From NCBI GenBank assembly GCA_002299425.1, contig DBNW01000055.1:10949-74948 (forward strand): a stretch of DNA of 64,000 nucleotides, written 5' to 3'. The notes beneath the pieces are model-generated. The model saw only the letters and a program-made list of their open reading frames with translations, did no database searches and was not told where the DNA came from. Below are positions 1 through 64,000 of this stretch, piece after piece. Both the position numbers and the translations under genes were made by a program. Every line of letters starts with the position of its first letter. Position 1 is the stretch's first letter. This DNA is from Methylococcaceae bacterium UBA662. GTDB taxonomy: Bacteria; Pseudomonadota; Gammaproteobacteria; Methylococcales; Methylomonadaceae.

Positions 1-719
1 AGGTATTCAATAATACGAGCGTCGAAATCTTCACCGCCTAAAAAGGTGTCGCCGTTGGTGGACAACACTTCAAACTGGTGTTCGCCTTCGATTTCGGCGA
101 TTTCGATAATGGAAATATCGAACGTGCCGCCACCTAAGTCGTACACGGCGATTTTGGTGTCGCCCTTAGGCTTGTCCATGCCGAACGCCAACGCCGAGGC
201 GGTCGGCTCGTTGATGATACGCTTGACTTCCAGGCCGGCGATGCGGCCGGCGTCTTTGGTGGCTTGGCGCTGGGAATCGTTGAAATAAGCCGGTACGGTG
301 ATGACCGCTTCGGTCACTTCCTCGCCCAAATAGGCTTCGGCATCTTTTTTCAACTTCATCAACACGCGGGCGGAAATTTCCGGGGCGGCCATTTTTTTGC
401 CATGCACTTCCACCCAGGCGTCACCGTTTTCGGCCTCGACGATATTGTATGGCACCATTTTGATGTCTTTTTGCACGACATCGTCCTTAAAGCGGCGGCC
501 GATCAGGCGCTTGATGGCAAACAAGGTGTTTTGGGGGTTGGTGACGGCCTGGCGCTTGGCCGATTGGCCGACCAGCACTTCGTTGTCGCCGGTGAAGGCA
601 ATGATCGACGGGGTGGTACGCGCGCCTTCGCTGTTTTCGATCACCTTTGCCACGCCGTTTTCTAAAACGGCCACGCAGGAGTTGGTGGTCCCTAAATCGA
701 TTCCGATAATTTTTGCCAT
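1..719 (-). CDS. dnaK: Chaperone DnaK (Hsp70), N-terminal part, truncated by window start
   Basis: Not in the ORF track. Reverse complement from ATG at 719 reads [22 protein letters not shown]..., the DnaK N-terminus; GGAG RBS upstream; follows grpE. Confidence 0.97.
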
Positions 720-762
720 TGCATGTCTCCAGGCTTGATTTATAGTGTTAATGATTGTGCCG

Positions 763-790
763 ATATGAGGCTATTCGCTAGGATTTCAAG
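763..790 (-). promoter_or_regulatory. Sigma32 (RpoH)-type promoter for dnaK
   Basis: Minus strand CTTGAA-N14-CCTCATAT against consensus CTTGAA-N13-15-CCCCATNT; the -35 overlaps the grpE stop codon. Confidence 0.8.
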
Positions 791-1454
791 CCTGCCCATC
801 TGCGGCTTTGGCTACGACCACCAAGGCCGGGCGCAACAGCCGCCCATGCAGCAAAAAACCGCTTTGGAACACGTTGACGACGGTGTTTGGCTCAGCACCC
901 TCCACCGGCTGCATGGCCATGGCTTGGTGGTGTTCGGCGTTGAAGACTTCACCCAAGGGATTGATTTCGACGATGTTGAATTTGGCAAAAGCCGCTTGCA
1001 GTTGTTTTAGCGTCAGCTCACTGCCTTCGCGGAATTTTTGCACCTGTTCGCTATCGCCCGTCGCCGCCTGCAAACCCAAGACCAAGCTGTCCAACACCGG
1101 CAGCAATTCTTTGGCAAAACCGGTCAGGGCAAATTTATGGGTATCTTCCAAGTCTTTTTGCACCCGGCGTTTTAGGTTTTCCATTTCCGCTTGTGCGCGC
1201 AAGGCTTTGTCCCAGTTTTCATGGGCCTTTTGTTTGACCTCCGCCAATTCATTTTTCAGCTCTGCAATCGTGTATTCGTGCTCGCCAACCTCGGTGTGTT
1301 GCCCTTCCGGATCCGAGGACGCATCCTGGGACGTTTGGTCCGGTTTCAGCCCTTCGTCCGGTTCGGCTTGCGCCGTATCATCCCACCCCGCCTGTTCCGG
1401 CACCACCGTGGTTTCTGCAATTGCTGCGTCAGGTGTTTCCTGATTTTTTTCCAT
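786..1454 (-). CDS. grpE: Nucleotide exchange factor GrpE
   Basis: LRAQAEMENLKRR, FAKELLPVLDSL, HQAM, GFLLHGRLLRPALVVV motifs; lies between hrcA and dnaK. Confidence 0.97.
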   Translation of the reverse strand: MEKNQETPDAAIAETTVVPEQAGWDDTAQAEPDEGLKPDQTSQDASSDPEGQHTEVGEHEYTIAELKNELAEVKQKAHENWDKALRAQAEMENLKRRVQKDLEDTHKFALTGFAKELLPVLDSLVLGLQAATGDSEQVQKFREGSELTLKQLQAAFAKFNIVEINPLGEVFNAEHHQAMAMQPVEGAEPNTVVNVFQSGFLLHGRLLRPALVVVAKAADGQA

Positions 1455-1588
1455 AACTTTGACCTTAAAAAATTTATTGGGTTAGCGATTAAAAGGGGTT
1501 CACTGCCGCGCCAAGCCCATAACATGGGTTAGCGGCCGTCAAGATTCGCCCGGCACAAGGCCTTAAGTTTTGGGCTACTTCTTTGGGC

Positions 1589-2647
1589 TCACGTTGGGGA
1601 TAGGCATTTCGGATTCAAGGCCGCGCCCAATAATTTTGCAGTCACATCAACGAAAGGAATGATTTTTTGGTAATTCATCCGGGTCGGGCCGATCACGCCC
1701 AAGACACCCACCACCCGGTTGCTAACCGAATAAGAGGAGGTCACCAAACTGCAATGCCGAAATTCTTGATAACCCGATTCTTCGCCGATGAAAATCTGCA
1801 CGCCCTGAACTTGCATACACTGATCCAGCAAATGGATCACCGCCTGCTTTTGGCTAAAAGCCTCAAACAACTGTTTGAGCCTGTCCATATCTGACAATTC
1901 GGACACACCCATTAAATTGGTTTCACCCGCCAAGACAAAATCATCCTGGCTGCCGTCTTCATTAAAAACCAATTTGGCCATGGCGATGGCATCGAGCATG
2001 CTTTGGTTGATGCAGTCTTGGGTGTCTTGCAAATCTTTGAGAACCGATTCCCTAATCGCTGCCAGGCTTTGTCCGCAGTACACGGAATTTAAATAGTTGG
2101 CAGCGCATTGCAGTTCGGCTTGGCTGAAGGTGCGCGAGGTGTGGATGATGCGGTTGTGGACCTCTTGTTCATTGGTGACAAAAATCACCAACACCCGGGT
2201 GTTGGACAAAGGCAGAAACTCGATCTGCCGAAAATTGATTGTTTCCCGCTTAGGCAAAGTCACTACACCCGCCATTTGGGTTAGCTCCGCCAATAACCGG
2301 GAGGTGCAACCGATAATTTGACCACTGTCCTCGGTAACTTGCAAACCTCTATGCAAGCGCGACAAGTCTTGCTCATCCAGCGGTCTCACGGTCAACAAAC
2401 TGTCAACAAATAGCCGGTAGCCACTCGCGGTAGGCACTCTACCTGCGGAGGTATGCGGGGAACACACCAAACCCAAATCCTCCAGGTCCGACATGACGTT
2501 ACGAACGGTAGCCGGGCTAAGATTTAGCTCGGAATCTTTCGACAACACCCTAGAACCCACCGGCTGACCGTCGCTTATATAGCGCTCGACCAGCGTTTTC
2601 AAGAGCTGCAAGGAACGCTCATTTAAAGCAAATTGGTTTTTAGCCAC
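1589..2647 (-). CDS. hrcA: Heat-inducible transcription repressor HrcA (GTG start)
   Basis: LKTLVERYISDGQPVGSR, SPATVRNVMSDLE, PHTSAGRVPT, GVLGVIGPTRMNY. Confidence 0.97.
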   Translation of the reverse strand: MAKNQFALNERSLQLLKTLVERYISDGQPVGSRVLSKDSELNLSPATVRNVMSDLEDLGLVCSPHTSAGRVPTASGYRLFVDSLLTVRPLDEQDLSRLHRGLQVTEDSGQIIGCTSRLLAELTQMAGVVTLPKRETINFRQIEFLPLSNTRVLVIFVTNEQEVHNRIIHTSRTFSQAELQCAANYLNSVYCGQSLAAIRESVLKDLQDTQDCINQSMLDAIAMAKLVFNEDGSQDDFVLAGETNLMGVSELSDMDRLKQLFEAFSQKQAVIHLLDQCMQVQGVQIFIGEESGYQEFRHCSLVTSSYSVSNRVVGVLGVIGPTRMNYQKIIPFVDVTAKLLGAALNPKCLSPT

Positions 2648-2669
2648 GATCGCACCCTCGCCGAAAAAA

Positions 2670-2696
2670 CTGGCACTCTAAGCAGGGGAGTGCTAA
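2670..2696 (-). promoter_or_regulatory. CIRCE operator (HrcA binding site)
   Basis: Minus strand TTAGCACTC-N9-GAGTGCCAG against consensus TTAGCACTC-N9-GAGTGCTAA; 22 nt upstream of the hrcA start. Confidence 0.92.
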
Positions 2697-2702
2697 CACA
2701 CG

Positions 2703-2731
2703 AAGGTACCAATTCAAGCCCCTGTTGTCAA
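2703..2731 (-). promoter_or_regulatory. Sigma70-type promoter for hrcA
   Basis: Minus strand TTGACA-N17-TACCTT; predicted start site at about 2696 coincides with the CIRCE edge. Confidence 0.75.
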
Positions 2732-2803
2732 CCAAACTCACCCATTGAAAACGATTACTCACCCGGCTTGTGGGCACAGTCGTTAGCGCTTAGCATCTTT
2801 AGT

Positions 2804-3097
2804 TTACTTTTTTTCCTTAAGGTTATAGGCGGCGAGCTGCTCGGGCGTGGCTTCTTTTTGATAACTGTTTTTCCATTGCTCGTAGGGCATCCCGTAGATA
2901 ATTTCCCTAGCTTGTTCGTAATCGACTGCTTGCCCGCGTGCGCTTGCCGCCGCCGCATACCATTTAGCTAGACAATTGCGGCAAAAATCCGCCACAATCA
3001 TCAGCTCGATGTTTTGCACCTCGGTGTGCTGCTGCAAATGCTCGAGCAAGCGGCGAAAGGCCGCCGCTTCCAGTTCAGTTTGTAAATTTTCTGCCAT
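2804..3097 (-). CDS. DUF1244-family protein
   Basis: EAAAFRRLLEHL, QNIELMIVADFCRNCLAKWY, EIIYGMPYEQWK. Start moved to ATG 3097, which has a GGAGG RBS. Confidence 0.85.
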   Translation of the reverse strand: MAENLQTELEAAAFRRLLEHLQQHTEVQNIELMIVADFCRNCLAKWYAAAASARGQAVDYEQAREIIYGMPYEQWKNSYQKEATPEQLAAYNLKEKK

Positions 3098-3242
3098 AAC
3101 CCCTCCAAATCGGCCCATTCTAGCAAGAAACCTTTTGGCAAACATGTACAACGCCAAGCGAAAATTTTACAATAGCCAACCCTCTTCACTGTAGCTTGGT
3201 TTGGGGCTTCCTAAGCCTTAACCATTCTCAACCTGAAATACC

Positions 3243-3779
3243 ATGAAGCAAGTTTTTGAATTTTTCCCTATCGTTCTGTTTTTCGTGGCTTACAAGTTCT
3301 ACGACATCTATGTGGCGACAGCCGTGGTAATGGCGGCTACCCTAGCTCAAGTAGCTTATAGCTGGCTAAGATACCGAAAAGTGGATTCCATGCAATGGAT
3401 AACACTAATTTTAGTCGCGGTAATGGGCGGCTTAACGCTTTATTTGCAGAATGAAGAATTCATCAAATGGAAGCTGTCCATCATCGAATGGCTGTTCGGT
3501 GCCGCCTTCTTCGGCAGTCATTTTATTGGCAAAAAAACTTTTATTGAACGCATGATGTCGGCCAACTTAACCTTGCCGAAAGTCATATGGAACCGCTTGA
3601 ATTTAATGTGGGGCAGCTTTTTCACCAGCATTGGCTTCGTTAACTTATACGTCATGTACCACTTCAGCACCGACGATTGGGTCAATTTCAAAACTTTTGG
3701 CGTACCCGGACTGATGGTTATTTTTATCGCCCTGCAAATAGCGTATTTGTACAAATACGTCCCCGAAACCGAGGAATAA
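3243..3779 (+). CDS. yciB: Inner membrane septation protein A (YciB/IspZ)
   Basis: FFPIVLFFVAYK, FIKWKLSII, WVNFKTFG; upstream of yciI. Confidence 0.92.
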   Translation: MKQVFEFFPIVLFFVAYKFYDIYVATAVVMAATLAQVAYSWLRYRKVDSMQWITLILVAVMGGLTLYLQNEEFIKWKLSIIEWLFGAAFFGSHFIGKKTFIERMMSANLTLPKVIWNRLNLMWGSFFTSIGFVNLYVMYHFSTDDWVNFKTFGVPGLMVIFIALQIAYLYKYVPETEE

Positions 3780-3782
3780 ATC

Positions 3783-4085
3783 GTGTTGTATGCCATCATT
3801 GCCGAGGATGCGCCTGATAGCTTGGCGCGGCGGCTAGATGTACGCCCGGCCCATATCGAACGCCTGCAAGCACTGCAAAACCAAGGCCGCCTGTTGCTGG
3901 CAGGCCCGCATCCCATACTCGACACCGAGCACCCCGGATCAGCCGGCTTTAGCGGCAGCCTGATCGTCGCCGAATTTAACAGCCTCGAAGAGGCCGAACA
4001 ATGGGCCGGGGCCGACCCGTATGTCACTGCGCGGGTATACACTAAAGTACTCGTTAAACCTTTCAAAAAAACCTTTCCCCAATGA
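3783..4085 (+). CDS. yciI: YciI family protein
   Basis: [35 protein letters not shown]. Confidence 0.92.
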
Positions 4086-4366
4086 CCGCCGAACACATTA
4101 AAAAAATACTGACCGAAGCTTTCACGCCAGAATTTCTGGAGCTCCTCGACAACAGCGCCGATCATGCTGGCCATGCGGGCGCCAGAAGCGGTGGCGGCCA
4201 TTACCATGTCACCCTCGTCGCCGAGGCGTTCACCGGCAAATCCTTGGTGCAGCGCCACCAAATGGTCTACAAAGCCCTAGGCGACCTCATGAAAGAACAA
4301 ATTCACGCCTTAGGCATTAATGCCCTTTCCCCCTCTGAAAACACTAAAGGAAACTTAAGCAAATGA
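4082..4366 (+). CDS. bolA: BolA family protein
   Basis: [34 protein letters not shown]; ATGA overlap with yciI. Confidence 0.92.
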
Positions 4367-5385
4367 AAACAGCCATTATCCCCTTTTTAGTTGCAGGTGC
4401 CGTCCTGGTATCCGGATGCGACAAAAACGACAGCACTGCCCCGGCCGTCAAAAGAGAAGACGCCGTCGCGTCTGTCAACAGCACTTACATCTCAAAGACC
4501 ACCTTAGAAAATTTACAGAAAGAGCTGGCGGCGCGCGGGCAAGGCCAGGAGATACCAAAGGATAAAATTCTCGAAGAACTGATCCAGCGGGAAATTTTAG
4601 TGCAGGCGGCCCTAAAACAGAATTTGCACCAATCCCCTGAAGTCCTGCAACGGCTTGAGGAAACCAAAAAAACCTTGCTGACTCAAGCATTCGTACAAGA
4701 TTTCATCAAAAATAATCCCGTTACTGACGCGGAAATAAAAGCCGAATACGATAAAGAATTTGGCGGCAGCAAAAATATCGAATACAAAGCCCGTCACATT
4801 TTGGTTAAAACCGAAGCCGAAGCAAAAAAAATCATTGCTGAACTGGACAAAGGCGCAGATTTTGCCAAATTAGCCAACAAGTACTCATTGGATGGTAAAG
4901 AAACGCAAAACGGCGGCGACCTCGGTTGGTTTTCGGCCAACCAAATGGTCGAACCCTTTTCCAAAGCTGTCAGTGCCTTAGAAAAAGGCCACTACACAAA
5001 AACCCCGGTACAAACTCAATTCGGCTGGCATGTGATTTTACGCGAAGATTCCCGCATCCAAACACCGCCTCCGCTGGAAGCCGTAAAAGACCAGCTGATC
5101 CCGTTCCTGCAACGCAAAAAAGTCCAGGAAATGCTGGAGCAAAAACGCAAAGAAGCCAAAGTCGAGATTCTAGTGCCGCTGACGGCTGAAAAACCGGTCG
5201 CTGAGAAAGCTGAGCCAAAACCCAGCCAAGCCCCTGGACTTGAAGAAGCCGCAGGAGCAGAAGCCGACGTAGAAGCAGAAACCGACGTAGGAGCAGAAGC
5301 CGAGAGCCACCACCCTGCGGTGGATGAGGCAGTGGATGAAGAAGCTCCAAAAACAGAGGTAAAAAAAGACAAACCCCATCCCTGA
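4363..5385 (+). CDS. PpiC/parvulin-type peptidyl-prolyl isomerase lipoprotein with acidic C-terminal tail
   Basis: Lipobox LVSGC; YKARHILV, GGDLGWF, PVQTQFGWHVI. Confidence 0.9.
   Translation: MKTAIIPFLVAGAVLVSGCDKNDSTAPAVKREDAVASVNSTYISKTTLENLQKELAARGQGQEIPKDKILEELIQREILVQAALKQNLHQSPEVLQRLEETKKTLLTQAFVQDFIKNNPVTDAEIKAEYDKEFGGSKNIEYKARHILVKTEAEAKKIIAELDKGADFAKLANKYSLDGKETQNGGDLGWFSANQMVEPFSKAVSALEKGHYTKTPVQTQFGWHVILREDSRIQTPPPLEAVKDQLIPFLQRKKVQEMLEQKRKEAKVEILVPLTAEKPVAEKAEPKPSQAPGLEEAAGAEADVEAETDVGAEAESHHPAVDEAVDEEAPKTEVKKDKPHP
5245..5304 (+). repeat. Imperfect 18-nt tandem repeat (GAAGCCGACGTAGAAGCA-like) in the PPIase tail
   Basis: Units at 5245-5259 (15 nt), 5260-5277, 5278-5295 and a partial unit at 5296-5304, encoding EAAGA EADVEA ETDVGA EAE. 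Confidence 0.7.
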
Positions 5386-5413
5386 AGCTCACAATAGCAA
5401 GAAAATGCGGGGA

Positions 5414-5447
5414 GGAAAAAGGGCGGTCGGCTACGCCGCTCTTTTCC
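5414..5447. terminator. Probable bidirectional intrinsic terminator between PPIase and recJ
   Basis: GGAAAAAGGGCGG...CCGCTCTTTTCC imperfect inverted repeat between convergent genes. Confidence 0.55.
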
Positions 5448-5464
5448 AAACCCAAGCTTGCCGG

Positions 5465-7207
5465 CTAAGCTTTTTTTTCCAAATAAACCATGACCAACTG
5501 CACACTGCGTTCACCCCGGTATTCATTAACATCCAACCTGTACGCGGCAACAACCTCTCTTACACCCAGCCACTGTTCCGGCTGGCCAATAAAAAATGCA
5601 ATCGCATCCAACAACCGCTGCCCACCGGCCTGTCGCAACACCAGCTTTAAATGGTGCTGGCCGACAATGCGTGATTGCATCACCTCAAACTGGCCATGAA
5701 AAACAGGTTCGGGAAACCCCTGTCCCCAAACGCCCACCTGCCGCAGCAAATCCGCCACCGACAAATCCAACTCTTGCTCGCACAGCACTCCGTCAGACCA
5801 AATTTTTTGCTCCAAATCAATGCCTGTCAAACGCCTGCCAACCATCTCGTCAAACGCCAAAGCAAACGCCGGATAATCGCGCAAAGCCAAGCTTAACCCG
5901 GCAGCCATGGCATGGCCGCCAAATTTACTTAACAGTTTTGGATGCACTGCGGCAATATCGCTTAAAACATCCCGGATATGCACACCCGGAATGGAACGTG
6001 CCGATCCCTTAAGCCACCCCTCCCCTGCCTGGGCAAAGGCGATGACCGGTCTGTGCAGCCTATCTTTAATGCGGGCCGCCAAAATACCAATCACCCCCTG
6101 ATGCCAGTCCTGGTCGAACAAACACACGCCAGACGGCAGATGGGCCGTGTGCAACGCCTGCATCTGTGCCAACAAAGCCTGCGCCTGATGCTGCATTCCC
6201 CCTTCAATTTCCTGTCTATCTTTGTTCAAATCATCAAGCTGTACGGCTAGGTTTTTTGCCAAAACCGGATCATCCGTCAACAAACACTGAATGCCCAAGG
6301 CCATATCGTCCAGACGCCCTGCGGCATTCAACCGAGGTCCTAAAGAAAAACCTAAATCCGTTGCAGAAAGTGTTGAGTTCTTTTTCCCCGCCACTTCGAT
6401 TAATGCCTGAATGCCCACGGCCCCCTGGCCCATGCGTATACGCAATAAGCCCTGGTAAACCAAAATCCGGTTAACCTCATCCAAGATCACCACATCAGCG
6501 ACCGTCCCTAAAGCCACATAATCCAATAGCTGCCCCAAGTTGGGTTGCGGGATTTTTTTTTCCGCAAACCAACCGGTTTCCCTAAGGCGCATTCTTAATG
6601 CGATCAAGACATAAAACATCACGCCCACGCCAGCCAACGCCCTGCTAGGAAAGCGGTCGTCTGGCAGATTCGGGTTTACCATAGCCGCCGCATTCGGCAA
6701 GGTTTTCCCCGGCAAATGGTGGTCTGTCACCAGCACCTTAATGCCCGCCCGGTTCGCCGCATCGACACCTTCGACACTGGAAATGCCATTGTCAACTGTG
6801 ATAATCACATCGGGCCGTCGTTGTTTCACCAACTCGACAATCTCAGGGGTCAGGCCGTAACCGTATTCAAAGCGGTTGGGCACAACAAAATCAACATGCC
6901 GAACACCCAACAATTGCAGGCCTTTTACGGCCAGGGCGCAACCGGTCGCCCCGTCGGCATCAAAGTCTGCTACCACACAAATTTTTTGCCCTAATTTGAT
7001 AGCCGCCAGCAATTCGCCCACCATAACTTCCATGCCGCCTAGCAGCCACGGTGACGGCAAACGGGCGAGAGAGTAGTCCAGCTCATCGTTGGAGACCACC
7101 CCCCTAGCGGCAAAAATACGCGCCAACAGCGGATGCAACGATGCCAATCGGTCGGTTTTTTTTGCCGGCCTAACAACGATGGCTTTTTTCACGTCCTGGT
7201 AATACAT
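5465..7207 (-). CDS. recJ: Single-stranded-DNA exonuclease RecJ
   Basis: DFDADG, VPNRFEYGYGL, ITVDNGI, TDHH, LGTVADV, GPRLNAAGRL, FGGHAMAAGL. Start uncertain (ATG 7207 or TTG 7219). Confidence 0.96.
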   Translation of the reverse strand: MYYQDVKKAIVVRPAKKTDRLASLHPLLARIFAARGVVSNDELDYSLARLPSPWLLGGMEVMVGELLAAIKLGQKICVVADFDADGATGCALAVKGLQLLGVRHVDFVVPNRFEYGYGLTPEIVELVKQRRPDVIITVDNGISSVEGVDAANRAGIKVLVTDHHLPGKTLPNAAAMVNPNLPDDRFPSRALAGVGVMFYVLIALRMRLRETGWFAEKKIPQPNLGQLLDYVALGTVADVVILDEVNRILVYQGLLRIRMGQGAVGIQALIEVAGKKNSTLSATDLGFSLGPRLNAAGRLDDMALGIQCLLTDDPVLAKNLAVQLDDLNKDRQEIEGGMQHQAQALLAQMQALHTAHLPSGVCLFDQDWHQGVIGILAARIKDRLHRPVIAFAQAGEGWLKGSARSIPGVHIRDVLSDIAAVHPKLLSKFGGHAMAAGLSLALRDYPAFALAFDEMVGRRLTGIDLEQKIWSDGVLCEQELDLSVADLLRQVGVWGQGFPEPVFHGQFEVMQSRIVGQHHLKLVLRQAGGQRLLDAIAFFIGQPEQWLGVREVVAAYRLDVNEYRGERSVQLVMVYLEKKA

Positions 7208-7426
7208 AACACATTCCAATAAAATCTGGCCAAAAGCCGGTTTTTAATTGGCCGATTGTGGGGGGGGCAGGCACTGATGGCACCGGGCTTGCGTCATTTC
7301 GCATACCCGCGTTAGGAAGAGAAAAAAGGCAATAACCGCATTGTTTAAGCAGCCGTGCAATACGGTTAGCCGGAAGTTTCACGGCTGTGCACGGATTCCG
7401 CTGCCAGACCCTGGCAACAGAAAACG

Positions 7427-8683
7427 CTAGCGCGTAGCGGTATCGTCAAAAACACCCTTAGCCGCTTGCAGATGCCATTGTGGACTCCGCCCTGACGGCA
7501 ACACGATGGCGCCTTTAGCCGCAGTAATGTGCAAAAGCCCTTGAAAATCCACCGGCACCGTCAACTCAAGCTGGCCTTCAATGTCCGTAAACAACCCTGT
7601 TGTAGCCAGAGTAAAAATTTGGTTTTCGGGTTGGTAAACCCCTGCTACCGTGCTGGTTGGAAAGCCAAAGCCCTTAAATTTCAAGCGTATATGTGCAGAA
7701 CCGCCAACCTGAGCACTGCGTTTTATTACCACATCGCCAACGTCTGCCTGGATGATCAAAGCCGTGCCAGATTGCTGTCCAGGCAACGGAACCTGCAACA
7801 CCCGCTCGGTTTTATGGGGCGTAGCCAAGGATGCAGCCAGACTCAGCACAACAGCCAGTCCAACAAAAAGCCAAGAGCGCACTGGTTTTGACAAATTATG
7901 CCAATAGTCCAGCAAAAAAAACTCTGTTACCTCGGTGTCCGGCTTTTCTTCCCAGCGGCCTACCAAGGGCTGGTAGATCACGGCACAGACCGCATAGGTA
8001 AAGATGCCGCTCCAAAACACATCGGATAAAAAATGTCCGCCCGCCGCCATCCGCCCAACGCCTACCAAAACACCCAAAACTATGGCAAAAACCAGCAGAC
8101 CGCCGGCCAACAGCGGTTTTTTGCGGCGGGTTAAAAAGTAAAACACACAAACCAAGTAGCCCACGCTGCAATGCCCGCAGGGAAACGACTTGCCTTCAGA
8201 ACCTGGCATACCCGGCGGCTGGTAAGTCAAATGTCCCTGGAACTGTTCAATCTGGCGGGGTCGAGGCCGCCCGTAGTGATCCTTGAAAATACCATTGACC
8301 ACTAAACCCGGTCCCAAAATTATGCTAAAAAGCACAAACAACGCCATGCGCCGGATGCGCTTAGCATTCGCTCGGTCGCCGTAAAAAGCCAAAACCCCCA
8401 AACAACCTAAGAGCAAGGCATTGGCCAAAATCGGGATGGCCTTGTACAAAACCAACCACAAGCCGCGCTGTTCTTCCGGCCAAAAATTTTGGGCGTTGCC
8501 CGGGTGAAAAAAAACCCCCGCTGCCCAAATATCTAAGTCTGTAAGCCAAAATGGCACGGTCAAAGCGGTGGCAACAACAGCCAAAATCAGCCCTTCAATC
8601 CGGGCTTGGCGAGTGTCAATTTGGGAGTGTGCAATAGGGTTCATGGCCATGCGTGTGAAATTAATGAGGGTACCCGCCGACAC
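7427..8683 (-). CDS. PAP2-family membrane phosphatase with extra C-terminal soluble domain
   Basis: KDHYGRPRP, SFPCGH and RMAAGGHFLSDV acid-phosphatase motifs; multiple TM helices. Start uncertain. Confidence 0.85.
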   Translation of the reverse strand: MSAGTLINFTRMAMNPIAHSQIDTRQARIEGLILAVVATALTVPFWLTDLDIWAAGVFFHPGNAQNFWPEEQRGLWLVLYKAIPILANALLLGCLGVLAFYGDRANAKRIRRMALFVLFSIILGPGLVVNGIFKDHYGRPRPRQIEQFQGHLTYQPPGMPGSEGKSFPCGHCSVGYLVCVFYFLTRRKKPLLAGGLLVFAIVLGVLVGVGRMAAGGHFLSDVFWSGIFTYAVCAVIYQPLVGRWEEKPDTEVTEFFLLDYWHNLSKPVRSWLFVGLAVVLSLAASLATPHKTERVLQVPLPGQQSGTALIIQADVGDVVIKRSAQVGGSAHIRLKFKGFGFPTSTVAGVYQPENQIFTLATTGLFTDIEGQLELTVPVDFQGLLHITAAKGAIVLPSGRSPQWHLQAAKGVFDDTATR

Positions 8684-8722
8684 CGACTGCCTGAAACGCT
8701 ACGCTTAACGTAAGCGCATGGC

Positions 8723-9718
8723 CTATTCTGGCTTTAGTTCCCGCCGCAGTAGGTTTTGTACGGCGGCCAGCGGCGGCAGGCCCTGGTACAGTACCTGGTA
8801 GGTCTGTTCAGTAATGGGCATGTCGATGCCGTGTTGCCGGGCCAAATGCCGGGTTTCGCGGGCGGCGACGACGCCTTCGATTTCCTGGCCGATGTCAGCG
8901 ATCGCTTGAGCGAGGGGTTGACCCTTGCCTAAAGCCAAACCAAGCCGGCGGTTGCGGGACTGATTGTCGGTGCACGTCAAAATCAAATCACCCAAGCCGG
9001 CTAAGCCCATAAACGTTTCTTGCCTGCCACCCAGTTTAATGCCGAGCCGGATAATTTCACTCAAACCACGCGTAATTAACGCGGCGCGCGTGTTGGCACC
9101 AAACCCTAAACCATCGGCTATGCCTGCGGCGATAGCTAAAACGTTTTTAACCGCACCGCCCACTTCCACGCCAATCAAGTCGGTGCTGGTGTAGATACGA
9201 AAATGGGCATTGTGCAACAGTCCGGCGAGTTGTCCTGCAAACCCGGCATCGCCGGAAGCCACAGTAATGGCGGTGGGTAAGCCTGCGGCTACTTCATGGG
9301 CGAAAGAGGGACCAGAAAGAATGGCGACGGCGGTTTGCTCGGAAAAGCAGTCGGCCACGATTTGATGCAGCAACTGCCCGCCATTTGGGTTAAATCCCTT
9401 GGTTGCCCAAGCAATTTTTGCGTCTTGAGGCAGATAAGGCTTAATGGCTTCCAGTGTGGACTGAAACGCATGGCTGGGCACACAAACCAGTAAAACAGGG
9501 GAAAACACGGCTGCCTCGGCCAAATCGGCGGTGACCGCTAACGGTTCAGGGAAAGCATGGCCGGGCAAATAGCGGCGGTTTTCCCGTTGCCGCGCCAAGT
9601 GTTCCATCTGGTCGGGCTTATGCCCCCAAAGCAAGACATGGCAACCGTTGCGGGCTGCCAAAATGGCCAGTGCCGTACCCCAAGACCCGGCTCCAAGCAG
9701 GGCTATCTTGTGCACCAC
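8723..9718 (-). CDS. gpsA: NAD(P)H-dependent glycerol-3-phosphate dehydrogenase
   Basis: GAGSWGTALA, LSGPSFA, GGAVKNVLAIAAG, GLAGLGDLILTCTDNQSRN. Confidence 0.97.
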   Translation of the reverse strand: MVHKIALLGAGSWGTALAILAARNGCHVLLWGHKPDQMEHLARQRENRRYLPGHAFPEPLAVTADLAEAAVFSPVLLVCVPSHAFQSTLEAIKPYLPQDAKIAWATKGFNPNGGQLLHQIVADCFSEQTAVAILSGPSFAHEVAAGLPTAITVASGDAGFAGQLAGLLHNAHFRIYTSTDLIGVEVGGAVKNVLAIAAGIADGLGFGANTRAALITRGLSEIIRLGIKLGGRQETFMGLAGLGDLILTCTDNQSRNRRLGLALGKGQPLAQAIADIGQEIEGVVAARETRHLARQHGIDMPITEQTYQVLYQGLPPLAAVQNLLRRELKPE

Positions 9719-9729
9719 GAACGCCTGAC

Positions 9730-10203
9730 TTAGTTAAGGGTGGGTTTAGCTTGGGCTTGCTCGGCGGATTGTTGTTGCATGTGCTGAGCATAAAGCACGT
9801 CGAAGTTGACGGGGGCCAACAACAACTGCGGAAAGCCACCCCGTGTCACTAAATCAGAAACGGTCTCGCGGGCATAGGGAAACAAAATGTTAGGGCAGAA
9901 ACTGCCCAGCATGGGCCCTAATTCTTGGTCATCAAAACCCGTCAAAGCAAACACTCCAGATTGCTTAACCTCCACTAAATAGGCGATTTTTTCTGCCACC
10001 TTCACCGTAAGAGTCGCCGTCAAGGTGACTTCATAAAAGCCGCCGTCCTGTACGGTGGTGACATGGGTGCCTAGGTTAAAATCAACGGCAGGTTCCCATT
10101 TTTCGGTGAAGATGGCCGGAGAATTGGGCGTTTCGAAGGACAAATCTTTGGTATAGATTTTTTGAATGGAAAATTGCTTTTCAGTATTGACGGGTTCGGC
10201 CAT
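9730..10203 (-). CDS. secB: Protein-export chaperone SecB
   Basis: FSIQKIYTKDLSFETPNSP, CPNILFPYARE, RGGFPQLLLAPVNFD. Confidence 0.97.
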   Translation of the reverse strand: MAEPVNTEKQFSIQKIYTKDLSFETPNSPAIFTEKWEPAVDFNLGTHVTTVQDGGFYEVTLTATLTVKVAEKIAYLVEVKQSGVFALTGFDDQELGPMLGSFCPNILFPYARETVSDLVTRGGFPQLLLAPVNFDVLYAQHMQQQSAEQAQAKPTLN

Positions 10204-10259
10204 GGCGTATTGGTTAGCGGTTAAAGGTTAAAGGTTTAGGAAATGATGTGGCTTTGCTG

Positions 10260-10703
10260 TTATGCGTTGGCTTTTTTTGTTGATTTGATAGGAAGTTTGT
10301 AGTCATTTTCCCACGCCTGCATACCACCAGTGATGACAAACACCTGCTCAAAGCCTGCCTTGGTCAAAAGACGTCCGGCAGTGGCCGAGTGTGACCCGGT
10401 TTCGCAGACAACTAAAACGGGCTTGGTCTTGTTTTCGGCCAGACTGGGCAATTGTGTAGCCAGCGTTGTCAAAGGGACGTTGACGGCCTGCTCAATATGC
10501 TTTTTCTTAAAGCCAGCCGCCTCCTGCACGTCAATGACTGCAATATCCCCCTGGTTAATTTTAGCCACTGCCTGCAACGGCGAAATGGACTTAAACTTTT
10601 TAAAGGCGGTCTCGATTAAATCCTGCACGAGCAAATAAGAGACCACCAACAAGGCCAACGACAAAATGTAGTGGTTTAGGGCGAATTCCAGGTAACGTTC
10701 CAT
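10260..10703 (-). CDS. Membrane-anchored rhodanese-domain protein (YibN-like)
   Basis: N-terminal TM helix, VIDVQE, HIEQAVNVPL, active loop VCETGSHS, GGMQAW. Start moved to ATG 10703. Confidence 0.88.
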   Translation of the reverse strand: MERYLEFALNHYILSLALLVVSYLLVQDLIETAFKKFKSISPLQAVAKINQGDIAVIDVQEAAGFKKKHIEQAVNVPLTTLATQLPSLAENKTKPVLVVCETGSHSATAGRLLTKAGFEQVFVITGGMQAWENDYKLPIKSTKKANA

Positions 10704-10739
10704 AGCGTGGTTATTCAAGCAGGCAATTTTACGGTTTGG

Positions 10740-11060
10740 TTAATGATGGCGATGGCAAAAAACATCCCGCATCATCTCAATAAGCTGCAACACCCGTTTG
10801 TCGTCGATGTAATAAAAGACGCGGTTGGCTTTTTTGTTGCGGCCGAGGATATTTTTTTCTCTAAGGATGGACAAATGCTGCGATACGTTGCTTTGGCTAG
10901 TGCCTACCTGCTCAACAATACCCTGCACACTGACCGCTTTGTTGCCTAAAACACACAGTATTTTCAGCCGCAACGGGTGCGACATGGCTTTCAGCGACTT
11001 AGCTGCCTTAGCGATGTCGGCATCGTCATACAATGCCAAAGGTTGTTCGTTTGTGTCCAT
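10740..11060 (-). CDS. ArsR/SmtB-family repressor, BigR/SqrR/YgaV-like
   Basis: LKAMSHPLRLKILC, SQSNVSQHLSILR, C-terminal VFC; two cysteines at the BigR-type positions. Confidence 0.88.
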   Translation of the reverse strand: MDTNEQPLALYDDADIAKAAKSLKAMSHPLRLKILCVLGNKAVSVQGIVEQVGTSQSNVSQHLSILREKNILGRNKKANRVFYYIDDKRVLQLIEMMRDVFCHRHH

Positions 11061-11136
11061 TTGCAGTCGTTATCCCTAAAATCTCATACAGTACCGAAAA
11101 GCGGAAGTGATGCTGGTAAGAATTTACCCGCAACGG

Positions 11137-11166
11137 TTAACAAGATGAGGATAGTGTTACTATAAT
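11137..11166 (+). promoter_or_regulatory. Sigma70-type promoter upstream of gpmI, with overlapping palindrome ATAGT-N3-ACTAT
   Basis: TTAACA-N18-TATAAT; palindrome at 11151-11163. Confidence 0.55.
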
Positions 11167-11405
11167 ACCAAGCTTTTTTGCGCTGGGCATTGTACCCGAT
11201 TTTAAAGCCTCTGTAATCGCCAATGCGCAGCGTGTGGGCAATTTTTACGCAAGACCTACCCTGTGGGCAGCCGGTTTGGCACCTAAAGCGTACACGGCAG
11301 CCTGGAAACTGGGCCGGCATAGCCCCGTCACCGCAGCCTAGGTACAAACCCGCGCCGCATGGTTAGGCGGCTTGCCATCTGGATCCACCCTGGAGAATTT
11401 CGATT

Positions 11406-12950
11406 ATGTTGAACCGCCCTAAGCCCCTTGTGTTGTTAATCCTTGATGGTTTTGGTTATTCCACCGCGCAAGAAAACAACGCCGTTGCTCTAGCCCATAC
11501 TCCTTGCTGGGATCGACTGCAAACAGAATACCCGATGACCTTGTTGAACTGCTCAGGCCACGTTGTAGGACTGCCTGACGGCCAAATGGGCAATTCCGAA
11601 GTCGGACACATTCACATCGGTTCTGGCCGGTACACGCCGCAGGATTTCACTCGCGTCAATGATGCCATCAAAGAGGGCAGTTTTTACCGCAATCCAGCAC
11701 TTAGCAAAGCCATCGACTTGGCAAAAAATAACGGCAAGGCTCTGCATATTATGGGCTTGCTGTCCCCTGGCGGGGTTCACAGCCATGAGCTGCAAATTAT
11801 CGCTTTGGTGGAAATGGCGGCCCAACGCGGCTTGAAAAGCATTTACTTGCATGCTTTTTTAGATGGCCGGGATGTGCCGCCGAAAAGTGCCACTGCCTCG
11901 CTGGCTCTATTAGACGCCACTTTTGCCCGGTTGGGCGTGGGCCGCACCGTATCGATTTGCGGTCGTTTTTATGCCATGGACCGAGACCAACGCTGGGAAC
12001 GGGTGCAACCTGCCTACGACCTGATCGCCCAAGGCCTTGGCCAGTTTACCGCGCCTTCCGCCCTAGATGGCTTAGCAGCCGCCTATAACCGTGGCGAAAC
12101 CGACGAGTTTGTGGCTCCCACCGCAATTTTAACCGCAGACGGTCACAACCTAGCGCTAGACCCCGGTGATTCGGTTGTATTCATGAACTTTCGTGCCGAC
12201 CGTGCTCGGGAAATTTCACAAGCTCTAACGGCGACCGATTTTGATTATTTTGAACGCGGTTGTGCGCCCCATCCGGGCTATTTTTGCACGCTCACCCAAT
12301 ACCACGAGAATTTTACATACGAGCTGGCATTTCCCGCCATCGACCTTAAAAACAGTTTGGGCGAAGTGCTATCCAACCTAGGCATGACTCAGTTACGGCT
12401 GGCCGAAACCGAAAAATACGCCCATGTGACGTTTTTCCTCAATGGCGGCATGGACACTCCGTTTCCTGGTGAAGACCGCATCCTAGTACCCTCGCCCACC
12501 GTCAAAACTTACGATCTGCAACCGGAAATGAGTCTGCCGGAAGTCACCCGCCATTTGCTCGACGCTATCACGAGCGGTCGCTACGATTTGATCATCTGCA
12601 ACTTTGCCAATTGCGACATGGTCGGCCATACCGGGGTATTGCCCGCCGCCATTCAAGCCGTCGAAGCCGTCGACCTGGCTTTACAACGCACTACCGACGC
12701 CCTGCTAAAAACGGGCGGGCAAATGCTAGTGACCGCCGACCACGGCAACATCGAACAAATGGCGGACAAAACCACTGGGCAAGCCCACACCGCCCACACT
12801 ACCAACCCAGTACCACTGATCCATATCGGCGGGTGTCGGCCATTGGCAGAAGGCGGCAACCTGTCCGACCTAGCCCCCACTCTGCTGGACATACTGGGCA
12901 TCAGCAAACCCTTGGAAATGGACGGCCGCTCCCTAATCAGGCCGGCTTAA
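11406..12950 (+). CDS. gpmI: 2,3-bisphosphoglycerate-independent phosphoglycerate mutase
   Basis: LILDGFG, GQMGNSEVGH, NFRADRARE, AETEKYAHVTFF, DMVGHTG, TADHGN. Confidence 0.97.
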   Translation: MLNRPKPLVLLILDGFGYSTAQENNAVALAHTPCWDRLQTEYPMTLLNCSGHVVGLPDGQMGNSEVGHIHIGSGRYTPQDFTRVNDAIKEGSFYRNPALSKAIDLAKNNGKALHIMGLLSPGGVHSHELQIIALVEMAAQRGLKSIYLHAFLDGRDVPPKSATASLALLDATFARLGVGRTVSICGRFYAMDRDQRWERVQPAYDLIAQGLGQFTAPSALDGLAAAYNRGETDEFVAPTAILTADGHNLALDPGDSVVFMNFRADRAREISQALTATDFDYFERGCAPHPGYFCTLTQYHENFTYELAFPAIDLKNSLGEVLSNLGMTQLRLAETEKYAHVTFFLNGGMDTPFPGEDRILVPSPTVKTYDLQPEMSLPEVTRHLLDAITSGRYDLIICNFANCDMVGHTGVLPAAIQAVEAVDLALQRTTDALLKTGGQMLVTADHGNIEQMADKTTGQAHTAHTTNPVPLIHIGGCRPLAEGGNLSDLAPTLLDILGISKPLEMDGRSLIRPA

Positions 12951-12954
12951 CTGT

Positions 12955-14097
12955 TTGGTCGGCAAACCGAGCACCTGCCTGCTGCTGGGCCTGTGGGCGT
13001 TACTGAGCGTCAGCCAACACAGCCAAGCCGAAACCGCAGGCCTCCCCCCAGCCAACGGCGTATCGCTCAAGCAACAGCAAAGCGCGATAGCCGACTTGCT
13101 AGGTGAGGCTGAACGACGCCACGGCGAGGCTGCCGCTGCATTGTTTGCCCTGCAAGCCCAAATGGCCGAAACAGAGCGACAAATGAACGCCATCAGGAAA
13201 GAAGCCAAGCAACTGGAAAACACCCTTGAAGAACAACGAAAAATTTTAGCGGCGGAACTGAAAGCCGCCTACAAAATGGGCCGACAAGGGCACTTAAAAT
13301 TATTACTGAACCAAAAAGACCCGGCCTTATCGACACGCATGTTGCGGTATTATCATTACCTACTCCAGGAACGGATTAACACCATTGAGGCAACGCAAAA
13401 ACTAGCGGCGGCGTTGGCTGCCAAAAACCAACAAATCCAGCAACAAAACACAAAATTAGCCAAACTCTGGACGCAAAAAAAAAATGAACAAGACACTCTG
13501 GCCGAAGCCAAGGCGCAGCGCAACACAGTGCTGGGTGGCTTGGCCGGACTGGACCGACAAGAACAGCTTCGGCAACTTAAGCACGGCGAAACCGTCTTAA
13601 AAAAGCTTCTGGATAGCTTGCCAGATCCTGATCTTATTGACGCCGAAGCAGTAGCCGCTAATACAGAAGCAGTCGCGGCGATGCCGACCGCCGTGCCGCG
13701 CGCGGCCAAGTTTTCCGCCCTGAAAGGACGGTTGCGCTGGCCGGCCCAAGGCCGCGTAGCCTATAAATTTGGCAGCCCTCGCTTGGAAACGGTTTGGGAT
13801 GGAATTTTGATTGCGGCCCCGGAAGGAACTGAGGTCCATGCCGTAGCCGACGGCAAGGTAGTGTTCGCCAACTGGCTCAAAGGCTATGGTCATTTGCTGA
13901 TTTTAGAACACGATTCCGACTACATGACTTTGTACGCCTTCAACCAAGGCCTGTTCAAGCGCAAAAACGAAACCGTGCACAGCGGCGAAGTAATCGCCGC
14001 TGTCGGCCAAAGCGGCGGCCGCAATCAACCCGGTCTTTACTTTTCCATTCGCAAACACGGTGTAGCGATTGACCCGGCACCGTGGTGGAAAAAATAA
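12955..14097 (+). CDS. envC: Murein hydrolase activator EnvC (coiled coil plus M23-like domain)
   Basis: Signal peptide, long coiled coil, LRWPAQG, VVFANWLKGYG, degenerate M23 (TLYAFN); between gpmI and ctpA. Confidence 0.9.
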   Translation: MVGKPSTCLLLGLWALLSVSQHSQAETAGLPPANGVSLKQQQSAIADLLGEAERRHGEAAAALFALQAQMAETERQMNAIRKEAKQLENTLEEQRKILAAELKAAYKMGRQGHLKLLLNQKDPALSTRMLRYYHYLLQERINTIEATQKLAAALAAKNQQIQQQNTKLAKLWTQKKNEQDTLAEAKAQRNTVLGGLAGLDRQEQLRQLKHGETVLKKLLDSLPDPDLIDAEAVAANTEAVAAMPTAVPRAAKFSALKGRLRWPAQGRVAYKFGSPRLETVWDGILIAAPEGTEVHAVADGKVVFANWLKGYGHLLILEHDSDYMTLYAFNQGLFKRKNETVHSGEVIAAVGQSGGRNQPGLYFSIRKHGVAIDPAPWWKK

Positions 14098-14180
14098 GCG
14101 GCAAAAAGTACCCGTTATACAACCGATTTGTAAGATAATACAACGCATTGAAATTCATTGAATTTGGAGTTTAAAGGCAC

Positions 14181-15503
14181 ATGCACAACAAAAAAACGAT
14201 TCTGATTTTGTCCTTAGGATTTATCTTAGGTGTCTTCATGAGCACTTGCGGGAGTGTCCTGGCAGAAAAAGACTATGGCACGAAAGTAGAATCTGACACC
14301 CTGCCTTTCGAGGAGCTGCGTGCTTTTACCGAAGTTTTTGGGCGCATAAAACGGGATTACGTCGAACCCGTTTCTGACCAAAAACTCTTAGAAGATGCCA
14401 TCCGTGGCATGTTGGCCGGTCTGGACCCGCACTCGAGCTACCTGGTTGCGGATGAATTCCAAGAGTTGAAAGAAGGCACCACCGGCCAATTTGGCGGTTT
14501 AGGCATTGAAGTCACCATGGAAAACGGGTTTATCAAAGTGGTGTCCCCCATTGATGACACTCCGGCGCAAAAAGCCGGGGTACGCTCTGGTGACTTAATC
14601 ATCCGACTGGACGAAAAGCCCGTTAAAGGCATAAGCCTGAACGATGCGGTCAAAACCATGCGCGGCGAACCGGGCAGTAAAATCGAACTGACTGTCGTCC
14701 GCGAAGGGGCAGAAGCCCCGCTAAAATTCACCCTGACCCGCGCCATCATTAAAGTCAAAAGCGTCAGAAGCCGCACTTTAGAACCGGGGTACGGCTATGT
14801 CCGCATCAGCAGCTTCCAGTCCGGAACCGGCGACAGCTTAGAGGAGGCATTGGCCGCCTTGAAAAAAGAAAATACCGGCCAATTGAAAGGCATCATCCTG
14901 GACTTAAGAAACAACCCGGGTGGCGTCTTAGATGCCGCCGTTAAGGTCAGCGACACCTTCCTTAGAAGCGGCCTTATCGTGTACACCGAAGGCCGCATTG
15001 AAAACTCTGAAATGCGCTTTAGTGCCACACCAGATGACCTGTTAAATGACGCACCGATAGTGGTACTCATCAACGCCGGTTCCGCTTCGGCATCGGAAAT
15101 TGTCGCTGGGGCGTTGCAAGACCACAAACGGGCCATCATCATGGGCGAAAAATCGTTTGGCAAGGGTTCCGTACAAACGATTCTGCCCACTGATAACGGC
15201 TCCGCCATCAAGCTCACCACTGCCCGTTACTTTACTCCATCCGGCCGTTCCATCCAGGCCGAAGGCATAGAACCGGACATCCGCCTAGCCCACTTAAAGC
15301 TAGAAGCCGCCGAAAACCTTAACTTTGCCCCCATCAAAGAGGCAGACTTGTCTGGACATTTGCAAAATGGCAAGACAGTATCTCCTGCTAAAAGCGGCGC
15401 ACGGACCGAAGGCGATACCGATAAAGACAATTTAATCAAAGACTTTGCCTTGCACGAAGCCTTTAACTTGCTAAAAGGCATCAGCATCGTCAAAAGCCGG
15501 TGA
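14181..15503 (+). CDS. ctpA: S41 carboxy-terminal processing protease
   Basis: LDPHSSYL, GLGIEV, PDZ domain, DLRNNPGG, SASASEIVAGALQD, SFGKGSVQ. Confidence 0.95.
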   Translation: MHNKKTILILSLGFILGVFMSTCGSVLAEKDYGTKVESDTLPFEELRAFTEVFGRIKRDYVEPVSDQKLLEDAIRGMLAGLDPHSSYLVADEFQELKEGTTGQFGGLGIEVTMENGFIKVVSPIDDTPAQKAGVRSGDLIIRLDEKPVKGISLNDAVKTMRGEPGSKIELTVVREGAEAPLKFTLTRAIIKVKSVRSRTLEPGYGYVRISSFQSGTGDSLEEALAALKKENTGQLKGIILDLRNNPGGVLDAAVKVSDTFLRSGLIVYTEGRIENSEMRFSATPDDLLNDAPIVVLINAGSASASEIVAGALQDHKRAIIMGEKSFGKGSVQTILPTDNGSAIKLTTARYFTPSGRSIQAEGIEPDIRLAHLKLEAAENLNFAPIKEADLSGHLQNGKTVSPAKSGARTEGDTDKDNLIKDFALHEAFNLLKGISIVKSR

Positions 15504-15525
15504 TAGTGGCTTTTTAGCAAAAAGC

Positions 15526-15559
15526 GAGCCGGGCGATGGTCAAACCAAGCGCCCGGCTC
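15526..15559 (+). terminator. Strong hairpin after ctpA (terminator or mRNA-stabilising stem)
   Basis: GAGCCGGGCG-N14-CGCCCGGCTC perfect 10-bp stem; weak U-tract. Confidence 0.5.
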
Positions 15560-15590
15560 ACTCCTTAAACCCTTATGACCGGTTGCCCTT

Positions 15591-15863
15591 ATGACTTGGC
15601 TAACAGAAACCATCGGCTATGTAGCCGCCGCCTTAACCACCGCATCCTTCCTGCCTCAAGCCATCTTAACCCTGCGCACCCGCGACACCGCCGCCCTATC
15701 GCTCACCATGTACAGTTTGTTCACGCTAGGCGTGCTGTGCTGGTTGGTTTACGGTATTTTTATTGGCAACACCATCATCATCGTGGCCAATGTGATCACA
15801 TTCGTATTAGCTGCCTCCATCTTGGCCGTCAAAATCTACAACTGTTTTTCCAAGCCCCGATAA
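15591..15863 (+). CDS. SemiSWEET (PQ-loop) sugar transporter
   Basis: 90 aa, 3 TM helices, TTASFLPQ, conserved W (CWLVYG) and N (IVANVIT). Confidence 0.88.
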
Positions 15864-15913
15864 CCCGGTTTAACCAGACACCACCGGCTCCAACCCACGG
15901 AACAAACACACTG

Positions 15914-16933
15914 ATGACCCCTAAAAAAGTCACCCTAACCCAGTTTATCATCCAGCAACAACGTGGCTTGCCGGATGCGTCGGGCACCTTCACTATTCTT
16001 TTGAACAACATCGTCACCGCTTGCAAACAAATCGCCCAACAGGTCAATAAGGGGCAACTGATTGACGTGCTCGGCAGTGCCGAATCGGAAAACGTGCAAG
16101 GCGAAGTGCAAAAGAAGCTGGACCTCATCACCCATGACATCCTGGTCAACGCCTTAAACTGGACCGGGCAGTTGGCCGGCATGGCGTCGGAAGAAATTGA
16201 CGGGCTGATCCCGATCCCACCGCAATACCCTAAGGGCAAATACCTAGCCTTGTTCGACCCGCTGGACGGTTCCTCGAACATCGACATCAACTTGGCGGTG
16301 GGGACTATTTTCTCCATCCTGCGTTGCCGCGAGGGCATCGAGCCGGATCTGGAAGACTTTTTGCGCAAGGGGATTGAGCAGGTTTGCGCCGGTTTTGTGC
16401 TGTACGGGCCTTCCACCATGATGGTATTGACCACCGGCCACGGCGTGAACGGTTTTACCCTGGATCAGGAAATCGGCGAGTTCATCCTCACCCATCCGAA
16501 CATGAACATCCCCGAGGATACCACCGAGTTCGCCATTAACATTTCCAACCAACGATTTTGGGAAGTGCCAGTGCAACGGTATATTGACGAATGCCTGCAA
16601 GGCACGGAAGGGGTGCGCGGCAAAGACTTCAACATGCGCTGGGTGGCCTCGCTGGTCGCCGACGTTTACCGTATCTTGACCCGGGGCGGCGTGTTCCTGT
16701 ACCCGCTGGATAGCCGTGACCCCACTAAACCGGCCAAACTGCGCCTGATGTACGAGGCCAACCCCATGGCTTTTATCGTCGAACAAGCGGGTGGCGCCTG
16801 CATTACCGGGCGGGAGCGGATTTTGGAACTCAAACCCACCGCCATCCATGAACGGGTGCCGGTGATTTTAGGCTCAAAAAGTGAAGTCGAGCGGATTGCC
16901 GCCTACCATCTGCAATACGACCAAGGCCAATAG
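15914..16933 (+). CDS. fbp: Class 1 fructose-1,6-bisphosphatase
   Basis: [35 protein letters not shown]. Start moved to ATG 15914 ([11 protein letters not shown]). Confidence 0.96.
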
Positions 16934-16971
16934 CTAACACTTCAGCATTCTTAACTGTTCAGGAGGCCATC

Positions 16972-18033
16972 ATGCAAAAAACTCTCGGTTACGCCGCATT
17001 CGACAAACAATCGCCATTGGCCCCCTTCAGTTTTGCACGAAGGGAGATCTGCCCTTCTGATGTGCAAATAGAAATCCTTTACTGCGGCGTGTGCCACTCA
17101 GACATTCATCAAGTCCGCAATGAATGGGCCAATGCCACCTACCCGATGGTACCCGGTCATGAAATTATCGGCACAGTGACGGCCTTAGGCAGCGAGGTTT
17201 CAGGTTTTAGCGTGGGTGAAACCGTGGGCGTCGGTTGCCTGGTCGATTCCTGCCGTGTTTGCCCGGATTGCCACGACCATCTGGAGCAGTTTTGCCATAA
17301 CGCCACCTTCACCTACAACTCACCCGACCCGCACTCAGGCGGCAGCACCTACGGCGGTTACTCCAAGCAAATCGTGGTTGATCAAGCGTTTGTCCTGCGT
17401 ATTTCCGACAAGCTTGACCCCGCCTCGGCGGCGCCGTTGTTGTGCGCCGGAATCACCACCTATTCGCCGTTAAAACAGTGGCAGGTCAAAGCGGGCGATA
17501 AGGTCGGCATCGTAGGCTTGGGCGGGCTTGGCCACATGGGCTTGAAATTCGCACGGGCAATGGGCGCTTATGTGGTTTTGTTCACCACCTCGGCCCACAA
17601 AGCCGAAGACGGCAAACGGCTAGGCGCCGATGAAGTGGTGCTGTCCAAAGAAACCGCTGCAATGGGCCGGCACACGGCCAGTTTTGACTTCATCCTAGAC
17701 ACAGTAGCAGCCGCCCATGATCTGGACGCCTACACCCAGTTGCTGAAGCGTGACGGCACTTTGTGCCTGGTCGGACTGCCCGACCAGCCACACCCGTCCC
17801 CCGCTGTCGGTCCTTTGATTTTCAAACGCCGGCGCATCGTCGGTTCGCTGATTGGCGGCATCCAAGAAACTCAGGAAATGCTCGATTTTTGCGCCGAACA
17901 CGACATCAGTGCCGACATTGAAATGATCCCTATCCAAGACATCAACCGCGCCTACGGGCGCATGTTGAACAATGATGTCAAGTACCGTTTTGTCATTGAT
18001 CTCGCCAGCCTTAAAACCGATCTTAGCGGTTGA
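16972..18033 (+). CDS. Zn-dependent NAD(P) alcohol/aldehyde dehydrogenase (cinnamyl-alcohol/YahK-like)
   Basis: CGVCHSD, GHEIIG, structural Zn CRVCPDC...C, LLCAGITTYSPL, GLGGLGHMG, KYRFVID; AGGAGG RBS. Confidence 0.93.
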   Translation: MQKTLGYAAFDKQSPLAPFSFARREICPSDVQIEILYCGVCHSDIHQVRNEWANATYPMVPGHEIIGTVTALGSEVSGFSVGETVGVGCLVDSCRVCPDCHDHLEQFCHNATFTYNSPDPHSGGSTYGGYSKQIVVDQAFVLRISDKLDPASAAPLLCAGITTYSPLKQWQVKAGDKVGIVGLGGLGHMGLKFARAMGAYVVLFTTSAHKAEDGKRLGADEVVLSKETAAMGRHTASFDFILDTVAAAHDLDAYTQLLKRDGTLCLVGLPDQPHPSPAVGPLIFKRRRIVGSLIGGIQETQEMLDFCAEHDISADIEMIPIQDINRAYGRMLNNDVKYRFVIDLASLKTDLSG

Positions 18034-18257
18034 TTCGAGCCGCTCACCGCGAACGCAATTAGCCGGCAGGATACATACGGCGTCGCTTTAAGCCATTTTC
18101 TGAATGCTCAAAAGAAAACCTATGCAGTGCCTGCCCTACAACGGCTGTTATGCCACCACCGAGTCCCTGCAGGCACCAGAGCAACACCAGGAGTAATCGC
18201 CGAAATTCAGCGTTTAAAACCACCCAGAACAACCTGCTTGCGCCGTTATTTCTACCC

Positions 18258-20054
18258 ATGCCAGAACACGCCCAAACCACCGCACCTTTGTATAGCTGGA
18301 AGCGCATTATCGCGATTTCGCTAAGCCACAAAAAACCCCTGCTTTGGGCCCACGGCATGGCGTTTCTGGGCACCCTCGCCAGTGTGCCGGTACCCTTGTT
18401 GATGCCGTTGTTGGTCGATGAAGTGCTGCTTAACGCACCCGGCCCGGTGATTGCCGCCATTGACTTGCTGGCACCGGTGGAATGGCGTCTGCCCATTGTT
18501 TACATTTCCGTAGTACTGCTGGCCAGTTTATTGTTGCGGTTATTGGCAATCGCCTTCAACATCGTGCAGTTACGCCAATTCACCCTCATTTCCAAAGCCA
18601 TTATTTTTCGCATCCGCGCAGACCTGATCCGGCATTTGCAAACCCTTTCCATGTCCGAATACGAAACCTTGGGTAGCGGCACCGTCGTCACTCATTTAGT
18701 GACAGACTTAGACACCCTAGACCATTTCATCGGCAGCACGGTTAGTAAAATGTTGATAGCGGTGCTGACCATCCTCGGCACGGCGGCCATTTTATTATGG
18801 ATGCACTGGCAGTTAGGTCTGTTTATCCTGTTGCTGAACCCGGTGGTCATTTACTTTACCAAGGTCGTCGGTTCCAAAGTTAAAGACTTAAAAAACAAGG
18901 AAAATTCTGCCTACGAGGTGTTCCAGCAAGCCCTCACCGAAACCCTGGAAGCGATCCACCAAATCCGCGCCAGCAACCGCGAACAGCATTACTGCCAACA
19001 ACTGATTTCTGCGGCCCAATCGGTGCAAATTCAAGCGACTAATTTTGCCTGGAAAAGCGATGCAGCAAGCCGCTTGAGTTTTTTGGTGTTTTTATTTGGC
19101 TTTGACATTTTCCGTGCCTGCGCCATGTTGATGGTGTTCTACTCAGACCTGACTATTGGGCAAATGCTGGGGGTTTTCGGTTATTTATGGTTCATGATGG
19201 CACCCGTGCAAGAGGTGTTAAATATCCAGTACGCCTATTATGCCGCCAAAGCCGCCTTGCGCCGGGTCAACCGTCTGGCCAGTTTGCACCAGGAACCGCA
19301 ATACCCCCACTTGGCCAATCCGTTTTTGGGCAACCGGACCGTTTCCGTGCGGGTGCGAAACCTGCATTTCAGCTACGGCGAGGAAAAAATCCTCAACGGC
19401 ATTAACCTACAGATTAAAGCCGGGGAAAAAGTGGCCTTAGTCGGAGCCAGCGGCGGCGGCAAATCGACCTTAATTCAAACCTTAATTGGCTTGTACCCGA
19501 TAGACGCCGGCAACATTTATTTCAACAATGTCGCCATCGACCGCATTGGCCTAGATGTAGTCCGGGAAAACGTGGTCACTGTTTTGCAACACCCCGTTCT
19601 TTTTAACGACAGCATCCGCGCCAACCTGACCCTAGGCAGGCCCGAGACGGACGAACGGCTTTGGTCGGCCTTGGCCATTGCCCAACTGGCCAGCGTAGTA
19701 CAAGAGTTAAAACACGGTCTGGATACCGTGGTTGGCCGTCACGGCATGCGTCTGTCTGGCGGACAACGCCAGCGTCTAGCGATTGCCCGCATGGTGGTAG
19801 CCGATCCTAAAGTGGTTATTTTGGACGAGGCCACATCCGCCCTAGACACCGAGACCGAGCATAAACTGCACCAAGCCCTTGCCGATTTCTTAAAAGGCCG
19901 TACAACCATTATTATTGCCCATCGCTTAAGTGCCGTAAAACAAGCGGATCACGTTTATGTGTTTGAACAAGGGGAAATTTCTGAGCAAGGTCGACATGAC
20001 ACCTTAATCCATCAAAACGGTTTGTATGCAAAACTTTATGGCGAATACCAATAA
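18258..20054 (+). CDS. ABC exporter half-transporter (TMD plus NBD)
   Basis: GASGGGKST, LSGGQRQR, ILDEATSALD, IIAHRLS. Start moved to ATG 18258. Confidence 0.93.
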   Translation: MPEHAQTTAPLYSWKRIIAISLSHKKPLLWAHGMAFLGTLASVPVPLLMPLLVDEVLLNAPGPVIAAIDLLAPVEWRLPIVYISVVLLASLLLRLLAIAFNIVQLRQFTLISKAIIFRIRADLIRHLQTLSMSEYETLGSGTVVTHLVTDLDTLDHFIGSTVSKMLIAVLTILGTAAILLWMHWQLGLFILLLNPVVIYFTKVVGSKVKDLKNKENSAYEVFQQALTETLEAIHQIRASNREQHYCQQLISAAQSVQIQATNFAWKSDAASRLSFLVFLFGFDIFRACAMLMVFYSDLTIGQMLGVFGYLWFMMAPVQEVLNIQYAYYAAKAALRRVNRLASLHQEPQYPHLANPFLGNRTVSVRVRNLHFSYGEEKILNGINLQIKAGEKVALVGASGGGKSTLIQTLIGLYPIDAGNIYFNNVAIDRIGLDVVRENVVTVLQHPVLFNDSIRANLTLGRPETDERLWSALAIAQLASVVQELKHGLDTVVGRHGMRLSGGQRQRLAIARMVVADPKVVILDEATSALDTETEHKLHQALADFLKGRTTIIIAHRLSAVKQADHVYVFEQGEISEQGRHDTLIHQNGLYAKLYGEYQ

Positions 20055-20059
20055 CACCG

Positions 20060-20905
20060 ATGTCTGAACACTACGATTTGCATTGCCATTCCACCGCTTC
20101 CGACGGCAGCCTATCGCCTACCGCGCTTATCGAGCGCGCCTGGAAAAAAAGCGTCACCGCCTTGGCCTTGACTGACCATGACACTACGGCAGGCTTGTTA
20201 GAAGCCGGGCAAGCCGCTCAAGCCCACGGTATTTGGCTCATCAAGGGCATTGAGCTGTCCAGCAATTGGCAAGGCAAGTGCCTGCATATTGTCGGCCTAG
20301 GCATTGACCCGAACTACCCACCTTTAGCGGAAGCCAGCCACAAATTACAAAACACCCGCCGACAACGGGCAGAGAAAATTGCTGCTAAATTGGAAAAAAA
20401 ACAGATAATGGGCGCCTACCAAGCGGTCATGGACCTAGCCGGGAATGGCATGGTCACGCGCAGCCACTTTGCCGATTTTTTAGTCCGGAAAAACCATGTC
20501 GACAGCCATCAGGAAGCTTTCGACCGCTACCTTGGCAAAGGCAAGCCCGCCTATTGCAATACCGTCTGGGCGGACATGGAACTGACCATCAATTGGATAG
20601 TACAGTCGGGTGGCGTGGCTGTGCTGGCGCATCCGTTACGTTACCAACTGACGGCGCGTTGGATGGACCGATTACTAAGGGCTTTTAAGGAAGCCGGCGG
20701 CCAAGCCATAGAAGTAATCACCGGTCACTACAACCCGGATGAAATTTTCCGACTGGCTAATTTTGCCAGCCGGTTTGACTTGTCCGGATCGGTCGGGTCT
20801 GATTTTCACACGCCAGAAAACCCATGGATTGAATTGGGCAAACTGGCACCGTTGCCAAAAACTGTCAAACCCGTGTGGGATTTTCTTACGGCAAGCCGCC
20901 GCTAG
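20060..20905 (+). CDS. PHP-domain phosphoesterase (YciV/TrpH-like)
   Basis: DLHCHSTASDG, ALTDHDT, GIELS, LAHP, GSDFH. Confidence 0.92.
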   Translation: MSEHYDLHCHSTASDGSLSPTALIERAWKKSVTALALTDHDTTAGLLEAGQAAQAHGIWLIKGIELSSNWQGKCLHIVGLGIDPNYPPLAEASHKLQNTRRQRAEKIAAKLEKKQIMGAYQAVMDLAGNGMVTRSHFADFLVRKNHVDSHQEAFDRYLGKGKPAYCNTVWADMELTINWIVQSGGVAVLAHPLRYQLTARWMDRLLRAFKEAGGQAIEVITGHYNPDEIFRLANFASRFDLSGSVGSDFHTPENPWIELGKLAPLPKTVKPVWDFLTASRR

Positions 20906-20946
20906 GCAACGGTTAAAACCATCAAACCATAAGGCCACTCGCCACC

Positions 20947-21432
20947 ATGAGCTTCAGCACCGCCCGATTATGCGATCAATTCGCAGACCAGACCGAACTC
21001 CAAATCGCTCAGCCGATGTTCCAGATCTTTGGCGGAAAAACTCAGTTCCACGGCCAAATTACGCCTTTAAAAGTATTTGAAGACCACGTGTTAATCGCTG
21101 AAATACTGGCCAAAAATGGTGCCGGGCGGGTGTTGGTGATTGACGGCGGCGGCTCGCATCGGGTGGCGTTACTTGGCCAGCCGCTGGCCGCCCTAGCACT
21201 GGCAAACCACTGGTGCGGCTTGATTGTTTACGGCTGCATCCGGGATTCAGAAAGCATTGGCCAGCTACCGATTGGCATCCGCGCCCTGCATGCCCAACCC
21301 ATGCCCAGCCACAAAAAAGGCTTAGGCGAATGCGTTTCAACTGTGAATTTTGCCGGAATAAGCTTCAAAAACAACTATTTTCTGTATGCCGATACCGATG
21401 GCATTGTCGTTTCGGCAACACAATTGCTATAG
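20947..21432 (+). CDS. rraA: RraA/HMG-aldolase family protein
   Basis: [35 protein letters not shown]. Confidence 0.85.
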
Positions 21433-21464
21433 AATACGGATTTTCCTACTCATTAACTCAAGAT

Positions 21465-22403
21465 ATGCAAATCGTACTCGCCAACCCCCGTGGATTTTGT
21501 GCCGGTGTAGACCGCGCCATTGAAATTGTCGATCAAGCACTGGAAACGTTTGGTGCTCCTATTTATGTACGCCATGAGGTGGTTCACAACCGCACAGTAG
21601 TGGACGGTCTAAAAGAAAAAGGTGCTGTTTTTATTGAAGATTTAACCGATGTTCCGGTCGGTTCTTATTTGATTTTCAGTGCCCACGGCGTTTCCAAACA
21701 AGTCCAGCAAGAGGCCAAGGAACGAAACCTAACGGTATTCGATGCCACTTGCCCGTTGGTCACCAAGGTGCATTTGCAGGTGGCCAAGCATGCCAAAGCA
21801 GGCCGTGAAGTGATTCTGATTGGTCATGCCGGCCATCCCGAAGTGGAAGGCACCATGGGCCAATATGAAAAATGCAGTGAAAACGGCGGCATTTACTTGG
21901 TGGAAACCCCGAACGACGTGGAAAAACTGGAAGTCCACCACCCTGACAATTTGGCCTATGTCACCCAAACCACGTTGTCGATGACCGACACCAAAGTGAT
22001 GGTGGACGCGTTGAAAGCCAAATTCAGCGGCATCCAAGAACAGAAAAAAGACGACATTTGTTATGCCACACAAAATCGCCAAGATGCCGTATACGGTCTG
22101 GCTGAACAATCTGATCTCATTTTAGTGGTCGGCTCGCCTAATAGCTCCAACTCGAACCGTCTACGGGAAATCGCCGAACAACTCGGAAAGCCCGCCCATC
22201 TAATTGACACCGCAAAAAACATGCAGCTGCAATGGTTTGAGCACGTCAATGTGGTGGGCGTGACGGCGGGTGCTTCGGCTCCTGAGGTGTTAGTGCAGGA
22301 GGTGATCGCACAATTAAAAGAATGGGGAGGGAAAACGACAGTGGAACTGCAAGGCATAGAAGAAAAAGTAGTGTTTTCTTTGCCAAAAGGCTTAAAAAAA
22401 TAA
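21465..22403 (+). CDS. ispH: 4-hydroxy-3-methylbut-2-enyl diphosphate reductase
   Basis: [55 protein letters not shown]. Start at ATG 21465. Confidence 0.97.
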
Positions 22404-22417
22404 ATCAGGGGCACAAG

Positions 22418-22810
22418 GTGTCTGATTTGGACGGCATGCGTTTGGACAAATGGCTGTGGGCGGCGCGCTTTTACAAAACCCGCAGCCTTGCCGCCGAGGC
22501 GATTGCCGGGGGCAAGGTACACGTCAATAAACAGCGCTGCAAACCGGCCAAAGAAATCAAGGCCGGTTATGAAATTAGCATTAACAAAGACGGTTGCCAT
22601 TGGGACTTGATCGTCGTGAAACTATCCGAGCAACGCCGTCCCGCCAAAGAAGCGATGTTGCTTTATGAAGAATCCGCCGAAAGCCACGCTAAACGCCAGC
22701 AGCAAATGATTGAACAACGGGAAATGAAGGAACTGTTCCCGTTTCAAGGCTCTGACCATAAGCCCAATAAAAAAGAACGCCGCCTAATCCACCGTTTCAA
22801 GCAATTTTGA
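22418..22810 (+). CDS. hslR: Ribosome-associated heat shock protein Hsp15 (S4 domain)
   Basis: MRLDKWLWAARFYKTRSLA, KPNKKERR. GTG 22418 chosen as start. Confidence 0.9.
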   Translation: MSDLDGMRLDKWLWAARFYKTRSLAAEAIAGGKVHVNKQRCKPAKEIKAGYEISINKDGCHWDLIVVKLSEQRRPAKEAMLLYEESAESHAKRQQQMIEQREMKELFPFQGSDHKPNKKERRLIHRFKQF

Positions 22811-22827
22811 CCATTAGCATTACAAAA

Positions 22828-23160
22828 TTACAAACAGCCGGGTGGCTTAGGCAAGCCGGCCAGTTTACACGCATATTTCAGCGGTCCTGCCGGAAATAAG
22901 CCGTGTAAATAACGGCTATTGCCTTTCTCTTCGCCGAGGGCTTTCGCTACGGCTTTAGTGAACATGCGGGCGTTAGGTAAGTGCTGAAAATTCTGATAAT
23001 AAGCACGGATAAAGCGGATGATTTCCCAATGTTGGGCGGTCAATGCTATGTTTTCCGCAGCGGCCAGACGCACTGCCAAGCCTTCATTCCAAACAGACGG
23101 GTCAACCAAAAACCCCTGGGCATTGGTGACGTAAAAATTCCCATCAACGTTTACATCCAT
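22828..23160 (-). CDS. tusE: TusE/DsrC-family sulfur relay protein with two C-terminal cysteines
   Basis: GFLVD, HWEIIRFIR, GEEKGNSRYL, LFPAGP..ACKLAGLPKPPGCL. Confidence 0.9.
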   Translation of the reverse strand: MDVNVDGNFYVTNAQGFLVDPSVWNEGLAVRLAAAENIALTAQHWEIIRFIRAYYQNFQHLPNARMFTKAVAKALGEEKGNSRYLHGLFPAGPLKYACKLAGLPKPPGCL

Positions 23161-23441
23161 GATTGAATCACCTTATTTTTGACCGTCAAAGCGACCCATC
23201 CGGCATAATCAATGGTCTTTATGCCTGCCACCAATGCTTCAACCGACACCCCCCTACAGGCCAATTGGTCTTGCAATACAAACAGCCGCGCTCGAAGTGC
23301 GCAAGACTCCAGCGCACTGGCCCACGGTGCCCCAGCCAACAGGGAAAAAACGCCGTTATCCAAAAACACCACGTCATCATTCGCCGCTAGGCGGTGCAAA
23401 ATCGCTGTGTCAGTGAGCGGCTTAAAAACCAGGTGCAGCAC
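23151..23441 (-). CDS. tusB: TusB/DsrH-family sulfur relay protein (GTG start)
   Basis: MLHL, DDVVFLDNGV, DQLACRGV, IDYAGWVALTV, terminal SW; overlaps the tusE start. Confidence 0.85.
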   Translation of the reverse strand: MLHLVFKPLTDTAILHRLAANDDVVFLDNGVFSLLAGAPWASALESCALRARLFVLQDQLACRGVSVEALVAGIKTIDYAGWVALTVKNKVIQSWM

Positions 23442-23443
23442 AG

Positions 23444-23764
23444 CTACTGGCCTCCCGTCAATTTAAGCCCGGCGATGCCAGCGACTACCAGGCAAATTGA
23501 CAACAAACGCCGCCAATCGGCCGGCTCGTTCAGCAGCAAAATTCCAAAAATAGCCACGCCTATCGCCCCCATTCCCGTCCAAACGGCATAAGCCGTCCCC
23601 ACAGGCACTGATTTAAGCGCTGTCATCAGCAAATAAAAACTACTGGCCCCGGTGACACAGGTGGCGACGCTAGGCCATAGCCGAGTAAAACCTTCGTTAT
23701 ATTTAAGGCTCAAGGCAAACAGAATTTCCATGCCGCCTGCGGAAAACAATATGATCCAACTCAT
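23444..23764 (-). CDS. sugE: SMR-family exporter, SugE/Gdx-like
   Basis: E13, GFTRLWPS, PVGTAYAVWTG, GIAGLK; 4 TM helices; GGAGG RBS. Confidence 0.85.
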   Translation of the reverse strand: MSWIILFSAGGMEILFALSLKYNEGFTRLWPSVATCVTGASSFYLLMTALKSVPVGTAYAVWTGMGAIGVAIFGILLLNEPADWRRLLSICLVVAGIAGLKLTGGQ

Positions 23765-23970
23765 TTCAACCTCCCGTTAAAAGCGGCTATTTTACGGCAT
23801 CACTGGCGGTTTTTTGGCAACAACGGCACCGAACGGCGAAATGCCACTGCAAAAAAATTTGCCTATAATGGTGATGCTTGAATAGTGGCTGGAACTTTTG
23901 GCCAGCCAACAAAACGCTAAGCACGGCTTAAAGCAAAATATCCCAATAATAAATTTTAAGGGGCAAGGGC

Positions 23971-24597
23971 ATGAAAGACTTTTCAAAAAAAATCATCAAT
24001 TACTTTTTGATCGGCATTTTCGCGATCATACCCATCGTTATCATCTTGCAAATCATTATTTTTTTAAAAGAATTGGTTTCTGATCTATTCACTGGCGTTT
24101 ACGGGTACTCTGACAGCTATTCGTACACCCTGCTGTTTTTCTCGCTCAGCTTTTTTATCATCGTTTTCATCGGTTACAAAATTGTCAAAACCGGCAGGCC
24201 CTGGGTCATTACTGCCTTTGACCACATCATCGAGAAGATCCCGTTTTTAAGCACCATCTACCGGGTGACAAAAAAAGTGATGAATCTGTTTTTTTATTCG
24301 CATGACCAAAAAATTGCCAAGGAAGTTGTTTATGTGGAGTATCCAAGCCCAGGCATTTGGGTGCCCGCTTATGTCACCAACCGCCATGAAAATATGTATG
24401 TCTTGTTTATTCCCACTTCACCCAACCCCACCTCTGGTTTTACAGTGATTGTGGACAGGGAAAAAATCGTGTTCTCTGCCATGGACATCGAAGAAGCCAC
24501 CAGTTTTATCGTCAGCGTCGGGGTCGATTATGAGAAATTGAATGAAATGGCCACGCTCAAGAACAACACGATTCCAGCCAGCAACACACCGTCTTAA
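23971..24597 (+). CDS. DUF502 membrane protein
   Basis: IEKIPFLSTIY, VYVEYP, VLFIPTSPNPTSGF, MDIEEATSFIVS. Confidence 0.88.
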   Translation: MKDFSKKIINYFLIGIFAIIPIVIILQIIIFLKELVSDLFTGVYGYSDSYSYTLLFFSLSFFIIVFIGYKIVKTGRPWVITAFDHIIEKIPFLSTIYRVTKKVMNLFFYSHDQKIAKEVVYVEYPSPGIWVPAYVTNRHENMYVLFIPTSPNPTSGFTVIVDREKIVFSAMDIEEATSFIVSVGVDYEKLNEMATLKNNTIPASNTPS

Positions 24598-24635
24598 AAA
24601 ACAATTCACACTTTTTTAATTTAAGGAGACCCTAA

Positions 24636-25184
24636 ATGAATGCAAAAATAATTATGCGGACGGGTGAAGCACTGGTGGCCGGCGGCCCGCTAGGTACCGC
24701 TGCGGAACCTGAAATTGTCATTGGCGAGCTGGACGGCCCTGTCGGTGTCGCCCTGGCTACTTTAATGGGCAACCAAGCCCAAGGCCATTCCAAGGTGTTC
24801 GCCATTTTGAACACCGGTATTCAAGTCCGGCCCGCTACCTTAATGGTGAGCAAAGTGACGGTAAACAACAGCCGTTACACCAATATTTTGATGGGCACGG
24901 TGCAGGCGGCTATTGCCAATGGCGTCTTAGATGCCGTGCGAGCCGGGGACATCCCGAAAGAAAAAGCCCATGATTTAGGCATCATTTGCTCTGTATGGCT
25001 CAACCCTAGTGTGATAAAAGACGACAACCTAGACCATCGGATTTTATTCGATATCCACCGTAAGGCCATGGCCGAGGCCATTCACAAAGCCATGACTTAC
25101 ACCCCGGATATCGACTGGTTACTGGACAACCAAAATAAAATCATCCACAAATACTTTCAGATGGGATTAGACGGGAAAATTTGA
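24636..25184 (+). CDS. fae: Formaldehyde-activating enzyme (Fae) paralogue
   Basis: GEALV, RPATLMVSKVTV, VQAAIANGVLDAV; AAGGAG RBS; catalytic His position reads Glu. Confidence 0.8.
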   Translation: MNAKIIMRTGEALVAGGPLGTAAEPEIVIGELDGPVGVALATLMGNQAQGHSKVFAILNTGIQVRPATLMVSKVTVNNSRYTNILMGTVQAAIANGVLDAVRAGDIPKEKAHDLGIICSVWLNPSVIKDDNLDHRILFDIHRKAMAEAIHKAMTYTPDIDWLLDNQNKIIHKYFQMGLDGKI

Positions 25185-25275
25185 TTTTGCCAACATCCTG
25201 GTTAGCTGGCTTGGCTCTTACACAAAAGTCTAACAGGTCAAGCCTTTTTGTTTCGGAGCACCGTGAATCACGGGG

Positions 25276-27222
25276 TCAGCTTTGCGATTCAAGCCCCCGG
25301 GCGTCTAATTGCATGGCTTTAATAATAATGGCCAGTTCCTCCCGTTTCCTTTTCATTGGTTCCAACTCGGCCTCCAGACTGGCAATGCTGTCACTGACAC
25401 TGCCTTTTGAGGCATTGATTTTCCTGAGCATTTGCAAACGACTTTCAATTTGTTTTTTATGCTCTTTGATTTGATAAATCAATGGGTTCAGTGCTCCATT
25501 GCTCCAGGTGATGGCATCGGTCTGGGCGTGTTTGATGATGCTGCGAGCTTTGGCGATTAACGTACTGTAAAGCTTTTCGACCACCAGATTTTGCTCCGTC
25601 ATGGTCACGCGTGTGCTGGTGCGGAACGCTTCTCCTTCTTCGAAAACTTGCTCCAGCTCTATTTGGTAATTTTTGACCGAGAACACCGGCAGCTCTACGT
25701 CTTTAAAACCGTGTTCGTCCTTGAATTTTTTGTGAATCGCCAGCACCAGGCGGCGGGTTTCATTGGTGGTATCGATGGCGTTTTGCAGCAAGTCCCTAAG
25801 GTCATCAAACAATTGCCGTATGTGTTGCTTCATACCGTAAGTGGTGAGGCTCTTGGAAATTCCATGCCTTGCTGTATTAACGATCGTATCAACCCGCTCG
25901 TCGGAAAAAGCGTCGATGAGCATTTTTGCCTGGACAATAAAAACCCGCCGACTACTTTGGAAATTTTCTACATTGGCCATGTAAGCATTTTGCTTGTCAC
26001 GGGTTTCGGCCATTAATTTTCCGGTTATATCTTGATTGCGAAAATCAATTTTTTTGAATTCCTCCATCTGTCCAGAGGCGTGTTTTAGCGAGGAATTGAC
26101 TAGGCTGTAGGATTCACTCACCAAGCTACCCACATCCCGGACCACCGTGTTTATCATGATGCTGCGCTTTTGCTTTAGGATGTCGGTCGCTAAAAAATTC
26201 TCTAAGGAGGGTAACTGGCTTTTTTGCAAAAGGCTGTCGTCGCCTTTAACTTTGGCCAGCAACGCTTGCTTGGCTGAGATGGGAAAAATAGAATGCTCGT
26301 CAATTTTTAAGATAGCCGCAGACGCCTTGATCTGTGATTTAATCGATGCTTCATAGTGGGCATTGGCACCGCCGATGTCGTCCCACATGGCGTCAATTTT
26401 GTTCATCACCACGGCCAGACTTTGGGTTTTACCGCTCCGAGCACGGCTGATATGGGTGAGCCAGATTTCCAAATCGCTTTTTGTGACGCCCGTGTCTGCC
26501 GCCAGTATAAAAATGATAGCCTGGGAACTGGGCAACATGCTCAAGGTAAGCTCCGGTTCCGTACCCAAGGCATTTAATCCTGGCGTGTCGATGATGGACA
26601 AGCCTTGTTGCAACAAAGGATGAGGAAAACTGATCAAGGCGTGCCGCCAACAGGGGATTTCCACTTCGCTAGGGTTGGTAACACCACGGCTGGCCGCTTC
26701 TTGTTCATCCCACAAACCCAGGCGGTCAGCCATTGCCAAATCAACTTTTTTCGTGGCGATCAGCTCCTTGAACGTTTCCTGCATTTGAGTAGGGGCGTTC
26801 GGGTTTAACTTGAACTCGGTCCAACGTTCAGGCTTTTGCTTAAATTCAGCTAAGGAAATATCTTCTAAGCGGCTTTCGATGTTCAACAGACGCAGGTAGC
26901 TACCGCCTTTTTCATCGTAAAAAATTTCGGTCGGCGACATGGTGGTCCGGCCTGGGGAAGACGGCAGCAACCTGACCCCGGTTTCAGCAAAAAACAAGGC
27001 ATTGATCAGTTCTGTTTTGCCACGGGAAAACTCGGCGACAAAGGCGAGGGTGATGCGGTCATTTTGCAGACCATTGAGGGTATTTAAAATACTGTTGGTG
27101 CTATGGGCATTATTCAAACCATACCGGTTTAGCCATTCATGATACATTTCAACGGACTGCGCTAAATGCACTCGCCATTGCGAGTATTCGTGCATCTTCT
27201 CTTTAAATTCCAAATTCCTCAT
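25276..27222 (-). CDS. Bacterial dynamin-like GTPase
   Basis: G1 AEFSRGKT, G2 RTT, G3 DTPG, G4 NKID, followed by a long helical/coiled-coil C-terminus; 648 aa. Confidence 0.82.
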   Translation of the reverse strand: MRNLEFKEKMHEYSQWRVHLAQSVEMYHEWLNRYGLNNAHSTNSILNTLNGLQNDRITLAFVAEFSRGKTELINALFFAETGVRLLPSSPGRTTMSPTEIFYDEKGGSYLRLLNIESRLEDISLAEFKQKPERWTEFKLNPNAPTQMQETFKELIATKKVDLAMADRLGLWDEQEAASRGVTNPSEVEIPCWRHALISFPHPLLQQGLSIIDTPGLNALGTEPELTLSMLPSSQAIIFILAADTGVTKSDLEIWLTHISRARSGKTQSLAVVMNKIDAMWDDIGGANAHYEASIKSQIKASAAILKIDEHSIFPISAKQALLAKVKGDDSLLQKSQLPSLENFLATDILKQKRSIMINTVVRDVGSLVSESYSLVNSSLKHASGQMEEFKKIDFRNQDITGKLMAETRDKQNAYMANVENFQSSRRVFIVQAKMLIDAFSDERVDTIVNTARHGISKSLTTYGMKQHIRQLFDDLRDLLQNAIDTTNETRRLVLAIHKKFKDEHGFKDVELPVFSVKNYQIELEQVFEEGEAFRTSTRVTMTEQNLVVEKLYSTLIAKARSIIKHAQTDAITWSNGALNPLIYQIKEHKKQIESRLQMLRKINASKGSVSDSIASLEAELEPMKRKREELAIIIKAMQLDARGLESQS

Positions 27223-27335
27223 AGCAGACTCTTAATTGAAACAAACTGTGGTAAGGCAGACTTTTATTCAAGCGAAAATTTTAGCTTATCGCAGATTGTA
27301 GCTTATCTTTTAGCGTTTACCGGATTAACACCGTA

Positions 27336-27977
27336 CTAGCACACGCCATACTGCGTCTGGTAGGCGCGCAGTGCGGTAACTTCAGGTACTGCACCGGTTT
27401 CCGCCAAGTAGGTGATCAGGATGTCTAAGGAAACAACCGCAACCACCGGCACACCGTAGTCTACGGCAACTTGCTGGATGGCGGACAATGAACCTAGGCC
27501 CCTTTCTTGCCGGTCCAGCGCGCAAACCACCCCGGCCAGGCAAGCACCCGCAGACTGGATAATGGCGGCTGATTCCTTGACTGAGGTTCCGGCACTAATC
27601 ACATCGTCCACCATCACCACCTTGCCGTGCAACGCAGCTCCCACCAACATCCCACCCTCACCGTGGTCTTTAGCCTCTTTTCGGTTAAAGGCATAGGGCA
27701 TGTCCACACCGGAAAGCCGGGCGTATGCCATCGCGGTGCCTGCGACCAATGGAATACCCTTGTAGGCAGGGCCGTACAGGATGTCGATGGGCCATTCAGA
27801 GTGCAGCAACACTTGGGCATAGAACTCGCTTAACTTAGCAAGCCTCATCCCCGTATTAAACAATCCGGTGTTAAAAAAATAAGGGCTTATGCGGCCTGAT
27901 TTCAACAGGAATTCACCAAATTTAAGTGCTCCACAAGACAAACAATAAGCAATGAATTCGCGTTGGTATTCGTGCAT
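27336..27977 (-). CDS. pyrE: Orotate phosphoribosyltransferase
   Basis: LKSGRISPYFFN, GPAYKGIPL, NRKEAKDHGEGG, VDDVISAG. Confidence 0.97.
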   Translation of the reverse strand: MHEYQREFIAYCLSCGALKFGEFLLKSGRISPYFFNTGLFNTGMRLAKLSEFYAQVLLHSEWPIDILYGPAYKGIPLVAGTAMAYARLSGVDMPYAFNRKEAKDHGEGGMLVGAALHGKVVMVDDVISAGTSVKESAAIIQSAGACLAGVVCALDRQERGLGSLSAIQQVAVDYGVPVVAVVSLDILITYLAETGAVPEVTALRAYQTQYGVC

Positions 27978-28197
27978 AGACAGTTTAATAAAGTAGGGCG
28001 GGTCTCAGGTAAAGCAAAATACATGCCTTAAAAAAAATAAGACCAATAGACTGATTTTAAAGTTAACTTTAAAAACACCATGGCAGCAGAACCCGATTGA
28101 ATGCCAAAATGTGCCGATTACTGACAAACATTGTCAGGTATTCTACCACCCCAAAAAACCGGCGCTAGAAACAAATCAAACAATGGGCGCCGACTGC

Positions 28198-29379
28198 CTA
28201 GGCTACAAATTTTTCCAAAATGTTGTCCAGAAACAACCAACCACGTTGCGTACAGGTATACCAGCCTTTGTTTAAGTCCAGCAAGCCTAACGCCAGACAA
28301 TCCGCCAAAACCGGTGCTATGCTTGTTTCATCAAGCCCGGTCGCTGCTTGGTACAGCGCCGGGCTAAAACCTTGCTTTAAGCGCAATTGATTCATGACGA
28401 ATTCCAATGGCAACTCGGTACGGTCAATGTACCGCTGGGTGGCGGTTTTGGTGCTGGCTGTAAGGTATTCAAGCGGCTTTTTATGCTTAGCCGTTCGCAG
28501 AATTTTATCCGGTTGTTGCCGGGTTATTTTTCCGTGTGCACCCGCGCCAATGCCGAGATAATCGCCAAATCGCCAATAATTCAGGTTATGTCGGCATTGA
28601 CGGCCAGCCTGTGCATATGCGGACACTTCATATTGTTCAAACCCATGCTCTGCCAACACCGCTTGTGCAAGGACTTGACTTTGAAAAATGGCCTCATCGG
28701 CGGGTAGCTTAGGCGGGAATTTGTGAAAATAGGTATTGGGTTCCAACGTTAGTTGGTAGTAGGAAATGTGGCTTGGCGACAGACTGACGGCAATTGCTAT
28801 ATCATCGGCAGCATCTTTAGGGCTAGCACCCGGCAAACCGAACATCAAATCTAAGTTGATATTTTTAAATCCGGCTTGATCGGCAATTTCAACCGCAGCT
28901 AAGGCCTCTGGCCCATTGTGAACCCGTCCGATGCGACTTAGCAGTTTATCGTTGAAGCTTTGTACGCCAATCGACAGGCGGTTAATTCCTAATGCCTTAA
29001 ATTCCTTGAACTTACCGCTTTCAAACGTACCCGGATTGGCTTCCAGAGTAATCTCAATATCCGCCGAAAAAGGGACTTGCTCAGCGACGCCTTCCACTAT
29101 CTTGGCGATAGCCTGTGGACTGAACAGACTGGGTGTACCACCACCAAAAAAAATACTTTGCACGGGACGGTCGATGGCATAGGCCTCTAGGTCAGCCGCT
29201 AAGTCGAGCAATAGCGCATCGACGTATGCGTGTTCAGGCAAGGCAGCGGGTGCGGCATGGGAATTAAAATCGCAATAAGGGCATTTCTTAATGCACCAGG
29301 GGATATGGATGTAAAGACTAAGTGGCTGCAAAAAATGGTATTTAGGCGTTAATACATCAAACAAAAACCGCGAAGACAT
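28198..29379 (-). CDS. hemW: Radical-SAM heme chaperone HemW (YggW)
   Basis: LYIHIPWCIKKCPYCDFNS, FFGGGTPS, YEVSAY, HNLNYW.FGDYLGIGAGAHGK. Exact start uncertain. Confidence 0.92.
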   Translation of the reverse strand: MSSRFLFDVLTPKYHFLQPLSLYIHIPWCIKKCPYCDFNSHAAPAALPEHAYVDALLLDLAADLEAYAIDRPVQSIFFGGGTPSLFSPQAIAKIVEGVAEQVPFSADIEITLEANPGTFESGKFKEFKALGINRLSIGVQSFNDKLLSRIGRVHNGPEALAAVEIADQAGFKNINLDLMFGLPGASPKDAADDIAIAVSLSPSHISYYQLTLEPNTYFHKFPPKLPADEAIFQSQVLAQAVLAEHGFEQYEVSAYAQAGRQCRHNLNYWRFGDYLGIGAGAHGKITRQQPDKILRTAKHKKPLEYLTASTKTATQRYIDRTELPLEFVMNQLRLKQGFSPALYQAATGLDETSIAPVLADCLALGLLDLNKGWYTCTQRGWLFLDNILEKFVA

Positions 29380-29422
29380 GGGGATAAAGCCCAGTCTCGC
29401 GGCATTTTAAGCTAACTCGGAT

Positions 29423-30301
29423 TTAACGGCTGTTTTGCAAAGCGGCGATTCGTTCTTCCAATGGCGGATGGCTCATGAACAGTTTCATAATACCGCCGCC
29501 CCCGTTAATACCAAAAGCCGCCAATTGACCGGGTAATTGCGGGGCCTCATGGGTGCGTTGCAAAGCCTGTAACGCAGCTATCATTTTGCCTGTACCGGCT
29601 AACTTAGCACCGCCCGCATCGGCTTTAAATTCACGGTAACGGGAAAACCACATCACTAACATCGAGGCTAACACCCCTAAGGCAATTTGGGCCACTATTT
29701 GCGTAATGAAATAAGCCGGGCCGTGGCCTTGTTCGGTTTTAAACACCACCCGGTCAACCACATGACCGATAATGCTGGCAAAGAAATACACAAACGTGTT
29801 GACTACACCTTGCATCAGCGCCATCGTCACCATATCGCCATTAGCGACATGGGCTATCTCATGCCCCAGCACCGCTTCCACCGCATCGGCGTCCATGTTC
29901 TCCAACAAACCGGTGCTGACGGCTACTAGGGCACTGTTTTTGCTCATGCCGGTGGCAAAGGCGTTGGATTCTGCGGCATCAAAGATACCCACTTCCGGCA
30001 TTTTAATGCCAACCTGCTCGGCTTGCCTGGCCACCACATCCAACAGCCAGCGTTCGGTTTGGTTTTCTGGCTGCTCGATGACATGAACGCCCATGGCCTG
30101 TTTGGCAGACCACTTTGATATTGCTAAAGAAATGAACGAACCGGTCATGCCAATTACAGCAGACATGATCAACAAAGCACCCAGATTAAGGTCGACGCCC
30201 TGTGCGTCCAAAACCCCCCTTAAACCGAGAGCACTGAAAACAATACTGACGACAACCATTATGGCGATATTGGTTGCTAAAAAAAGAAAAATACGTTTCA
30301 T
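29423..30301 (-). CDS. htpX: Membrane zinc protease HtpX
   Basis: MKRIFLFLATN, NAFATG, HEIAHVANGDMVT, SRYREFKAD, SHPPLEERI. Start at ATG 30301 with AAGGAG RBS. Confidence 0.96.
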   Translation of the reverse strand: MKRIFLFLATNIAIMVVVSIVFSALGLRGVLDAQGVDLNLGALLIMSAVIGMTGSFISLAISKWSAKQAMGVHVIEQPENQTERWLLDVVARQAEQVGIKMPEVGIFDAAESNAFATGMSKNSALVAVSTGLLENMDADAVEAVLGHEIAHVANGDMVTMALMQGVVNTFVYFFASIIGHVVDRVVFKTEQGHGPAYFITQIVAQIALGVLASMLVMWFSRYREFKADAGGAKLAGTGKMIAALQALQRTHEAPQLPGQLAAFGINGGGGIMKLFMSHPPLEERIAALQNSR

Positions 30302-30331
30302 GATAGGCTCCTTATGTTGGTAGTATGCGGG

Positions 30332-30358
30332 ATGGGGATGGCAACCGGTTAATTCAAG
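30332..30358 (-). promoter_or_regulatory. Sigma32-type promoter for htpX
   Basis: Minus strand CTTGAA-N15-CCCCAT. Confidence 0.8.
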
Positions 30359-30415
30359 GCTGCCTGCAAAATCAGAGCGAAACCAGCTTATAAAGTTTAT
30401 CAGTGGAGATAACAC

Positions 30416-31603
30416 ATGAACATTAACAACATTGCTGCAAAAATTGTTTTCATCTTGTTATGGGCTGGCTCAAAAGCCTACGCCGGGGACAATCTCCAAG
30501 CCGTTTTGAGCCAACTTCGCCTTCCGGAGGGTTTTAGCCTCTCTATTTTTGCCGACAACGTGCCGGGTGCCCGCAGTCTGGCCTTAGGTGAAAACGGCGT
30601 AGTCTATGTCGGCACCGCCCAAGCCGGTGCATTGTACGCCGCCCAAGACGCTAACGGCGATGGCGTGGCCGAGGCGGTGCATGTCATTGCCAAAAATCTG
30701 TACCTGCCCAATGGCGTAGCTTATAAAAACGGGGCTTTGTATGTCGCCACCGTTAACCGTATCTTGCGCTACGATGCCATTAGCGAAAATCTAACCCATC
30801 CGCCCAAGCCGGTGGTGATTTATGACCAATTTCCCAGCGACAAGGCGCACGGCTGGAAATACTTGCGCTTTGGCCCGGACGGCAAATTGTACACCGCCGT
30901 GGGCGCACCCTGTAATGTCTGTGACTCCAAACAGGAAATCTACGCTTCGTTGGTGCGGCTGGATGCCGACGGGCAAAATGTGCAGATACTGGCGCGCGGC
31001 ATCCGCAACACGGTCGGGTTCGATTGGCAACCGGGTACCGGTGCCTTGTTTTTCAACGACAACGGCCGCGACCACCTAGGCGATGACGCCCCACCGGATG
31101 AACTAAACTTGTGGTCGGCTAAAGGCGAGCATTTCGGCTACCCCTATTGCCACGGCGGCGACATCCTTGACCCGGAACTGGCGAATGAGAAAAAATGCAG
31201 CCAATTTAAGCCGCCCGTCTGGCGGTACAAAGCTCACGTCGCGCCATTGGGCATGCGTTTTTATCAAGGCCTACAGTTTCCCCCGACGTATCAAAACCAA
31301 CTGCTGGTAGCTCAGCACGGCTCTTGGAACCGTACCGAACCGCAAGGCTACAAAGTGGTGCTGATCACGTTTGGCGAAGACGGCCTACCAAAATCTGAAG
31401 AAAATTTTATCAGCGGCTGGCTGACCCCACAGGGCGAGGTATTAGGCAGGCCGGTGGATATTTTGACCTTGCCTGACGGCAGCGTATTGGTGAGCGATGA
31501 CCAATTAGGGGTCATTTATAGGGTCACGCATTCGGCCAAGACACGCGCCATCTCCCCGACTATAGCCCCTCAATCACCTCAGCCTGAAGGGGTGCCGCTT
31601 TAA
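30416..31603 (+). CDS. PQQ-dependent glucose/sorbosone dehydrogenase-family protein (beta-propeller)
   Basis: Signal peptide, LRLPEGF, HGWKYLRFGPDG, GIRNTVGFDW, DNGRD, APLGMRFY, AQHGSWN, GRPVD. Confidence 0.88.
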   Translation: MNINNIAAKIVFILLWAGSKAYAGDNLQAVLSQLRLPEGFSLSIFADNVPGARSLALGENGVVYVGTAQAGALYAAQDANGDGVAEAVHVIAKNLYLPNGVAYKNGALYVATVNRILRYDAISENLTHPPKPVVIYDQFPSDKAHGWKYLRFGPDGKLYTAVGAPCNVCDSKQEIYASLVRLDADGQNVQILARGIRNTVGFDWQPGTGALFFNDNGRDHLGDDAPPDELNLWSAKGEHFGYPYCHGGDILDPELANEKKCSQFKPPVWRYKAHVAPLGMRFYQGLQFPPTYQNQLLVAQHGSWNRTEPQGYKVVLITFGEDGLPKSEENFISGWLTPQGEVLGRPVDILTLPDGSVLVSDDQLGVIYRVTHSAKTRAISPTIAPQSPQPEGVPL

Positions 31604-31666
31604 ACGGTTCCATCGGGCAAAAACGTTCACGCAACGCCTCATCGCCCTGCTTTTGCAACGGTCTTT

Positions 31667-31846
31667 TTAACGTAGCCGCCAACCCGTCAAACCGGTGAAC
31701 ATCAAATAAATGCCAACAATAATCAGGGCGATGGTCGCCATTAAGTAAGTGTCTATGACAAAAGCCACCGTACTTGCCGACACGGCAAACAGCCCTAATC
31801 CCCAAAAAAACCGGCGCCAGCCGGTTTCGTTTTGTTCTGCATTCAT
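31667..31846 (-). CDS. Small two-TM hypothetical membrane protein (59 aa)
   Basis: AGGAGAG RBS before ATG 31846; two hydrophobic helices; downstream of tusA-like gene. Confidence 0.65.
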   Translation of the reverse strand: MNAEQNETGWRRFFWGLGLFAVSASTVAFVIDTYLMATIALIIVGIYLMFTGLTGWRLR

Positions 31847-31878
31847 TGAGTCTCTCCTCTGCAAAATTTAAATGAGAT

Positions 31879-32142
31879 TTACAACATACGCGACTTGAAA
31901 ACCCTAGGAAGCCCGTTTTTTTTGATATAAAAAACTTGTGCGTCTGAATGCCGCACCAGCTCGATCAGGCAGTGACCTGCCTGGTCGATATAAACGCCAA
32001 TATCAAGATGCGCCGCAGGATCTGTGGCAATCACCCTAACCACTTCACCGCTGGCCATTTCCGCCAAAGCCCTTTTAAGGCGCAACAAAGGCAACGGACA
32101 CAGCAAGCCGCTGGCGTCTAATTCCACATCAAATTCAATCAT
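31879..32142 (-). CDS. tusA: TusA/SirA-family sulfurtransferase
   Basis: LDASGLLCPLPLL, VIATDP. Confidence 0.88.
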   Translation of the reverse strand: MIEFDVELDASGLLCPLPLLRLKRALAEMASGEVVRVIATDPAAHLDIGVYIDQAGHCLIELVRHSDAQVFYIKKNGLPRVFKSRML

Positions 32143-32221
32143 GGTAGCCCGAAATTTTCTCTGCTGGTTGAGGGAGGCCTATAATACCATCCGCCTATCA
32201 AATTGCCCCTAAGCCTCGCCA

Positions 32222-33640
32222 ATGCGCTATTTTCCGATTTTTGTAGACCTTAAAGAACAACCGTGTTTAGTGATCGGTGGCGGTGAAACCGCAGCCCGAA
32301 AAATTAGCCTATTGGCTCAGGCCGGGGCACGCATCACGGTTTTATCGGAACAGTTTGGCAAGCCGGTTTTAGACCTGGCCGAACGCTATGCGCTAACGCT
32401 GACACGCAAAACCTTTACTGAAACCGACATTAGCGCAGGGATGCGCTTGGTCGTCTGCGCTACCGACAACCCCAAAACCAACCAATTGGCTGCGACCAGC
32501 GCAACCAAACGAGGCATACTCGTCAACGTCGTCGACAACCCTGACCTGTGCAGCTTCATATTCCCCGCCATCATCGACCGCTCGCCGATTGTCGCTGCTG
32601 TTTCCTCCGGCGGCGCGGCACCGGTACTGGCCAGGCTACTTCGGGCGAAAATAGAAACGCTAATCCCACCCGCCTACGGTTTGCTCGCGGATTTAGCGCA
32701 AAAGTTCCGCAACCCAGTCAAGCAAGCCATTGCAGAACCCGCGCAACGGCGCATTTTTTGGGAAAACTGCTTTCAAGGCCCGGTTGCTGAACGGTTATTT
32801 GCCGGTGACGGACGGCAGGCAGAACACCTGTTGCAGAAGGCTTTAGCCCATCAAGCACCGCAAAACTCCGGTGAAGTTTATCTAATCGGTGCCGGCCCAG
32901 GCGCAGCCGATCTTTTAACCTTCCGTGCCTTGCGCCTGATGCAGCAAGCGGATGTGATAGTGTACGACCACTTAGTGTCGCCAGAAATCATGTCTCTAGC
33001 GCGGCGCGACTCAGACCGGGTTTATGTTGGCAAACAACGAAAAAACCATGCCTTGCCCCAGGATGGCATTAACCAATTGCTGGCGGATTTGGCCAAACAA
33101 GGCAAACGGGTGGCGCGTCTAAAAGGCGGCGACCCGTTTATTTTTGGCCGTGGCGGCGAGGAAATAGAAACTTTGATGGCACAGGGCATCCCTTTTCAAG
33201 TAGTACCCGGTATTACTGCTGCCTCTGGTTGCGCCAGTTACGCCGGCATTCCGCTCACCCACCGTGACCACGCCCACTCTGTTACCTTCGTCACCGGCCA
33301 CTTAAAAGACGGCAGCATCAATCTAAATTGGACACAATTGGCCGCGCCCAACCAAACACTTGTCGTTTACATGGGGCTGGTGGGTCTCGATAAAATCTGC
33401 CAAGCCTTGATTGCACACGGCAGCCCCCAAAATTTGCCCATCGCCTTAATCCAACAAGGCACCACGACGAACCAGCGGGTGGTAACTGGCACTTTAGCTA
33501 GCCTACCCGCCTTAATCGATGGCCTTGACATTACCCCGCCGACCTTGATCATCATCGGCACGGTGGTGAAATTGCATGAAAAACTACAGTGGTTTTATAG
33601 CAACAACCCTAACGTCCATCTAACCAGCCCGCCCCAATGA
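32222..33640 (+). CDS. cysG: Siroheme synthase CysG (dehydrogenase/ferrochelatase plus methyltransferase)
   Basis: VIGGGETAARK, VNVVDNP, GAGPGAADLLT, RLKGGDPFIFGRGGEE. Confidence 0.96.
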   Translation: MRYFPIFVDLKEQPCLVIGGGETAARKISLLAQAGARITVLSEQFGKPVLDLAERYALTLTRKTFTETDISAGMRLVVCATDNPKTNQLAATSATKRGILVNVVDNPDLCSFIFPAIIDRSPIVAAVSSGGAAPVLARLLRAKIETLIPPAYGLLADLAQKFRNPVKQAIAEPAQRRIFWENCFQGPVAERLFAGDGRQAEHLLQKALAHQAPQNSGEVYLIGAGPGAADLLTFRALRLMQQADVIVYDHLVSPEIMSLARRDSDRVYVGKQRKNHALPQDGINQLLADLAKQGKRVARLKGGDPFIFGRGGEEIETLMAQGIPFQVVPGITAASGCASYAGIPLTHRDHAHSVTFVTGHLKDGSINLNWTQLAAPNQTLVVYMGLVGLDKICQALIAHGSPQNLPIALIQQGTTTNQRVVTGTLASLPALIDGLDITPPTLIIIGTVVKLHEKLQWFYSNNPNVHLTSPPQ

Positions 33641-34431
33641 AAATCAACCACTTAGCTTTAGGTGTCATGGCGCTAAGTCTCCTGGTAACTGCCATTGAAC
33701 CCGCAGGGGCCGCCAGTTTTGATTGCGCTAAAGCAGAAACCGCCGTTGAAAAAGCTATTTGCGCGGACACAGAACTTTCATTATTGGATGAACGCCTCGC
33801 CAAAACGTATCAACAGGCTGTTCACTTAGCCGAAGATCCGGTGCCACTCAAAAAACAGCAACACGTCTGGCTCTTGGAAACCCGGAGCACATGCCAGGAT
33901 AACGCCTGCCTGCATCAGGCTCTTCAGACAAGAATTGCCGAACTGGCCGATGTCCAAGCCCGGCAATGGTCCCAGTACCGCGATCTGGAACTGGGCATTG
34001 AGTTTGCCTACCCCCCGCAGCGCCACGTCAGAAAAAATTGCCACAGCAGCCACCACTGCGTCGCCTTGGTATCGACCCCAATGCCGGCTGGCAGCGAATA
34101 CCTGCTGGCCTTTGAAGTTTTTGACGGTGATTTAGCCCATGTGGCGACCAATCAAGCTATTTTTTCCCGGCATAGCGGCGGCTGGGTGGCCCAGGGCCGC
34201 CACGGCCAATACCCGGTGCAGTTTCTATCCGGCGAGGGTTGGCAGGGGATTTACGCGGTGGTCGATTGTGGCGTTACCAGCGCCGAGGGGGTTTTTCATG
34301 CCGCCGGCGGTGAATGTTACTGGGCGGTGCTCAGCAACGGCCTGCGTTCTGTAACCATTGACAGCGAGGGGTTAGTCGGCAACGACGAACTGTCCCGCCG
34401 CTCGATCGAATCCTTCCGCTTCATCCAATAA
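33637..34431 (+). CDS. Exported LprI/DUF1311-family protein with additional C-terminal domain
   Basis: Signal peptide, ASFDCAKA..VEKAIC, QHVWL..R..C....CL; ATGA overlap with cysG. Confidence 0.75.
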   Translation: MKINHLALGVMALSLLVTAIEPAGAASFDCAKAETAVEKAICADTELSLLDERLAKTYQQAVHLAEDPVPLKKQQHVWLLETRSTCQDNACLHQALQTRIAELADVQARQWSQYRDLELGIEFAYPPQRHVRKNCHSSHHCVALVSTPMPAGSEYLLAFEVFDGDLAHVATNQAIFSRHSGGWVAQGRHGQYPVQFLSGEGWQGIYAVVDCGVTSAEGVFHAAGGECYWAVLSNGLRSVTIDSEGLVGNDELSRRSIESFRFIQ

Positions 34432-34602
34432 CCCATTCAGCTTTCATTGCATTTTATTGGTTATAATGCCGTCCGTTTGCTTGCCCAGCGAGAAAACAAA
34501 AAAATAACAATTGAATTTTCCAGTTAAATGCCCTGTTTTTTTGGCTTTAACTGCTAACCGGGCTGTGGTGTTACAGCTTTTTCAACAACAAGAGAGGTCT
34601 TT

Positions 34603-34941
34603 ATGAAAAAATCAGTAGTAGTGGCAGCGACTATCGCATTGTCCGGCTTATTCGGCCAAGCACTGGCCGACGAGCAATTGGAAATAGGCAAAAAAATCTA
34701 CGAACGCGCTTTTGGCCGTGGCTGCGGCACTTGCCACGACATCGCCTCCAACCCGCAATTGACGGCACTCATCAAAGGCGGCCAATTAGACCGCGCCCGC
34801 TTTGAACAAGTCTTAAGAGAAGGCAAAGGCGGCATGCCCAAAGCGGTTGGCGAAATTATGAAGCAAAAAGCGGTGGAAAAAGCCGGTTACAGCGAAGAAC
34901 AAGCCATTGAAGCGTTATACAAGTATTTAGAAAGCAAGTAA
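34603..34941 (+). CDS. Periplasmic class I monoheme cytochrome c
   Basis: Signal peptide ending ALA, CGTCH heme motif, distal Met in GKGGMP. Confidence 0.92.
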   Translation: MKKSVVVAATIALSGLFGQALADEQLEIGKKIYERAFGRGCGTCHDIASNPQLTALIKGGQLDRARFEQVLREGKGGMPKAVGEIMKQKAVEKAGYSEEQAIEALYKYLESK

Positions 34942-34957
34942 GCACCCGTTAGGCACA

Positions 34958-34997
34958 AAAAAAGCCGCCTAGGATAACCCCTAAGAGCGGCTTTTTT
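34958..34997. terminator. Bidirectional intrinsic terminator
   Basis: AAAAAAGCCGC...GCGGCTTTTTT between convergent genes. Confidence 0.88.
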
Positions 34998-35009
34998 ACG
35001 GGCGGTGGC

Positions 35010-35609
35010 TTATAATTTAAGCAAAAACCGCACCACCACTTCTTTAAACGGCAACTGTTGCCGCTTTAGCCAAACGCCGGTCACCGCTGCAAGCATTAAC
35101 CCGCACGAGGCCAGAATAAGGTAAATCAACCGCTTCAAATGAGACATTTCCTGAGCGAGTCGCTCGCTATCAACCCTAACCGCAGGTATTTTTTCTGCTT
35201 CAACAGGACCGTAGGCCCTGAGTATTTTTAGATCGTTTTTAATTTCTTCTAACGTACTTAACGAGCCGTCCAGAGTACCCGTCTTCAAGCTGGTTTCCAA
35301 AGTACGCAACTTGCTCTCGATGGAGCCGCTGACCAGACCCACTACCTGCCCTTTTAAGGCATCCATTTCCGCCATCAAGCGGGGATTGGGTTTTTCCCTA
35401 TACACACCAACGGCCTGCTTTTCAAAGGACTCGTAGTCGCTTAGCGGAGTCCAAAAAAAGCCACCGAAAAAAATAACCGTCAGTAACAGCACCGCGCAAC
35501 GCAACAGCCACCGTTTGCTCCTCACCAGGGCAGACTGCGAAGCCACACACGGAACACGGTGTATCACTAGGATTGCTGATTTTTTGGGGTCTGTATCACG
35601 CATCCTCAC
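35010..35609 (-). CDS. Hypothetical membrane protein (TM, coiled coil, TM)
   Basis: Two hydrophobic segments flanking a heptad-rich helical region; GAGG RBS; downstream of argG. Confidence 0.65.
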   Translation of the reverse strand: MRMRDTDPKKSAILVIHRVPCVASQSALVRSKRWLLRCAVLLLTVIFFGGFFWTPLSDYESFEKQAVGVYREKPNPRLMAEMDALKGQVVGLVSGSIESKLRTLETSLKTGTLDGSLSTLEEIKNDLKILRAYGPVEAEKIPAVRVDSERLAQEMSHLKRLIYLILASCGLMLAAVTGVWLKRQQLPFKEVVVRFLLKL

Positions 35610-35672
35610 CTCCTCTTAAACCGGCCACCGCTAATTAAATTTTTCGGGTCCGGAAACTGTACGTATCACGCG

Positions 35673-36908
35673 TCAACCGTGCGCCCCTTTTTGTTTTTTT
35701 GCGGCCGCTATACGCAGCCTCAACGCATTCAGCTTGATGAAGCCCTCCGCGTCTTTCTGGTTGTATGCGCCGGCATCCTCCTCGAAAGTAGCGATGCTCT
35801 CATCGAACAAGCTGTCGGTGTCAGAAGCGCGACCGACCACCATGACGTTGCCCTTGTACAACTTCAGGCGTACTTTGCCATTAACCGTAGATTGAGAAGC
35901 ATCGATCAAAGTCTGCATCAGCTTGCGCTCAGGACTCCACCAGTAGCCGTTATAAATCAACGACGCATAACGCGGCATCAAGTCATCTTTCAAATGCGCC
36001 ACTTCCCGGTCCAAAGTCAACGATTCGATGGCTCGGTGCGCCTTCAACATCACCGTACCCGCCGGCGTTTCATAACAACCGCGCGATTTCATGCCCACAT
36101 AACGGTTTTCAACAATGTCCAGGCGACCGATGCCGTTGGCACCAGCGGTAGCATTCAATTTTTCCATCACTTCAGCCGGGCTGTGCGGGACGCCGTCAAT
36201 CGCGACAATATCGCCATGCTGGTAGGTCAATTCGACATAGACAGGTCGGTCCGGGGCGGTCTCCGGGGCGACCGACCAACGCCACATATCTTCCTCAGGC
36301 TCAGCCCAAGGGTCTTCCAGCACCCGGCCCTCGTAGGAAATATGCAGCAAATTAGCATCCATCGAATACGGCGAAGCACCGCCTTTTTTCATCTCCACGG
36401 GTATGCTGTGTTTTTCAGCATAGGCCAGCAGCGATTGGCGCGAGGTTAAATTCCATTCCCGCCAAGGGGCAATGATTTTAATGCCAGGGCGCAGGGCATA
36501 GGCCCCTAGCTCAAACCGAACTTGGTCGTTTCCCTTGCCGGTGGCGCCGTGAGCAATGGCATCGGCTTGGGTTTCATTGGCTATATCAATCAAACGCTTG
36601 GCAATCAAGGGACGAGCAATCGAGGTGCCGAGTAAGTATTCGCCCTCATAAACGGCATTGGCGCGGAACATCGGGAAGACAAAATCGCGGGCGAACTCTT
36701 CACGCAAGTCGTCTATGTAAATTTCTTTGATGCCCATTGCCTGGGCCTTGCTGCGGGCAGGCTCGACCTCTTCCCGTTGCCCCAAATCGGCGGTAAACGT
36801 AACCACTTCGCAGGCGTACACATCGTGTAACCACTTGAGAATAACGGAGGTGTCCAAGCCCCCAGAATAAGCCAATACCACTTTGTTAATTTCCGGCACG
36901 GTGGCCAC
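35673..36908 (-). CDS. argG: Argininosuccinate synthase
   Basis: [44 protein letters not shown]. Confidence 0.98.
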
Positions 36909-37011
36909 TCCCTTGAGTTAAAAAGGCCGCAATTGTAACAAAAAATCGCATTTTATTACAGGTTAACCGCTGGCGGCGGCATCAAAAACGGGCACTTTCT
37001 ATAGCCGCCGT

Positions 37012-37905
37012 TCAGACCCGCAACGAGCCACCGACCCCGCCTTTGACATCTACCCAAACATGCTTAAGCCCTAAGCTACGCAACCATTTAGGGCCTTGCC
37101 GCTCTTTGAGCATGGCGATGGTGGAGGCACTGCCGGCCACCACGCAAAAATCCGCGATGACGCTGACGGCGGCTAATTTGGCTACCGGCCAACCGGTTTT
37201 GGGGTTTAAGACATGCCCGTAGCGGGTATTGCCGACTACTATGCAGCGTTCGTAGTCGCCGCTGCTGGCCATCGCTCCGCTGGTTAAGGCAACGGTTTCC
37301 AAGACAGCGTTGCGGCGCGGGTGGCGTATGCCGACCCGCCAGGGACCGCCGTCAGGATGGGGACCGATAATTTTGATATCGCCGCCTAAATTGACCAAGC
37401 CATGCCCGATGCCGGCCTGCAAACACAGCACAGCAGCCCGGTCTGCGGCGTATTCTTTGACCACGCCGCCTAAGTCGATTTCCATGCCAGGCATTGGAAA
37501 GCGCAGAGTGGGTGCTTCCCAAACTACTTTTTCCCAACCAATTTTATCCAGCAATCCGGCAATTTGCTGCAAATCAGGCAATTTCCCCAACTCAAACCGC
37601 CAAGCCTGCCGCAAAATGCCGGAAGTAATGTCAAACAGGCCGCCACTTTGTCGGTAGCAGGTTTGTGCGTAATCGAGCAGGCTTGCCGTTTCCGGGTCCA
37701 CTTCCATGGCACCGCCCGCCGCCGCACAACGGTTGATTTCAGCAAGGTAGCTGTCTTTTCGGTAACGCGAATAACGGGCTTCCAAACGCTGAATGTCGGC
37801 TAGTGCTAACGCCGCTGCCGCTTGGGCTTGGTCGACACGACGGGCGTACAACTGCACCTCGCACGGCGACCCCATTGCCTTGAATGCAGTGCGGTAAAGC
37901 TTCAT
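37012..37905 (-). CDS. apbE: FAD:protein FMN transferase ApbE
   Basis: FKAMGS, GGLFDIT, IDLGGVVKEYAADRA, NLGGDI, ASSGDYER, HVLNPKTGWP. Start at ATG 37905. Confidence 0.93.
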   Translation of the reverse strand: MKLYRTAFKAMGSPCEVQLYARRVDQAQAAAALALADIQRLEARYSRYRKDSYLAEINRCAAAGGAMEVDPETASLLDYAQTCYRQSGGLFDITSGILRQAWRFELGKLPDLQQIAGLLDKIGWEKVVWEAPTLRFPMPGMEIDLGGVVKEYAADRAAVLCLQAGIGHGLVNLGGDIKIIGPHPDGGPWRVGIRHPRRNAVLETVALTSGAMASSGDYERCIVVGNTRYGHVLNPKTGWPVAKLAAVSVIADFCVVAGSASTIAMLKERQGPKWLRSLGLKHVWVDVKGGVGGSLRV

Positions 37906-37912
37906 TGGCGGC

Positions 37913-40510
37913 TTAAAACATAAGGCCCCAAGTCGCCGACAACGCCCCCACCCGTGCTTGTTGATACCCGTTAACATCATCCATGACCGGCTGCAGCCAT
38001 TCGACACCAAAGCGGTGGCCCTGAAAACTGCCGTTCGGGACGACCGCGCTTAAACCAAAGCCCACGTCCCAATAACGCCCGCCGTAACTGCCCGGAAAAT
38101 CCATTGCGCCGACGCTAGGGTTGGCTCTTGAACCCATATTGACATTGTCGACCAGCCTGCCATCGGCCACGCCCGGAGTCGGGTAGAACTGCCCCTGTAT
38201 TTGCCCCTGGTAGGTAAACGCCCAGCGCAACGAGGCGGTCAACCAAGACAGTACGTTGTAACCGCCCCAAGCACTGGACTGAAAAGCATTGCCTAAGGCA
38301 TAGCCTGATTCGTTGCTGCTTTCCATGCGCACGGTGCCGTTCATTTGCGCTCCCCACGACCACGTCCCATCCACACCGGTGTAGGTCAGGCTGGGCTTAA
38401 AATCCCAGGTGCCGCTGCCCAACTGCATACCGTAGTGGATAAGCCCCTTGTCTATGCGATGGATGCGCCGCAGCGTTTCGTCCACCGACCCGGTCGGGGC
38501 GGTCACGCCCAAACTCAGGTTAGCGTTGTGGTTGGCAGAACTAAATAGCCGAAACAAGGCGTACATCCCCAAATCGCCGACTCCGCCGGTTTCATGAATG
38601 TGCAGGTGGTCTTTCATGGCGTTGTACCTGACACCGTCCAGCATTCGCACATTCATGTCCATGTCCATGAATTGTGGCATGAGCATGAGATTTAACCAGT
38701 CATACGGGGCATACATCAAATCAAGCATGTGCATGCCCATGTTCATTTCAATAGGGTTAACCCGGCACCTGCCGGTGAACCCGGCTGTACAGCCGTTTCG
38801 GACGATGTCTGCATCGCTGGCATAAGCGGTTCCGCGCAACATGTCCCCCGCCTGCCGGCTCCACATGTAGCGGTAGCCCACCATCGTCTGACCGGCCGGA
38901 ATCAGGTGACTAAACATGACCCCAGCCGGTGCCGGTGCGCCGTGATGATGATGGTGGGCATGTGCTTGACCGCCGTCGGCTAACGCCCGACCTAAGGTAG
39001 ATAAATTGACTTTTAAGTTGGCGTTGGCGACAAAAAAATCAAAATCGGCAAAACTGTTCTCGCCCTCCCCGTCTAGGCGCAACGAACCTTGGTGGGTGTA
39101 GTATTCAAACCCGGCTTCCAAGGCCAGACCCTTAGCGATGCGTTTATTGACCACTATACCGCCACTTAAGGCACCGTACGCCGACAGCCGGTGGTCACTG
39201 GAAAAATTATCCGGAAGCTTGTCCCGGTCAAACGGGGTAATGCTAATTTCACCGCTGTCCGGGTCAAAATCAAGCCGGTTGTGCGCCTGTTTGGAAAGCA
39301 GGAACGGTTTGTAAAAATCAGCGGCAGACTGCGAGTAATAGCGAAACCTAGGCGTGACCGTCCAGGTGGTTGCGACCGGCTGAATCCACTCCAACCTAAA
39401 CGTGTGCGCATGGATATCCCAGTCGTCCTGAAAAAACTGGTAATTGGCATGCAGTGCAGCATCTAACAGGCCGATGTGCTGGACATAGCCTGCACCTACC
39501 TGCCATTGGTTTCTGTGGTCAGGGCGTTGCTCCAAAAACGCCCTAACATCGCCCACTAAGCCGTCGGGATTGCTTGGGTTTATGACCAGCGGATCCGGGT
39601 CGGCAAAAATGATGGTCATGGCCTTGTAGGGGTTTTCCAGGTAGCCCTGGCTGTGGGTGTAGCCTAAGCTTGCCGTAGCCAATGCGCTTTTAGTGATAAT
39701 TTGAGTCAGACCCAGGTTCCAAGAGGCATCGCTCCTGCCACCACGGATGGTTTCCTTGCTCAAGGTTCTGCTGATTTGGTGCTGGAAAGCCACCTTGTCG
39801 ATATAGGTAGCGGCATCGTGGTCAAAGTTGGCTTGAATGTCGCTGCCCGTGTAGCTAAAACCCATGTTCAGGCTGGTCAGTTTTTGGTTGAAATCCAAGC
39901 GCCCGTTAAGACTGCTGAACCAACTGAAATAATCGTCTTCGACTGAACCCCCAAACCCCCAATTGACTGCCGACTCGTCCCATTCATAACCCAAATTGAT
40001 GTCGCCTTGACGGCGAATTTCTGGCGATGCCATGGACATAACATGCACTGCGGCCGGGTCTACGCCCGCTGCTCTCCCGGTACTTGGGTCTTGAGACAAT
40101 AAATTGAAATCTCGGTCCAAGAACACCCGGCTACTGATAAAAGGCGAGGCTCCGGCGATGACGGTCTCACCGTCTCGGCTGGCTACGATGGGGCGGTTGC
40201 TGTTGGCTACCACCGGTGCCGTAGTGATGGGCGTAGCCCCTGACCAAGTGTCTTGGGTGTAGTTAAAAATGAATTTAATTCGGTCCGTCAAACTCACTCG
40301 ACCAAACCCGTAGAGGCTCTCTACTTCGATGGGCTTAAGATTGCTTTCTACGCCCGCCAAATTACGTCGGCCTTCTTGGTAATGCGAAAACTGGAAAGCC
40401 ACTTCGTCTTCTTCGGCTGCGGCATTCCCGGCTGACATCAAACCCGGCAAAGCCAAAGCCGCCAACGTCAGTGCTTTAAGTGCCGATTTTTGGCTATCAG
40501 TAGCAGCCAC
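37913..40510 (-). CDS. Outer-membrane fusion protein: DUF3570-like barrel with flavinylation motif plus His/Met-rich porin-like barrel
   Basis: GTG 40510 start, signal peptide LTLAALALPGL...AAA, DTWSGAT, GYLENPYK, ERPD.R, RYYSQSAADFY, SSDHRLS; then HAHHHHH, PAGVM..H, MVGYRYM, QLGSGTWD; C-terminal F. Confidence 0.8.
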   Translation of the reverse strand: MAATDSQKSALKALTLAALALPGLMSAGNAAAEEDEVAFQFSHYQEGRRNLAGVESNLKPIEVESLYGFGRVSLTDRIKFIFNYTQDTWSGATPITTAPVVANSNRPIVASRDGETVIAGASPFISSRVFLDRDFNLLSQDPSTGRAAGVDPAAVHVMSMASPEIRRQGDINLGYEWDESAVNWGFGGSVEDDYFSWFSSLNGRLDFNQKLTSLNMGFSYTGSDIQANFDHDAATYIDKVAFQHQISRTLSKETIRGGRSDASWNLGLTQIITKSALATASLGYTHSQGYLENPYKAMTIIFADPDPLVINPSNPDGLVGDVRAFLEQRPDHRNQWQVGAGYVQHIGLLDAALHANYQFFQDDWDIHAHTFRLEWIQPVATTWTVTPRFRYYSQSAADFYKPFLLSKQAHNRLDFDPDSGEISITPFDRDKLPDNFSSDHRLSAYGALSGGIVVNKRIAKGLALEAGFEYYTHQGSLRLDGEGENSFADFDFFVANANLKVNLSTLGRALADGGQAHAHHHHHGAPAPAGVMFSHLIPAGQTMVGYRYMWSRQAGDMLRGTAYASDADIVRNGCTAGFTGRCRVNPIEMNMGMHMLDLMYAPYDWLNLMLMPQFMDMDMNVRMLDGVRYNAMKDHLHIHETGGVGDLGMYALFRLFSSANHNANLSLGVTAPTGSVDETLRRIHRIDKGLIHYGMQLGSGTWDFKPSLTYTGVDGTWSWGAQMNGTVRMESSNESGYALGNAFQSSAWGGYNVLSWLTASLRWAFTYQGQIQGQFYPTPGVADGRLVDNVNMGSRANPSVGAMDFPGSYGGRYWDVGFGLSAVVPNGSFQGHRFGVEWLQPVMDDVNGYQQARVGALSATWGLMF

Positions 40511-40718
40511 AGCCCCCCCCCATCCCGGCCATACCCGCAGGGGCGGCTTCACGGCTGCTGTAGTTGTGGTTCCGCATCACGGCATCGATTGGATTAGGGT
40601 TTAATGCCATATGCGGCTTGGCCAAGACTCCCCGCTGCCAAGGGGCTACCGGCGTACAAGCCGCAGCCGCCAAAACCAGCCCGCTTAAAACCCCGTATTT
40701 TACAATCTGCATCGCCAT
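40497..40718 (-). CDS. DUF4266-family lipoprotein
   Basis: Lipobox AAAC, VAPWQRG.LA...M, terminal GGGCGCY; overlaps the start of the barrel gene. Confidence 0.88.
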   Translation of the reverse strand: MAMQIVKYGVLSGLVLAAAACTPVAPWQRGVLAKPHMALNPNPIDAVMRNHNYSSREAAPAGMAGMGGGCGCY

Positions 40719-40750
40719 TACCCTCTTAACTTTACCCGTATTGCCCAAGT

Positions 40751-41251
40751 TTAAGGTTCGGTTAACAACTGCACCAGCACACGATCCAGTTGTTCGATTG
40801 CATCCGATTTAAAGCCCAGATGGATGTGTCGGACGGCTCCGTGGCGGTCAATCAGGTAGGACGAGGGCATGGCCTTAACCGCGAAAGCTTCGGCGCACTG
40901 CTGGTTCTTGTCGGCTACCACGGTGAATTGCGGTGGGAATTGGACCAGGAACGCTTTAGCATCAGCCACTGTTTCATCTACATTGACACCAATAATTTTC
41001 AGGCCTTTCGCTTGATATTTTGCGTGCAACGTATTTAAGAAAGGAAACGACTTAGCGCACGGGGCACACCAGGATGCCCAAAAATCCACATACAAAACCT
41101 GCCCCTGAAACTGCCGCAGCGGCACAGGCTGGCCACCTGACAGGGGCGTTAAGTAACAGTCAGGGAATGGCTCGCCCTGCTCCAGCCCATAAGCCGCCGA
41201 CACGCTCGACAAGCAACCCCAAAAAAGCAGTTTAACGATGTTGCTATTCAT
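40751..41251 (-). CDS. TlpA/ResA-like exported thioredoxin
   Basis: Signal-like N-terminus, VDFWASWCAPC, MPSSYLIDR..VR..H.GF. Confidence 0.92.
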   Translation of the reverse strand: MNSNIVKLLFWGCLSSVSAAYGLEQGEPFPDCYLTPLSGGQPVPLRQFQGQVLYVDFWASWCAPCAKSFPFLNTLHAKYQAKGLKIIGVNVDETVADAKAFLVQFPPQFTVVADKNQQCAEAFAVKAMPSSYLIDRHGAVRHIHLGFKSDAIEQLDRVLVQLLTEP

Positions 41252-41265
41252 TAGCGTTACGTTTT

Positions 41266-41295
41266 AAGAAAGCAGCACCGAAACAAACGTGTTGC
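41266..41295 (-). terminator. Candidate intra-operon terminator/attenuator
   Basis: Minus strand GCAACAC-N10-GTGCTGC followed by TTTCTT, just upstream of the tlpA start. Confidence 0.45.
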
Positions 41296-41437
41296 AGATG
41301 AGCAACGCGATGCGCTTGAAGAATAAAAACCCTGATTGCCGAGGCCGATGTTAAGAAACAATGGTTCTGTATTACAGGATGGTAAGAAAAACAGCTTAAT
41401 TGACTTTCCTTAATCCGCAGACCGACAGTTGATAGCT

Positions 41438-41881
41438 CTACCTGTCTTGCACGACTAAGGTGCGTACACCCGTATGCCTACCGCTTCTGCCGGTGCAATG
41501 GTACTCTAAATCGTAGTCGTCTGCGGCGCCCCTGCTTTTGTTGACCAACACCAAGTACACGCCATCACCCCCCCTAATTTCAATGGTTGGGCTGTACCGG
41601 GTATCGCCCTCAGGACCGTTGTCGGTTGCATTGTAGGCCAACCGTCCTTTGACCGTCTGTACGCTCAATATGGAACCCGAACTGACGTTGCGCCCATCTC
41701 TAACCCGCATTGACATGTGATCGGTTGCCCCGTTGCCGTTGTCGAAACACTCGATCCGGTAATGATCGACATTTGTCGAACCTTGACCTAGCACACCTGA
41801 AAGCTCATCGGCAGCTACTGTACCGGCTACTGCATACAGTGCTGCGGTTAGCAATGCGTGTATTTTGGTTTGTTTTAGCAT
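41438..41881 (-). CDS. Secreted hypothetical protein with two Cys and four mature-domain His
   Basis: GAGGA RBS; signal peptide ending VAA; YRIECFD, YHCTG, RHTG. Confidence 0.82.
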   Translation of the reverse strand: MLKQTKIHALLTAALYAVAGTVAADELSGVLGQGSTNVDHYRIECFDNGNGATDHMSMRVRDGRNVSSGSILSVQTVKGRLAYNATDNGPEGDTRYSPTIEIRGGDGVYLVLVNKSRGAADDYDLEYHCTGRSGRHTGVRTLVVQDR

Positions 41882-41932
41882 GGATTATTCCTCAAATTTT
41901 GGTTTGTTTCGTCTTTTTCCCACATGCCCGCA

Positions 41933-41949
41933 AGCAATTAACACACCAA
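41933..41949 (-). promoter_or_regulatory. Candidate sigma54 (-24/-12) promoter
   Basis: Minus strand TTGG-TGTGTTAATT-GCT: GG and GC separated by the canonical 10 nt, with TTGC at -12; about 50 nt upstream of ATG 41881. Confidence 0.65.
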
Positions 41950-41975
41950 ACACTAACTTAAAAAATATTCTTTTA

Positions 41976-41988
41976 AATCAACGTGTTT
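41976..41988 (+). promoter_or_regulatory. IHF-like binding site
   Basis: AATCAACGTGTTT against WATCAANNNNTTR (1 mismatch) in an AT-rich tract upstream of the -24 box. Confidence 0.45.
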
Positions 41989-42119
41989 TTCCAGACAGCG
42001 GCATTGGTTAGGCTGATTTTTTTAAACGGTTTTGTTTTATCCGGCTAAAACAAGTGATTTGCCTCAAATAAAGGCCGCAAAAACTCATTAAAAGCCTATT
42101 TTTCAACGATATAAAATAC

Positions 42120-42133
42120 GAGTCAAATGACTC
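42120..42133. promoter_or_regulatory. Palindromic candidate enhancer (bEBP binding site)
   Basis: GAGTCA-AA-TGACTC perfect inverted repeat about 175 nt upstream of the -24 box. Confidence 0.45.
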
Positions 42134-42230
42134 ACAACTGCGCGATATGACGCTCATCTTGCCGTCGGCACGCTTTTTAAGGCCGCATTGGCACTGCCTA
42201 CGAATCACCCCTAACCCCTAACCTGCCCCG

Positions 42231-42262
42231 AAAAACGAGGCGGCGACTAACGCGCCGTTTTT
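42231..42262 (-). terminator. Candidate terminator after miaA
   Basis: AAAAACGAGGCG...CGCCGTTTTT bulged stem; the A-run gives a U-tract on the minus strand. Confidence 0.45.
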
Positions 42263-43192
42263 TTAAGACAGCTCGGTCAGCAAGCGGGCCAGCAGACCGT
42301 TGTCTTCAGCGGCCAGCCACACTGCATTCGTTTCTTTGCGTAACCAAGTAAATTGCCGTTTTGCCAGTTGCCGGGTAGCGGCAATGGCTTTTTCTGTCAT
42401 GGTTGCATAATCGCAGTCACCGTCCAAATACGCCCATGCGTGCCGGTAGCCCACGGCCTTCATCGCCGGCAAATCCGGCGTTAAATCGCCACGCCCATGC
42501 AGACCGGCCACCTCCTCAAGCAAGCCTTTAGCCAGCATGGCATGGAACCGTCTAGCAATCAGGTCGTGCAAGGTTTTGCGTTCCGTAGGGGCAAGGATGA
42601 ATTTAATAGGTCGATAGGGGAAATCGCTTGCCTGATCTAAAAAATAGGCACTAATCGGCTTACCGCTAATTTCATAGACTTCCAACGCCCGTTGCAGGCG
42701 TTGCGGGTCGTTAGGGTGAATACGGGCAGCGGCTTGTGGATCGACGCTGGCCAGGCGCCGGTGCAACAGTTCACAGCCAAATTCAGACAGTTCTTTGTGC
42801 AAACGCGCCCTAATTTTAAAATCGGCCTCCGGTAAAACCGCCAAACCGTTGCATAACGCCCTGAAATACAACCCTGTACCGCCCACAAGAACAGGAATTT
42901 TTCCGCGCCGGGTGATGCTTGCCATCAGCCCCAAGGCAGATGCCCTGAACTGACCGGTGGAAAAACTGGCCGACGGGTCGAGGATGTCCATTAAATGATG
43001 CTGAATTCCGCCACGCTCCTCGAGGGTTGGCTTAGCTGTGCCAATGTCCATGCCTTTGAACACCAGCGCGGAATCAACACTGATAATTTCAGTGTCTAGG
43101 GCCTGCGCCAATTGCACGGCCAAAGCCGTTTTGCCGGAGGCGGTTGGTCCCATCAGAAAAATCGCCGTTGGCAAAGAGGATGGTTGCATCAT
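42263..43192 (-). CDS. miaA: tRNA dimethylallyltransferase
   Basis: MGPTASGKT, IISVDS, DIGTAKP, VGGTGLY, QRLQRALEV, TRQLAKRQFTW. Start at 43192 overlaps the mutL stop. Confidence 0.97.
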   Translation of the reverse strand: MMQPSSLPTAIFLMGPTASGKTALAVQLAQALDTEIISVDSALVFKGMDIGTAKPTLEERGGIQHHLMDILDPSASFSTGQFRASALGLMASITRRGKIPVLVGGTGLYFRALCNGLAVLPEADFKIRARLHKELSEFGCELLHRRLASVDPQAAARIHPNDPQRLQRALEVYEISGKPISAYFLDQASDFPYRPIKFILAPTERKTLHDLIARRFHAMLAKGLLEEVAGLHGRGDLTPDLPAMKAVGYRHAWAYLDGDCDYATMTEKAIAATRQLAKRQFTWLRKETNAVWLAAEDNGLLARLLTELS

Positions 43193-44958
43193 CGTCCACG
43201 CATAAAAAACTGATCCAGCTCGGCACTGGTCAAGGCCACCCAAGTGGGGCGTCCGTGGTTGCATTGGCCGCTGTGTTCGGTCTGTTCCATATCCCGCAAC
43301 AAGGCGTTCATTTCAGGCACCGTCAGGCGACGACCGGCACGGACTGAACTGTGGCAGGCCATGGTCGCTAGCAAACGCTGAACGCGCTGTTGAACTCGCT
43401 GGCTTTGTCCGTGTTCTTTTAAATCCGCCAACACATCGCGCAGCAGGGTTGCCATTTCTGCATCCTGCAACAAAACCGGAACGGCCCTAAGCGTGAGGGT
43501 TTCAGTACCCGTCCGGTCAAGGGCGAAGCCTAGGGCCGCAAAAAACGCCTGCTCTGTTTCGGCCAATTCGGCCTCTAAAAGGCTGACTGTAACCCGCACT
43601 GGCAACAGCAACGGCTGGCTGGGCATAGGCCCTTGCTGGTATTGCTGCTTTAAGCGTTCGTAAACGACCCGTTCGTGAGCGGCATGGGTGTCCACCAATA
43701 CAATGCCGTTGGCGGTTTCCGCCAGAATGTACGTGTTGTGCACATGCGCTAACGCATAACCTAATGGCGGCGCATCAAGAGGTACCGGACGCTCGGCAGC
43801 ATACAACCGGGCGTAAGGCAGGCTTGGCTCAGCCACCTGAAAATCGGGTAAACCCGATTGCTGGGGTTGCTCGCCATAGAAAAAAGGGTTTGCCAACCCT
43901 GCTGGCGGTGACGGACTAAAAACCGGCTCGCTGACCGTTACCGGGTGCGGCAGTACTGGACGCACTTCGGCCAAACACCGATGCAAGGCACTGAACAAAA
44001 AATCGTGTACCAGCCGTCCTTCCCTAAAACGCACTTCTAATTTTGCTGGATGGGCGTTAACGTCGACCCATTCCGGATCCAACGCCAGATACAAAACAAA
44101 TACCGGATGCCTGCCGTGGAACAGAACATCTTGGTAAGCTTGTCTGACGGCATGGGCGATTAATTTGTCTTTGACCGCGCGCCCATTAACATAAAAAAAT
44201 TGCATATCCGGCTGGCTGCGGGAAAACCTCGGCAAACCTACCCAGCCCGTTAGATGCAGACCGGAGGCGGTAAAATCTATCGACACCGATTGGCCGGCAA
44301 AATCCTGTCCGCATAAATCGGCGACCCGCTGCACGCGCTGGCTTTCTGCAACCACCGGTTTGAGGTTAAGAATAGGTTTCTGATTGTGCGTCAGGGTGAA
44401 ACCTACGTCAAACCGGCTTAGGGCCATGCGTCTGACCAAGGTTTCTATCTGCGCGAACTCGGTTTTTTCTGATTTTAGAAATTTGCGCCGGGCCGGCGTG
44501 TTGTAGAACAAGTCGCTAACAGCCACGGTGGTACCCTGGGGGTGTGGGTCAGGTTCCGGTTCGAACTGTTGCTCGGTGCCATCAGCCTTAACTTTCCAAG
44601 CACAACTACCGCCTTCGACCCGGGAAACCACACTCAGCCGGGCCACCGAACTGATACTTGGCAAAGCCTCGCCCCTAAACCCCAGGGTTCGCACCTGTTC
44701 TAAATCAGCCAGGGTGCTTATTTTACTGGTCGCATAGCGGGACAAAGCCAGCGGCAAATCGTCTTTTTCAATACCGCAGCCGTTGTCACGAACCCTCATT
44801 AAGCGACTTCCACCTTGTTCTATGTCGATGAAAATTTGTCTGGCATGGGCGTCGAAGCAATTTTCCACCAGCTCTTTCACCACGGACGCAGGACGCTCTA
44901 CCACCTCGCCAGCAGCGATTTGATTGACCAGCAGGGGTGGCAAACAATGAATCCGCAT
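43189..44958 (-). CDS. mutL: DNA mismatch repair protein MutL
   Basis: NQIAAGEVVERP, DNGCG, TLGFRGEALPSI, DTHAAHER, CNHGRPT. Start at ATG 44958. Confidence 0.97.
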   Translation of the reverse strand: MRIHCLPPLLVNQIAAGEVVERPASVVKELVENCFDAHARQIFIDIEQGGSRLMRVRDNGCGIEKDDLPLALSRYATSKISTLADLEQVRTLGFRGEALPSISSVARLSVVSRVEGGSCAWKVKADGTEQQFEPEPDPHPQGTTVAVSDLFYNTPARRKFLKSEKTEFAQIETLVRRMALSRFDVGFTLTHNQKPILNLKPVVAESQRVQRVADLCGQDFAGQSVSIDFTASGLHLTGWVGLPRFSRSQPDMQFFYVNGRAVKDKLIAHAVRQAYQDVLFHGRHPVFVLYLALDPEWVDVNAHPAKLEVRFREGRLVHDFLFSALHRCLAEVRPVLPHPVTVSEPVFSPSPPAGLANPFFYGEQPQQSGLPDFQVAEPSLPYARLYAAERPVPLDAPPLGYALAHVHNTYILAETANGIVLVDTHAAHERVVYERLKQQYQQGPMPSQPLLLPVRVTVSLLEAELAETEQAFFAALGFALDRTGTETLTLRAVPVLLQDAEMATLLRDVLADLKEHGQSQRVQQRVQRLLATMACHSSVRAGRRLTVPEMNALLRDMEQTEHSGQCNHGRPTWVALTSAELDQFFMRGR

Positions 44959-45336
44959 AGTAAAAGCTCTCGTTTTTTCAATAACACTCAGGCATCCGCC
45001 TTGACCAGCGTTGCTAATCCGGCCTACAAAAACTGCCTTACGTTTTTTTTGCTGTTTGTGTTTCATCGGTGAATGGCACTTAATTTTCTTACTGACGGAT
45101 TAAAAAGTTGTTGGCAACATTCTCTATTTGCGCCATCACAAGGCCCGCCTACAGAGGCAGCATCCGCTCCTCCCCTAACCACTTTAAAACCCGCTTTTTA
45201 GTATTGACCAACCACAATACTCATGCTAAAAATGACCCGTTGTTTTTGAAATATCAGACAACCGGCCTTTAGCAGGCTGCTCCCTTTAAGTAGTAAGGGA
45301 TAACAATTTTAATAACACTACAGTGAGGATTTTAAA

Positions 45337-45549
45337 ATGACTGAAGCAAACAAAGAAGACAACAGCTTGTGGTTGATCGTTGGTGCCTGCGTGGTAGGTA
45401 TGATCGGGGTGGTAATGTTCCTGAAAAGCGAAAAATCCGCCCATTTGGAAAGCGGTGCCGTACAACAACTGCAAACAGAAACCTTCGCTAATCTAGAAAA
45501 AAGAAGAACTCAAAACAACCCTACAGCGGATCAAGTCGCCGGCAAATGA
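45337..45549 (+). CDS. Small single-pass membrane protein of unknown function (70 aa)
   Basis: GAGG RBS, one TM helix (LWLIVGACVVGMIGVVMFL), own downstream terminator. Confidence 0.7.
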   Translation: MTEANKEDNSLWLIVGACVVGMIGVVMFLKSEKSAHLESGAVQQLQTETFANLEKRRTQNNPTADQVAGK

Positions 45550-45560
45550 TCTGTGCACTT

Positions 45561-45602
45561 AACGCCAGGTTGCTTCGCCATGAACCAACCTTGGCGTTTT
45601 CT
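45561..45602 (+). terminator. Intrinsic terminator after the small ORF
   Basis: AACGCCAGGTTG...CAACCTTGGCGTT stem (1 bulge) followed by TTCT. Confidence 0.65.
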
Positions 45603-45724
45603 AACTAGAAAAACAAAACGCAATCCATTCCAATTTTAGCGCAGCGGGCACGATTATCAGCCCGCCTTTTTTCACCCCCCCCCGCTTGATTATCCCGCCC
45701 GCACCCGTTTGCGGTTTTTGCAGT

Positions 45725-46054
45725 TCACGGACACGCAGCGAAATCGTGTACCCAGACGAGACTGTCGTCGTCCCACGCCATCCCAGCATGCATTTTAAGA
45801 ATAAGGGCCTTGTAAAAAACCAGGCTCGGAAAGCCCTCGGCAACGGCCTCGGCATCCCCCATATCCCCTAGCCGTTCTTGGCGCAGTTGCGTGATAACAA
45901 ATGGTTTGTTTTGTAACACGAAGGTCTCACCCGGCCAACCGTAAACACCGTTGCGGCGTTGTTGGGTTTTTTGCCCCGCCAGCACCGCCTCCACCAACTT
46001 AGAATGAGTGACGAGTCGGTCCAGTGAGCAGGTTTTTTCGGGTAATTTAGACAT
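45725..46054 (-). CDS. ASCH-domain protein
   Basis: AVLAGQKTQQRR (GxKxxxxR), RQERLGDM...AVAEGF, VWV..F. Confidence 0.8.
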   Translation of the reverse strand: MSKLPEKTCSLDRLVTHSKLVEAVLAGQKTQQRRNGVYGWPGETFVLQNKPFVITQLRQERLGDMGDAEAVAEGFPSLVFYKALILKMHAGMAWDDDSLVWVHDFAACP

Positions 46055-46087
46055 AGCTGTTGTTAGTGTTAGGTGATGGTAGCGCCT

Positions 46088-46627
46088 TTAAGGGGCGTAA
46101 TGTAAAGAGGTCAGCCACAGATTAATTTGGCTGGCTGCCAGATTGGTTAAGGCAACCAAAGCGGTCACCGCTCCTTTAGCGTCGGCACTGGGACAGGCTT
46201 TCTTTAAAACAAACTGCCGACCGGCAATCAGGGTACCGTCTGGGCCAAAGGCTCTGGCCCGAATCCTAAGACTGGCCTCGGCCTGCTGGGGTGTGGAAAA
46301 TTGTTGCTCAAATTCCAATAATTCCATATCCAGCACCCTGTTATGGCCTATACCGCCCCGCAACAAGTGCTGCTGCAACAATTCCGGAGCCGGAGCCAAC
46401 CATTTATCCAGATTATAAGCGCGGACTTGGCTGGCGGCATGGTACAGCAGCCGAAAGCGGATTTTGCCGTCATCCAACCAGCCGGGTGCCGTTACCGTAA
46501 TTTGCGCGGTGCTGTCGGCGTTTTTAGGTTCGCCTACTAAGCCAAAATCGTGCAGGGTTGGTGGTGGCACAACACTTCTGGTGCAGGCTGAAACCAGCAC
46601 CCACATAACAAACCAGGCAAACCTCAT
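46088..46627 (-). CDS. ABC-type transport auxiliary lipoprotein (PqiC-like)
   Basis: Lipobox VSAC, WLAPAPELL, LLEFEQQF; last core gene of the MCE operon. Confidence 0.8.
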   Translation of the reverse strand: MRFAWFVMWVLVSACTRSVVPPPTLHDFGLVGEPKNADSTAQITVTAPGWLDDGKIRFRLLYHAASQVRAYNLDKWLAPAPELLQQHLLRGGIGHNRVLDMELLEFEQQFSTPQQAEASLRIRARAFGPDGTLIAGRQFVLKKACPSADAKGAVTALVALTNLAASQINLWLTSLHYAP

Positions 46628-46630
46628 ACT

Positions 46631-47545
46631 TTACTCCTGAAAATTAGGTTCGCCCGGTGCAGGAACCTTAGAAACATCGGCACCAAACAGCAAAGCCTGC
46701 GGGTCTTGCTCAAAAACCTTCGCAGTACGCTTAATTTGGCTGCTGGTCGACTGCAAATCACCCAACAACTGATTGAGTCTCGGCAACGTAGTGGATAACA
46801 ACACATGACCTGCCACGGTACCGCCTTTAACCAATTCCTTAGCTTCGTCGTTCAAACGCTTGACATGCGTGGTCAAGCCCCGCAGGTCGCCTGTTAATTC
46901 GTTGATGTTGGCTAAGGTTCGGTGAGCATCTCGGCTCAGGCCGGGTACTTCCAGCAAAGCCTTGTCAATACTTTTTTCTAATTCGTTCAGCTTCCCGGTC
47001 AGATCTCTCATGCCACTTAGAATTTCACTGATGTGTTTTTGGTTTTCATCGCTCAAGACATTGTTTAGGCGCACCATAAAAATATCAGTCTTGCGTAAAA
47101 TCTCTTCCCCGGCGTCTAACAGTTGGTCGGTTTTTGACGGCCTGATGGGTATGCGGTATTCAGGCTTATCGTTGCCCGGCGGAAGCAGCTCCCTAACACC
47201 GCCGGCGTCAAGCAATTGCAACTGGGTCAGGCCGGTTACGCCTTTTAATTGCAACACCCCGTACACCCCCCGGGTTAAGGTAATGTCTTTGTCAACCTCA
47301 ATGGGTATAACGATAATGTTGCTGTCGTTAGGGTCAAATTGAATGCTGATAACCTTACCGACGGCAATGCCGCGAAAATACACCGTTGTCTCAGGGTTTA
47401 AGCCCGCAACTGATGCCTGAGTCGCGACAAAATAAAGGTTGCGCTGTTCCTGGAAGCGACCGAGCCAGATGATGCTGGCGACAGTAATGGCCACTAGGCT
47501 GAATAAAAACACCCCGGTAGCCAGCGCGTGGTTGGTTTTAGCCAT
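46631..47545 (-). CDS. MlaD/MCE-domain protein with long helical tail
   Basis: N-terminal TM helix, SVAGL....VYFRGI.VGKV, QGVTG-like LKGVTGL, DPQALLFG. Confidence 0.9.
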   Translation of the reverse strand: MAKTNHALATGVFLFSLVAITVASIIWLGRFQEQRNLYFVATQASVAGLNPETTVYFRGIAVGKVISIQFDPNDSNIIVIPIEVDKDITLTRGVYGVLQLKGVTGLTQLQLLDAGGVRELLPPGNDKPEYRIPIRPSKTDQLLDAGEEILRKTDIFMVRLNNVLSDENQKHISEILSGMRDLTGKLNELEKSIDKALLEVPGLSRDAHRTLANINELTGDLRGLTTHVKRLNDEAKELVKGGTVAGHVLLSTTLPRLNQLLGDLQSTSSQIKRTAKVFEQDPQALLFGADVSKVPAPGEPNFQE

Positions 47546-48338
47546 GCTCGTACCCTAAGTTTTGAAACACTCGCTTTGCCCGTAGGTTATGGAAAAAATC
47601 GTTGATAAAAGCATGTCGGCCTTGCAAGACAAACGGCAGCGAACCGTAGGCAATCACTTGCCGGTCAGCCAATACGGCAACTTTAGTACACAAATCGCGT
47701 AACACGTCCAAGTCATGGGTCACCAAAACCACGGTAAAATGCAATTGCCGGTGCAGCCCGGCCAACAAATCGACAAAGTCTTGACTGGCTATTGGGTCCA
47801 GCCCTGCGGTTGGCTCATCTAACAACAGCAGGCCAGGTTCTAAAATCAACGCCCGCGCCAACGCCACCCGCTTAATCATACCGCCTGAGAGTTCCGCCGG
47901 CTTCAACCAGGCGTTTTGTGGCTGCAAGCCCACGGCCAGCAGCTTCATGATCACCAAGCGTTCGATCACGCGCTCATCGCGTATACCCGTTTCCCGCAGC
48001 GGAAAAGCTATGTTCTCAAATACATCCAGGGCACTGAACAGAGCACCCCGCTGGAACAGCACACCGCACAGTTGGGCGGCGGTTGCCATAGCCGTGTGCG
48101 TTAAAAAACCGTCTAAGGTCTCCCCCATTAGGCGCACCCTGCCTTGGCTGGGTGTCTGCAAACCCATAATTTCACGCAATAACGTTGTTTTGCCGCAACC
48201 GGACGCGCCTACCAGGCCGACGATTTCACCCCTAGCAATGGTCAGGTTAATGTCTTGGTGGACAATTTTTATGTTTCCTAAGTCATCGCTGAACTGAGTC
48301 CACAGGTGTTCAATTTCAATGGCAGCCGTAACGGTCAT
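47538..48338 (-). CDS. ABC ATP-binding protein (MlaF-like)
   Basis: GASGCGKT, FQRGALFS, ELSGGMIKRVALARAL, LLDEPTAGLDP, VTHDLD. Confidence 0.92.
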   Translation of the reverse strand: MTVTAAIEIEHLWTQFSDDLGNIKIVHQDINLTIARGEIVGLVGASGCGKTTLLREIMGLQTPSQGRVRLMGETLDGFLTHTAMATAAQLCGVLFQRGALFSALDVFENIAFPLRETGIRDERVIERLVIMKLLAVGLQPQNAWLKPAELSGGMIKRVALARALILEPGLLLLDEPTAGLDPIASQDFVDLLAGLHRQLHFTVVLVTHDLDVLRDLCTKVAVLADRQVIAYGSLPFVLQGRHAFINDFFHNLRAKRVFQNLGYEHG

Positions 48339-49489
48339 GAAAAACCCACTGCCATAAACAAAATGGCAAACACCGCGTCCATCATGATGACCGCAGTAAT
48401 GGCCGCAACCACCGAGTTGGTAGTCTCATTACCTAAGCTTTCCGTGTTAGGCTTGATTTTAAAACCGAAATGGCAGGCAATCAAGGCGATGCAAAACCCA
48501 AATACAGTGCTTTTTAGTAAGGCGATCAAAAGGTTGCTTAACGGCACCACTTCCGGCAACTTAAATAAAAACTGCCGGTAACTAATGTCCAAGATACCCT
48601 GCGCGGAGAGGATGCCACCAAGCAACGCCGCAGCACTGGTCCACACAGCCAGCAAAGGCAACACTACGGCCAAGGCGGTCACTTTTGGCAAAACCAAGCG
48701 CAAGGAATGCGATATCCCCATCGCCGACAAGGCATCCAATTCTTCCGTAACCCGCATGATGCCAATTTGTGCCGTCATTGCCGAGCCAGAACGTCCGGCC
48801 ACCAAAATTGCCGCCAACAACGGACCCAGTTCACGAATAATGCTCATGCCTAAGATATTGATAATAAAAATTTCACCACCAAACATTTGCAACTGCAAAG
48901 CGGACAAGTAGCTTAAGACAATGCCAATCAAAAAACCCAACAAGGCAGTAATCCCCAGTGCTCTGACTCCGGTATCGTAGACGGTGCCAATGACATCCGG
49001 CCAAGGAATGGCCCTAACATTGGCCAGCAAATAGCCAAAATCCAACACCAACTGCCCCAACAAAGCCAGCACACTCAACACGTGCCCAAAAAAATTGCGT
49101 AACGGCTTGTTTAGCGTCTGCTCCATTATCTGGGCAACGGACCGCCTCGGTGTCAGCACCGGCACCATGCCCGGCACCTCTTGCCAGTGCTCTAACAACC
49201 GCAGGTGATCGCGGCTGCCTTGTATTGAGACCGGCAAATGCCCGCCCCAAGCCTGCCAAATTTGCAGGGCGGCGTAACTGTCCAGCAAGGCCATCGCGCT
49301 TAAATCCCAGTGCAATTCTGGGGTATCGCCCAGTGCCTGTAATTTTTTTAACACGTCTTTATCCGGCAAAAGCCTGGCCAAAGTCCAATCGCCAGCCAAG
49401 CCGACGCAGACTCGCCCGTCCTCTAACCGAGATTCAACTAACCGCAGGGCCTGCCCGGGCAGGGGGTTAGGGTCCGTTTTCGATGACAC
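48335..49489 (-). CDS. MlaE-family permease with N-terminal STAS-like domain (GTG start)
   Basis: LAGDWT, IIRELGPLLAAILVAGRSGSAMTAQIGIMRVTEELDAL, TTNSVV. Confidence 0.92.
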   Translation of the reverse strand: MSSKTDPNPLPGQALRLVESRLEDGRVCVGLAGDWTLARLLPDKDVLKKLQALGDTPELHWDLSAMALLDSYAALQIWQAWGGHLPVSIQGSRDHLRLLEHWQEVPGMVPVLTPRRSVAQIMEQTLNKPLRNFFGHVLSVLALLGQLVLDFGYLLANVRAIPWPDVIGTVYDTGVRALGITALLGFLIGIVLSYLSALQLQMFGGEIFIINILGMSIIRELGPLLAAILVAGRSGSAMTAQIGIMRVTEELDALSAMGISHSLRLVLPKVTALAVVLPLLAVWTSAAALLGGILSAQGILDISYRQFLFKLPEVVPLSNLLIALLKSTVFGFCIALIACHFGFKIKPNTESLGNETTNSVVAAITAVIMMDAVFAILFMAVGFS

Positions 49490-50576
49490 CGCCTACCTCC
49501 TGGCCGTTTTGTTCAAATCGTGGCCAAGCGTTCAGGACCGCCTTGACCACCGTTGCCAAGGGAATGGCAAAAAACACGCCCCAAAATCCCCATAACCCGC
49601 CAAAAAACAAGATAGCGACAATAATGGCCACGGCATGCAAGTTAACGGCTTCCGAAAGCAAAAACGGAATCAACACCACAGCATCGACAGCCTGGATAAC
49701 CGCATAGGCGATCAGCACATACATAAATTCATCCGCTTGCAAGCCCCATTGAAAATAGGCTACAAACACCACAGGGAACGTCACTAAGGTTGCACCGATG
49801 TAAGGGATAATCACCGACAAGCCAATCAGCAAGGACAGCAACATGGCATAGTTCAAGCCGATGGTTGCAAACGTAATGTAACAGGCCACCCAAACAATAA
49901 TGACCTCGGTAATTTTTCCGCGTACATAATTGCCAATCTGGGTATCCACCTCCTGCCACACTTGGCGGGTCAGGTGGCTATTTTTGGGCATACAGTTCAA
50001 CACCCAGGCGATAAACAATTTTTTGTCCTTTAAAAAGAAAAACACCAGCATCGGCATCAAAAACAAATACACCAAGGTGCTGACCAACCCCAGCACGGAG
50101 GCAGCGGAAAAAGACAGCACCGTCTGCCCGTAGCTTAACAACTCCCGCTGTATACCCAGCAGTATTTGCTGAGTTCGGTTCTCGGTCATCCAGGCCGGGT
50201 ACGCTTGCGGCAAGCGCAGAATTTCTATTTCAGCGCGGTTTATCAGATACGGTATGTTCTGCATCAAGTCAAAGGTTTGTTGGGATACCTTAGGGGTCAG
50301 GTAAAACAACAAAAATCCCACCCCCACAACAAAAGCAAAAAACACCAGACACACCGCCAGCAGCCTAGGTGCGCCGCAGTGTTCGGCCTTGCCAACCAAA
50401 CCTTCAAGCAAATAGGCCAAGACCACCGAGGCAAACACCGGCATTAACACGCTCGCCAAAAAATAAATCAGCCCAAAAACCACCACCAGAACCACCGCTA
50501 ACGACACGGTCTGTTCGTTTGGCAGCACCCGCCTATACAGCGCATTAAAAAAATCCAGCCGAGTTAGGTTGGTCAT
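49467..50576 (-). CDS. AI-2E (PerM/UPF0118) family transporter
   Basis: LAYLLEGLV, QIGNYVRGK, IIPYIGA, P.L.SEAVNLH, LFFGGLWGFWGVFFAIPL. Confidence 0.9.
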   Translation of the reverse strand: MTNLTRLDFFNALYRRVLPNEQTVSLAVVLVVVFGLIYFLASVLMPVFASVVLAYLLEGLVGKAEHCGAPRLLAVCLVFFAFVVGVGFLLFYLTPKVSQQTFDLMQNIPYLINRAEIEILRLPQAYPAWMTENRTQQILLGIQRELLSYGQTVLSFSAASVLGLVSTLVYLFLMPMLVFFFLKDKKLFIAWVLNCMPKNSHLTRQVWQEVDTQIGNYVRGKITEVIIVWVACYITFATIGLNYAMLLSLLIGLSVIIPYIGATLVTFPVVFVAYFQWGLQADEFMYVLIAYAVIQAVDAVVLIPFLLSEAVNLHAVAIIVAILFFGGLWGFWGVFFAIPLATVVKAVLNAWPRFEQNGQEVGGVIENGP

Positions 50577-50650
50577 AGCCGATAGGCTCCGTATAGCATG
50601 ATGACGGTTGCTATATTACCGTTAACCCAGAACTTAGACCTACTCAGACT

Positions 50651-50678
50651 TTGCAACGGCGGTACCATCCCTTACAAT
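50651..50678 (+). promoter_or_regulatory. Sigma70-type promoter for the DHH gene
   Basis: TTGCAA-N16-TACAAT, 27 nt upstream of the ATG. Confidence 0.6.
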
Positions 50679-50705
50679 GACTGCCCGCCTGACAATTAGG
50701 ATTTC

Positions 50706-51671
50706 ATGATGCAATTTGATGTTTTTAATGGTGATGCCGATGGTATTTGTGCCTTGGTGCAATTGCATCTGGCTGCACCGAGACCCCCCCAGCACCGGTT
50801 GGTTACCGGTCTAAAAAGGGACATCCTGCTGTTGGATCAAGTCATCGCAAGTCCGGGCGATCAAGTGACTGTCCTGGACATTTCCATGGAAAAAAATGCC
50901 GCTGCCCTGCTGAAAATTCTCGCCCAAGGGGCGCACGTCCTCTACGTGGACCACCACCAGGCAGGCGAAATTCCAGTCCATTCCAACCTTAAAGCAATTA
51001 TTGACACCGGCGCCAACACCTGCACCAGCCTGCTGGTTAACGACTACCTCAACGGGCAATACCGGGCTTGGGCGGTTACTGCCGCTTTTGGCGACAATCT
51101 GATTGACAGTGCCGTAGCCGCCGCAAAATCTTTGTCGCTGTCAGAGCAACAACTTGAAAAACTTAATAATTTAGGCGTTTGCATCAACTACAACGGCTAC
51201 GGCGGCAGCGTAGCCGACCTGCATATTGCCCCTGAAGCCTTATTCCGGGAGCTGGTCGTCTACCCCTCGCCGTTTGCGTTTATGGACGACAACCCGCAGA
51301 CCTACCAGCACTTGCTCGCCGGCTACGCCGATGACATGGCGCAGGCACTCAGGCTGAAACCGGAACACCAAACTGCGGCGATCGCCGTTTACATTCTGCC
51401 TGACCAAGCTTGGGCCAGGCGCGTCAGCGGCGTGTTCGGCAACGAGCTGGCCAACCGGCAGCCCCAGCGTGCCCACGCCGTGTTGAGTTTGACCGCTAAA
51501 GGCGACTACCAAATCAGCGTCAGGGCTCCCTTGTCCAACAAAACCGGGGCGGACGAATTGTGTTCGCAATTCCCCACCGGCGGAGGGCGAAAAGCCGCCG
51601 CCGGAGTCAACCATTTACCCGTAGAACAATTGCCTGACTTCATCACGGCTTTTGCCCGGCAGTACCGGTAA
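50706..51671 (+). CDS. DHH/DHHA1-family phosphoesterase
   Basis: NGDADG, VLDIS, YVDHH, SVRAP, TGGGRKAAAG. Confidence 0.85.
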   Translation: MMQFDVFNGDADGICALVQLHLAAPRPPQHRLVTGLKRDILLLDQVIASPGDQVTVLDISMEKNAAALLKILAQGAHVLYVDHHQAGEIPVHSNLKAIIDTGANTCTSLLVNDYLNGQYRAWAVTAAFGDNLIDSAVAAAKSLSLSEQQLEKLNNLGVCINYNGYGGSVADLHIAPEALFRELVVYPSPFAFMDDNPQTYQHLLAGYADDMAQALRLKPEHQTAAIAVYILPDQAWARRVSGVFGNELANRQPQRAHAVLSLTAKGDYQISVRAPLSNKTGADELCSQFPTGGGRKAAAGVNHLPVEQLPDFITAFARQYR

Positions 51672-51739
51672 AATGCCGCTTGACAAAACTTAAGCCCTAA
51701 CCGCCGCTTAAATTAACTCAGTTCACTCCCTAATAGCCT

Positions 51740-52360
51740 ATGAACACACCCAGCAAAAGCTCCAACACCGTCTGGCACCATGCTACCGTTGCCCGCGCCG
51801 ACCGGGAAAGACTGCATGGCCATAAAAGTGCCATCATTTGGTTCACTGGTTTGTCTGGATCGGGCAAGTCTACTCTGGCCCATGCCGTGGAAGATCGTTT
51901 GTTCAGGCAGGGCGTTTCTACGTTCGTGCTGGATGGCGACAACATCCGCCACGGTTTATGCAGCGACTTAAGCTTCAGTAACGAGGATCGAATAGAAAAC
52001 ATACGCCGCATCGGCGAGGTGGCCAAGCTCATCATAGAAGCGGGCGTTATCACCTTGACTGCCTTCATTTCCCCGTTCAAATCTGACCGCAACGCCGCCA
52101 GAAATCTGGTACCGCATGGCGATTTCTTAGAAATTTACTGCCAATGCCCGATTGAAACCTGCGAACAACGCGATGTAAAAGGCCTTTACAAAAAAGCCAG
52201 GTCCGGACAAATCCCCCATTTCACCGGCATTGCCTCACCTTACGAAGCCCCGGAGAATCCCGAATTGGTGGTCAACACCCACGAGCAATCGTTAGATGAC
52301 AGCGTAGCCAGCATCATGGTTTTGTTAAGGTCGCGCGGCATCGTTAGTTTAACACCTTGA
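51740..52360 (+). CDS. cysC: Adenylyl-sulfate kinase
   Basis: [53 protein letters not shown]. Confidence 0.97.
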
Positions 52361-52362
52361 TA

Positions 52363-53943
52363 TTAAAGGCATTTCAGCACCATAAGGGTGATGTCGTCGT
52401 CAAAGTTATCGCGACCGGCAAAGGCCTTAGCCGCCGCCAACAAGGCTTGCAGTATCTGCCGAGGTTCTTCCCCGGCATGTTGCCGCAACACACTGTCCAC
52501 CCTGTCCACGCCAAAAAACTCACCGGCACCGTTTTCCGCTTCGCTAATGCCGTCGGTAAAACACAACACCACATCGCCCGAAAGCAAGCTAACCGATCGC
52601 TCGGTGTAGCATTCGTCCGGGTTCACCCCCAAAACCAACCCCTGCGCCACCAACGGCTGACAGCACCGAGTTTTAGCTTCAAACCACAGCGGGTAAGGAT
52701 GCCCGGCACTGGCAAAAACCGCCTGGTGCGTTTTACTATCAAACTGTAAGTAAAACAGGGTAATGAAATAATCGGCTTTGTCCAAGTCTTCAAATAAAGA
52801 AGCGTTCAGCCATTGCAACACTTGTGCCGGCGTACCCGGACGGCTAGCCTGGGCGCGGAGGGCACTCCTAGTTTCCACCATAAACAGTGCCGGGCCGATA
52901 GAGTGGCCACAAACATCAGCAATCACCATGTCCACACAACCATCGCTGCGGAAAAAGTAATCGAAGTAATCGCCGCCAATGCGGTTAGCCGGCAGGCACA
53001 ACCCGGTCACTTCAAACCCGGGTGCCGACAAGGGTGCGGAGGGTAACAAAGACGCCTGGATTTTTTGGGCAATGGCGATTTCGTTTTGGGCAATGGCCAA
53101 AGCGATATGGTTTTCGCGGATTTGTTGCTCGGCCGCTTTGCGGGCCGTGATGTCGTTGATAAAGCCGCTAAAAATGTAGCGTTGCCCCAGTTTCAGCGGG
53201 GACACGCTCACTTCCACCGGAAACTCACTGCCGTCGCGGCGCAGGGCGAAATGCTCGACCCGTTTGTTAAGCAGGGGGCAAACGCCTAAGCTCAAAAACA
53301 GCGCCAAACCCCGTTGAAAATCGCTGCGGTAGTGCGGCGGGACAATCAACTGCCCTACAGACTGGCCAACGGCCTCCTGATACGTCCACCCAAACAGCAT
53401 CTCGGCCTGGCCGTTCCAATCCGTTATGAACCCGTCAGCATCCATCAGAATGATGGCACTCAAGGCGTTTTCTATCACTAACCGGGTGCGTTGCTCACTT
53501 TCCACCAGTGCATCCTCGAAATGCTTTCTGGCTGTGATATCGCGGTCAACGCCCCGCCATTTAAGCAATTTTCCTGACGGGTCGATAATCGGCAAGCCGG
53601 TCGATTCGGTATAGACCAGATGGCCGTCTTTGTGCCTTAAGGTGTTGACCAAACCGTAAAAGGGCTGGTACAGGTCAGCAAAACTTTTTTGATAGACTTT
53701 GTCTTGGTCGGTCAAAAACGCGGTGTAATGCTTGCCCAGCACCTGGTCTGGGACAAATCCCAGTATCTGCCCAACCGCCACGCTGCTGTAAATGTAGTAA
53801 CCCTCAGAGTTTTGCTCCCACAGCCATTCGCCGGTCATCTCGGCCATCTGCCGGAAGCGCTCCTCGCTTTCAGCCAAGGCCGATTCAGCCGCTTGGCAAA
53901 AATCAATTGCTGGGTGTTCTAACGCGTTTATCACGGTTTGCAC
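52363..53943 (-). CDS. PAS-PAS-SpoIIE (PP2C) serine phosphatase
   Basis: Two PAS/PAC domains (WRGVDRDIT, GFINDIT); IGGDYFD, IADVCGH, FTDGISE, DDITL. Confidence 0.92.
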   Translation of the reverse strand: MQTVINALEHPAIDFCQAAESALAESEERFRQMAEMTGEWLWEQNSEGYYIYSSVAVGQILGFVPDQVLGKHYTAFLTDQDKVYQKSFADLYQPFYGLVNTLRHKDGHLVYTESTGLPIIDPSGKLLKWRGVDRDITARKHFEDALVESEQRTRLVIENALSAIILMDADGFITDWNGQAEMLFGWTYQEAVGQSVGQLIVPPHYRSDFQRGLALFLSLGVCPLLNKRVEHFALRRDGSEFPVEVSVSPLKLGQRYIFSGFINDITARKAAEQQIRENHIALAIAQNEIAIAQKIQASLLPSAPLSAPGFEVTGLCLPANRIGGDYFDYFFRSDGCVDMVIADVCGHSIGPALFMVETRSALRAQASRPGTPAQVLQWLNASLFEDLDKADYFITLFYLQFDSKTHQAVFASAGHPYPLWFEAKTRCCQPLVAQGLVLGVNPDECYTERSVSLLSGDVVLCFTDGISEAENGAGEFFGVDRVDSVLRQHAGEEPRQILQALLAAAKAFAGRDNFDDDITLMVLKCL

Positions 53944-54033
53944 AAGGCATCACTTAACTTCAGCCACTTAAAAAAAAACGACCAACGACTGCGTTAATCG
54001 CTGATCAAAAATCAACGGGCGTCTGCAAAAGCC

Positions 54034-55047
54034 CTAAGACAGCTTAATTAGGCGCTGTTCTTGCGCCGACTGCAAAGCGGCGACCATCGCCCGGCAATTG
54101 CCTTTGGCATCGTCGAAGGTCAACAAAGGCGCCTGCCCAGCCAACACGCATTGGCTGAAATGCTCGATTTCCAGGCAAAAATGGTTGGCTGGCGGCAAGT
54201 GCTCTTCGCCTTCGCGTCCGTCTTCAGACCACCAGGAAATCACCGGCACATCGCCCGGCATACACCAGACGGTGTGGCATTTTAGGCCGCCTTTGCTGCC
54301 AATAATTTCGTACTCGCAGCGGCGGGCGCGGTTAAAACTGACATCAAACTGGGCAAAGCGGCCTTCGCCGTAATCAAACACGCCGCTACAGGCCGAATCA
54401 GCCCCGCTTTCCACATAGTCTGCCATCGCCATTACCGACAACGGTTCCTGGCCAAAACACGTCCGCACACAATGAATGGCATAGCAGCCAATATCCCACA
54501 TGGCCCCGCCGCCTTGCTCGATGGATTCGGCCAGCCGGTACCGCCGCGCCGGTCGCATCATGAATGAGAAACGGGCGTGTACCGTGCGAATGTCGCCAAT
54601 TAACCCCGAGTCCAGCAATTCGCGTACCCTAGCGTGTTGAGGATGGAAGCGGTACATGAACCCTTCCATCACCGTAACGTTTTGTTTAAGTGCCGCTGCC
54701 TCAATGGCTTCAATATCCTTAACTTTTAAGGCCATCGGCTTCTCGCACAGCACATGCTTGCCTTGGTCAATGGCCTTTAATACCCACTCGGCATGTTCGT
54801 GGTTGGCCAGTGGCAGATAAATGGCCTGCACCTCGGCATCGTCTAGCACGGCTGTCAGGCTGTCATAGACCTTAACGTGCGGTTGATCCGGTGCGTAGCT
54901 TGCCAAGGTTGCTGCCGCTGCACCAACCCTACGGCTGCCAATGGCCGTTAATTTGGCGTTGCCCGCCTCCACGATTGCCGGCAGCAAACGCTCGTTGACC
55001 CGCGCCGCACCCAAAATTCCCCAGCATACTCGTTTGTCCGCGTTCAT
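54034..55047 (-). CDS. Gfo/Idh/MocA-family oxidoreductase
   Basis: WGILGAA, HVLCEKP, EGFMYRFHPQ, GGGAMWDIGCY. Confidence 0.92.
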   Translation of the reverse strand: MNADKRVCWGILGAARVNERLLPAIVEAGNAKLTAIGSRRVGAAAATLASYAPDQPHVKVYDSLTAVLDDAEVQAIYLPLANHEHAEWVLKAIDQGKHVLCEKPMALKVKDIEAIEAAALKQNVTVMEGFMYRFHPQHARVRELLDSGLIGDIRTVHARFSFMMRPARRYRLAESIEQGGGAMWDIGCYAIHCVRTCFGQEPLSVMAMADYVESGADSACSGVFDYGEGRFAQFDVSFNRARRCEYEIIGSKGGLKCHTVWCMPGDVPVISWWSEDGREGEEHLPPANHFCLEIEHFSQCVLAGQAPLLTFDDAKGNCRAMVAALQSAQEQRLIKLS

Positions 55048-55238
55048 TTTCCCTCCTCGTCGGTATTCAAAGCCAATGCCCTAATAGTAGGGTACTGCGT
55101 GTTAAAAAGGCCTCACTTTAGGCAAAAAATCACTTTTTTGCGCTTAGTTCCGCCAAAAAATAAAAACCTTGGCTACTATTAGCCTTCCCTAACATCTCCA
55201 TCAACTTTAATTCCATCAACCTTACTAAGGTGTCCCTC

Positions 55239-56486
55239 GTGAAAAAAATCGCAACCGTCCTGTTGCTGGCGTTTTACCCGCTTGCCAGCCCCGCACAAAT
55301 TTTTAGCACCGACATTTTTATGTCCAATCCCATCACCGGGGAAAGTGACAGCTTTCAGCGCACTTACCATGTCGCCCGGGATTTTTTTGACGACATGTCA
55401 CACGCCGGCTTCACGCGCCTGTTCCCGGACTATTCCATCAACTCGATCGTGCAGTCAACCAACATTTACAACGGCTTGGCTACCAACCTGTCCTTCCCGG
55501 TCAGCGGCAGCTCTAAGCTAATTTTTGAAATTCCAAAACTGGGTATCACCCGGACATTTAACGAACGCACCCGCGGCCAGTCCACCAACGCATTGGAACA
55601 TTACCTACGCAATGACATAAACGGCACTGCCTCTAAAATTGCCCGATACCAAATTGGCAACACCGGCACCTCACCGCTAGCCGGCAACCCCGCCAGCTTG
55701 CAAGGCCAGTTGGTGAACAGCAACTTTGACAACGCCGCCCGAGCCTCCTGGCCCACCGACGCCAGACCGCACCCATTTGCGGTGGGCGTAGGCGGTGGGA
55801 TTTACCGGCAACAAGATGTTAACACCAGCATTGTCATCATTCCTATCAGCCAAGCCATCAGCATCGATTCCGACCATCCGGGCAGAAAACTGCTGCTGAA
55901 CGGTCAGTTCAACCACGTCACTATCGGCCAAGCCGAATCCTTCCAAGGCAGCGTAGGCTTAGGCTACGCCCATCCTTTAACCGACAACTGGTCACTCGTA
56001 CCCAGCGTCAACTACGGCGCGATAGGCTCGGTGGACCTTTACAACCTCGGGCAAATTTTTTCCACCACCTTAACCAACAACTACCGCTTTAAGCTAGGTG
56101 ACTACACGCTCTCCACCGCCAACATGTTTGGCTATTACCAAACGCTGCCGTTAAACGTCGCCGGTGTCCACTCAAACCCTGACATCACCAACTACGTTCT
56201 TAAAAACGGTTTTTTTGTTGACAAAATACTGCCCTTCACGGCATTCGGGCATAGACTGAACGCCAAAGGCTTGTTCACGGATACCCAGTTTTTTGGCTCT
56301 GCCGTGTTTATTCGCCAGTTTAACGAGGTGGGCTTGCAAATTGACAGCGTCGATAAAGTGCAGTGGCTGGACACCCTCAGCTTTGGCCTGGCCGATGCCT
56401 TAAGTTTGAGTGCCAAGTATATGTTCAGTATAGAAAACCCGGACAACTTTGAGGGCTACGAAATTGGCATAGGCTACAGTTTTTAA
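55239..56486 (+). CDS. Hypothetical exported protein, probable outer-membrane beta-barrel
   Basis: TAAGG RBS, GTG start, signal peptide MKKIATVLLLAFYPLASPA, alternating beta-strand pattern, C-terminal YEIGIGYSF. Confidence 0.72.
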   Translation: MKKIATVLLLAFYPLASPAQIFSTDIFMSNPITGESDSFQRTYHVARDFFDDMSHAGFTRLFPDYSINSIVQSTNIYNGLATNLSFPVSGSSKLIFEIPKLGITRTFNERTRGQSTNALEHYLRNDINGTASKIARYQIGNTGTSPLAGNPASLQGQLVNSNFDNAARASWPTDARPHPFAVGVGGGIYRQQDVNTSIVIIPISQAISIDSDHPGRKLLLNGQFNHVTIGQAESFQGSVGLGYAHPLTDNWSLVPSVNYGAIGSVDLYNLGQIFSTTLTNNYRFKLGDYTLSTANMFGYYQTLPLNVAGVHSNPDITNYVLKNGFFVDKILPFTAFGHRLNAKGLFTDTQFFGSAVFIRQFNEVGLQIDSVDKVQWLDTLSFGLADALSLSAKYMFSIENPDNFEGYEIGIGYSF

Positions 56487-56524
56487 GCTTGCCTTACTCG
56501 CGCCGAAACGTGATGCGGATAATA

Positions 56525-56548
56525 CCACCGGGGCAACTAACCCGGTGG
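56525..56548. terminator. GC-rich hairpin between convergent genes
   Basis: CCACCGGG-N8-CCCGGTGG perfect stem. Confidence 0.55.
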
Positions 56549-56550
56549 CG

Positions 56551-59500
56551 TTATTCGTCGGTCTCGCCCTGCGGGGGCTTCCTCCAGCCCAACCAAAACC
56601 GGCTGGACGGCTGCGGCTGGGCAAAGTAATAGCCTTGGTATACCAAACACCCCCTAGCCCTCAGAAAGGCCAGTTGATCCTCTTTTTCCACGCCCTCGGC
56701 GACCACATCAAGGCCTAAGTTTTTTGCCATATGGATGATAGTTTCCACAATCACCGCATCGCTAGAGTTGCAGGTGACTTCTCCGACGAAATTTTTATCA
56801 ATTTTCAACTGGCTAAGCGGCAGATTTTTCAAATACAACAAAGACGAGTAGCCAATACCAAAATCATCCAGCGAAATTCTTACACCCATCGCTTGTAAAC
56901 AGCGCATTTTTGCGAGGGTGTCTGGCATGTTTTCAATCACACAACTTTCGGTCAGCTCGACCATCAACCGCTCTGCGTCCAGGTCGGAATTTTCCAGGGC
57001 AAAGCGTACCCGATCGACAAAATCCGCCTGCCTGAACTGTTTAGCACTGACATTAACGGCCACATGGTCAATGGTATTGCCTTGCAGTTGCCAGGCTTTC
57101 ACTTGTTGACACACCTCAGTTAAGGCCCATTGCCCAATTAACACGATCAGATGGCTTTCCTCCGCCAACGGAATGAACTCCGCTGGAGACATGGTGCCTT
57201 TGTCGGGGTGTGTCCAACGCACCAACGCTTCTGCACCCCAGAGTCTGCCTTCATGATCCACTTGGCTTTGGTAGTGCATGTGCAACTGCCCTTCTTGCAA
57301 AGCCTTGTGTAGATCACGCTCCAAGGTAAGCCGTCGGTCGGCGTGTTCGTGCATGCCCGGATTAAAAAATCTGACGCCGTTGCGCCCGGATTCCTTGGCC
57401 CAGTACATGGCAGTATCGGCGTGCTGAAGAATCGACTCGGCCGATTCGTGTGCATCTGGAAACAAGGCAATGCCGATGCTGACCGTAAAATGCCAGCTCA
57501 TCGCCAAGACGGTGTAAGGCAGGCTGATCGCCGCTAACAAGTGTTCGGCTAAGACCCGCGCACTTTCGGTCGCTTGCCGAACGCTTTCGCTGTCGCCCTG
57601 CACCAGCACAATGAACTCATCGCCGCTCAAGCGGGATACCGTGTCGCCCTCGTTCACTAAAGCCTTCAGGCGTTCTGCTACCTGCACCAGCAGCTCATTG
57701 CCAACAGCTTGGCCTGAGGCGTCATTAATGTTTTTGAACCGATCCAAATCCAAAAAAAACAAGGCTCCGTACCGACGCTGGGTTTTAGCACGGTCAATTT
57801 CGTAGCCTAGCCGCTCCAACAACAAGCGTCGGTTCGGCAGGTGCGTTAATGAATCGTAGTAGGCCAGGTCGTAGATTTCCCGCTCCGCAGCCTTAATTTC
57901 ACTGATATCAGAAAAAATTCCCACATAATGGGTGGTTTCACCCGCCTGATTTTTTACCGCTGTCAAGGTCAACCACTCTGGAAAAATTTGGCCTTTTTTG
58001 TTGCGGTTCCAAACCTCCCCTTCCCATCGGCCTGTGTCAGTCAAACTCTGGTACATGGCTTTATAAAAATGGCCGTCATGAATGCCCGATGCCAAAATTT
58101 TCGGGTTTTTGCCAATGACTTCGGCGGCTGAATAACCGGTAATGTCAGAAAACGCCTGATTAACTCGGAGTATGCTGTTTTTGTGGTCCGTCACCAGAAT
58201 GGCTTCATGAGACTGAAAGGTTGTCGCAGCAATCAGCAATTCTTGTTCGTTGTCTTTATGCTCAATAGTGATAGCGGTTACATGCGCCATCTGTTCAACA
58301 AACTCCAGCTCACAAGGCCCGGGGGCATACGGCTGGCTGTGGTAAAACGCAAAAGTCCCCAGAACACGGCCATCGGCCGCCACAATAGGCTGCGACCAAC
58401 AGGCCCTGAACGGGGTTTGCAGCATGATCTGGCGAATCGGTTGCCAATTCGGGTGGTTTAACAAATCCTCAGCCACCACGGTTTGTTTGGTAAATACGGC
58501 CGCCCCGCAACTGCCGACACTAGGGCCTAGTGTCAGGCCTTCCAGTGCTTGAATATAACTATCTGGCAAGCTAGGTCCCGAGGCGCAGTGCAGCGTTTGC
58601 CGGTTGGCATCGAACCGCATAATCGAAGCGCACCAGCCTGGGTACAAGCTCTCGCAGCTTAAGGTAATCGCGTCCAAAATGGTTTGCAACGGCCGGTTTT
58701 GCGCCAACAGCTCCAGCACTTGACTTTTTATTTCTTGTTGCGCCTGCAATTGCTTGCGCTGGGCTATTTCCGTCCTCAGGTGTTTGTTCGCCGTACGCAA
58801 AGCACCGGTTTTCTCCCGCACCAACGCGGCGATACCGGCGGTTTTTCCGGTCAACAACAACGCTCCTAAGCCGGTCATGGCACACAAGGTAAAACCACCC
58901 GCCAATAACCACCACACGGCCGAAGTGCGCTGCATCGCAAAAAAATCGGCTGCCGGCTGGTACTCAATTAGCCAAACCCGATCGGCAAAATTCAAATACC
59001 GACGATCGCTTAACTGCATGGCGTACCCGGTCTCTTGGGTGAATTCAGGCCGGTTGCTAAACAACAAACCCTGCGCTTGGCTGTCTTTGACAGACAGCCA
59101 GACTTGCACTATGGGCAGGGATTGCAAAATGCTTGTTAACTTGTCGCCGACCCGGAACACCGAGACGACAAAACCCAAAAAAACCCGTTCTCGTTCTAAC
59201 TCGGTCGTCAACGGGCGATTTTGTTGATAGACAGGGGTGTAAAGAACAATGCCGAGATTCTGGTTTTTTAGGTCTTGCACCAAGCGTACGCCCGGCGTGG
59301 CGACCGTGATGCCGCGCGCCACCGCAGCCTTAATGACCGGGCGTATGTTCGGATTGCTGCTGACATCAAAACCCAGCGCCTTTTCGTTGCCTTGCAGTGG
59401 TTCAACAAAGCGGATAGGAAAATAAAACGCTTGGTCTGGGCTGACCACCAAGCGGCCTTGGTCATCAAACCCCTTAATCAAAAATTCGCCTTTGCCCTCC

Positions 59501-60390
59501 AACACAGCACGCTGTTCATGGGTAATGCGAGGCGTCCATTCTAAAGCCAGCAGGGTGGGATGGGCCGCCAACAAAGCAGCCGCAAATTGCTTAAATTTGC
59601 CACCATCCACCGAATCCGAACTGTCAAAAAACGCTTTTAATGCCCAATTTGTTTTTATGCTCTGGTTTAGGTTTTGGTTAATTTCACCGTGCAAGACGCT
59701 CACCTGCTGGGCAAACAAGGTCTGTAGCCGCCCGATTTCCATGCGCTTGCTGTACTCAACCAGGGCTATCAGCACGACCAGCAAAAACAGCAACGGGTAG
59801 GTGATGAAGCGATGGCGCAGTTTCCAGAAAGCCTTTCCTTGGCTAAACGGCAAATAAATCAGCGGCGTAAAGATGATGACACCAATCGTATCGCCCACCC
59901 ACCAAATCAGCCAATACCGTAAAAAACCATCGGCATCGATCATGCCGCCATAAAGCAAGACGGTGCTGCCCAGGCTAGGGGCAACCAAACAACTGACCGG
60001 ACCCGCTAAGATCATGAAACGGAAAATTTTGCCTGCCTCGACTAAAGGGTCATCGCGCCCCACAAAACGGCGAATCAACCAGCTACCTAGCCAGGCCTGC
60101 AAGGTGCTGGCCGTACCGATAAAAAATACCGGCAGCCACGCCGTCCATTCACGCCCTGAACCGGAGTCCGGCAAAAAAACGTAGGCTTGGGTCAATACAG
60201 CACCTAAAATGAGACCCAACAAGGCCCGGTTGCCATAAACCAACAGACCCGCTAAAGCAATGCCGGCAGACGGCCAAACCGGACTCACCTGATAAGGCGG
60301 CACAATCAACCAATGGCCTAACAGGCCGCCGCCAAAATAACCCAACAGCAGCGCACCATTAATAAAAAAATTCGCTTTCAAATTAGCCAT
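56551..60390 (-). CDS. MASE1-CHASE-GAF-PAS-GGDEF-EAL c-di-GMP signalling protein
   Basis: VWPSAGIALA and WWVGD (MASE1); ALGFDV (CHASE); SCGAA..CWSQPI (GAF); PAS; DLDRFK, SGDEF; EALVRW, DDFGIGYSSL, AEGVE. Confidence 0.93.
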   Translation of the reverse strand: MANLKANFFINGALLLGYFGGGLLGHWLIVPPYQVSPVWPSAGIALAGLLVYGNRALLGLILGAVLTQAYVFLPDSGSGREWTAWLPVFFIGTASTLQAWLGSWLIRRFVGRDDPLVEAGKIFRFMILAGPVSCLVAPSLGSTVLLYGGMIDADGFLRYWLIWWVGDTIGVIIFTPLIYLPFSQGKAFWKLRHRFITYPLLFLLVVLIALVEYSKRMEIGRLQTLFAQQVSVLHGEINQNLNQSIKTNWALKAFFDSSDSVDGGKFKQFAAALLAAHPTLLALEWTPRITHEQRAVLEGKGEFLIKGFDDQGRLVVSPDQAFYFPIRFVEPLQGNEKALGFDVSSNPNIRPVIKAAVARGITVATPGVRLVQDLKNQNLGIVLYTPVYQQNRPLTTELERERVFLGFVVSVFRVGDKLTSILQSLPIVQVWLSVKDSQAQGLLFSNRPEFTQETGYAMQLSDRRYLNFADRVWLIEYQPAADFFAMQRTSAVWWLLAGGFTLCAMTGLGALLLTGKTAGIAALVREKTGALRTANKHLRTEIAQRKQLQAQQEIKSQVLELLAQNRPLQTILDAITLSCESLYPGWCASIMRFDANRQTLHCASGPSLPDSYIQALEGLTLGPSVGSCGAAVFTKQTVVAEDLLNHPNWQPIRQIMLQTPFRACWSQPIVAADGRVLGTFAFYHSQPYAPGPCELEFVEQMAHVTAITIEHKDNEQELLIAATTFQSHEAILVTDHKNSILRVNQAFSDITGYSAAEVIGKNPKILASGIHDGHFYKAMYQSLTDTGRWEGEVWNRNKKGQIFPEWLTLTAVKNQAGETTHYVGIFSDISEIKAAEREIYDLAYYDSLTHLPNRRLLLERLGYEIDRAKTQRRYGALFFLDLDRFKNINDASGQAVGNELLVQVAERLKALVNEGDTVSRLSGDEFIVLVQGDSESVRQATESARVLAEHLLAAISLPYTVLAMSWHFTVSIGIALFPDAHESAESILQHADTAMYWAKESGRNGVRFFNPGMHEHADRRLTLERDLHKALQEGQLHMHYQSQVDHEGRLWGAEALVRWTHPDKGTMSPAEFIPLAEESHLIVLIGQWALTEVCQQVKAWQLQGNTIDHVAVNVSAKQFRQADFVDRVRFALENSDLDAERLMVELTESCVIENMPDTLAKMRCLQAMGVRISLDDFGIGYSSLLYLKNLPLSQLKIDKNFVGEVTCNSSDAVIVETIIHMAKNLGLDVVAEGVEKEDQLAFLRARGCLVYQGYYFAQPQPSSRFWLGWRKPPQGETDE

Positions 60391-60495
60391 AACTTTTGCT
60401 TAAGCCAGCCACCCGCTTGTTTCTCCAGTTGAAACTAAAAATTTTAAACAATATTTAATCCGGCCTAACCCCACTCATTGCCTCCCAGGTACACC

Positions 60496-61260
60496 GTGCT
60501 AAACACCGTTTTCATACCCGCATTAACCGACAATTACAGTTATTTAATCAACGACCCGGTCACCGGGCAAACCGCCGCAGTCGACCCGGCCCTTGCCCAG
60601 CCGGTTTTAGCCGTTTTGGCACAAAATCGCTGGCAGCTAACTTTTATCCTCAATACCCACCACCACGACGATCATGTCGGCGGCAATGTGGCATTGCAGC
60701 AGCACACCGGTTGCACCGTTATTGCCGCCGAGTCCGATCGCCACCGCATCCCCGGCATCGGGGTAGGGGTCCGTGACGGCGACACGATTCAGTTAGGTAA
60801 ACACACCATGCGTATCATCGCCACGCCCGGCCACACCTTAGGCCACATCGTTTACTATTGCGCTGATGACGGCCTGTTGTTTTGCGGCGACACCTTGTTT
60901 GCCATGGGTTGTGGCCGCTTGTTTGAAGGCAGTGCTGAACAGCTCTGGCATTCCTTGCAAAAACTGAAACAACTGCCGCCTGAAACCCAAATTTACTGCG
61001 CCCACGAATACACCCAAGCCAATGCCCGCTTCGCCTTAAGCCTTGAACCCCACCACACCCGCCTCAAACAGCGCATGGAACAAGTAACCGAACTGCGCCG
61101 CCGCAACTTGCCCACCCTACCCACCACCTTAGCCGAAGAACTGGCCACCAACCCGTTCCTACGCGACCACGACCCCGCCATGCAACACGCCATCGGCATG
61201 ACCGGGAGCGAGCCGTTGGCCGTTTTTACCCAACTGCGCCGGATGAAAGACCGTTTTTAA
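60496..61260 (+). CDS. gloB: Hydroxyacylglutathione hydrolase (glyoxalase II)
   Basis: DNYSYL, THHHDDHVGG, TPGHT.GH, GDTLFAMGCGR, CAHEYT, NPFLR. Start (GTG 60496) uncertain. Confidence 0.94.
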   Translation: MLNTVFIPALTDNYSYLINDPVTGQTAAVDPALAQPVLAVLAQNRWQLTFILNTHHHDDHVGGNVALQQHTGCTVIAAESDRHRIPGIGVGVRDGDTIQLGKHTMRIIATPGHTLGHIVYYCADDGLLFCGDTLFAMGCGRLFEGSAEQLWHSLQKLKQLPPETQIYCAHEYTQANARFALSLEPHHTRLKQRMEQVTELRRRNLPTLPTTLAEELATNPFLRDHDPAMQHAIGMTGSEPLAVFTQLRRMKDRF

Positions 61261-61312
61261 TCGGTGAGCGGTTTCTTGTTCATCAAGAACAAGTAAAAAC
61301 GACGTTATCAAA

Positions 61313-62647
61313 TCACAGGCGAGCTAACTGACCCGGTTGTTTAAGATGTACCTGCAAACGAATGCAGGCATCCGCTTGTTCCTGGTAAAAATCGGCGGCT
61401 ATCCAAGTGTCGCCCACAGCCGCTAATTGATCGTCCAAATACAGCAACGGCAACAGTGCCCGCTGCCAGGGTGGAATGGCGGCTTCTTGGTACAACTTTT
61501 TTAGGCTATGACGGCCTTGCCGATGCGGCAGGCGGATGGTTTCACCGCCGCTGCGGAATCTCACTGCAACCCGCGCTTGCTGCCAACACGACAAAGCGAT
61601 ACCCGTCGAGGCGCGCAGCCACGCTAACTGCCTGCCATCGCCCAGAGCCAGCGTGGGCTGTTGGGTATCCCACAGCAAATCGGTGCAAAGAGGGGGCGTG
61701 GGCGGTGGCAAACAATACAGCGTGTCGCGGTAACGCCGCCAGCAGCGGCCCTGGCTGTACAACACCGGAACGCTGTCCGGGCGAGCCATCGCCACCTCAG
61801 CCAATAAGCGGCCAACAAAGGCTTCCGACGGCATTTTTAAGCCCAGACGCTGGCACCATTGCCGCAGCACTAAAGCTTGCTTGCCTTCCGGCAACGCCAA
61901 CAACAAGGGCAGATGTAACGTGTTATCGGCGGCGTTTAAAACCGGTATCAACGCGGCTGTGGCCATTTCGGCTAGGTGTTCTTGCGCCGCCCCGCAATGG
62001 CGAGCGGTGCGCGCCACTGTTTTGGCCAACGACGGCCAACGCTGTTTCAGTTGCGGCACGAGGGCGTTGCGCAAAAAATTGCGGTCAAAGTCGCCGTTTT
62101 GGTTGCTGGGGTCGTCCACCCAACACAACGCTTGGGCCAGCGCGTAAGCGTCTATCGCTGGCTTAGGGATGTTCAGCAATGGCCGTAACATCCGCCCTGC
62201 CCCTAACGGCAGGGCCACCGGCATCCCCGCTAAGCCTTGCACCCCGGCACCCCGAAACAATTGCAGCAACACCGTTTCCAGCTGATCATCCTGATGGTGC
62301 GCCACCAACACTGCATCATCCGCCGCCAGCAACGCCGCTAAGGCTTGGTAGCGGGCGCGGCGGGCGGCTTCTTCCGGGCTTTGTCCTGCCCGGGCGCGGG
62401 CATCCACTCGCAGCAGTTCAAAGCTTACACCCAGCCCTGCGGCACTGTGCTGGCAATGTTCACCCCATGCCTGTGCTTGTGCCTGCAAGCCGTGGTGCAC
62501 ATAAACTGCCGTCAAGCGGCTCCGCAAAGCCGGTACACCCGCACAAACGTGCAGCAAAACATGGGAATCGACACCGCCGCTGTAGGCTACATACAACCGG
62601 CCTGCAACCGCATGCTCATTTAAAAATGCTTTTATATCCAACAACAT
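61313..62647 (-). CDS. tilS: tRNA(Ile)-lysidine synthetase
   Basis: AYSGGVDS, VHHGLQ, EEAARRARY, AHHQDDQLET, RPLL, DPSN, RNFLR. Confidence 0.96.
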   Translation of the reverse strand: MLLDIKAFLNEHAVAGRLYVAYSGGVDSHVLLHVCAGVPALRSRLTAVYVHHGLQAQAQAWGEHCQHSAAGLGVSFELLRVDARARAGQSPEEAARRARYQALAALLAADDAVLVAHHQDDQLETVLLQLFRGAGVQGLAGMPVALPLGAGRMLRPLLNIPKPAIDAYALAQALCWVDDPSNQNGDFDRNFLRNALVPQLKQRWPSLAKTVARTARHCGAAQEHLAEMATAALIPVLNAADNTLHLPLLLALPEGKQALVLRQWCQRLGLKMPSEAFVGRLLAEVAMARPDSVPVLYSQGRCWRRYRDTLYCLPPPTPPLCTDLLWDTQQPTLALGDGRQLAWLRASTGIALSCWQQARVAVRFRSGGETIRLPHRQGRHSLKKLYQEAAIPPWQRALLPLLYLDDQLAAVGDTWIAADFYQEQADACIRLQVHLKQPGQLARL

Positions 62648-62836
62648 AAAAATGCAATCAACCATTAGCTAAGAATGGCTTTTAGCCTGCCTGTGTCGGC
62701 ACGGAGGGGGTACAAAGCGATGGCACTAACGACGCAGCCGGGCTAACACCCGCCCCTAACCGGCACAGCCGACGCGCTGGCGAAAGCGTTGCCGATAGCC
62801 CTATAATGGCCACACTTTAAACCGATGGAGAAATAA

Positions 62837-63847
62837 ATGCACGTTGTCACACTGATTAAAGGCGATGGCATCGGGCCGTCGATTATGGACGTAGCGGTTA
62901 AGGTCATAGCCGCCGCCGGTGCCAAAATTGAATGGGAAGAAGCCCACGCTGGCCTGGCCGCAATGACCCAATTCGGCAACCCGTTGCCCGAGGCCACCCT
63001 GGCCTCGTTCGATAAAACCCGCATCGCCTTCAAAGGCCCGTTGACTACGGTAGTCGGCACCGGTTTCCGCAGCATCAACGTCGCCCTGCGCCAACACTAC
63101 GAACTTTACGCCAACGTGCGTCCGGCCAAAAGCTGGCCCGGCATCAAAACCCGTTACGATGACGTGGACATCGTCATCGTGCGCGAAAACACCGAAGGCC
63201 TGTACTCTGGCCTGGAACATTACCTGACCCCGAAAAAAGACATTGCCGAAAGCTTAGCCGTAATCACCCGAACGGCTTCCGAGCGCATCGTCGATTATGC
63301 GTTTAAATACGCCCGCGACAACCAACGGCGCAAAGTCACCGTCTGCCACAAGGCCAACATTTTAAAATACACCCAAGGCCTGTTTTTGGATGTCGCCCGC
63401 GAAATTGCCCCGTGCTACCCCGACATCGAATTTGATGAAAAAATCATCGACGCCGCCTGCATGCACTTGGTAATGAACCCCCAGCAATTCGATGTTATCG
63501 TCACCACCAACCTGTTCGGCGACATTTTATCCGACCTGACCGCCGGCCTGGTCGGCGGCCTAGGGCTAATGCCCGGTGCCAACATCGGTGCCGACGCCGC
63601 CCTGTTTGAAGCCGTGCACGGCAGCGCCCCCGACATCGCCGGCAAAAACCTTGCCAACCCCACCGCCGTGATTATGGCCGGGGCGATGCTGCTGAACCAT
63701 TTAGGTGAACACGAAGCGGCGGACCGAATCGTCAACGCCGTGGTAAAAGTCGTCAACGAAGGCGTCCACGTCACACCGGATTTGAACCCAAACTCCAAAG
63801 CGGGCACGGTGGAAATGGGCGCGGCGATTGTGGCGGCGCTGGCATAA
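62837..63847 (+). CDS. icd: Isocitrate dehydrogenase, NAD-dependent/IDH3-like type
   Basis: GDGIGP, KGPLTT, RSINVALRQ, RENTEGLY, HKANILK, NLFGDILSD, FEAVHGSAPDIAGK; GGAG RBS. Confidence 0.88.
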   Translation: MHVVTLIKGDGIGPSIMDVAVKVIAAAGAKIEWEEAHAGLAAMTQFGNPLPEATLASFDKTRIAFKGPLTTVVGTGFRSINVALRQHYELYANVRPAKSWPGIKTRYDDVDIVIVRENTEGLYSGLEHYLTPKKDIAESLAVITRTASERIVDYAFKYARDNQRRKVTVCHKANILKYTQGLFLDVAREIAPCYPDIEFDEKIIDAACMHLVMNPQQFDVIVTTNLFGDILSDLTAGLVGGLGLMPGANIGADAALFEAVHGSAPDIAGKNLANPTAVIMAGAMLLNHLGEHEAADRIVNAVVKVVNEGVHVTPDLNPNSKAGTVEMGAAIVAALA

Positions 63848-63853
63848 CAATAC

Positions 63854-63887
63854 AGGTTGGGGTGACAACAAGAACCCCAACCTTTCT
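63854..63887 (+). terminator. Intrinsic terminator after icd
   Basis: AGGTTGGGGT-N10-ACCCCAACCT 10-bp stem followed by TTCT. Confidence 0.7.
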
Positions 63888-63951
63888 AAGCTTAAACATG
63901 GAATTCCGCCGCAACAGATATTGCGAAACAGGGTGATAAACAGGTAAGACA

Positions 63952-64000
63952 ATGAACACAACCTATCTCGAAAAAATAACCCAAGAAGTCCAACAAATGC
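63952..64000 (+). CDS. Start of a CDS truncated by the window end, possibly DUF2281-like small protein
   Basis: ATG after AGGTAAG; MNTTYLEKITQEVQQM resembles DUF2281 N-termini; only 16 codons visible. Confidence 0.35.
   Translation, partial: MNTTYLEKITQEVQQM

Follow-up and report, generated by a model that had tools for sequence, protein, structure and literature searches.

The fusion-bearing gene cluster at 37012-41881 of the window (the whole 64,000-nt stretch of DNA from Methylococcaceae bacterium UBA662 analysed here) is a conserved, previously undescribed version of a known flavin/thiol envelope system. We tentatively read the locus as a copper-associated variant of the DsbD/thioredoxin/DUF4266/DUF3570/ApbE system, in which a thiol-to-flavin relay would be combined with a Cu(I)-type channel, and we give this reading a probability of about 45%. 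Copper is the metal that methane oxidisers need for methane oxidation.

Locus layout and the proposed flavin/thiol relay

Five co-directional linked genes lie on the minus strand at 37012-41881, as the original prediction had it, and all of their ORFs are intact. The features of the locus are:

41933..41948, minus strand: candidate sigma54-like element TGGTGTGTTAATTGCT, 51 nt upstream of the 147-aa gene
41438..41881, minus strand: exported 147-aa protein (sec147 family), from the ORF call
40751..41251, minus strand: TlpA/ResA-like periplasmic thioredoxin with signal peptide and WCAPC (Redoxin 2.4e-25, AhpC-TSA 4.9e-21)
40497..40748, minus strand: DUF4266 small lipoprotein, lipobox ...LAAAAC (PF14086, 2e-18)
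39005..40510, minus strand: signal peptide and first barrel (DUF3570) of the fused protein (PF12094, AF2 strand map)
40232..40252, minus strand: DTWSGAT flavinylation motif, residues 101-107 (invariance in 68 homologues)
38888..39004, minus strand: His-rich linker and APAGVMxxH segment (pLDDT, residue invariance)
37913..38887, minus strand: second barrel, 12 strands, COG4313/PF13557-like (Foldseek, homologue annotation)
38642..38746, minus strand: Met ladder on strands 2 and 3 of barrel 2 (68 fused proteins aligned)
37012..37905, minus strand: ApbE-family FMN transferase (PF02424, 2.7e-73)

Genes are tightly spaced from the thioredoxin gene through apbE, and 186 nt separate the 147-aa gene from the thioredoxin gene. 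For the fused gene (ORF 40552..37913), GTG 40510 is the probable start, which gives an overlap with the last part of the DUF4266 gene, and the apbE ATG at 37905 (ORF 38010..37012) follows 7 nt past the stop codon of the barrel gene. WASWCAPC, GGGCGCY, DTWSGAT, HAHHHHH, the Met-rich strands and ...WGLMF can all be read in the translations, and Pfam and published clusters (PMC8238504) agree in assigning the four core genes to the thioredoxin/DUF4266/DUF3570/ApbE system of unsolved function.

The thioredoxin (41251..40751) matches the Pfam Redoxin, AhpC-TSA and Thioredoxin families, with sub-threshold similarity to the ResA and TlpA models of NCBIfam, and its gene is found in 60-65 of 79 related loci. 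The DUF4266 gene, whose true start is probably an ATG near 40717, is found in 74 of these loci; the protein has a Gly-rich tail with the C-terminus GGGCGCY, and the CXC tail of DUF4266 has been described (PMC8238504). DsbD homologues are encoded on contigs C36 and C74 of the same genome, and a DsbD-to-thioredoxin-to-flavin model is already published (PMC8238504).

DUF3570 spans residues 26-507 of the 879-aa fused protein (Pfam 1.8e-110) and forms a barrel of about 16 strands (residues ~46-516 in the AF2 strand map). D101, W103, G105, A106, T107 and P108 are invariant in 68 full-length homologues, and Thr107 is the predicted FMN acceptor. We also observed two conserved look-alikes of the flavin motif, xGASP at residues 133-137 and xxASPE at residues 174-178, with G134, P137 and A175-S176-P177-E178 invariant in the same 68 homologues; in the C. 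luteolum DUF3570, two [S/T]GA[S/T] sites are flavinylated (PMC8238504). The original prediction correctly called such clusters known and functionally uncharacterised, but it understated one point, since flavinylation of DUF3570 by its cognate ApbE has been demonstrated experimentally (PMC8238504).

The ApbE of the window has no signal peptide and starts MKLYRTAFKAMGSPC. A signal peptide is likewise absent from ApbE in all 55 related loci examined, where 55/55 orthologues begin about 10 residues ahead of AMG[ST]PC, and the same leaderless start occurs in 12 non-fused DUF3570 clusters; the other ApbE of this genome (contig C55) is a classical lipoprotein. Flavinylation of an exported outer-membrane barrel by a leaderless ApbE would need a putative further route, and this weighs against the copper reading.

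The second barrel and its distribution

The AF2 model of the fused protein (pLDDT 85.2, pTM 0.82) has two domains parted by a disordered, His-rich linker (QAHAHHHHHG; 18% His, pLDDT <50 at residues 524-535). An APAGVMxxH segment precedes strand 1 of barrel 2, with P542, A543, G544 and H549 invariant in 68 homologues. The barrel 2 domain of the window has no match in Pfam; its homologues are annotated as PF13557, its stand-alone relatives score above the PF13557 threshold, and the best PDB match by Foldseek is the COG4313 channel 4rl8 (TM-score 0.70 on target). Met makes up 7.1% of barrel 2, against a genome background of 2.1% and a 99th percentile of 4.6%. Strands 2 and 3 carry the Met ladder motifs EMNMGMHMLDLM ... 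LMLMPQFMDMDMNVRM, in which M605, M607, M609, M613, M623, M625 and M633 are invariant and H608 nearly so across 68 fused proteins, and the motifs are preserved in stand-alone homologues at 31-35% identity. Additionally, barrel 2 has a C-x7-C loop (C588 and C596, both Cys invariant) and a terminal Phe (...WGLMF). The predicted His/Met-rich second barrel is thus real and conserved, and its Met, His and Cys are candidate Cu(I)-type ligands, judged by sequence.

A barrel of this family might instead serve a substrate other than copper, with the flavin reducing extracellular iron, a role proposed for certain DUF3570 clusters, or quinones or humics, or acting on a hydrophobic molecule taken up through the COG4313-type barrel. 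COG4313 channels bind detergents and are tied to hydrophobic substrates (PMC4493636), which weighs against the copper reading, VIT1 iron transporters are found in 25 DUF3570 clusters (PMC8238504), and stand-alone barrel 2 homologues adjoin a TonB-dependent receptor (one case) or RegB/RegA-like two-component systems (four cases). We regard this as very unlikely, however: iron is poorly bound by Met thioethers, the 79 loci share no conserved iron gene, and the copper-related neighbours and N-terminal-His partners described below point elsewhere.

A synteny comparison covered the top 79 related loci, mostly from Methylococcales and Nitrosomonas with few others, and DUF3570 and barrel 2 are joined in one frame in 89 of their 93 copies. 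DUF3570 without the fusion is common: 91 of 401 genomes have PF12094 matches. In a class sample of 400 genomes, 7 carry the fused form and 5 of these 7 are AMO-positive, that is, have pmoA/amoA (p=4.9e-7); the barrel 2 family is present in 9 of the 14 AMO-positive genomes and in 43 of the 386 others (p=6.6e-6). The genome of the window itself encodes pmoA/amoA. Two fused-barrel genomes lack pmoA/amoA, and essentially two clades (families f1 and f41) account for the association; both points weigh against the copper reading.

Exported partner proteins and the upstream region

The 147-aa protein has a Sec signal peptide, two invariant Cys (C45 and C129) and a beta-sandwich fold, modelled by AF2 as a generic jelly-roll (pLDDT 88.5). 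It matched no family in Pfam or NCBIfam, and a structure search of the PDB returned nothing at E<=0.001. The sec147 family is found in 6 of the 400 class genomes, each with the fused barrel, and thus in 6/7 fused-barrel genomes and 0/393 others (p=1.3e-12). The original prediction of a dedicated secreted partner therefore stands as to a real, conserved protein that strictly co-occurs with the fused barrel, but not as to secretion: the Sec signal peptide is its only export signal, which makes a periplasmic location more probable. An 81-member alignment shows an all-or-none His triad for the family, with HHH in 71 sequences and no His of the three in 8; in 72 of the 81, the mature protein is predicted to begin with His. 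The window protein keeps H128 and H136 and has Asp at the N-terminal His position.

In the closest relative, the same chromosomal site reads mutL-miaA-X-HEAT-sec147-trx-DUF4266-barrel-apbE. Members of the X family have an N-terminal His after predicted cleavage in 39/39 cases, further conserved His and four invariant Cys; at strong score the family is found in 5/7 fused genomes and 0/16 non-fused ones. Neither X nor sec147 matched any PDB chain sequence. The window locus has no X or HEAT-repeat gene and runs from miaA directly to sec147, a reduction that weighs against the copper reading, as does the Asp in sec147. With these two genes and the N-terminal His lost, the locus could be a decaying remnant that no longer works as its relatives do, and the D-H-H pattern of its sec147 is unique among the 81 sequences. 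This appears most improbable, as all five genes are intact, every invariant barrel and ApbE residue is kept, the genome has paralogues of X and sec147 at other sites (on C52 and C74), and the X gene was likewise not found in 24 of the 79 related loci, some of them on short contigs.

The sigma54-like promoter originally proposed finds no support at this locus. The sequence TGGTGTGTTAATTGCT at 41933-41948 has 3 mismatches to TGGCAC-N5-TTGCW, located in the -24 element, and is a weak site, probably a non-significant one. The region upstream of the 147-aa gene holds no site with <=2 mismatches, and such matches number 41 in the whole window where 53 are expected, which is below chance. Among relatives, 2 of 64 sec147 genes are preceded by such a site, and the good sigma54 promoter found in relatives precedes the X family gene, which the window locus lacks. 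No homology was seen between the intergenic region and its counterpart in the closest relative.

The conserved cysteines of the system (two invariant in sec147, four in the X family and two in barrel 2) also fit a thiol oxidase or disulfide module, an alternative that the original prediction itself had raised. Electrons would then pass from periplasmic thiols to the CGC tail, to FMN and to an external acceptor, in order to form or isomerise disulfides of the partner proteins or to set the redox state of the barrel 2 C-x7-C loop. Erv2-type sulfhydryl oxidases have a Cys-Gly-Cys tail, and the C-terminus of DUF4266 carries CGC. This alternative nevertheless seems distinctly unlikely, given that it leaves the invariant Met ladder and the restriction to pmoA/amoA-rich clades unexplained, that such disulfides are normally made by general Dsb systems, and that TlpA-like proteins are mostly reductants.

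The copper reading and known systems

In the copper reading, DsbD encoded elsewhere in the genome would keep the periplasmic TlpA-like thioredoxin reduced, and the thioredoxin would in turn reduce the Cys-Gly-Cys tail at the C-terminus of DUF4266, an outer-membrane lipoprotein. From this tail electrons would flow to FMN attached by ApbE at Thr107 of DUF3570, and possibly at the two look-alike sites. The flavin could then reduce Cu(II) at or in the outer membrane, Cu(I) would pass the fused 12-stranded barrel via the conserved Met, His and Cys, and the His-triad sec147 protein, together with the X-family protein in relatives, may serve as periplasmic copper-binding partners. We infer that electrons flow in this direction, that the substrate is copper and is imported, not exported, that the partners have these roles and that the system is linked to pMMO. 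The reading is supported by the copper-type ligands (the Met ladder, conserved His and two invariant Cys), by the confinement of sec147 to fused-barrel genomes and by the N-terminal His of the partners. The copper link that had been predicted is also favoured by the enrichment of the fusion in pmoA/amoA genomes and by the neighbours of barrel 2 homologues: small ORFs with weak, sub-threshold similarity to DUF2946 (E 0.002-0.06), a domain tied to copper (PMC9426467; bioRxiv 10.1101/072470), lie directly upstream of four stand-alone homologues, and Csp copper-storage genes lie near one stand-alone barrel 2 gene and one fused cluster.

Outer-membrane proteins rich in Met and His are likewise known from copper resistance, and transport could run in either direction. 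Barrel 2 could let Cu(I) out of the periplasm or buffer it at the outer membrane in the manner proposed for PcoB/CopB-type proteins, with the thiol/flavin relay keeping copper or the ligand cysteines reduced. The ligand set would be identical, the Csp genes near both forms of the barrel fit detoxification, and heavy copper users also require protection from copper. We consider export unlikely, however, since Pfam similarity to CopB/PcoB is absent, the 79 loci show no conserved gene for an efflux pump, a multicopper oxidase or CopA/CusCBA, and DUF2946 neighbours occur in known copper uptake operons (PMC9426467; bioRxiv 10.1101/072470).

The nearest known system is that of Meheust 2021 (eLife, PMC8238504), which has the same four families, equally tightly arranged, with the [S/T]GA[S/T] motif in DUF3570 and the DUF4266 CXC tail; like the 316 of its published clusters that lack DsbD, the window cluster has DsbD encoded elsewhere. 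The window cluster differs in that DUF3570 is fused to a Met/His-rich COG4313-type barrel, that the cluster adds a His-triad protein (in relatives also X and HEAT-repeat proteins), that the thioredoxin scores best as Redoxin/TlpA-like and not PF13899, and that the fused variant is found mainly in methane and ammonia oxidisers. PMC8238504 describes neither the fusion nor DUF3570 as an outer-membrane barrel, nor an ApbE without signal peptide. The COG4313/PF13557 channel Pput2725 (PDB 4RL8; PMC4493636) resembles barrel 2 in its 12 strands, similar size and conserved segment before strand 1, which in COG4313 channels folds into the lumen. For characterised members, linked to hydrophobic substrates and not metals, a Met ladder, conserved His and C-x7-C loop are unmentioned, and barrel 2 is unlike them in being joined to another barrel.

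Copper proteins with an N-terminal histidine ('histidine brace') include CopC, YcnI and LPMOs (PMC10952591, PMC8424229), and the predicted mature N-termini of sec147 relatives and X proteins share this feature. In contrast to these proteins, the sec147 jelly-roll has no significant structural match and the window copy has Asp. In eukaryotes, reductive copper uptake relies on Fre reductases together with Ctr1, a channel with Met motifs; bacterial copper proteins rich in Met and His include PcoB/CopB, CusF and OprC. None of these has sequence or fold kinship with the window proteins, and the putative reductase of the window differs from Fre in being an outer-membrane barrel that would draw electrons from thiols, not NADPH. 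By analogy, however, the window barrel would resemble the bacterial proteins in that Met/His-rich sequence marks a copper route, and the proposed system would share with Fre/Ctr1 the logic of a flavin-dependent reductase and a Met-lined Cu(I) pathway.

The cluster and its fused two-barrel protein

The original prediction placed five co-directional genes in this region, and we found five intact open reading frames (ORFs) on the minus strand:

41881..41438, minus strand: sec147 gene (147 aa; exported beta-sandwich protein), intact; no Pfam or NCBIfam match
41251..40751, minus strand: thioredoxin gene (166 aa), intact; Pfam Redoxin/AhpC-TSA/Thioredoxin
40748..40497, minus strand: DUF4266 gene (83 aa), intact; PF14086, 2e-18
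40552..37913, minus strand: fused barrel gene (879 aa), intact; DUF3570 PF12094, 1.8e-110, residues 26-507
38010..37012, minus strand: apbE (332 aa as longest ORF), intact; PF02424, 2.7e-73, residues 46-313 of the long ORF

The thioredoxin (Redoxin 2.4e-25 and Thioredoxin_8 1e-14 in Pfam) has a signal peptide and WCAPC. All motifs previously named from the DNA are present in the translations (WASWCAPC, the C-terminal GGGCGCY, DTWSGAT at residues 101-107 and HAHHHHH), as are the Met-rich strands and the terminal Phe. The most likely start of the barrel gene, judged from the DNA, is GTG 40510, which overlaps the end of the DUF4266 gene and would give the protein a normal signal peptide (...KALTLAALALPGLMSAGNAAA/EED). 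By the same DNA reading apbE starts at ATG 37905, 7 nt past the barrel gene stop. A gap of 186 nt separates the sec147 gene from the thioredoxin gene downstream of it, and one of 380 nt separates it from miaA upstream; a terminator-like hairpin comes after miaA. The flanking genes are argG, miaA and mutL. An Rfam scan over 36800-42400 gave no family matches. Just past argG, on the plus strand, we also observed a small exported c-type cytochrome (window 34603-34941; CGTCH; Cytochrome_CBB3, 2.3e-6) and an exported LprI-domain protein (window 33637-34431); no connection of either to the cluster was found.

An AlphaFold2 model of the fused protein, built on 68 full-length homologues, has a mean pLDDT of 85.2 and a pTM of 0.82, with two all-beta domains (residues ~50-516 and 556-878) and a disordered, His-rich linker between them. 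The strands modeled for domain 1 are consistent with a ~16-stranded barrel whose turns are short on one side, and DSSP assigns about 12 strands to domain 2 (residues 556-878) of the model. Foldseek matched the whole model best to Pput2725, a COG4313 channel (4rl8; TM 0.70 on the target). Matches of the large model to MtrB, OprC and TonB-dependent receptors had rmsd >20 Å and were rejected as generic barrel alignments, and PDB sequence matches of barrel 2 were rejected as His-tag artefacts. In Pput2725, the stretch of ~14 residues that leads into strand 1 is folded into the lumen (PMC4493636); its counterpart here would be the conserved APAGVMxxH, in which P542, A543, G544 and H549 are invariant. 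The PF13557 profile did not match the C-terminal domain of the fused protein alone, for which the sole Pfam result was a sub-threshold OmpA_membrane; barrel 2 homologues that share 45-60% identity are annotated PF13557 in precomputed assignments, and one stand-alone homologue at 35% identity reaches 41 bits, where the cut-off is 22.

Over the 68 fused proteins, the invariant residues of barrel 1 include D101, W103, G105, A106, T107 and P108 (DTWSGATP), with further invariants at G134, P137 and A175-S176-P177-E178; those of barrel 2 are C588, C596, M605, M607, M609, M613, M623, M625 and M633. Methionine makes up 7.1% of barrel 2 (10.3% of its first half) compared with 0.8% of barrel 1 and 2.1% of the genome's long ORFs, and the linker is 18% His. 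The His/Met-rich second barrel that had been predicted is thus borne out as a modeled domain of ~12 strands with a 7.1% Met content, invariant Met and Cys residues and a His-rich linker. When short turns are taken as periplasmic, T107, S136 and S176, which the model's strand order places at or close to the long loop that joins strands 3 and 4, would lie in the outer half or lumen of barrel 1.

Gene order, distribution and promoters

A homologue search with barrel 2 returned 454 proteins, either stand-alone or fused to DUF3570; the stand-alone forms are ~330-400 aa long with signal peptides, and some are annotated PF13557. Scanning one genome per species yielded 558 relatives, from which we analysed the best 79 loci. 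These best 79 of 558 belong to Methylobacter, Methylovulum, Methyloglobulus, Methylocucumis, Methylomagnum, Methylomonas, Crenothrix, Nitrosomonas and a few other metagenome-assembled genomes (MAGs). Barrel 2 shares one open frame with DUF3570 in 89 of 93 copies. The kept gene order is X - HEAT-repeat protein - sec147 (1-3 copies) - thioredoxin - DUF4266 - fused barrel - ApbE, where X is an exported protein family with an N-terminal His. The synteny survey suggested with the original prediction thus found a module order conserved in methane- and ammonia-oxidiser loci among the best 79.

Families at the 79 related loci, counted by clustering of all their ORFs (DUF4266 by tblastn)
Fused barrel: 79 of 79 loci
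DUF4266: 74 of 79 loci (tblastn)
sec147: 64 of 79 loci
Thioredoxin: 60 of 79 loci
ApbE: 56 of 79 loci
X: 55 of 79 loci
HEAT-repeat protein: 39 of 79 loci

Beyond these seven families the clustering gave no further conserved family, and no enhancer-binding protein, DsbD, copper pump or chaperone is conserved among all ORFs of the 79 loci. Some Methyloglobulus-type loci (L028, L029, L031, L078, L080) have three or four tandem DUF4266 + fused-barrel pairs per locus. The HEAT protein (~297 aa, N-terminal hydrophobic segment, HEAT_2 3e-9; L010:5150-5974 and 38 other loci) is encoded between X and sec147 in 39/79 loci and is absent from the window's genome. The closest relative, at the same chromosomal site, reads mutL-miaA-X-HEAT-sec147-..., and by this comparison the window locus is without X and HEAT. 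Paralogues of X and sec147 are present elsewhere in the window's genome, on contigs C52 (X298 and two sec147-like genes) and C74 (X295). On C52 (11218-13341) X298, with its N-terminal His, precedes the two tandem sec147 paralogues, and no barrel gene is close by. Functional decay of this reduced copy, in which all five ORFs are intact, is the least probable of the alternatives that we weighed.

The window's genome is a 2.4-Mb, 87-contig MAG from an aquatic sample. It contains pmoA/amoA and the closest related locus belongs to a Methylococcaceae MAG, from which we take the organism to be a gammaproteobacterial methanotroph; the source metagenome alone among sequencing runs has this locus, and no RNA run does. 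A second, ordinary non-fused DUF3570 (416 aa) lies on C74 (12718-17932) in the order X295 - thioredoxin - DUF4266 - DUF3570 - DsbD (637 aa) - 300-aa exported protein, and there is no ApbE gene in that cluster. A canonical DsbD is on C36, with DsbD_TM homologues on both C36 and C74, and the genome's other ApbE, encoded on C55, is by its signal (...WLAAC) a classical lipoprotein.

To quantify association we sampled 400 genomes evenly from the same GTDB class (321 genera), calling the barrel-2 family at E<=1e-20 and the fused form as an open frame above 800 aa. The family occurs in 52/400 genomes and pmoA/amoA in 14/400, with the family in 9/14 pmoA/amoA-positive versus 43/386 other genomes (Fisher p=6.6e-6). 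The fused form was found in 7/400 genomes, 5 of the 7 being pmoA/amoA-positive (p=4.9e-7), though these 5 come from only two families (f1 and f41) and thus reflect few independent events. PF12094 matches, many of them partial, occur in 91/401 genomes; DUF3570 as such is widespread, so the pmoA/amoA enrichment is specific to the fusion. The sec147 family is present in 6/400 genomes, all within the 7 that have the fusion (p=1.3e-12), and the X family is strong in 5/7 fused genomes and absent, or at most faint in one, across 16 non-fused DUF3570 genomes.

The sigma54-like promoter of the original prediction did not hold up. Using -24 TGGCAC and -12 TTGCW elements at 5-nt spacing, the best site upstream of the operon, TGGTGT-N5-TTGCT, has three mismatches; no site with <=2 mismatches lies upstream of the operon, and the window-wide count is below chance. 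Alignment showed no homology between the region upstream of the operon and that of the closest relative, and good sites upstream of sec147 genes in relatives number 2/64, a background level. The pattern TGGCAY-N5-xTGCT precedes 22/41 X genes at a constant distance of 80-110 nt before the start codon (e.g. L010:3980-4075), and sigma54-type sites lie 64 nt upstream of the X295 gene (TGGCAC-GTTTC-GTGCT) and 72 nt upstream of the X298 gene. Sigma54 control is therefore a feature of the X genes, and the window locus is without X. No enhancer-binding protein gene is conserved near these promoters in the 79 loci. A Methylobacter-like subgroup (L051, L053, L060, L061, L082) has an upstream palindrome, AAACTGTGTTA-N2-TAACACAGTTT.

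Exported partners, leaderless ApbE and copper context

A single-sequence homologue search with sec147 found itself only, and the family was collected from the flanks of related loci. The sec147 model (pLDDT 88.5) is a jelly-roll beta-sandwich with no Foldseek match at E<=0.001; the best matches were generic jelly-roll and PPC domains, so the fold is silent on function. Pfam and NCBIfam returned nothing for sec147, nor did Pfam for X and the paralogues, and PDB sequences gave nothing at E<=10 against the sec147 and X family profiles. Neither by profile nor by Foldseek did we find a relationship of sec147 to CopC, YcnI or LPMO. Two cysteines, C45 and C129, are invariant in 81 sec147 members, and a His triad, made up of H128, H136 and the first residue past the A-x-A cleavage site, behaves as a unit: it is complete in 71/81 and wholly missing in 8/81, and the window copy is the sole D-H-H. 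Its Asp25 is at the aligned first-mature-residue position, where 72/81 relatives have His, and H128 and H136 are kept. In the X family, His is the first mature residue in 39/39 members, with HGC close by and four invariant Cys. Histidine-brace copper sites are typified by an N-terminal His together with additional His (PMC10952591, PMC8424229); unlike histidine-brace proteins, the window sec147 has Asp25, with cleavage placed by eye, as first mature residue. As an alternative function, disulfide handling of the partner proteins is, we judge, rather improbable. The secreted partner of the original prediction stands in part, since sec147 is exported and dedicated (6/7 fused genomes only); having Sec signals only, sec147 and X are most simply periplasmic, not secreted past the outer membrane.

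ApbE starts ~10 residues before a conserved AMG[ST]PC in 55/55 fused-locus orthologues (window 37012-37905; L010-L088); in many of them a stop codon stands only a few codons ahead of the start, and the same short N-terminus is seen in 12/12 non-fused DUF3570 clusters (L109-L124). No signal peptide or lipobox was found on the DUF3570-adjacent ApbE of these 55 fused-type and 12 non-fused clusters, so the cognate ApbE of DUF3570 systems appears cytoplasmic. Its substrate, by contrast, carries a signal peptide and folds as a barrel; the conserved lack of a leader on ApbE raises the question of where an exported protein gets flavinylated. The simplest reading of these sequences is that the unfolded precursor would be flavinylated before Sec export; or ApbE may be exported by some other route. 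For the published E. coli co-expression, the construct is described as made by "a similar cloning strategy" to that of proteins truncated of their signal peptides, and the product turned up in the pellet (PMC8238504); this is compatible with flavinylation before export, without proving it. Cytoplasmic flavinylation by a leaderless ApbE, if true, would be a new cofactor-attachment route for an outer-membrane protein.

The HAPxGVMxDHxH and MxMxMHM motifs are kept in stand-alone barrel homologues, including distant ones at 31-35% identity. In four cases the gene directly upstream of a stand-alone barrel is a small DUF2946-like ORF whose Pfam matches are weak and span the whole profile; DUF2946 has been tied to operons for copper uptake and to regulation that depends on copper (PMC9426467; bioRxiv 10.1101/072470). 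A Csp copper-storage gene is two genes away from one stand-alone homologue, and another lies ~2.4 kb away from a fused cluster whose genome has no pmoA/amoA. Barrel 2 has no match up to E 10 to PF05275, the PcoB/CopB copper-resistance outer-membrane proteins. Copper uptake is favoured ahead of export, and copper export or buffering we regard as unlikely. Among 12 genomes sampled, RegB/RegA-like sensor kinase and response regulator genes adjoin stand-alone barrels in 4 (L090, L098, L100, L103), and a TonB-dependent receptor adjoins one; that the substrate is other than copper seems a slim chance. At G307:C40:1673-3064, in a genome of the comparison set, a stand-alone Met-rich barrel gene is directly followed by a weak X-family match (8e-8). 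Judged from sequence, this pair suggests that the X-barrel association can exist without DUF3570.

A proposed copper relay and the published flavinylation system

We propose, at a probability of roughly 45%, that the module handles copper through a thiol/flavin relay. We infer that electrons would pass from a DsbD encoded in trans to the TlpA-like thioredoxin, from there to the CGC tail of the outer-membrane lipoprotein DUF4266, and then to FMN on barrel 1, which would reduce Cu(II) to Cu(I); Cu(I) would enter the Met/His/Cys pathway of barrel 2, and the His-triad proteins would be periplasmic copper binders. TlpA-type proteins reduce copper-site cysteines of Sco and CoxB, a Cys-Gly-Cys tail is used by Erv2-type flavin thiol oxidases, and in eukaryotes flavin reductases work together with Met-lined Ctr1 channels. 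These precedents make the proposed relay chemistry plausible.

A more specific joint reading, which we consider possible and on the whole doubtful, is that a flavin wire spans the outer membrane for reductive copper uptake through the fused barrel, the barrel being flavinylated cytoplasmically before Sec. Here the Gly-rich CGC tail of DUF4266 would reach from the periplasm into the DUF3570 barrel, electrons would travel to the cell surface over two or three covalent FMNs in the strand 3-4 loop, and Cu(II) would be reduced there, with Cu(I) passing through the fused Met-lined barrel. If true, bacteria would have a counterpart of the reductive copper uptake by Fre/Ctr1 that supplies pMMO and AMO, along with a case of electron transfer through the outer membrane that is flavin-based and haem-free, and a function for the widespread, unsolved DUF3570/DUF4266/ApbE system. 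Methanotrophs and ammonia oxidisers rely on copper monooxygenases, enzymes that shape the global fluxes of methane and nitrogen, and copper passage across the outer membrane is poorly understood in methanobactin-free methanotrophs and in ammonia oxidisers. The conserved seven-gene module, five genes of which are here, is a testable candidate whose function is potentially important.

Clusters of ApbE, DUF3570, a thioredoxin-like protein and DUF4266 were described by Meheust et al., eLife 2021 (PMC8238504), and since all four families are present, the four-gene core here is a member of that system. Shared features are the ApbE-family FMN transferase gene, a DUF3570 with conserved [S/T]GA[S/T] motifs (two in the published logo), the exported thioredoxin-like protein, and the small exported DUF4266 with a C-terminal CXC (here GGGCGCY). 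The second flavinylation-like site here is AGAS, with a family consensus of xGASP, and its first position departs from [S/T]GA[S/T]; PF13899, the thioredoxin family of that paper, is not among the Pfam matches of the window's thioredoxin. DsbD is included in 227 of the published clusters and absent from 316 (PMC8238504); no DsbD gene lies within the window locus or any of the 79 related fused loci, and it is not obligatory in the family. Covalent FMN has been shown only on the DUF3570 of Chlorobium luteolum, which its cognate ApbE flavinylated at two [S/T]GA[S/T] sites on co-expression in E. coli (PMC8238504); for the barrel here it is predicted. A hybrid thiol/flavin relay fed by DsbD was proposed, its function being uncertain (PMC8238504), and that paper mentions no fusion, no outer-membrane barrel fold and no copper. 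In the literature on DUF3570/DUF4266, PF13557 and ApbE with copper and methanotrophs, we found no account of the fusion or of a copper role, and likewise none of the N-terminal-His partners or of the concentration in methane and ammonia oxidisers. The core is thus known, and what appears new is its fusion to a putatively Met-lined COG4313-type barrel, its N-terminal-His partners and its concentration in methane and ammonia oxidisers.

What the first reader, a model, noticed from the sequence alone, without database searches (positions are those of the whole stretch)
37913..40510. Two outer-membrane beta-barrels fused in one polypeptide
Seen: the DUF3570-like part ends in a terminal-type strand (FVANANLKVNL, about 39002). 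A short linker STLGRALADGGQA and a His tag lead to a second porin-like domain ending TWGLMF. The linker has no remnant signal peptide, arguing for a genuine fusion rather than a lost stop codon. Known: tandem-barrel OMPs are uncommon, and the HxH-PxGVM-YRYM-QLGSGT domain normally occurs as a separate protein. Inference: a flavinylated redox barrel physically tethered to a metal channel.
Basis: partly seen in the sequence, partly recalled or inferred. Interest (0 to 1): 0.78.

Follow-up and report, generated by a model that had tools for sequence, protein, structure and literature searches.

The report
Flavin barrel fused to methionine-lined channel
This methane-oxidiser gene really does join two different outer-membrane barrels in one protein: a barrel of a family shown to carry covalently attached flavin, and a methionine-lined channel; the fusion is old and conserved in methane and ammonia oxidisers and is a testable candidate for redox-assisted copper uptake.

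Summary
ORF 37913..40552 (-) encodes 879 aa (865 aa from GTG 40510). It has a signal peptide and a DUF3570 domain (PF12094, E 1.8e-110). A short linker with a native His tract follows, then a ~340-aa domain ending in Phe. AlphaFold2 gives two separate beta domains (pLDDT 83). The N part alone folds the same way and matches only outer-membrane barrels. The C part superposes on the 12-stranded COG4313 channel Pput2725 (4RL8, TM 0.68).

The C part belongs to a divergent, Met-rich (7%) subfamily of COG4313/PF13557, which is usually a stand-alone protein. The fusion is not an artefact. More than 1,200 protein clusters carry it, an independent assembly agrees, and all fused channels form one clade spanning three phyla.

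The operon TlpA-like redoxin, DUF4266, fusion, ApbE is the published DUF3570 flavinylation system. Both flavinylation motifs are conserved.

Multi-barrel outer-membrane proteins are a described class, but I found no report of this architecture.

The function is inferred: a thiol/flavin relay coupled to passage of a soft metal, most likely Cu(I), through the Met-lined channel. Copper has not been shown. One open problem is that the cognate ApbE lacks any export signal.

The parts
37913..40552 (-). Fusion gene: 879 aa from GTG 40552, or 865 aa from GTG 40510 as called in public data; stop codon at 37913-37915
   Evidence: (P0002, 100% identical, 865 aa)
40415..40510 (-). Signal peptide (residues 15-46, ...ALPGLMSAGNAAA before EEDE)
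   Evidence: Read from the sequence; low pLDDT for 1-47; LPGL is conserved in homologues
39005..40414 (-). Barrel 1: DUF3570 domain (residues 47-516), roughly 16-20 long strands by DSSP
   Evidence: PF12094 E 1.8e-110. AF2 of the N part alone gives pLDDT 87, pTM 0.83. The listed PDB fold matches are essentially all outer-membrane barrels, best TM 0.39
40232..40252 (-). Flavinylation motif 1, DTWSGAT (residues 101-107; predicted FMN acceptor T107)
   Evidence: Q100, D101, W103, G105, A106 and T107 are invariant in 74 homologues. Motif defined in PMC8238504
40142..40156 (-). Flavinylation motif 2, AGASP (residues 133-137; predicted acceptor S136). The first position is A/V/T rather than S/T
   Evidence: G134 and A135 at >=90%, P137 invariant
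38930..39004 (-). Inter-barrel linker with a native His-rich tract (residues 517-541, LSTLGRALADGGQAHAHHHHHGAPA). Inferred to be periplasmic
   Evidence: Conserved layout but variable sequence in 74 homologues. pLDDT below 50 for 524-537. Mixed His codons
38888..38929 (-). Segment before the first strand of barrel 2 (residues 542-555, PAGVMFSHLIPAGQ). Counterpart of the lumen-plugging N-terminus of COG4313 channels. Carries the family-wide M546 and H549
   Evidence: plug described in PMC4493636
37916..38887 (-). Barrel 2: 12-stranded channel of the COG4313/PF13557 type (residues 556-879), ending in ...TWGLMF
   Evidence: Foldseek 4RL8 TM 0.68 and FapF 0.67. Subfamily profile hits 4RL8 at E 7e-4. 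29 of 54 relatives match PF13557
38654..38746 (-). Methionine ladder on two adjacent strands (residues 603-633, MNMGMHMLDLMYAPYDWLNLMLMPQFMDMDM)
   Evidence: M603, 605, 607, 609, 613, 623, 625 and 633 conserved at 0.89-1.0 in both fused and stand-alone forms. Met is 7.1% here versus 0.9% in barrel 1
38765..38791 (-). Cys pair C588-X7-C596, invariant in fusions and present in 37% of stand-alone relatives
37012..37905 (-). ApbE flavin transferase (probable start ATG 37905, MKLYRTAFKAMGSP...), with no signal peptide or lipobox
   Evidence: PF02424 E 2.7e-73. The N-terminus is just as short in about 50 related loci
40497..40748 (-). DUF4266 small lipoprotein ending in ...GGGCGCY (CXC motif)
   Evidence: PF14086 E 2e-18; role in the system described in PMC8238504
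40751..41251 (-). TlpA-like periplasmic thioredoxin/redoxin (WCAPC motif)
   Evidence: PF08534 E 2.4e-25; found beside the fusion in most of 79 loci
41438..41881 (-). 147-aa secreted two-Cys protein with no known family. Conserved neighbour of the operon
   Evidence: Its family is present in 60 of 79 related loci. No Pfam or NCBIfam match

Best explanation
The gene encodes one exported polypeptide that folds into two separate outer-membrane beta-barrels.

Barrel 1 is a DUF3570 domain, a family shown elsewhere to receive covalent FMN from ApbE at two [S/T]GA[S/T] motifs. Barrel 2 is a 12-stranded channel of a divergent, methionine-rich subfamily of COG4313/PF13557. A conserved set of about 11 Met and 2 His sits on the pre-barrel plug segment and on two neighbouring strands, and I infer that these residues line the lumen. 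The two barrels are joined by a short His-rich linker, which I infer to lie in the periplasm.

The gene sits in the operon TlpA-like redoxin, DUF4266 CXC lipoprotein, fusion, ApbE. The fusion arose essentially once and has been kept across methane oxidisers, Nitrosomonas and a few other lineages.

Shown here: the anatomy, the family assignments, the conservation and the single origin.

Inferred mechanism: electrons pass from a thiol relay (DsbD from the second locus, then TlpA, then DUF4266) to the flavins of barrel 1. There they reduce a soft metal at or in the outer membrane, most likely Cu(II) to Cu(I). The reduced ion passes through the Met-lined barrel 2 and is received by the His-rich linker and periplasmic partners. 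This would be a bacterial outer-membrane counterpart of the yeast Fre1 reductase plus Ctr1 Met-rich channel.

My confidence is about 0.9 for the two-barrel fusion, about 0.5 for redox-coupled transport in general, and about 0.35 for copper specifically.
For: Anatomy:
- PF12094 covers residues 26-507.
- The full-length AF2 model has pLDDT 83 and pTM 0.73, with low confidence only in the signal peptide and at 524-537.
- The N part alone folds with the same strand pattern (pLDDT 87, pTM 0.83), and its listed PDB fold matches are essentially all outer-membrane barrels.
- The C part aligns with the whole 4RL8 chain at TM 0.68.

Family of barrel 2:
- 29 of 54 relatives match PF13557.
- The subfamily profile finds 4RL8 (E 7e-4) and FapF in the PDB.

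Both parents exist as complete independent outer-membrane proteins:
- An unfused DUF3570 ending in ...YLKF lies in the same genome.
- Stand-alone channels carry their own signal peptide.

Conservation of the fusion:
- 1,240 fusion-length clusters carry it.
- About 72 of 79 genome loci are fused, with a conserved gene order.
- All 39 sampled fused channels form one clade (SH-aLRT 98) that includes Spirochaetota and Myxococcota. Three of the five 'alone' rows inside that clade are truncated fusions.

Redox module:
- DUF3570 flavinylation and the ApbE/thioredoxin-like/DUF4266 (with or without DsbD) cluster are published (PMC8238504).
- Both motifs are conserved here.
- A DsbD-linked paralogous system exists on contig C74.

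Metal reading:
- Met is 7.1% in barrel 2, 0.9% in barrel 1 and about 2% in the window background.
- The Met/His core is conserved in both fused and stand-alone forms.
- On strand 620-637 the Met/Gln positions alternate with Leu/Leu/Leu/Phe. This fits a Met face towards the lumen and an aliphatic face towards lipid (read from the sequence; inference).
- The genome encodes PmoA.
- The fusion is found in 5 of 14 copper-monooxygenase genomes versus 3 of 386 others (Fisher p 1.3e-6).
- Unfused channels are sometimes adjacent to a TlpA-like redoxin plus a small cytochrome c. A periplasmic redox partner therefore recurs independently of the fusion.
Against: - No experiment or expression data links this protein to copper or to any other substrate.
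- The characterised COG4313 members (TcpY, SphA, Pput2725) point to hydrophobic or amphipathic substrates, and a Met-lined lumen is also hydrophobic (PMC4493636).
- The window's own C-domain does not reach the PF13557 model, even at E<=10.
- The enrichment in copper-monooxygenase organisms rests on only two families in the sample. Most family members lie in genomes without such an enzyme (47 of 56). The fusion also occurs in Methylotenera, Spirochaetota and Myxococcota.
- The cognate ApbE has no signal peptide or lipobox in about 50 loci. It is therefore unclear where and how an outer-membrane protein would be flavinylated.
- No model coordinates were available. Barrel closure, the exact strand count of barrel 1, the side on which the flavin sites lie, and the lumen orientation of the Met residues were therefore not verified directly.
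- There is no DsbD in this operon.
Confidence: 0.55

Rival explanations
1. It is the same two-barrel fusion, but barrel 2 does what other COG4313 channels are thought to do: it takes up or releases a hydrophobic or amphipathic small molecule. Candidates would be a redox-active lipid-soluble compound, a quinone-like or sulfur compound, or a flavin. Barrel 1 would then reduce or oxidise that molecule.
For: By fold and by profile, barrel 2 belongs to COG4313/PF13557. That family is implicated in hydrophobic substrates and has bound detergent in its lumen (PMC4493636). Methionine is hydrophobic. Most family members are in genomes without a copper monooxygenase.
Against: A ladder of about 11 invariant Met plus His is unusual for a purely hydrophobic conduit. 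Together with a His tract and a Cys pair it resembles known Cu(I)/Ag(I) sites; this rests on my knowledge of CusABCF, Ctr1, PcoB/CopB and OprC and was not tested here. No catabolic genes for an organic substrate lie in the 79 loci.
Confidence: 0.17
2. It is a two-barrel fusion working in metal or oxidant defence rather than uptake. Either the Met-rich barrel exports or buffers Cu(I)/Ag(I), or its methionines act as a sacrificial oxidant sink that the TlpA/DUF4266/flavin relay keeps reduced.
For: The Met/His-rich composition. TlpA-type thioredoxins and DsbD are the usual electron donors for periplasmic repair systems (my knowledge). Stand-alone channels often sit next to a RegB/RegA-like sensor pair.
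Against: No methionine sulfoxide reductase, multicopper oxidase, CopA/CusCBA or other resistance gene is among the conserved neighbours. The Met positions are fixed in a ladder rather than scattered, which argues for a path rather than a sink.
Confidence: 0.1
3. The two barrels have unrelated jobs. They are fused only so that they are made and inserted together in equal amounts, with no electron or substrate hand-over between them.
For: Multi-barrel proteins arise often by lineage-specific fusion (PMC8346858). When unfused, the two families are not adjacent in the sampled genomes.
Against: The evidence points to essentially a single origin, with retention across three phyla and >1,200 clusters. 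Fusion-specific invariant residues appear in barrel 2: C588/C596, H649, H675, H698 and the His tract. The channel's only fusion partner is DUF3570, even in the giant forms. The two families co-occur in genomes more often than expected: 26 of 56 versus 63 of 345, counted.
Confidence: 0.1
4. It is not a real two-barrel protein. Either it is an assembly or annotation artefact (a lost stop or a frameshift joining two genes), or the chain forms one large merged barrel.
For: The window comes from a metagenome-assembled genome of 87 contigs. Engineered tandem barrels can merge into one larger barrel (Arnold et al., cited in PMC8346858). I could not inspect model coordinates.
Against: The same uninterrupted ORF is present in cultured strains and in hundreds of genomes. 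An independent assembly is identical. The N part folds identically with and without the C part. The C part matches a complete 12-stranded barrel. The linker is disordered and comparable in length to published multi-barrel linkers.
Confidence: 0.03

Closest known systems
DUF3570 (PF12094) flavinylated proteins of the ApbE / thioredoxin-like / DUF4266 (with or without DsbD) clusters (Meheust et al. 2021, eLife, PMC8238504)
   Same: Strong PF12094 match, two conserved [S/T]GA[S/T]-type motifs, and adjacent ApbE, TlpA-like redoxin and DUF4266 CXC lipoprotein. The same genome also has the canonical DsbD-linked unfused version.
   Different: A second, 12-stranded barrel is fused to the C-terminus. 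The former C-terminal Phe is replaced by Leu followed by a linker. The cognate ApbE has no export signal. Extra conserved neighbours are present: about 150-aa and about 265-aa secreted proteins, a HEAT-repeat protein and a spermidine-synthase-like membrane protein. The paper does not mention the fusion, and the function of the family is unknown.
COG4313 / PF13557 (Phenol_MetA_deg) outer-membrane channels: Pput2725 (PDB 4RL8), TcpY, SphA (van den Berg et al. 2015, PMC4493636)
   Same: A 12-stranded barrel preceded by a short segment where Pput2725 has its lumen plug. Shared GxGD and PTG motifs appear in the profile alignment. TM-score 0.68.
   Different: It is a divergent subfamily: the window's domain does not reach the Pfam model. 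It is about 7% Met, with a conserved Met/His ladder that is not described for the characterised members. Here it is fused behind another barrel, so it has no signal peptide of its own. A metal substrate is proposed instead of hydrophobic organics.
Multi-barrel outer-membrane proteins (Solan, Pereira, Lupas, Kolodny, Ben-Tal 2021, PNAS, PMC8346858), e.g. PagP-LptD, PLA1-PLA1, YjbH-GfcD, FhaC-Porin
   Same: Two full-length, non-overlapping barrel domains in one chain, joined by a linker of a few tens of residues. It is a fusion of two different families that also exist on their own.
   Different: This pair of families is not named in that paper's main text; its supplement and web database could not be checked. 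No 8-stranded barrel is involved, whereas 27 of their 34 architectures include one. The fused clade spans at least three phyla, whereas nearly all their families are confined to one.
Functional analogies only: the MtrCAB porin-cytochrome conduit; the copper importer OprC and PcoB/CopB; yeast Fre1 reductase plus the Ctr1 Met-rich Cu(I) channel
   Same: The ideas are shared: a redox cofactor carried through or at an outer-membrane barrel, and Met/His-lined paths for Cu(I). This is my own knowledge. OprC and MtrB appear only as weak generic barrel matches.
   Different: There is no haem, no TonB box or plug domain, and no sequence or specific fold relationship. Membership was not tested and is not claimed.

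Membership tests
DUF3570 (PF12094) ApbE-substrate family | Match to the Pfam model above its gathering score | tested here: met
   370 bits against a cut-off of 25; residues 26-507 cover profile positions 2-426 of 427
DUF3570 (PF12094) ApbE-substrate family | Two conserved [S/T]GA[S/T] flavinylation motifs | tested here: met
   The first motif, SGAT (104-107), is canonical and invariant. In the second, AGAS (133-136), GA[ST]P is conserved but the first position is A/V/T/G
DUF3570 (PF12094) ApbE-substrate family | Gene cluster with ApbE, a thioredoxin-like protein and DUF4266 | tested here: met
   All three are adjacent on the same strand, and the order is conserved in most of 79 loci
DUF3570 (PF12094) ApbE-substrate family | Covalent FMN actually attached by the cognate ApbE | not testable with these tools
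   Shown only for the Chlorobium luteolum protein (PMC8238504). Here the ApbE lacks an export signal
COG4313 / PF13557 outer-membrane channels | Match to the Pfam model PF13557 | tested here: not met
   The window's C-domain has no hit even at E<=10. However, 29 of 54 relatives at 32-54% identity match it (best E 2.4e-13). I therefore file it as a divergent subfamily, not a canonical member
COG4313 / PF13557 outer-membrane channels | 12-stranded barrel fold like Pput2725 | tested here: met
   Foldseek gives 4RL8 as the top hit, TM 0.68 over the whole target. DSSP counts about 12 strands in 556-878. The profile hits 4RL8 at E 7e-4
COG4313 / PF13557 outer-membrane channels | N-terminal segment that plugs the lumen from the periplasmic side | tested here: inconclusive
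   A conserved 14-residue segment, PAGVMFSHLIPAGQ, precedes strand 1. Its position inside the barrel could not be checked without coordinates
Multi-barrel outer-membrane proteins (Solan et al. 2021) | Two or more non-overlapping full-length barrel domains in one chain, separated by a linker | tested here: met
   Barrel 1 spans 47-516 and barrel 2 spans 556-879, with a linker plus plug of about 40 residues. Each domain was modelled or matched on its own
Copper outer-membrane channels (CopB/PcoB PF05275; OprC-type TonB receptors) | Sequence membership | tested here: not met
   No CopB/PcoB or TonB-receptor family hit in Pfam or NCBIfam for the C-domain. OprC appears only as a generic large-barrel match with rmsd above 21 A

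The most novel reading that the evidence does not exclude
The protein would be a self-contained reductive metal-uptake machine in the outer membrane. Covalent flavins in barrel 1, fed by a DsbD/TlpA/DUF4266 thiol relay, would reduce extracellular Cu(II). The tethered Met-lined barrel 2 would conduct the resulting Cu(I) inward to a His-rich periplasmic landing site. This would be a haem-free and TonB-independent route by which gammaproteobacterial methanotrophs and Nitrosomonas obtain copper for pMMO/AMO, and the first bacterial reductase-channel fusion of its kind.
Probability: 0.3. Interest if true: 0.85.

Novelty: new variant of a known kind. Interest (0 to 1): 0.62.

Why it matters
It is not settled how copper crosses the outer membrane in methanotrophs that make no methanobactin, or in ammonia oxidisers (my knowledge of the field). 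Both groups depend on copper enzymes that control methane and nitrogen fluxes.

This gene offers a concrete, conserved candidate that can be deleted, and it is present in cultured strains: Methylovulum psychrotolerans, Methylomonas koyamae, Methyloglobulus morosus, Crenothrix polyspora, Nitrosomonas ureae Nm13 and N. oligotropha Nm45.

Whatever the substrate, the fusion acts as a 'Rosetta stone'. It links the function-less DUF3570 flavin system to a transport step. It assigns a large unannotated Met-rich branch of COG4313 channels, found in about 14% of the sampled genomes of the class, to a redox-related role. It also adds a heterologous double barrel, spread across phyla, to the short list of natural multi-barrel outer-membrane proteins, none of which had a solved structure in 2021.

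Tried and rejected
- Searching the PDB by sequence with the whole protein matched only His tags.
- Pfam and NCBIfam searches with the C-domain alone gave nothing usable. The family was reached only through relatives, a profile and the fold.
- I first counted short Methylococcales homologues as stand-alone genes. Several begin with the tail of DUF3570 and are truncated gene calls, so I rejected them as evidence.
- I expected the giant 1,113-2,800-aa proteins to be tandem repeats of the fusion. They hold one DUF3570 and one channel plus long unannotated extensions.
- I looked for a split-gene intermediate, with DUF3570 and the channel as adjacent separate genes, in the class sample. None was seen.
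- I looked for copper genes among the conserved neighbours. Only uncharacterised secreted proteins, a HEAT-repeat protein and a spermidine-synthase-like membrane protein recur.
- Literature searches for this architecture, or for a COG4313-copper link, found nothing. The supplement of the multi-barrel paper is not held.
- Model coordinates are not exposed. I therefore could not measure strand counts, barrel closure, the orientation of the Met side chains or the distance from the flavin sites to the channel.
- A lost stop codon or misassembly was considered and rejected.
- An engineered His tag was considered and rejected.
Full report
**What is there.** On the minus strand, ORF 37913..40552 encodes 879 aa from a GTG. 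Public gene callers start it at the GTG at 40510, giving 865 aa (P0002). Pfam places DUF3570 (PF12094) on residues 26-507 with E 1.8e-110 and finds nothing on the last ~370 residues. The neighbours on the same strand are:
- a TlpA-like redoxin (40751..41251);
- a DUF4266 lipoprotein ending in CGC (40497..40748);
- an ApbE flavin transferase (probable start 37905), directly downstream.

**Is the fusion real?** Yes.
- A search restricted to the C-terminal 362 residues, but admitting only fusion-length proteins, returned 1,240 clusters. All 120 listed carry PF12094. Named sources include Methylovulum, Methylobacter, Methylomonas and Methyloglobulus.
- In 74 aligned full-length homologues the junction always has the same layout: a short Gly/Ser/Ala-rich linker, a His-rich stretch of variable sequence, then the invariant PAGVMF. 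The 'His tag' is therefore native, and its codons are mixed CAT/CAC.
- Of 79 loci fetched from named genomes, about 72 hold the uninterrupted fusion. These include the cultured strains Nitrosomonas ureae Nm13, N. oligotropha Nm45 and Crenothrix polyspora, and also Methylotenera, Spirochaetota and Myxococcota.
- An independent assembly of a public run is identical over 37800-40700, though it is probably from the same sample.

**Two barrels or one?**
- AlphaFold2 on the 74-sequence alignment gave mean pLDDT 83 and pTM 0.73. Low confidence is confined to the signal peptide (1-47) and the linker/His tract (524-537). There is an all-beta N part, a helix at 517-526, and a C part of about 12 strands.
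- The best PDB fold match is the COG4313 channel Pput2725 (4RL8). Its whole chain aligns with the C part at TM 0.68. FapF, another 12-stranded barrel, follows.
- The N part modelled alone keeps exactly the same strand pattern at higher confidence (pLDDT 87, pTM 0.83).
- The listed PDB fold matches of the N part are essentially all outer-membrane barrels (BcsC, FadL, AlgE, OmpG, PgaA, PelB), and none is close (TM <= 0.39). DUF3570 is therefore an outer-membrane barrel of its own type.
- Each half also exists in nature as a complete outer-membrane protein. The same genome has an unfused 416-aa DUF3570 ending in ...SVYLKF. Stand-alone channels have their own signal peptide, followed directly by HAPAGVM....

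I could not obtain model coordinates. Barrel closure and the exact strand number of barrel 1 (about 16-20 long strands by DSSP) are therefore inferred.

**What is barrel 2?** The window's domain itself misses every curated model. However, 29 of 54 relatives at 32-54% identity match PF13557 (Phenol_MetA_deg), and a profile of the subfamily finds 4RL8 (E 7e-4) and FapF by sequence. It is thus a divergent branch of COG4313. Published work describes that family as 12-stranded barrels whose first ~14 residues plug the lumen from the periplasmic side, and it implicates them in uptake of hydrophobic molecules (PMC4493636). Here the conserved PAGVMFSHLIPAGQ segment occupies the plug position.

The branch is distinctive in three ways:
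- Met is 7.1% of barrel 2, 0.9% of barrel 1 and about 2% of the window background. Stand-alone relatives have a median of 6.9%.
- A core is conserved in both fused and stand-alone forms: M546, H549, M557, M603, M605, M607, H608, M609, M613, M623, M625, M633 and M709.
- The His tract, the C588-X7-C596 pair, and H649, H675 and H698 are specific to fusions.

On strand 620-637 the Met/Gln positions alternate with Leu, Leu, Leu, Phe. This is what one expects if the Met face lines the lumen; it is an inference from the sequence.

**Distribution and history.** An exhaustive search found 1,759 representative clusters of the channel, both fused and stand-alone. In an even sample of 400 genomes of the class:
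- 56 carry the channel, and about 8 of these are fusions;
- 89 carry DUF3570, and 7 of about 117 genes are fused;
- 14 carry a copper membrane monooxygenase.

The fusion is in 5 of those 14 genomes and in 3 of the 386 others (Fisher p 1.3e-6). Those five genomes belong to only two families, so the association is confounded by phylogeny. When the two genes are unfused they are not adjacent.

A tree of 93 channel domains puts all 39 fused ones, from three phyla, in one clade (SH-aLRT 98) next to a purely stand-alone clade. Of the five 'alone' rows inside the fused clade, three are truncated calls of fusions. Two are genuine stand-alone proteins with a signal peptide and a His-rich mature N-terminus. 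The fusion therefore arose essentially once and then spread. The giant 1,113-2,800-aa relatives are the same fusion with long extra regions. Some genomes hold two to four tandem fused paralogues.

**The system around it.** DUF3570 is a published ApbE substrate. The Chlorobium luteolum protein is flavinylated at two [S/T]GA[S/T] motifs, and the family sits in clusters with ApbE, a thioredoxin-like protein and DUF4266, with or without DsbD. Its function is unknown (PMC8238504). Here motif 1 (QDTWSGATP) is invariant and motif 2 (xGA[ST]P) is conserved.

The genome, a 2.4-Mb assembly that encodes PmoA, also has the canonical paralogous set, redoxin, DUF4266, unfused DUF3570, DsbD, on contig C74.

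Beyond the published core, the 79 loci share further neighbours:
- a ~150-aa secreted protein family (60 loci; the window's 41438..41881 is a member);
- a ~265-aa secreted family with a mature N-terminal His (41 loci);
- a HEAT-repeat protein (28 loci);
- a spermidine-synthase-like membrane protein (29 loci).

None of these has a curated family apart from the HEAT-repeat match. In this genome the last three lie on other contigs or were not found.

Stand-alone channels recur next to a 6-TM kinase plus Fis-HTH regulator pair, and in three loci next to a small cytochrome c plus a TlpA-like redoxin.

One awkward fact: the cognate ApbE starts only 10-15 residues before its conserved F.AMG[ST]P motif in about 50 loci. 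It has no export signal.

**How it most likely works.** The anatomy, families, conservation and single origin are shown. The following is inferred. A thiol relay (DsbD, TlpA-like redoxin, DUF4266) feeds the flavins of barrel 1. These reduce a soft metal at the outer membrane, most likely Cu(II) to Cu(I). The reduced ion passes through the Met-lined barrel 2 to the His-rich linker and periplasmic partners.

The rivals are:
- a hydrophobic redox-active substrate, as for other COG4313 channels;
- a defence or buffering role;
- co-assembly without functional coupling;
- an artefact or a single merged barrel, which is now very unlikely.

**Novelty.** Multi-barrel outer-membrane proteins are a described class: 34 architectures were predicted in 2021, and no chain with more than one barrel had then been solved (PMC8346858). 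DUF3570 flavinylation is known, and COG4313 channels are known. I found no report of this particular pairing, of the Met-rich channel branch, or of a link between either family and copper. Earlier AI notes of this scan on other genomes reached a similar reading. I treated them as leads, not as support.

Noticed in passing
window 37012-37905 (-), and ApbE genes in about 50 related loci (L006-L084): The ApbE that follows the fusion has no signal peptide or lipobox anywhere. It starts 10-15 residues before the conserved F.AMG[ST]P motif. The published C. luteolum DUF3570 system has an exported ApbE. Where the outer-membrane substrate is flavinylated is unexplained.
   Followed up: partly
own genome, contig C74 (L005 3794-8742, minus strand): A second, canonical system: redoxin (168 aa), DUF4266 (75 aa), unfused DUF3570 (416 aa, ending in YLKF), DsbD (637 aa), then a 300-aa secreted protein with a CVDCH haem-type motif. 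There is no ApbE at this locus.
   Followed up: partly
window 41438-41881 (-); own genome contig C52 11221-13341 (-): The 147-aa secreted two-Cys protein belongs to an uncharacterised family found beside the fusion in 60 of 79 loci. Two more paralogues sit on C52, with a 298-aa secreted protein whose mature N-terminus is His (AIA|HTGF...). That second family occurs in 41 of 79 loci. Neither family has a Pfam or NCBIfam model.
   Followed up: partly
related loci, e.g. L006 11125-12678, L034 10991-12586; own genome C11 22120-23670: A ~518-aa membrane protein with a weak spermidine-synthase-like domain follows ApbE in 29 loci. A secreted HEAT-repeat protein of ~294 aa precedes the redoxin in 28 loci.
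   Followed up: no
L009, L014, L050, L056, L067 (Methyloglobulus, Crenothrix and Methylococcaceae genomes): Two to four fused DUF3570::channel paralogues lie in tandem in some genomes.
   Followed up: no
proteins P0251, P0256, P0265, P0246, P0242: Giant versions of 1,113-2,800 aa end in the same DUF3570::channel pair. They carry more than 400-2,000 extra residues with no Pfam match, at the N-terminus or inserted near the flavinylation region.
   Followed up: partly
L086, L089, L093, L098, L099 (RegB/RegA-like pair); L098, L100, L101 (cytochrome c plus redoxin): Stand-alone Met-rich channels recur next to a 6-TM histidine kinase plus a response regulator with a Fis-type HTH. In three loci they sit next to a 102-aa CxxCH lipoprotein and a TlpA-like redoxin.
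   Followed up: partly
proteins P0258, P0238: Two genuine stand-alone channels inside the fused clade have a signal peptide followed by a His-rich mature N-terminus. They are either secondary fissions or the pre-fusion form. Either way, the His tract belongs to the channel rather than to the linker.
   Followed up: no
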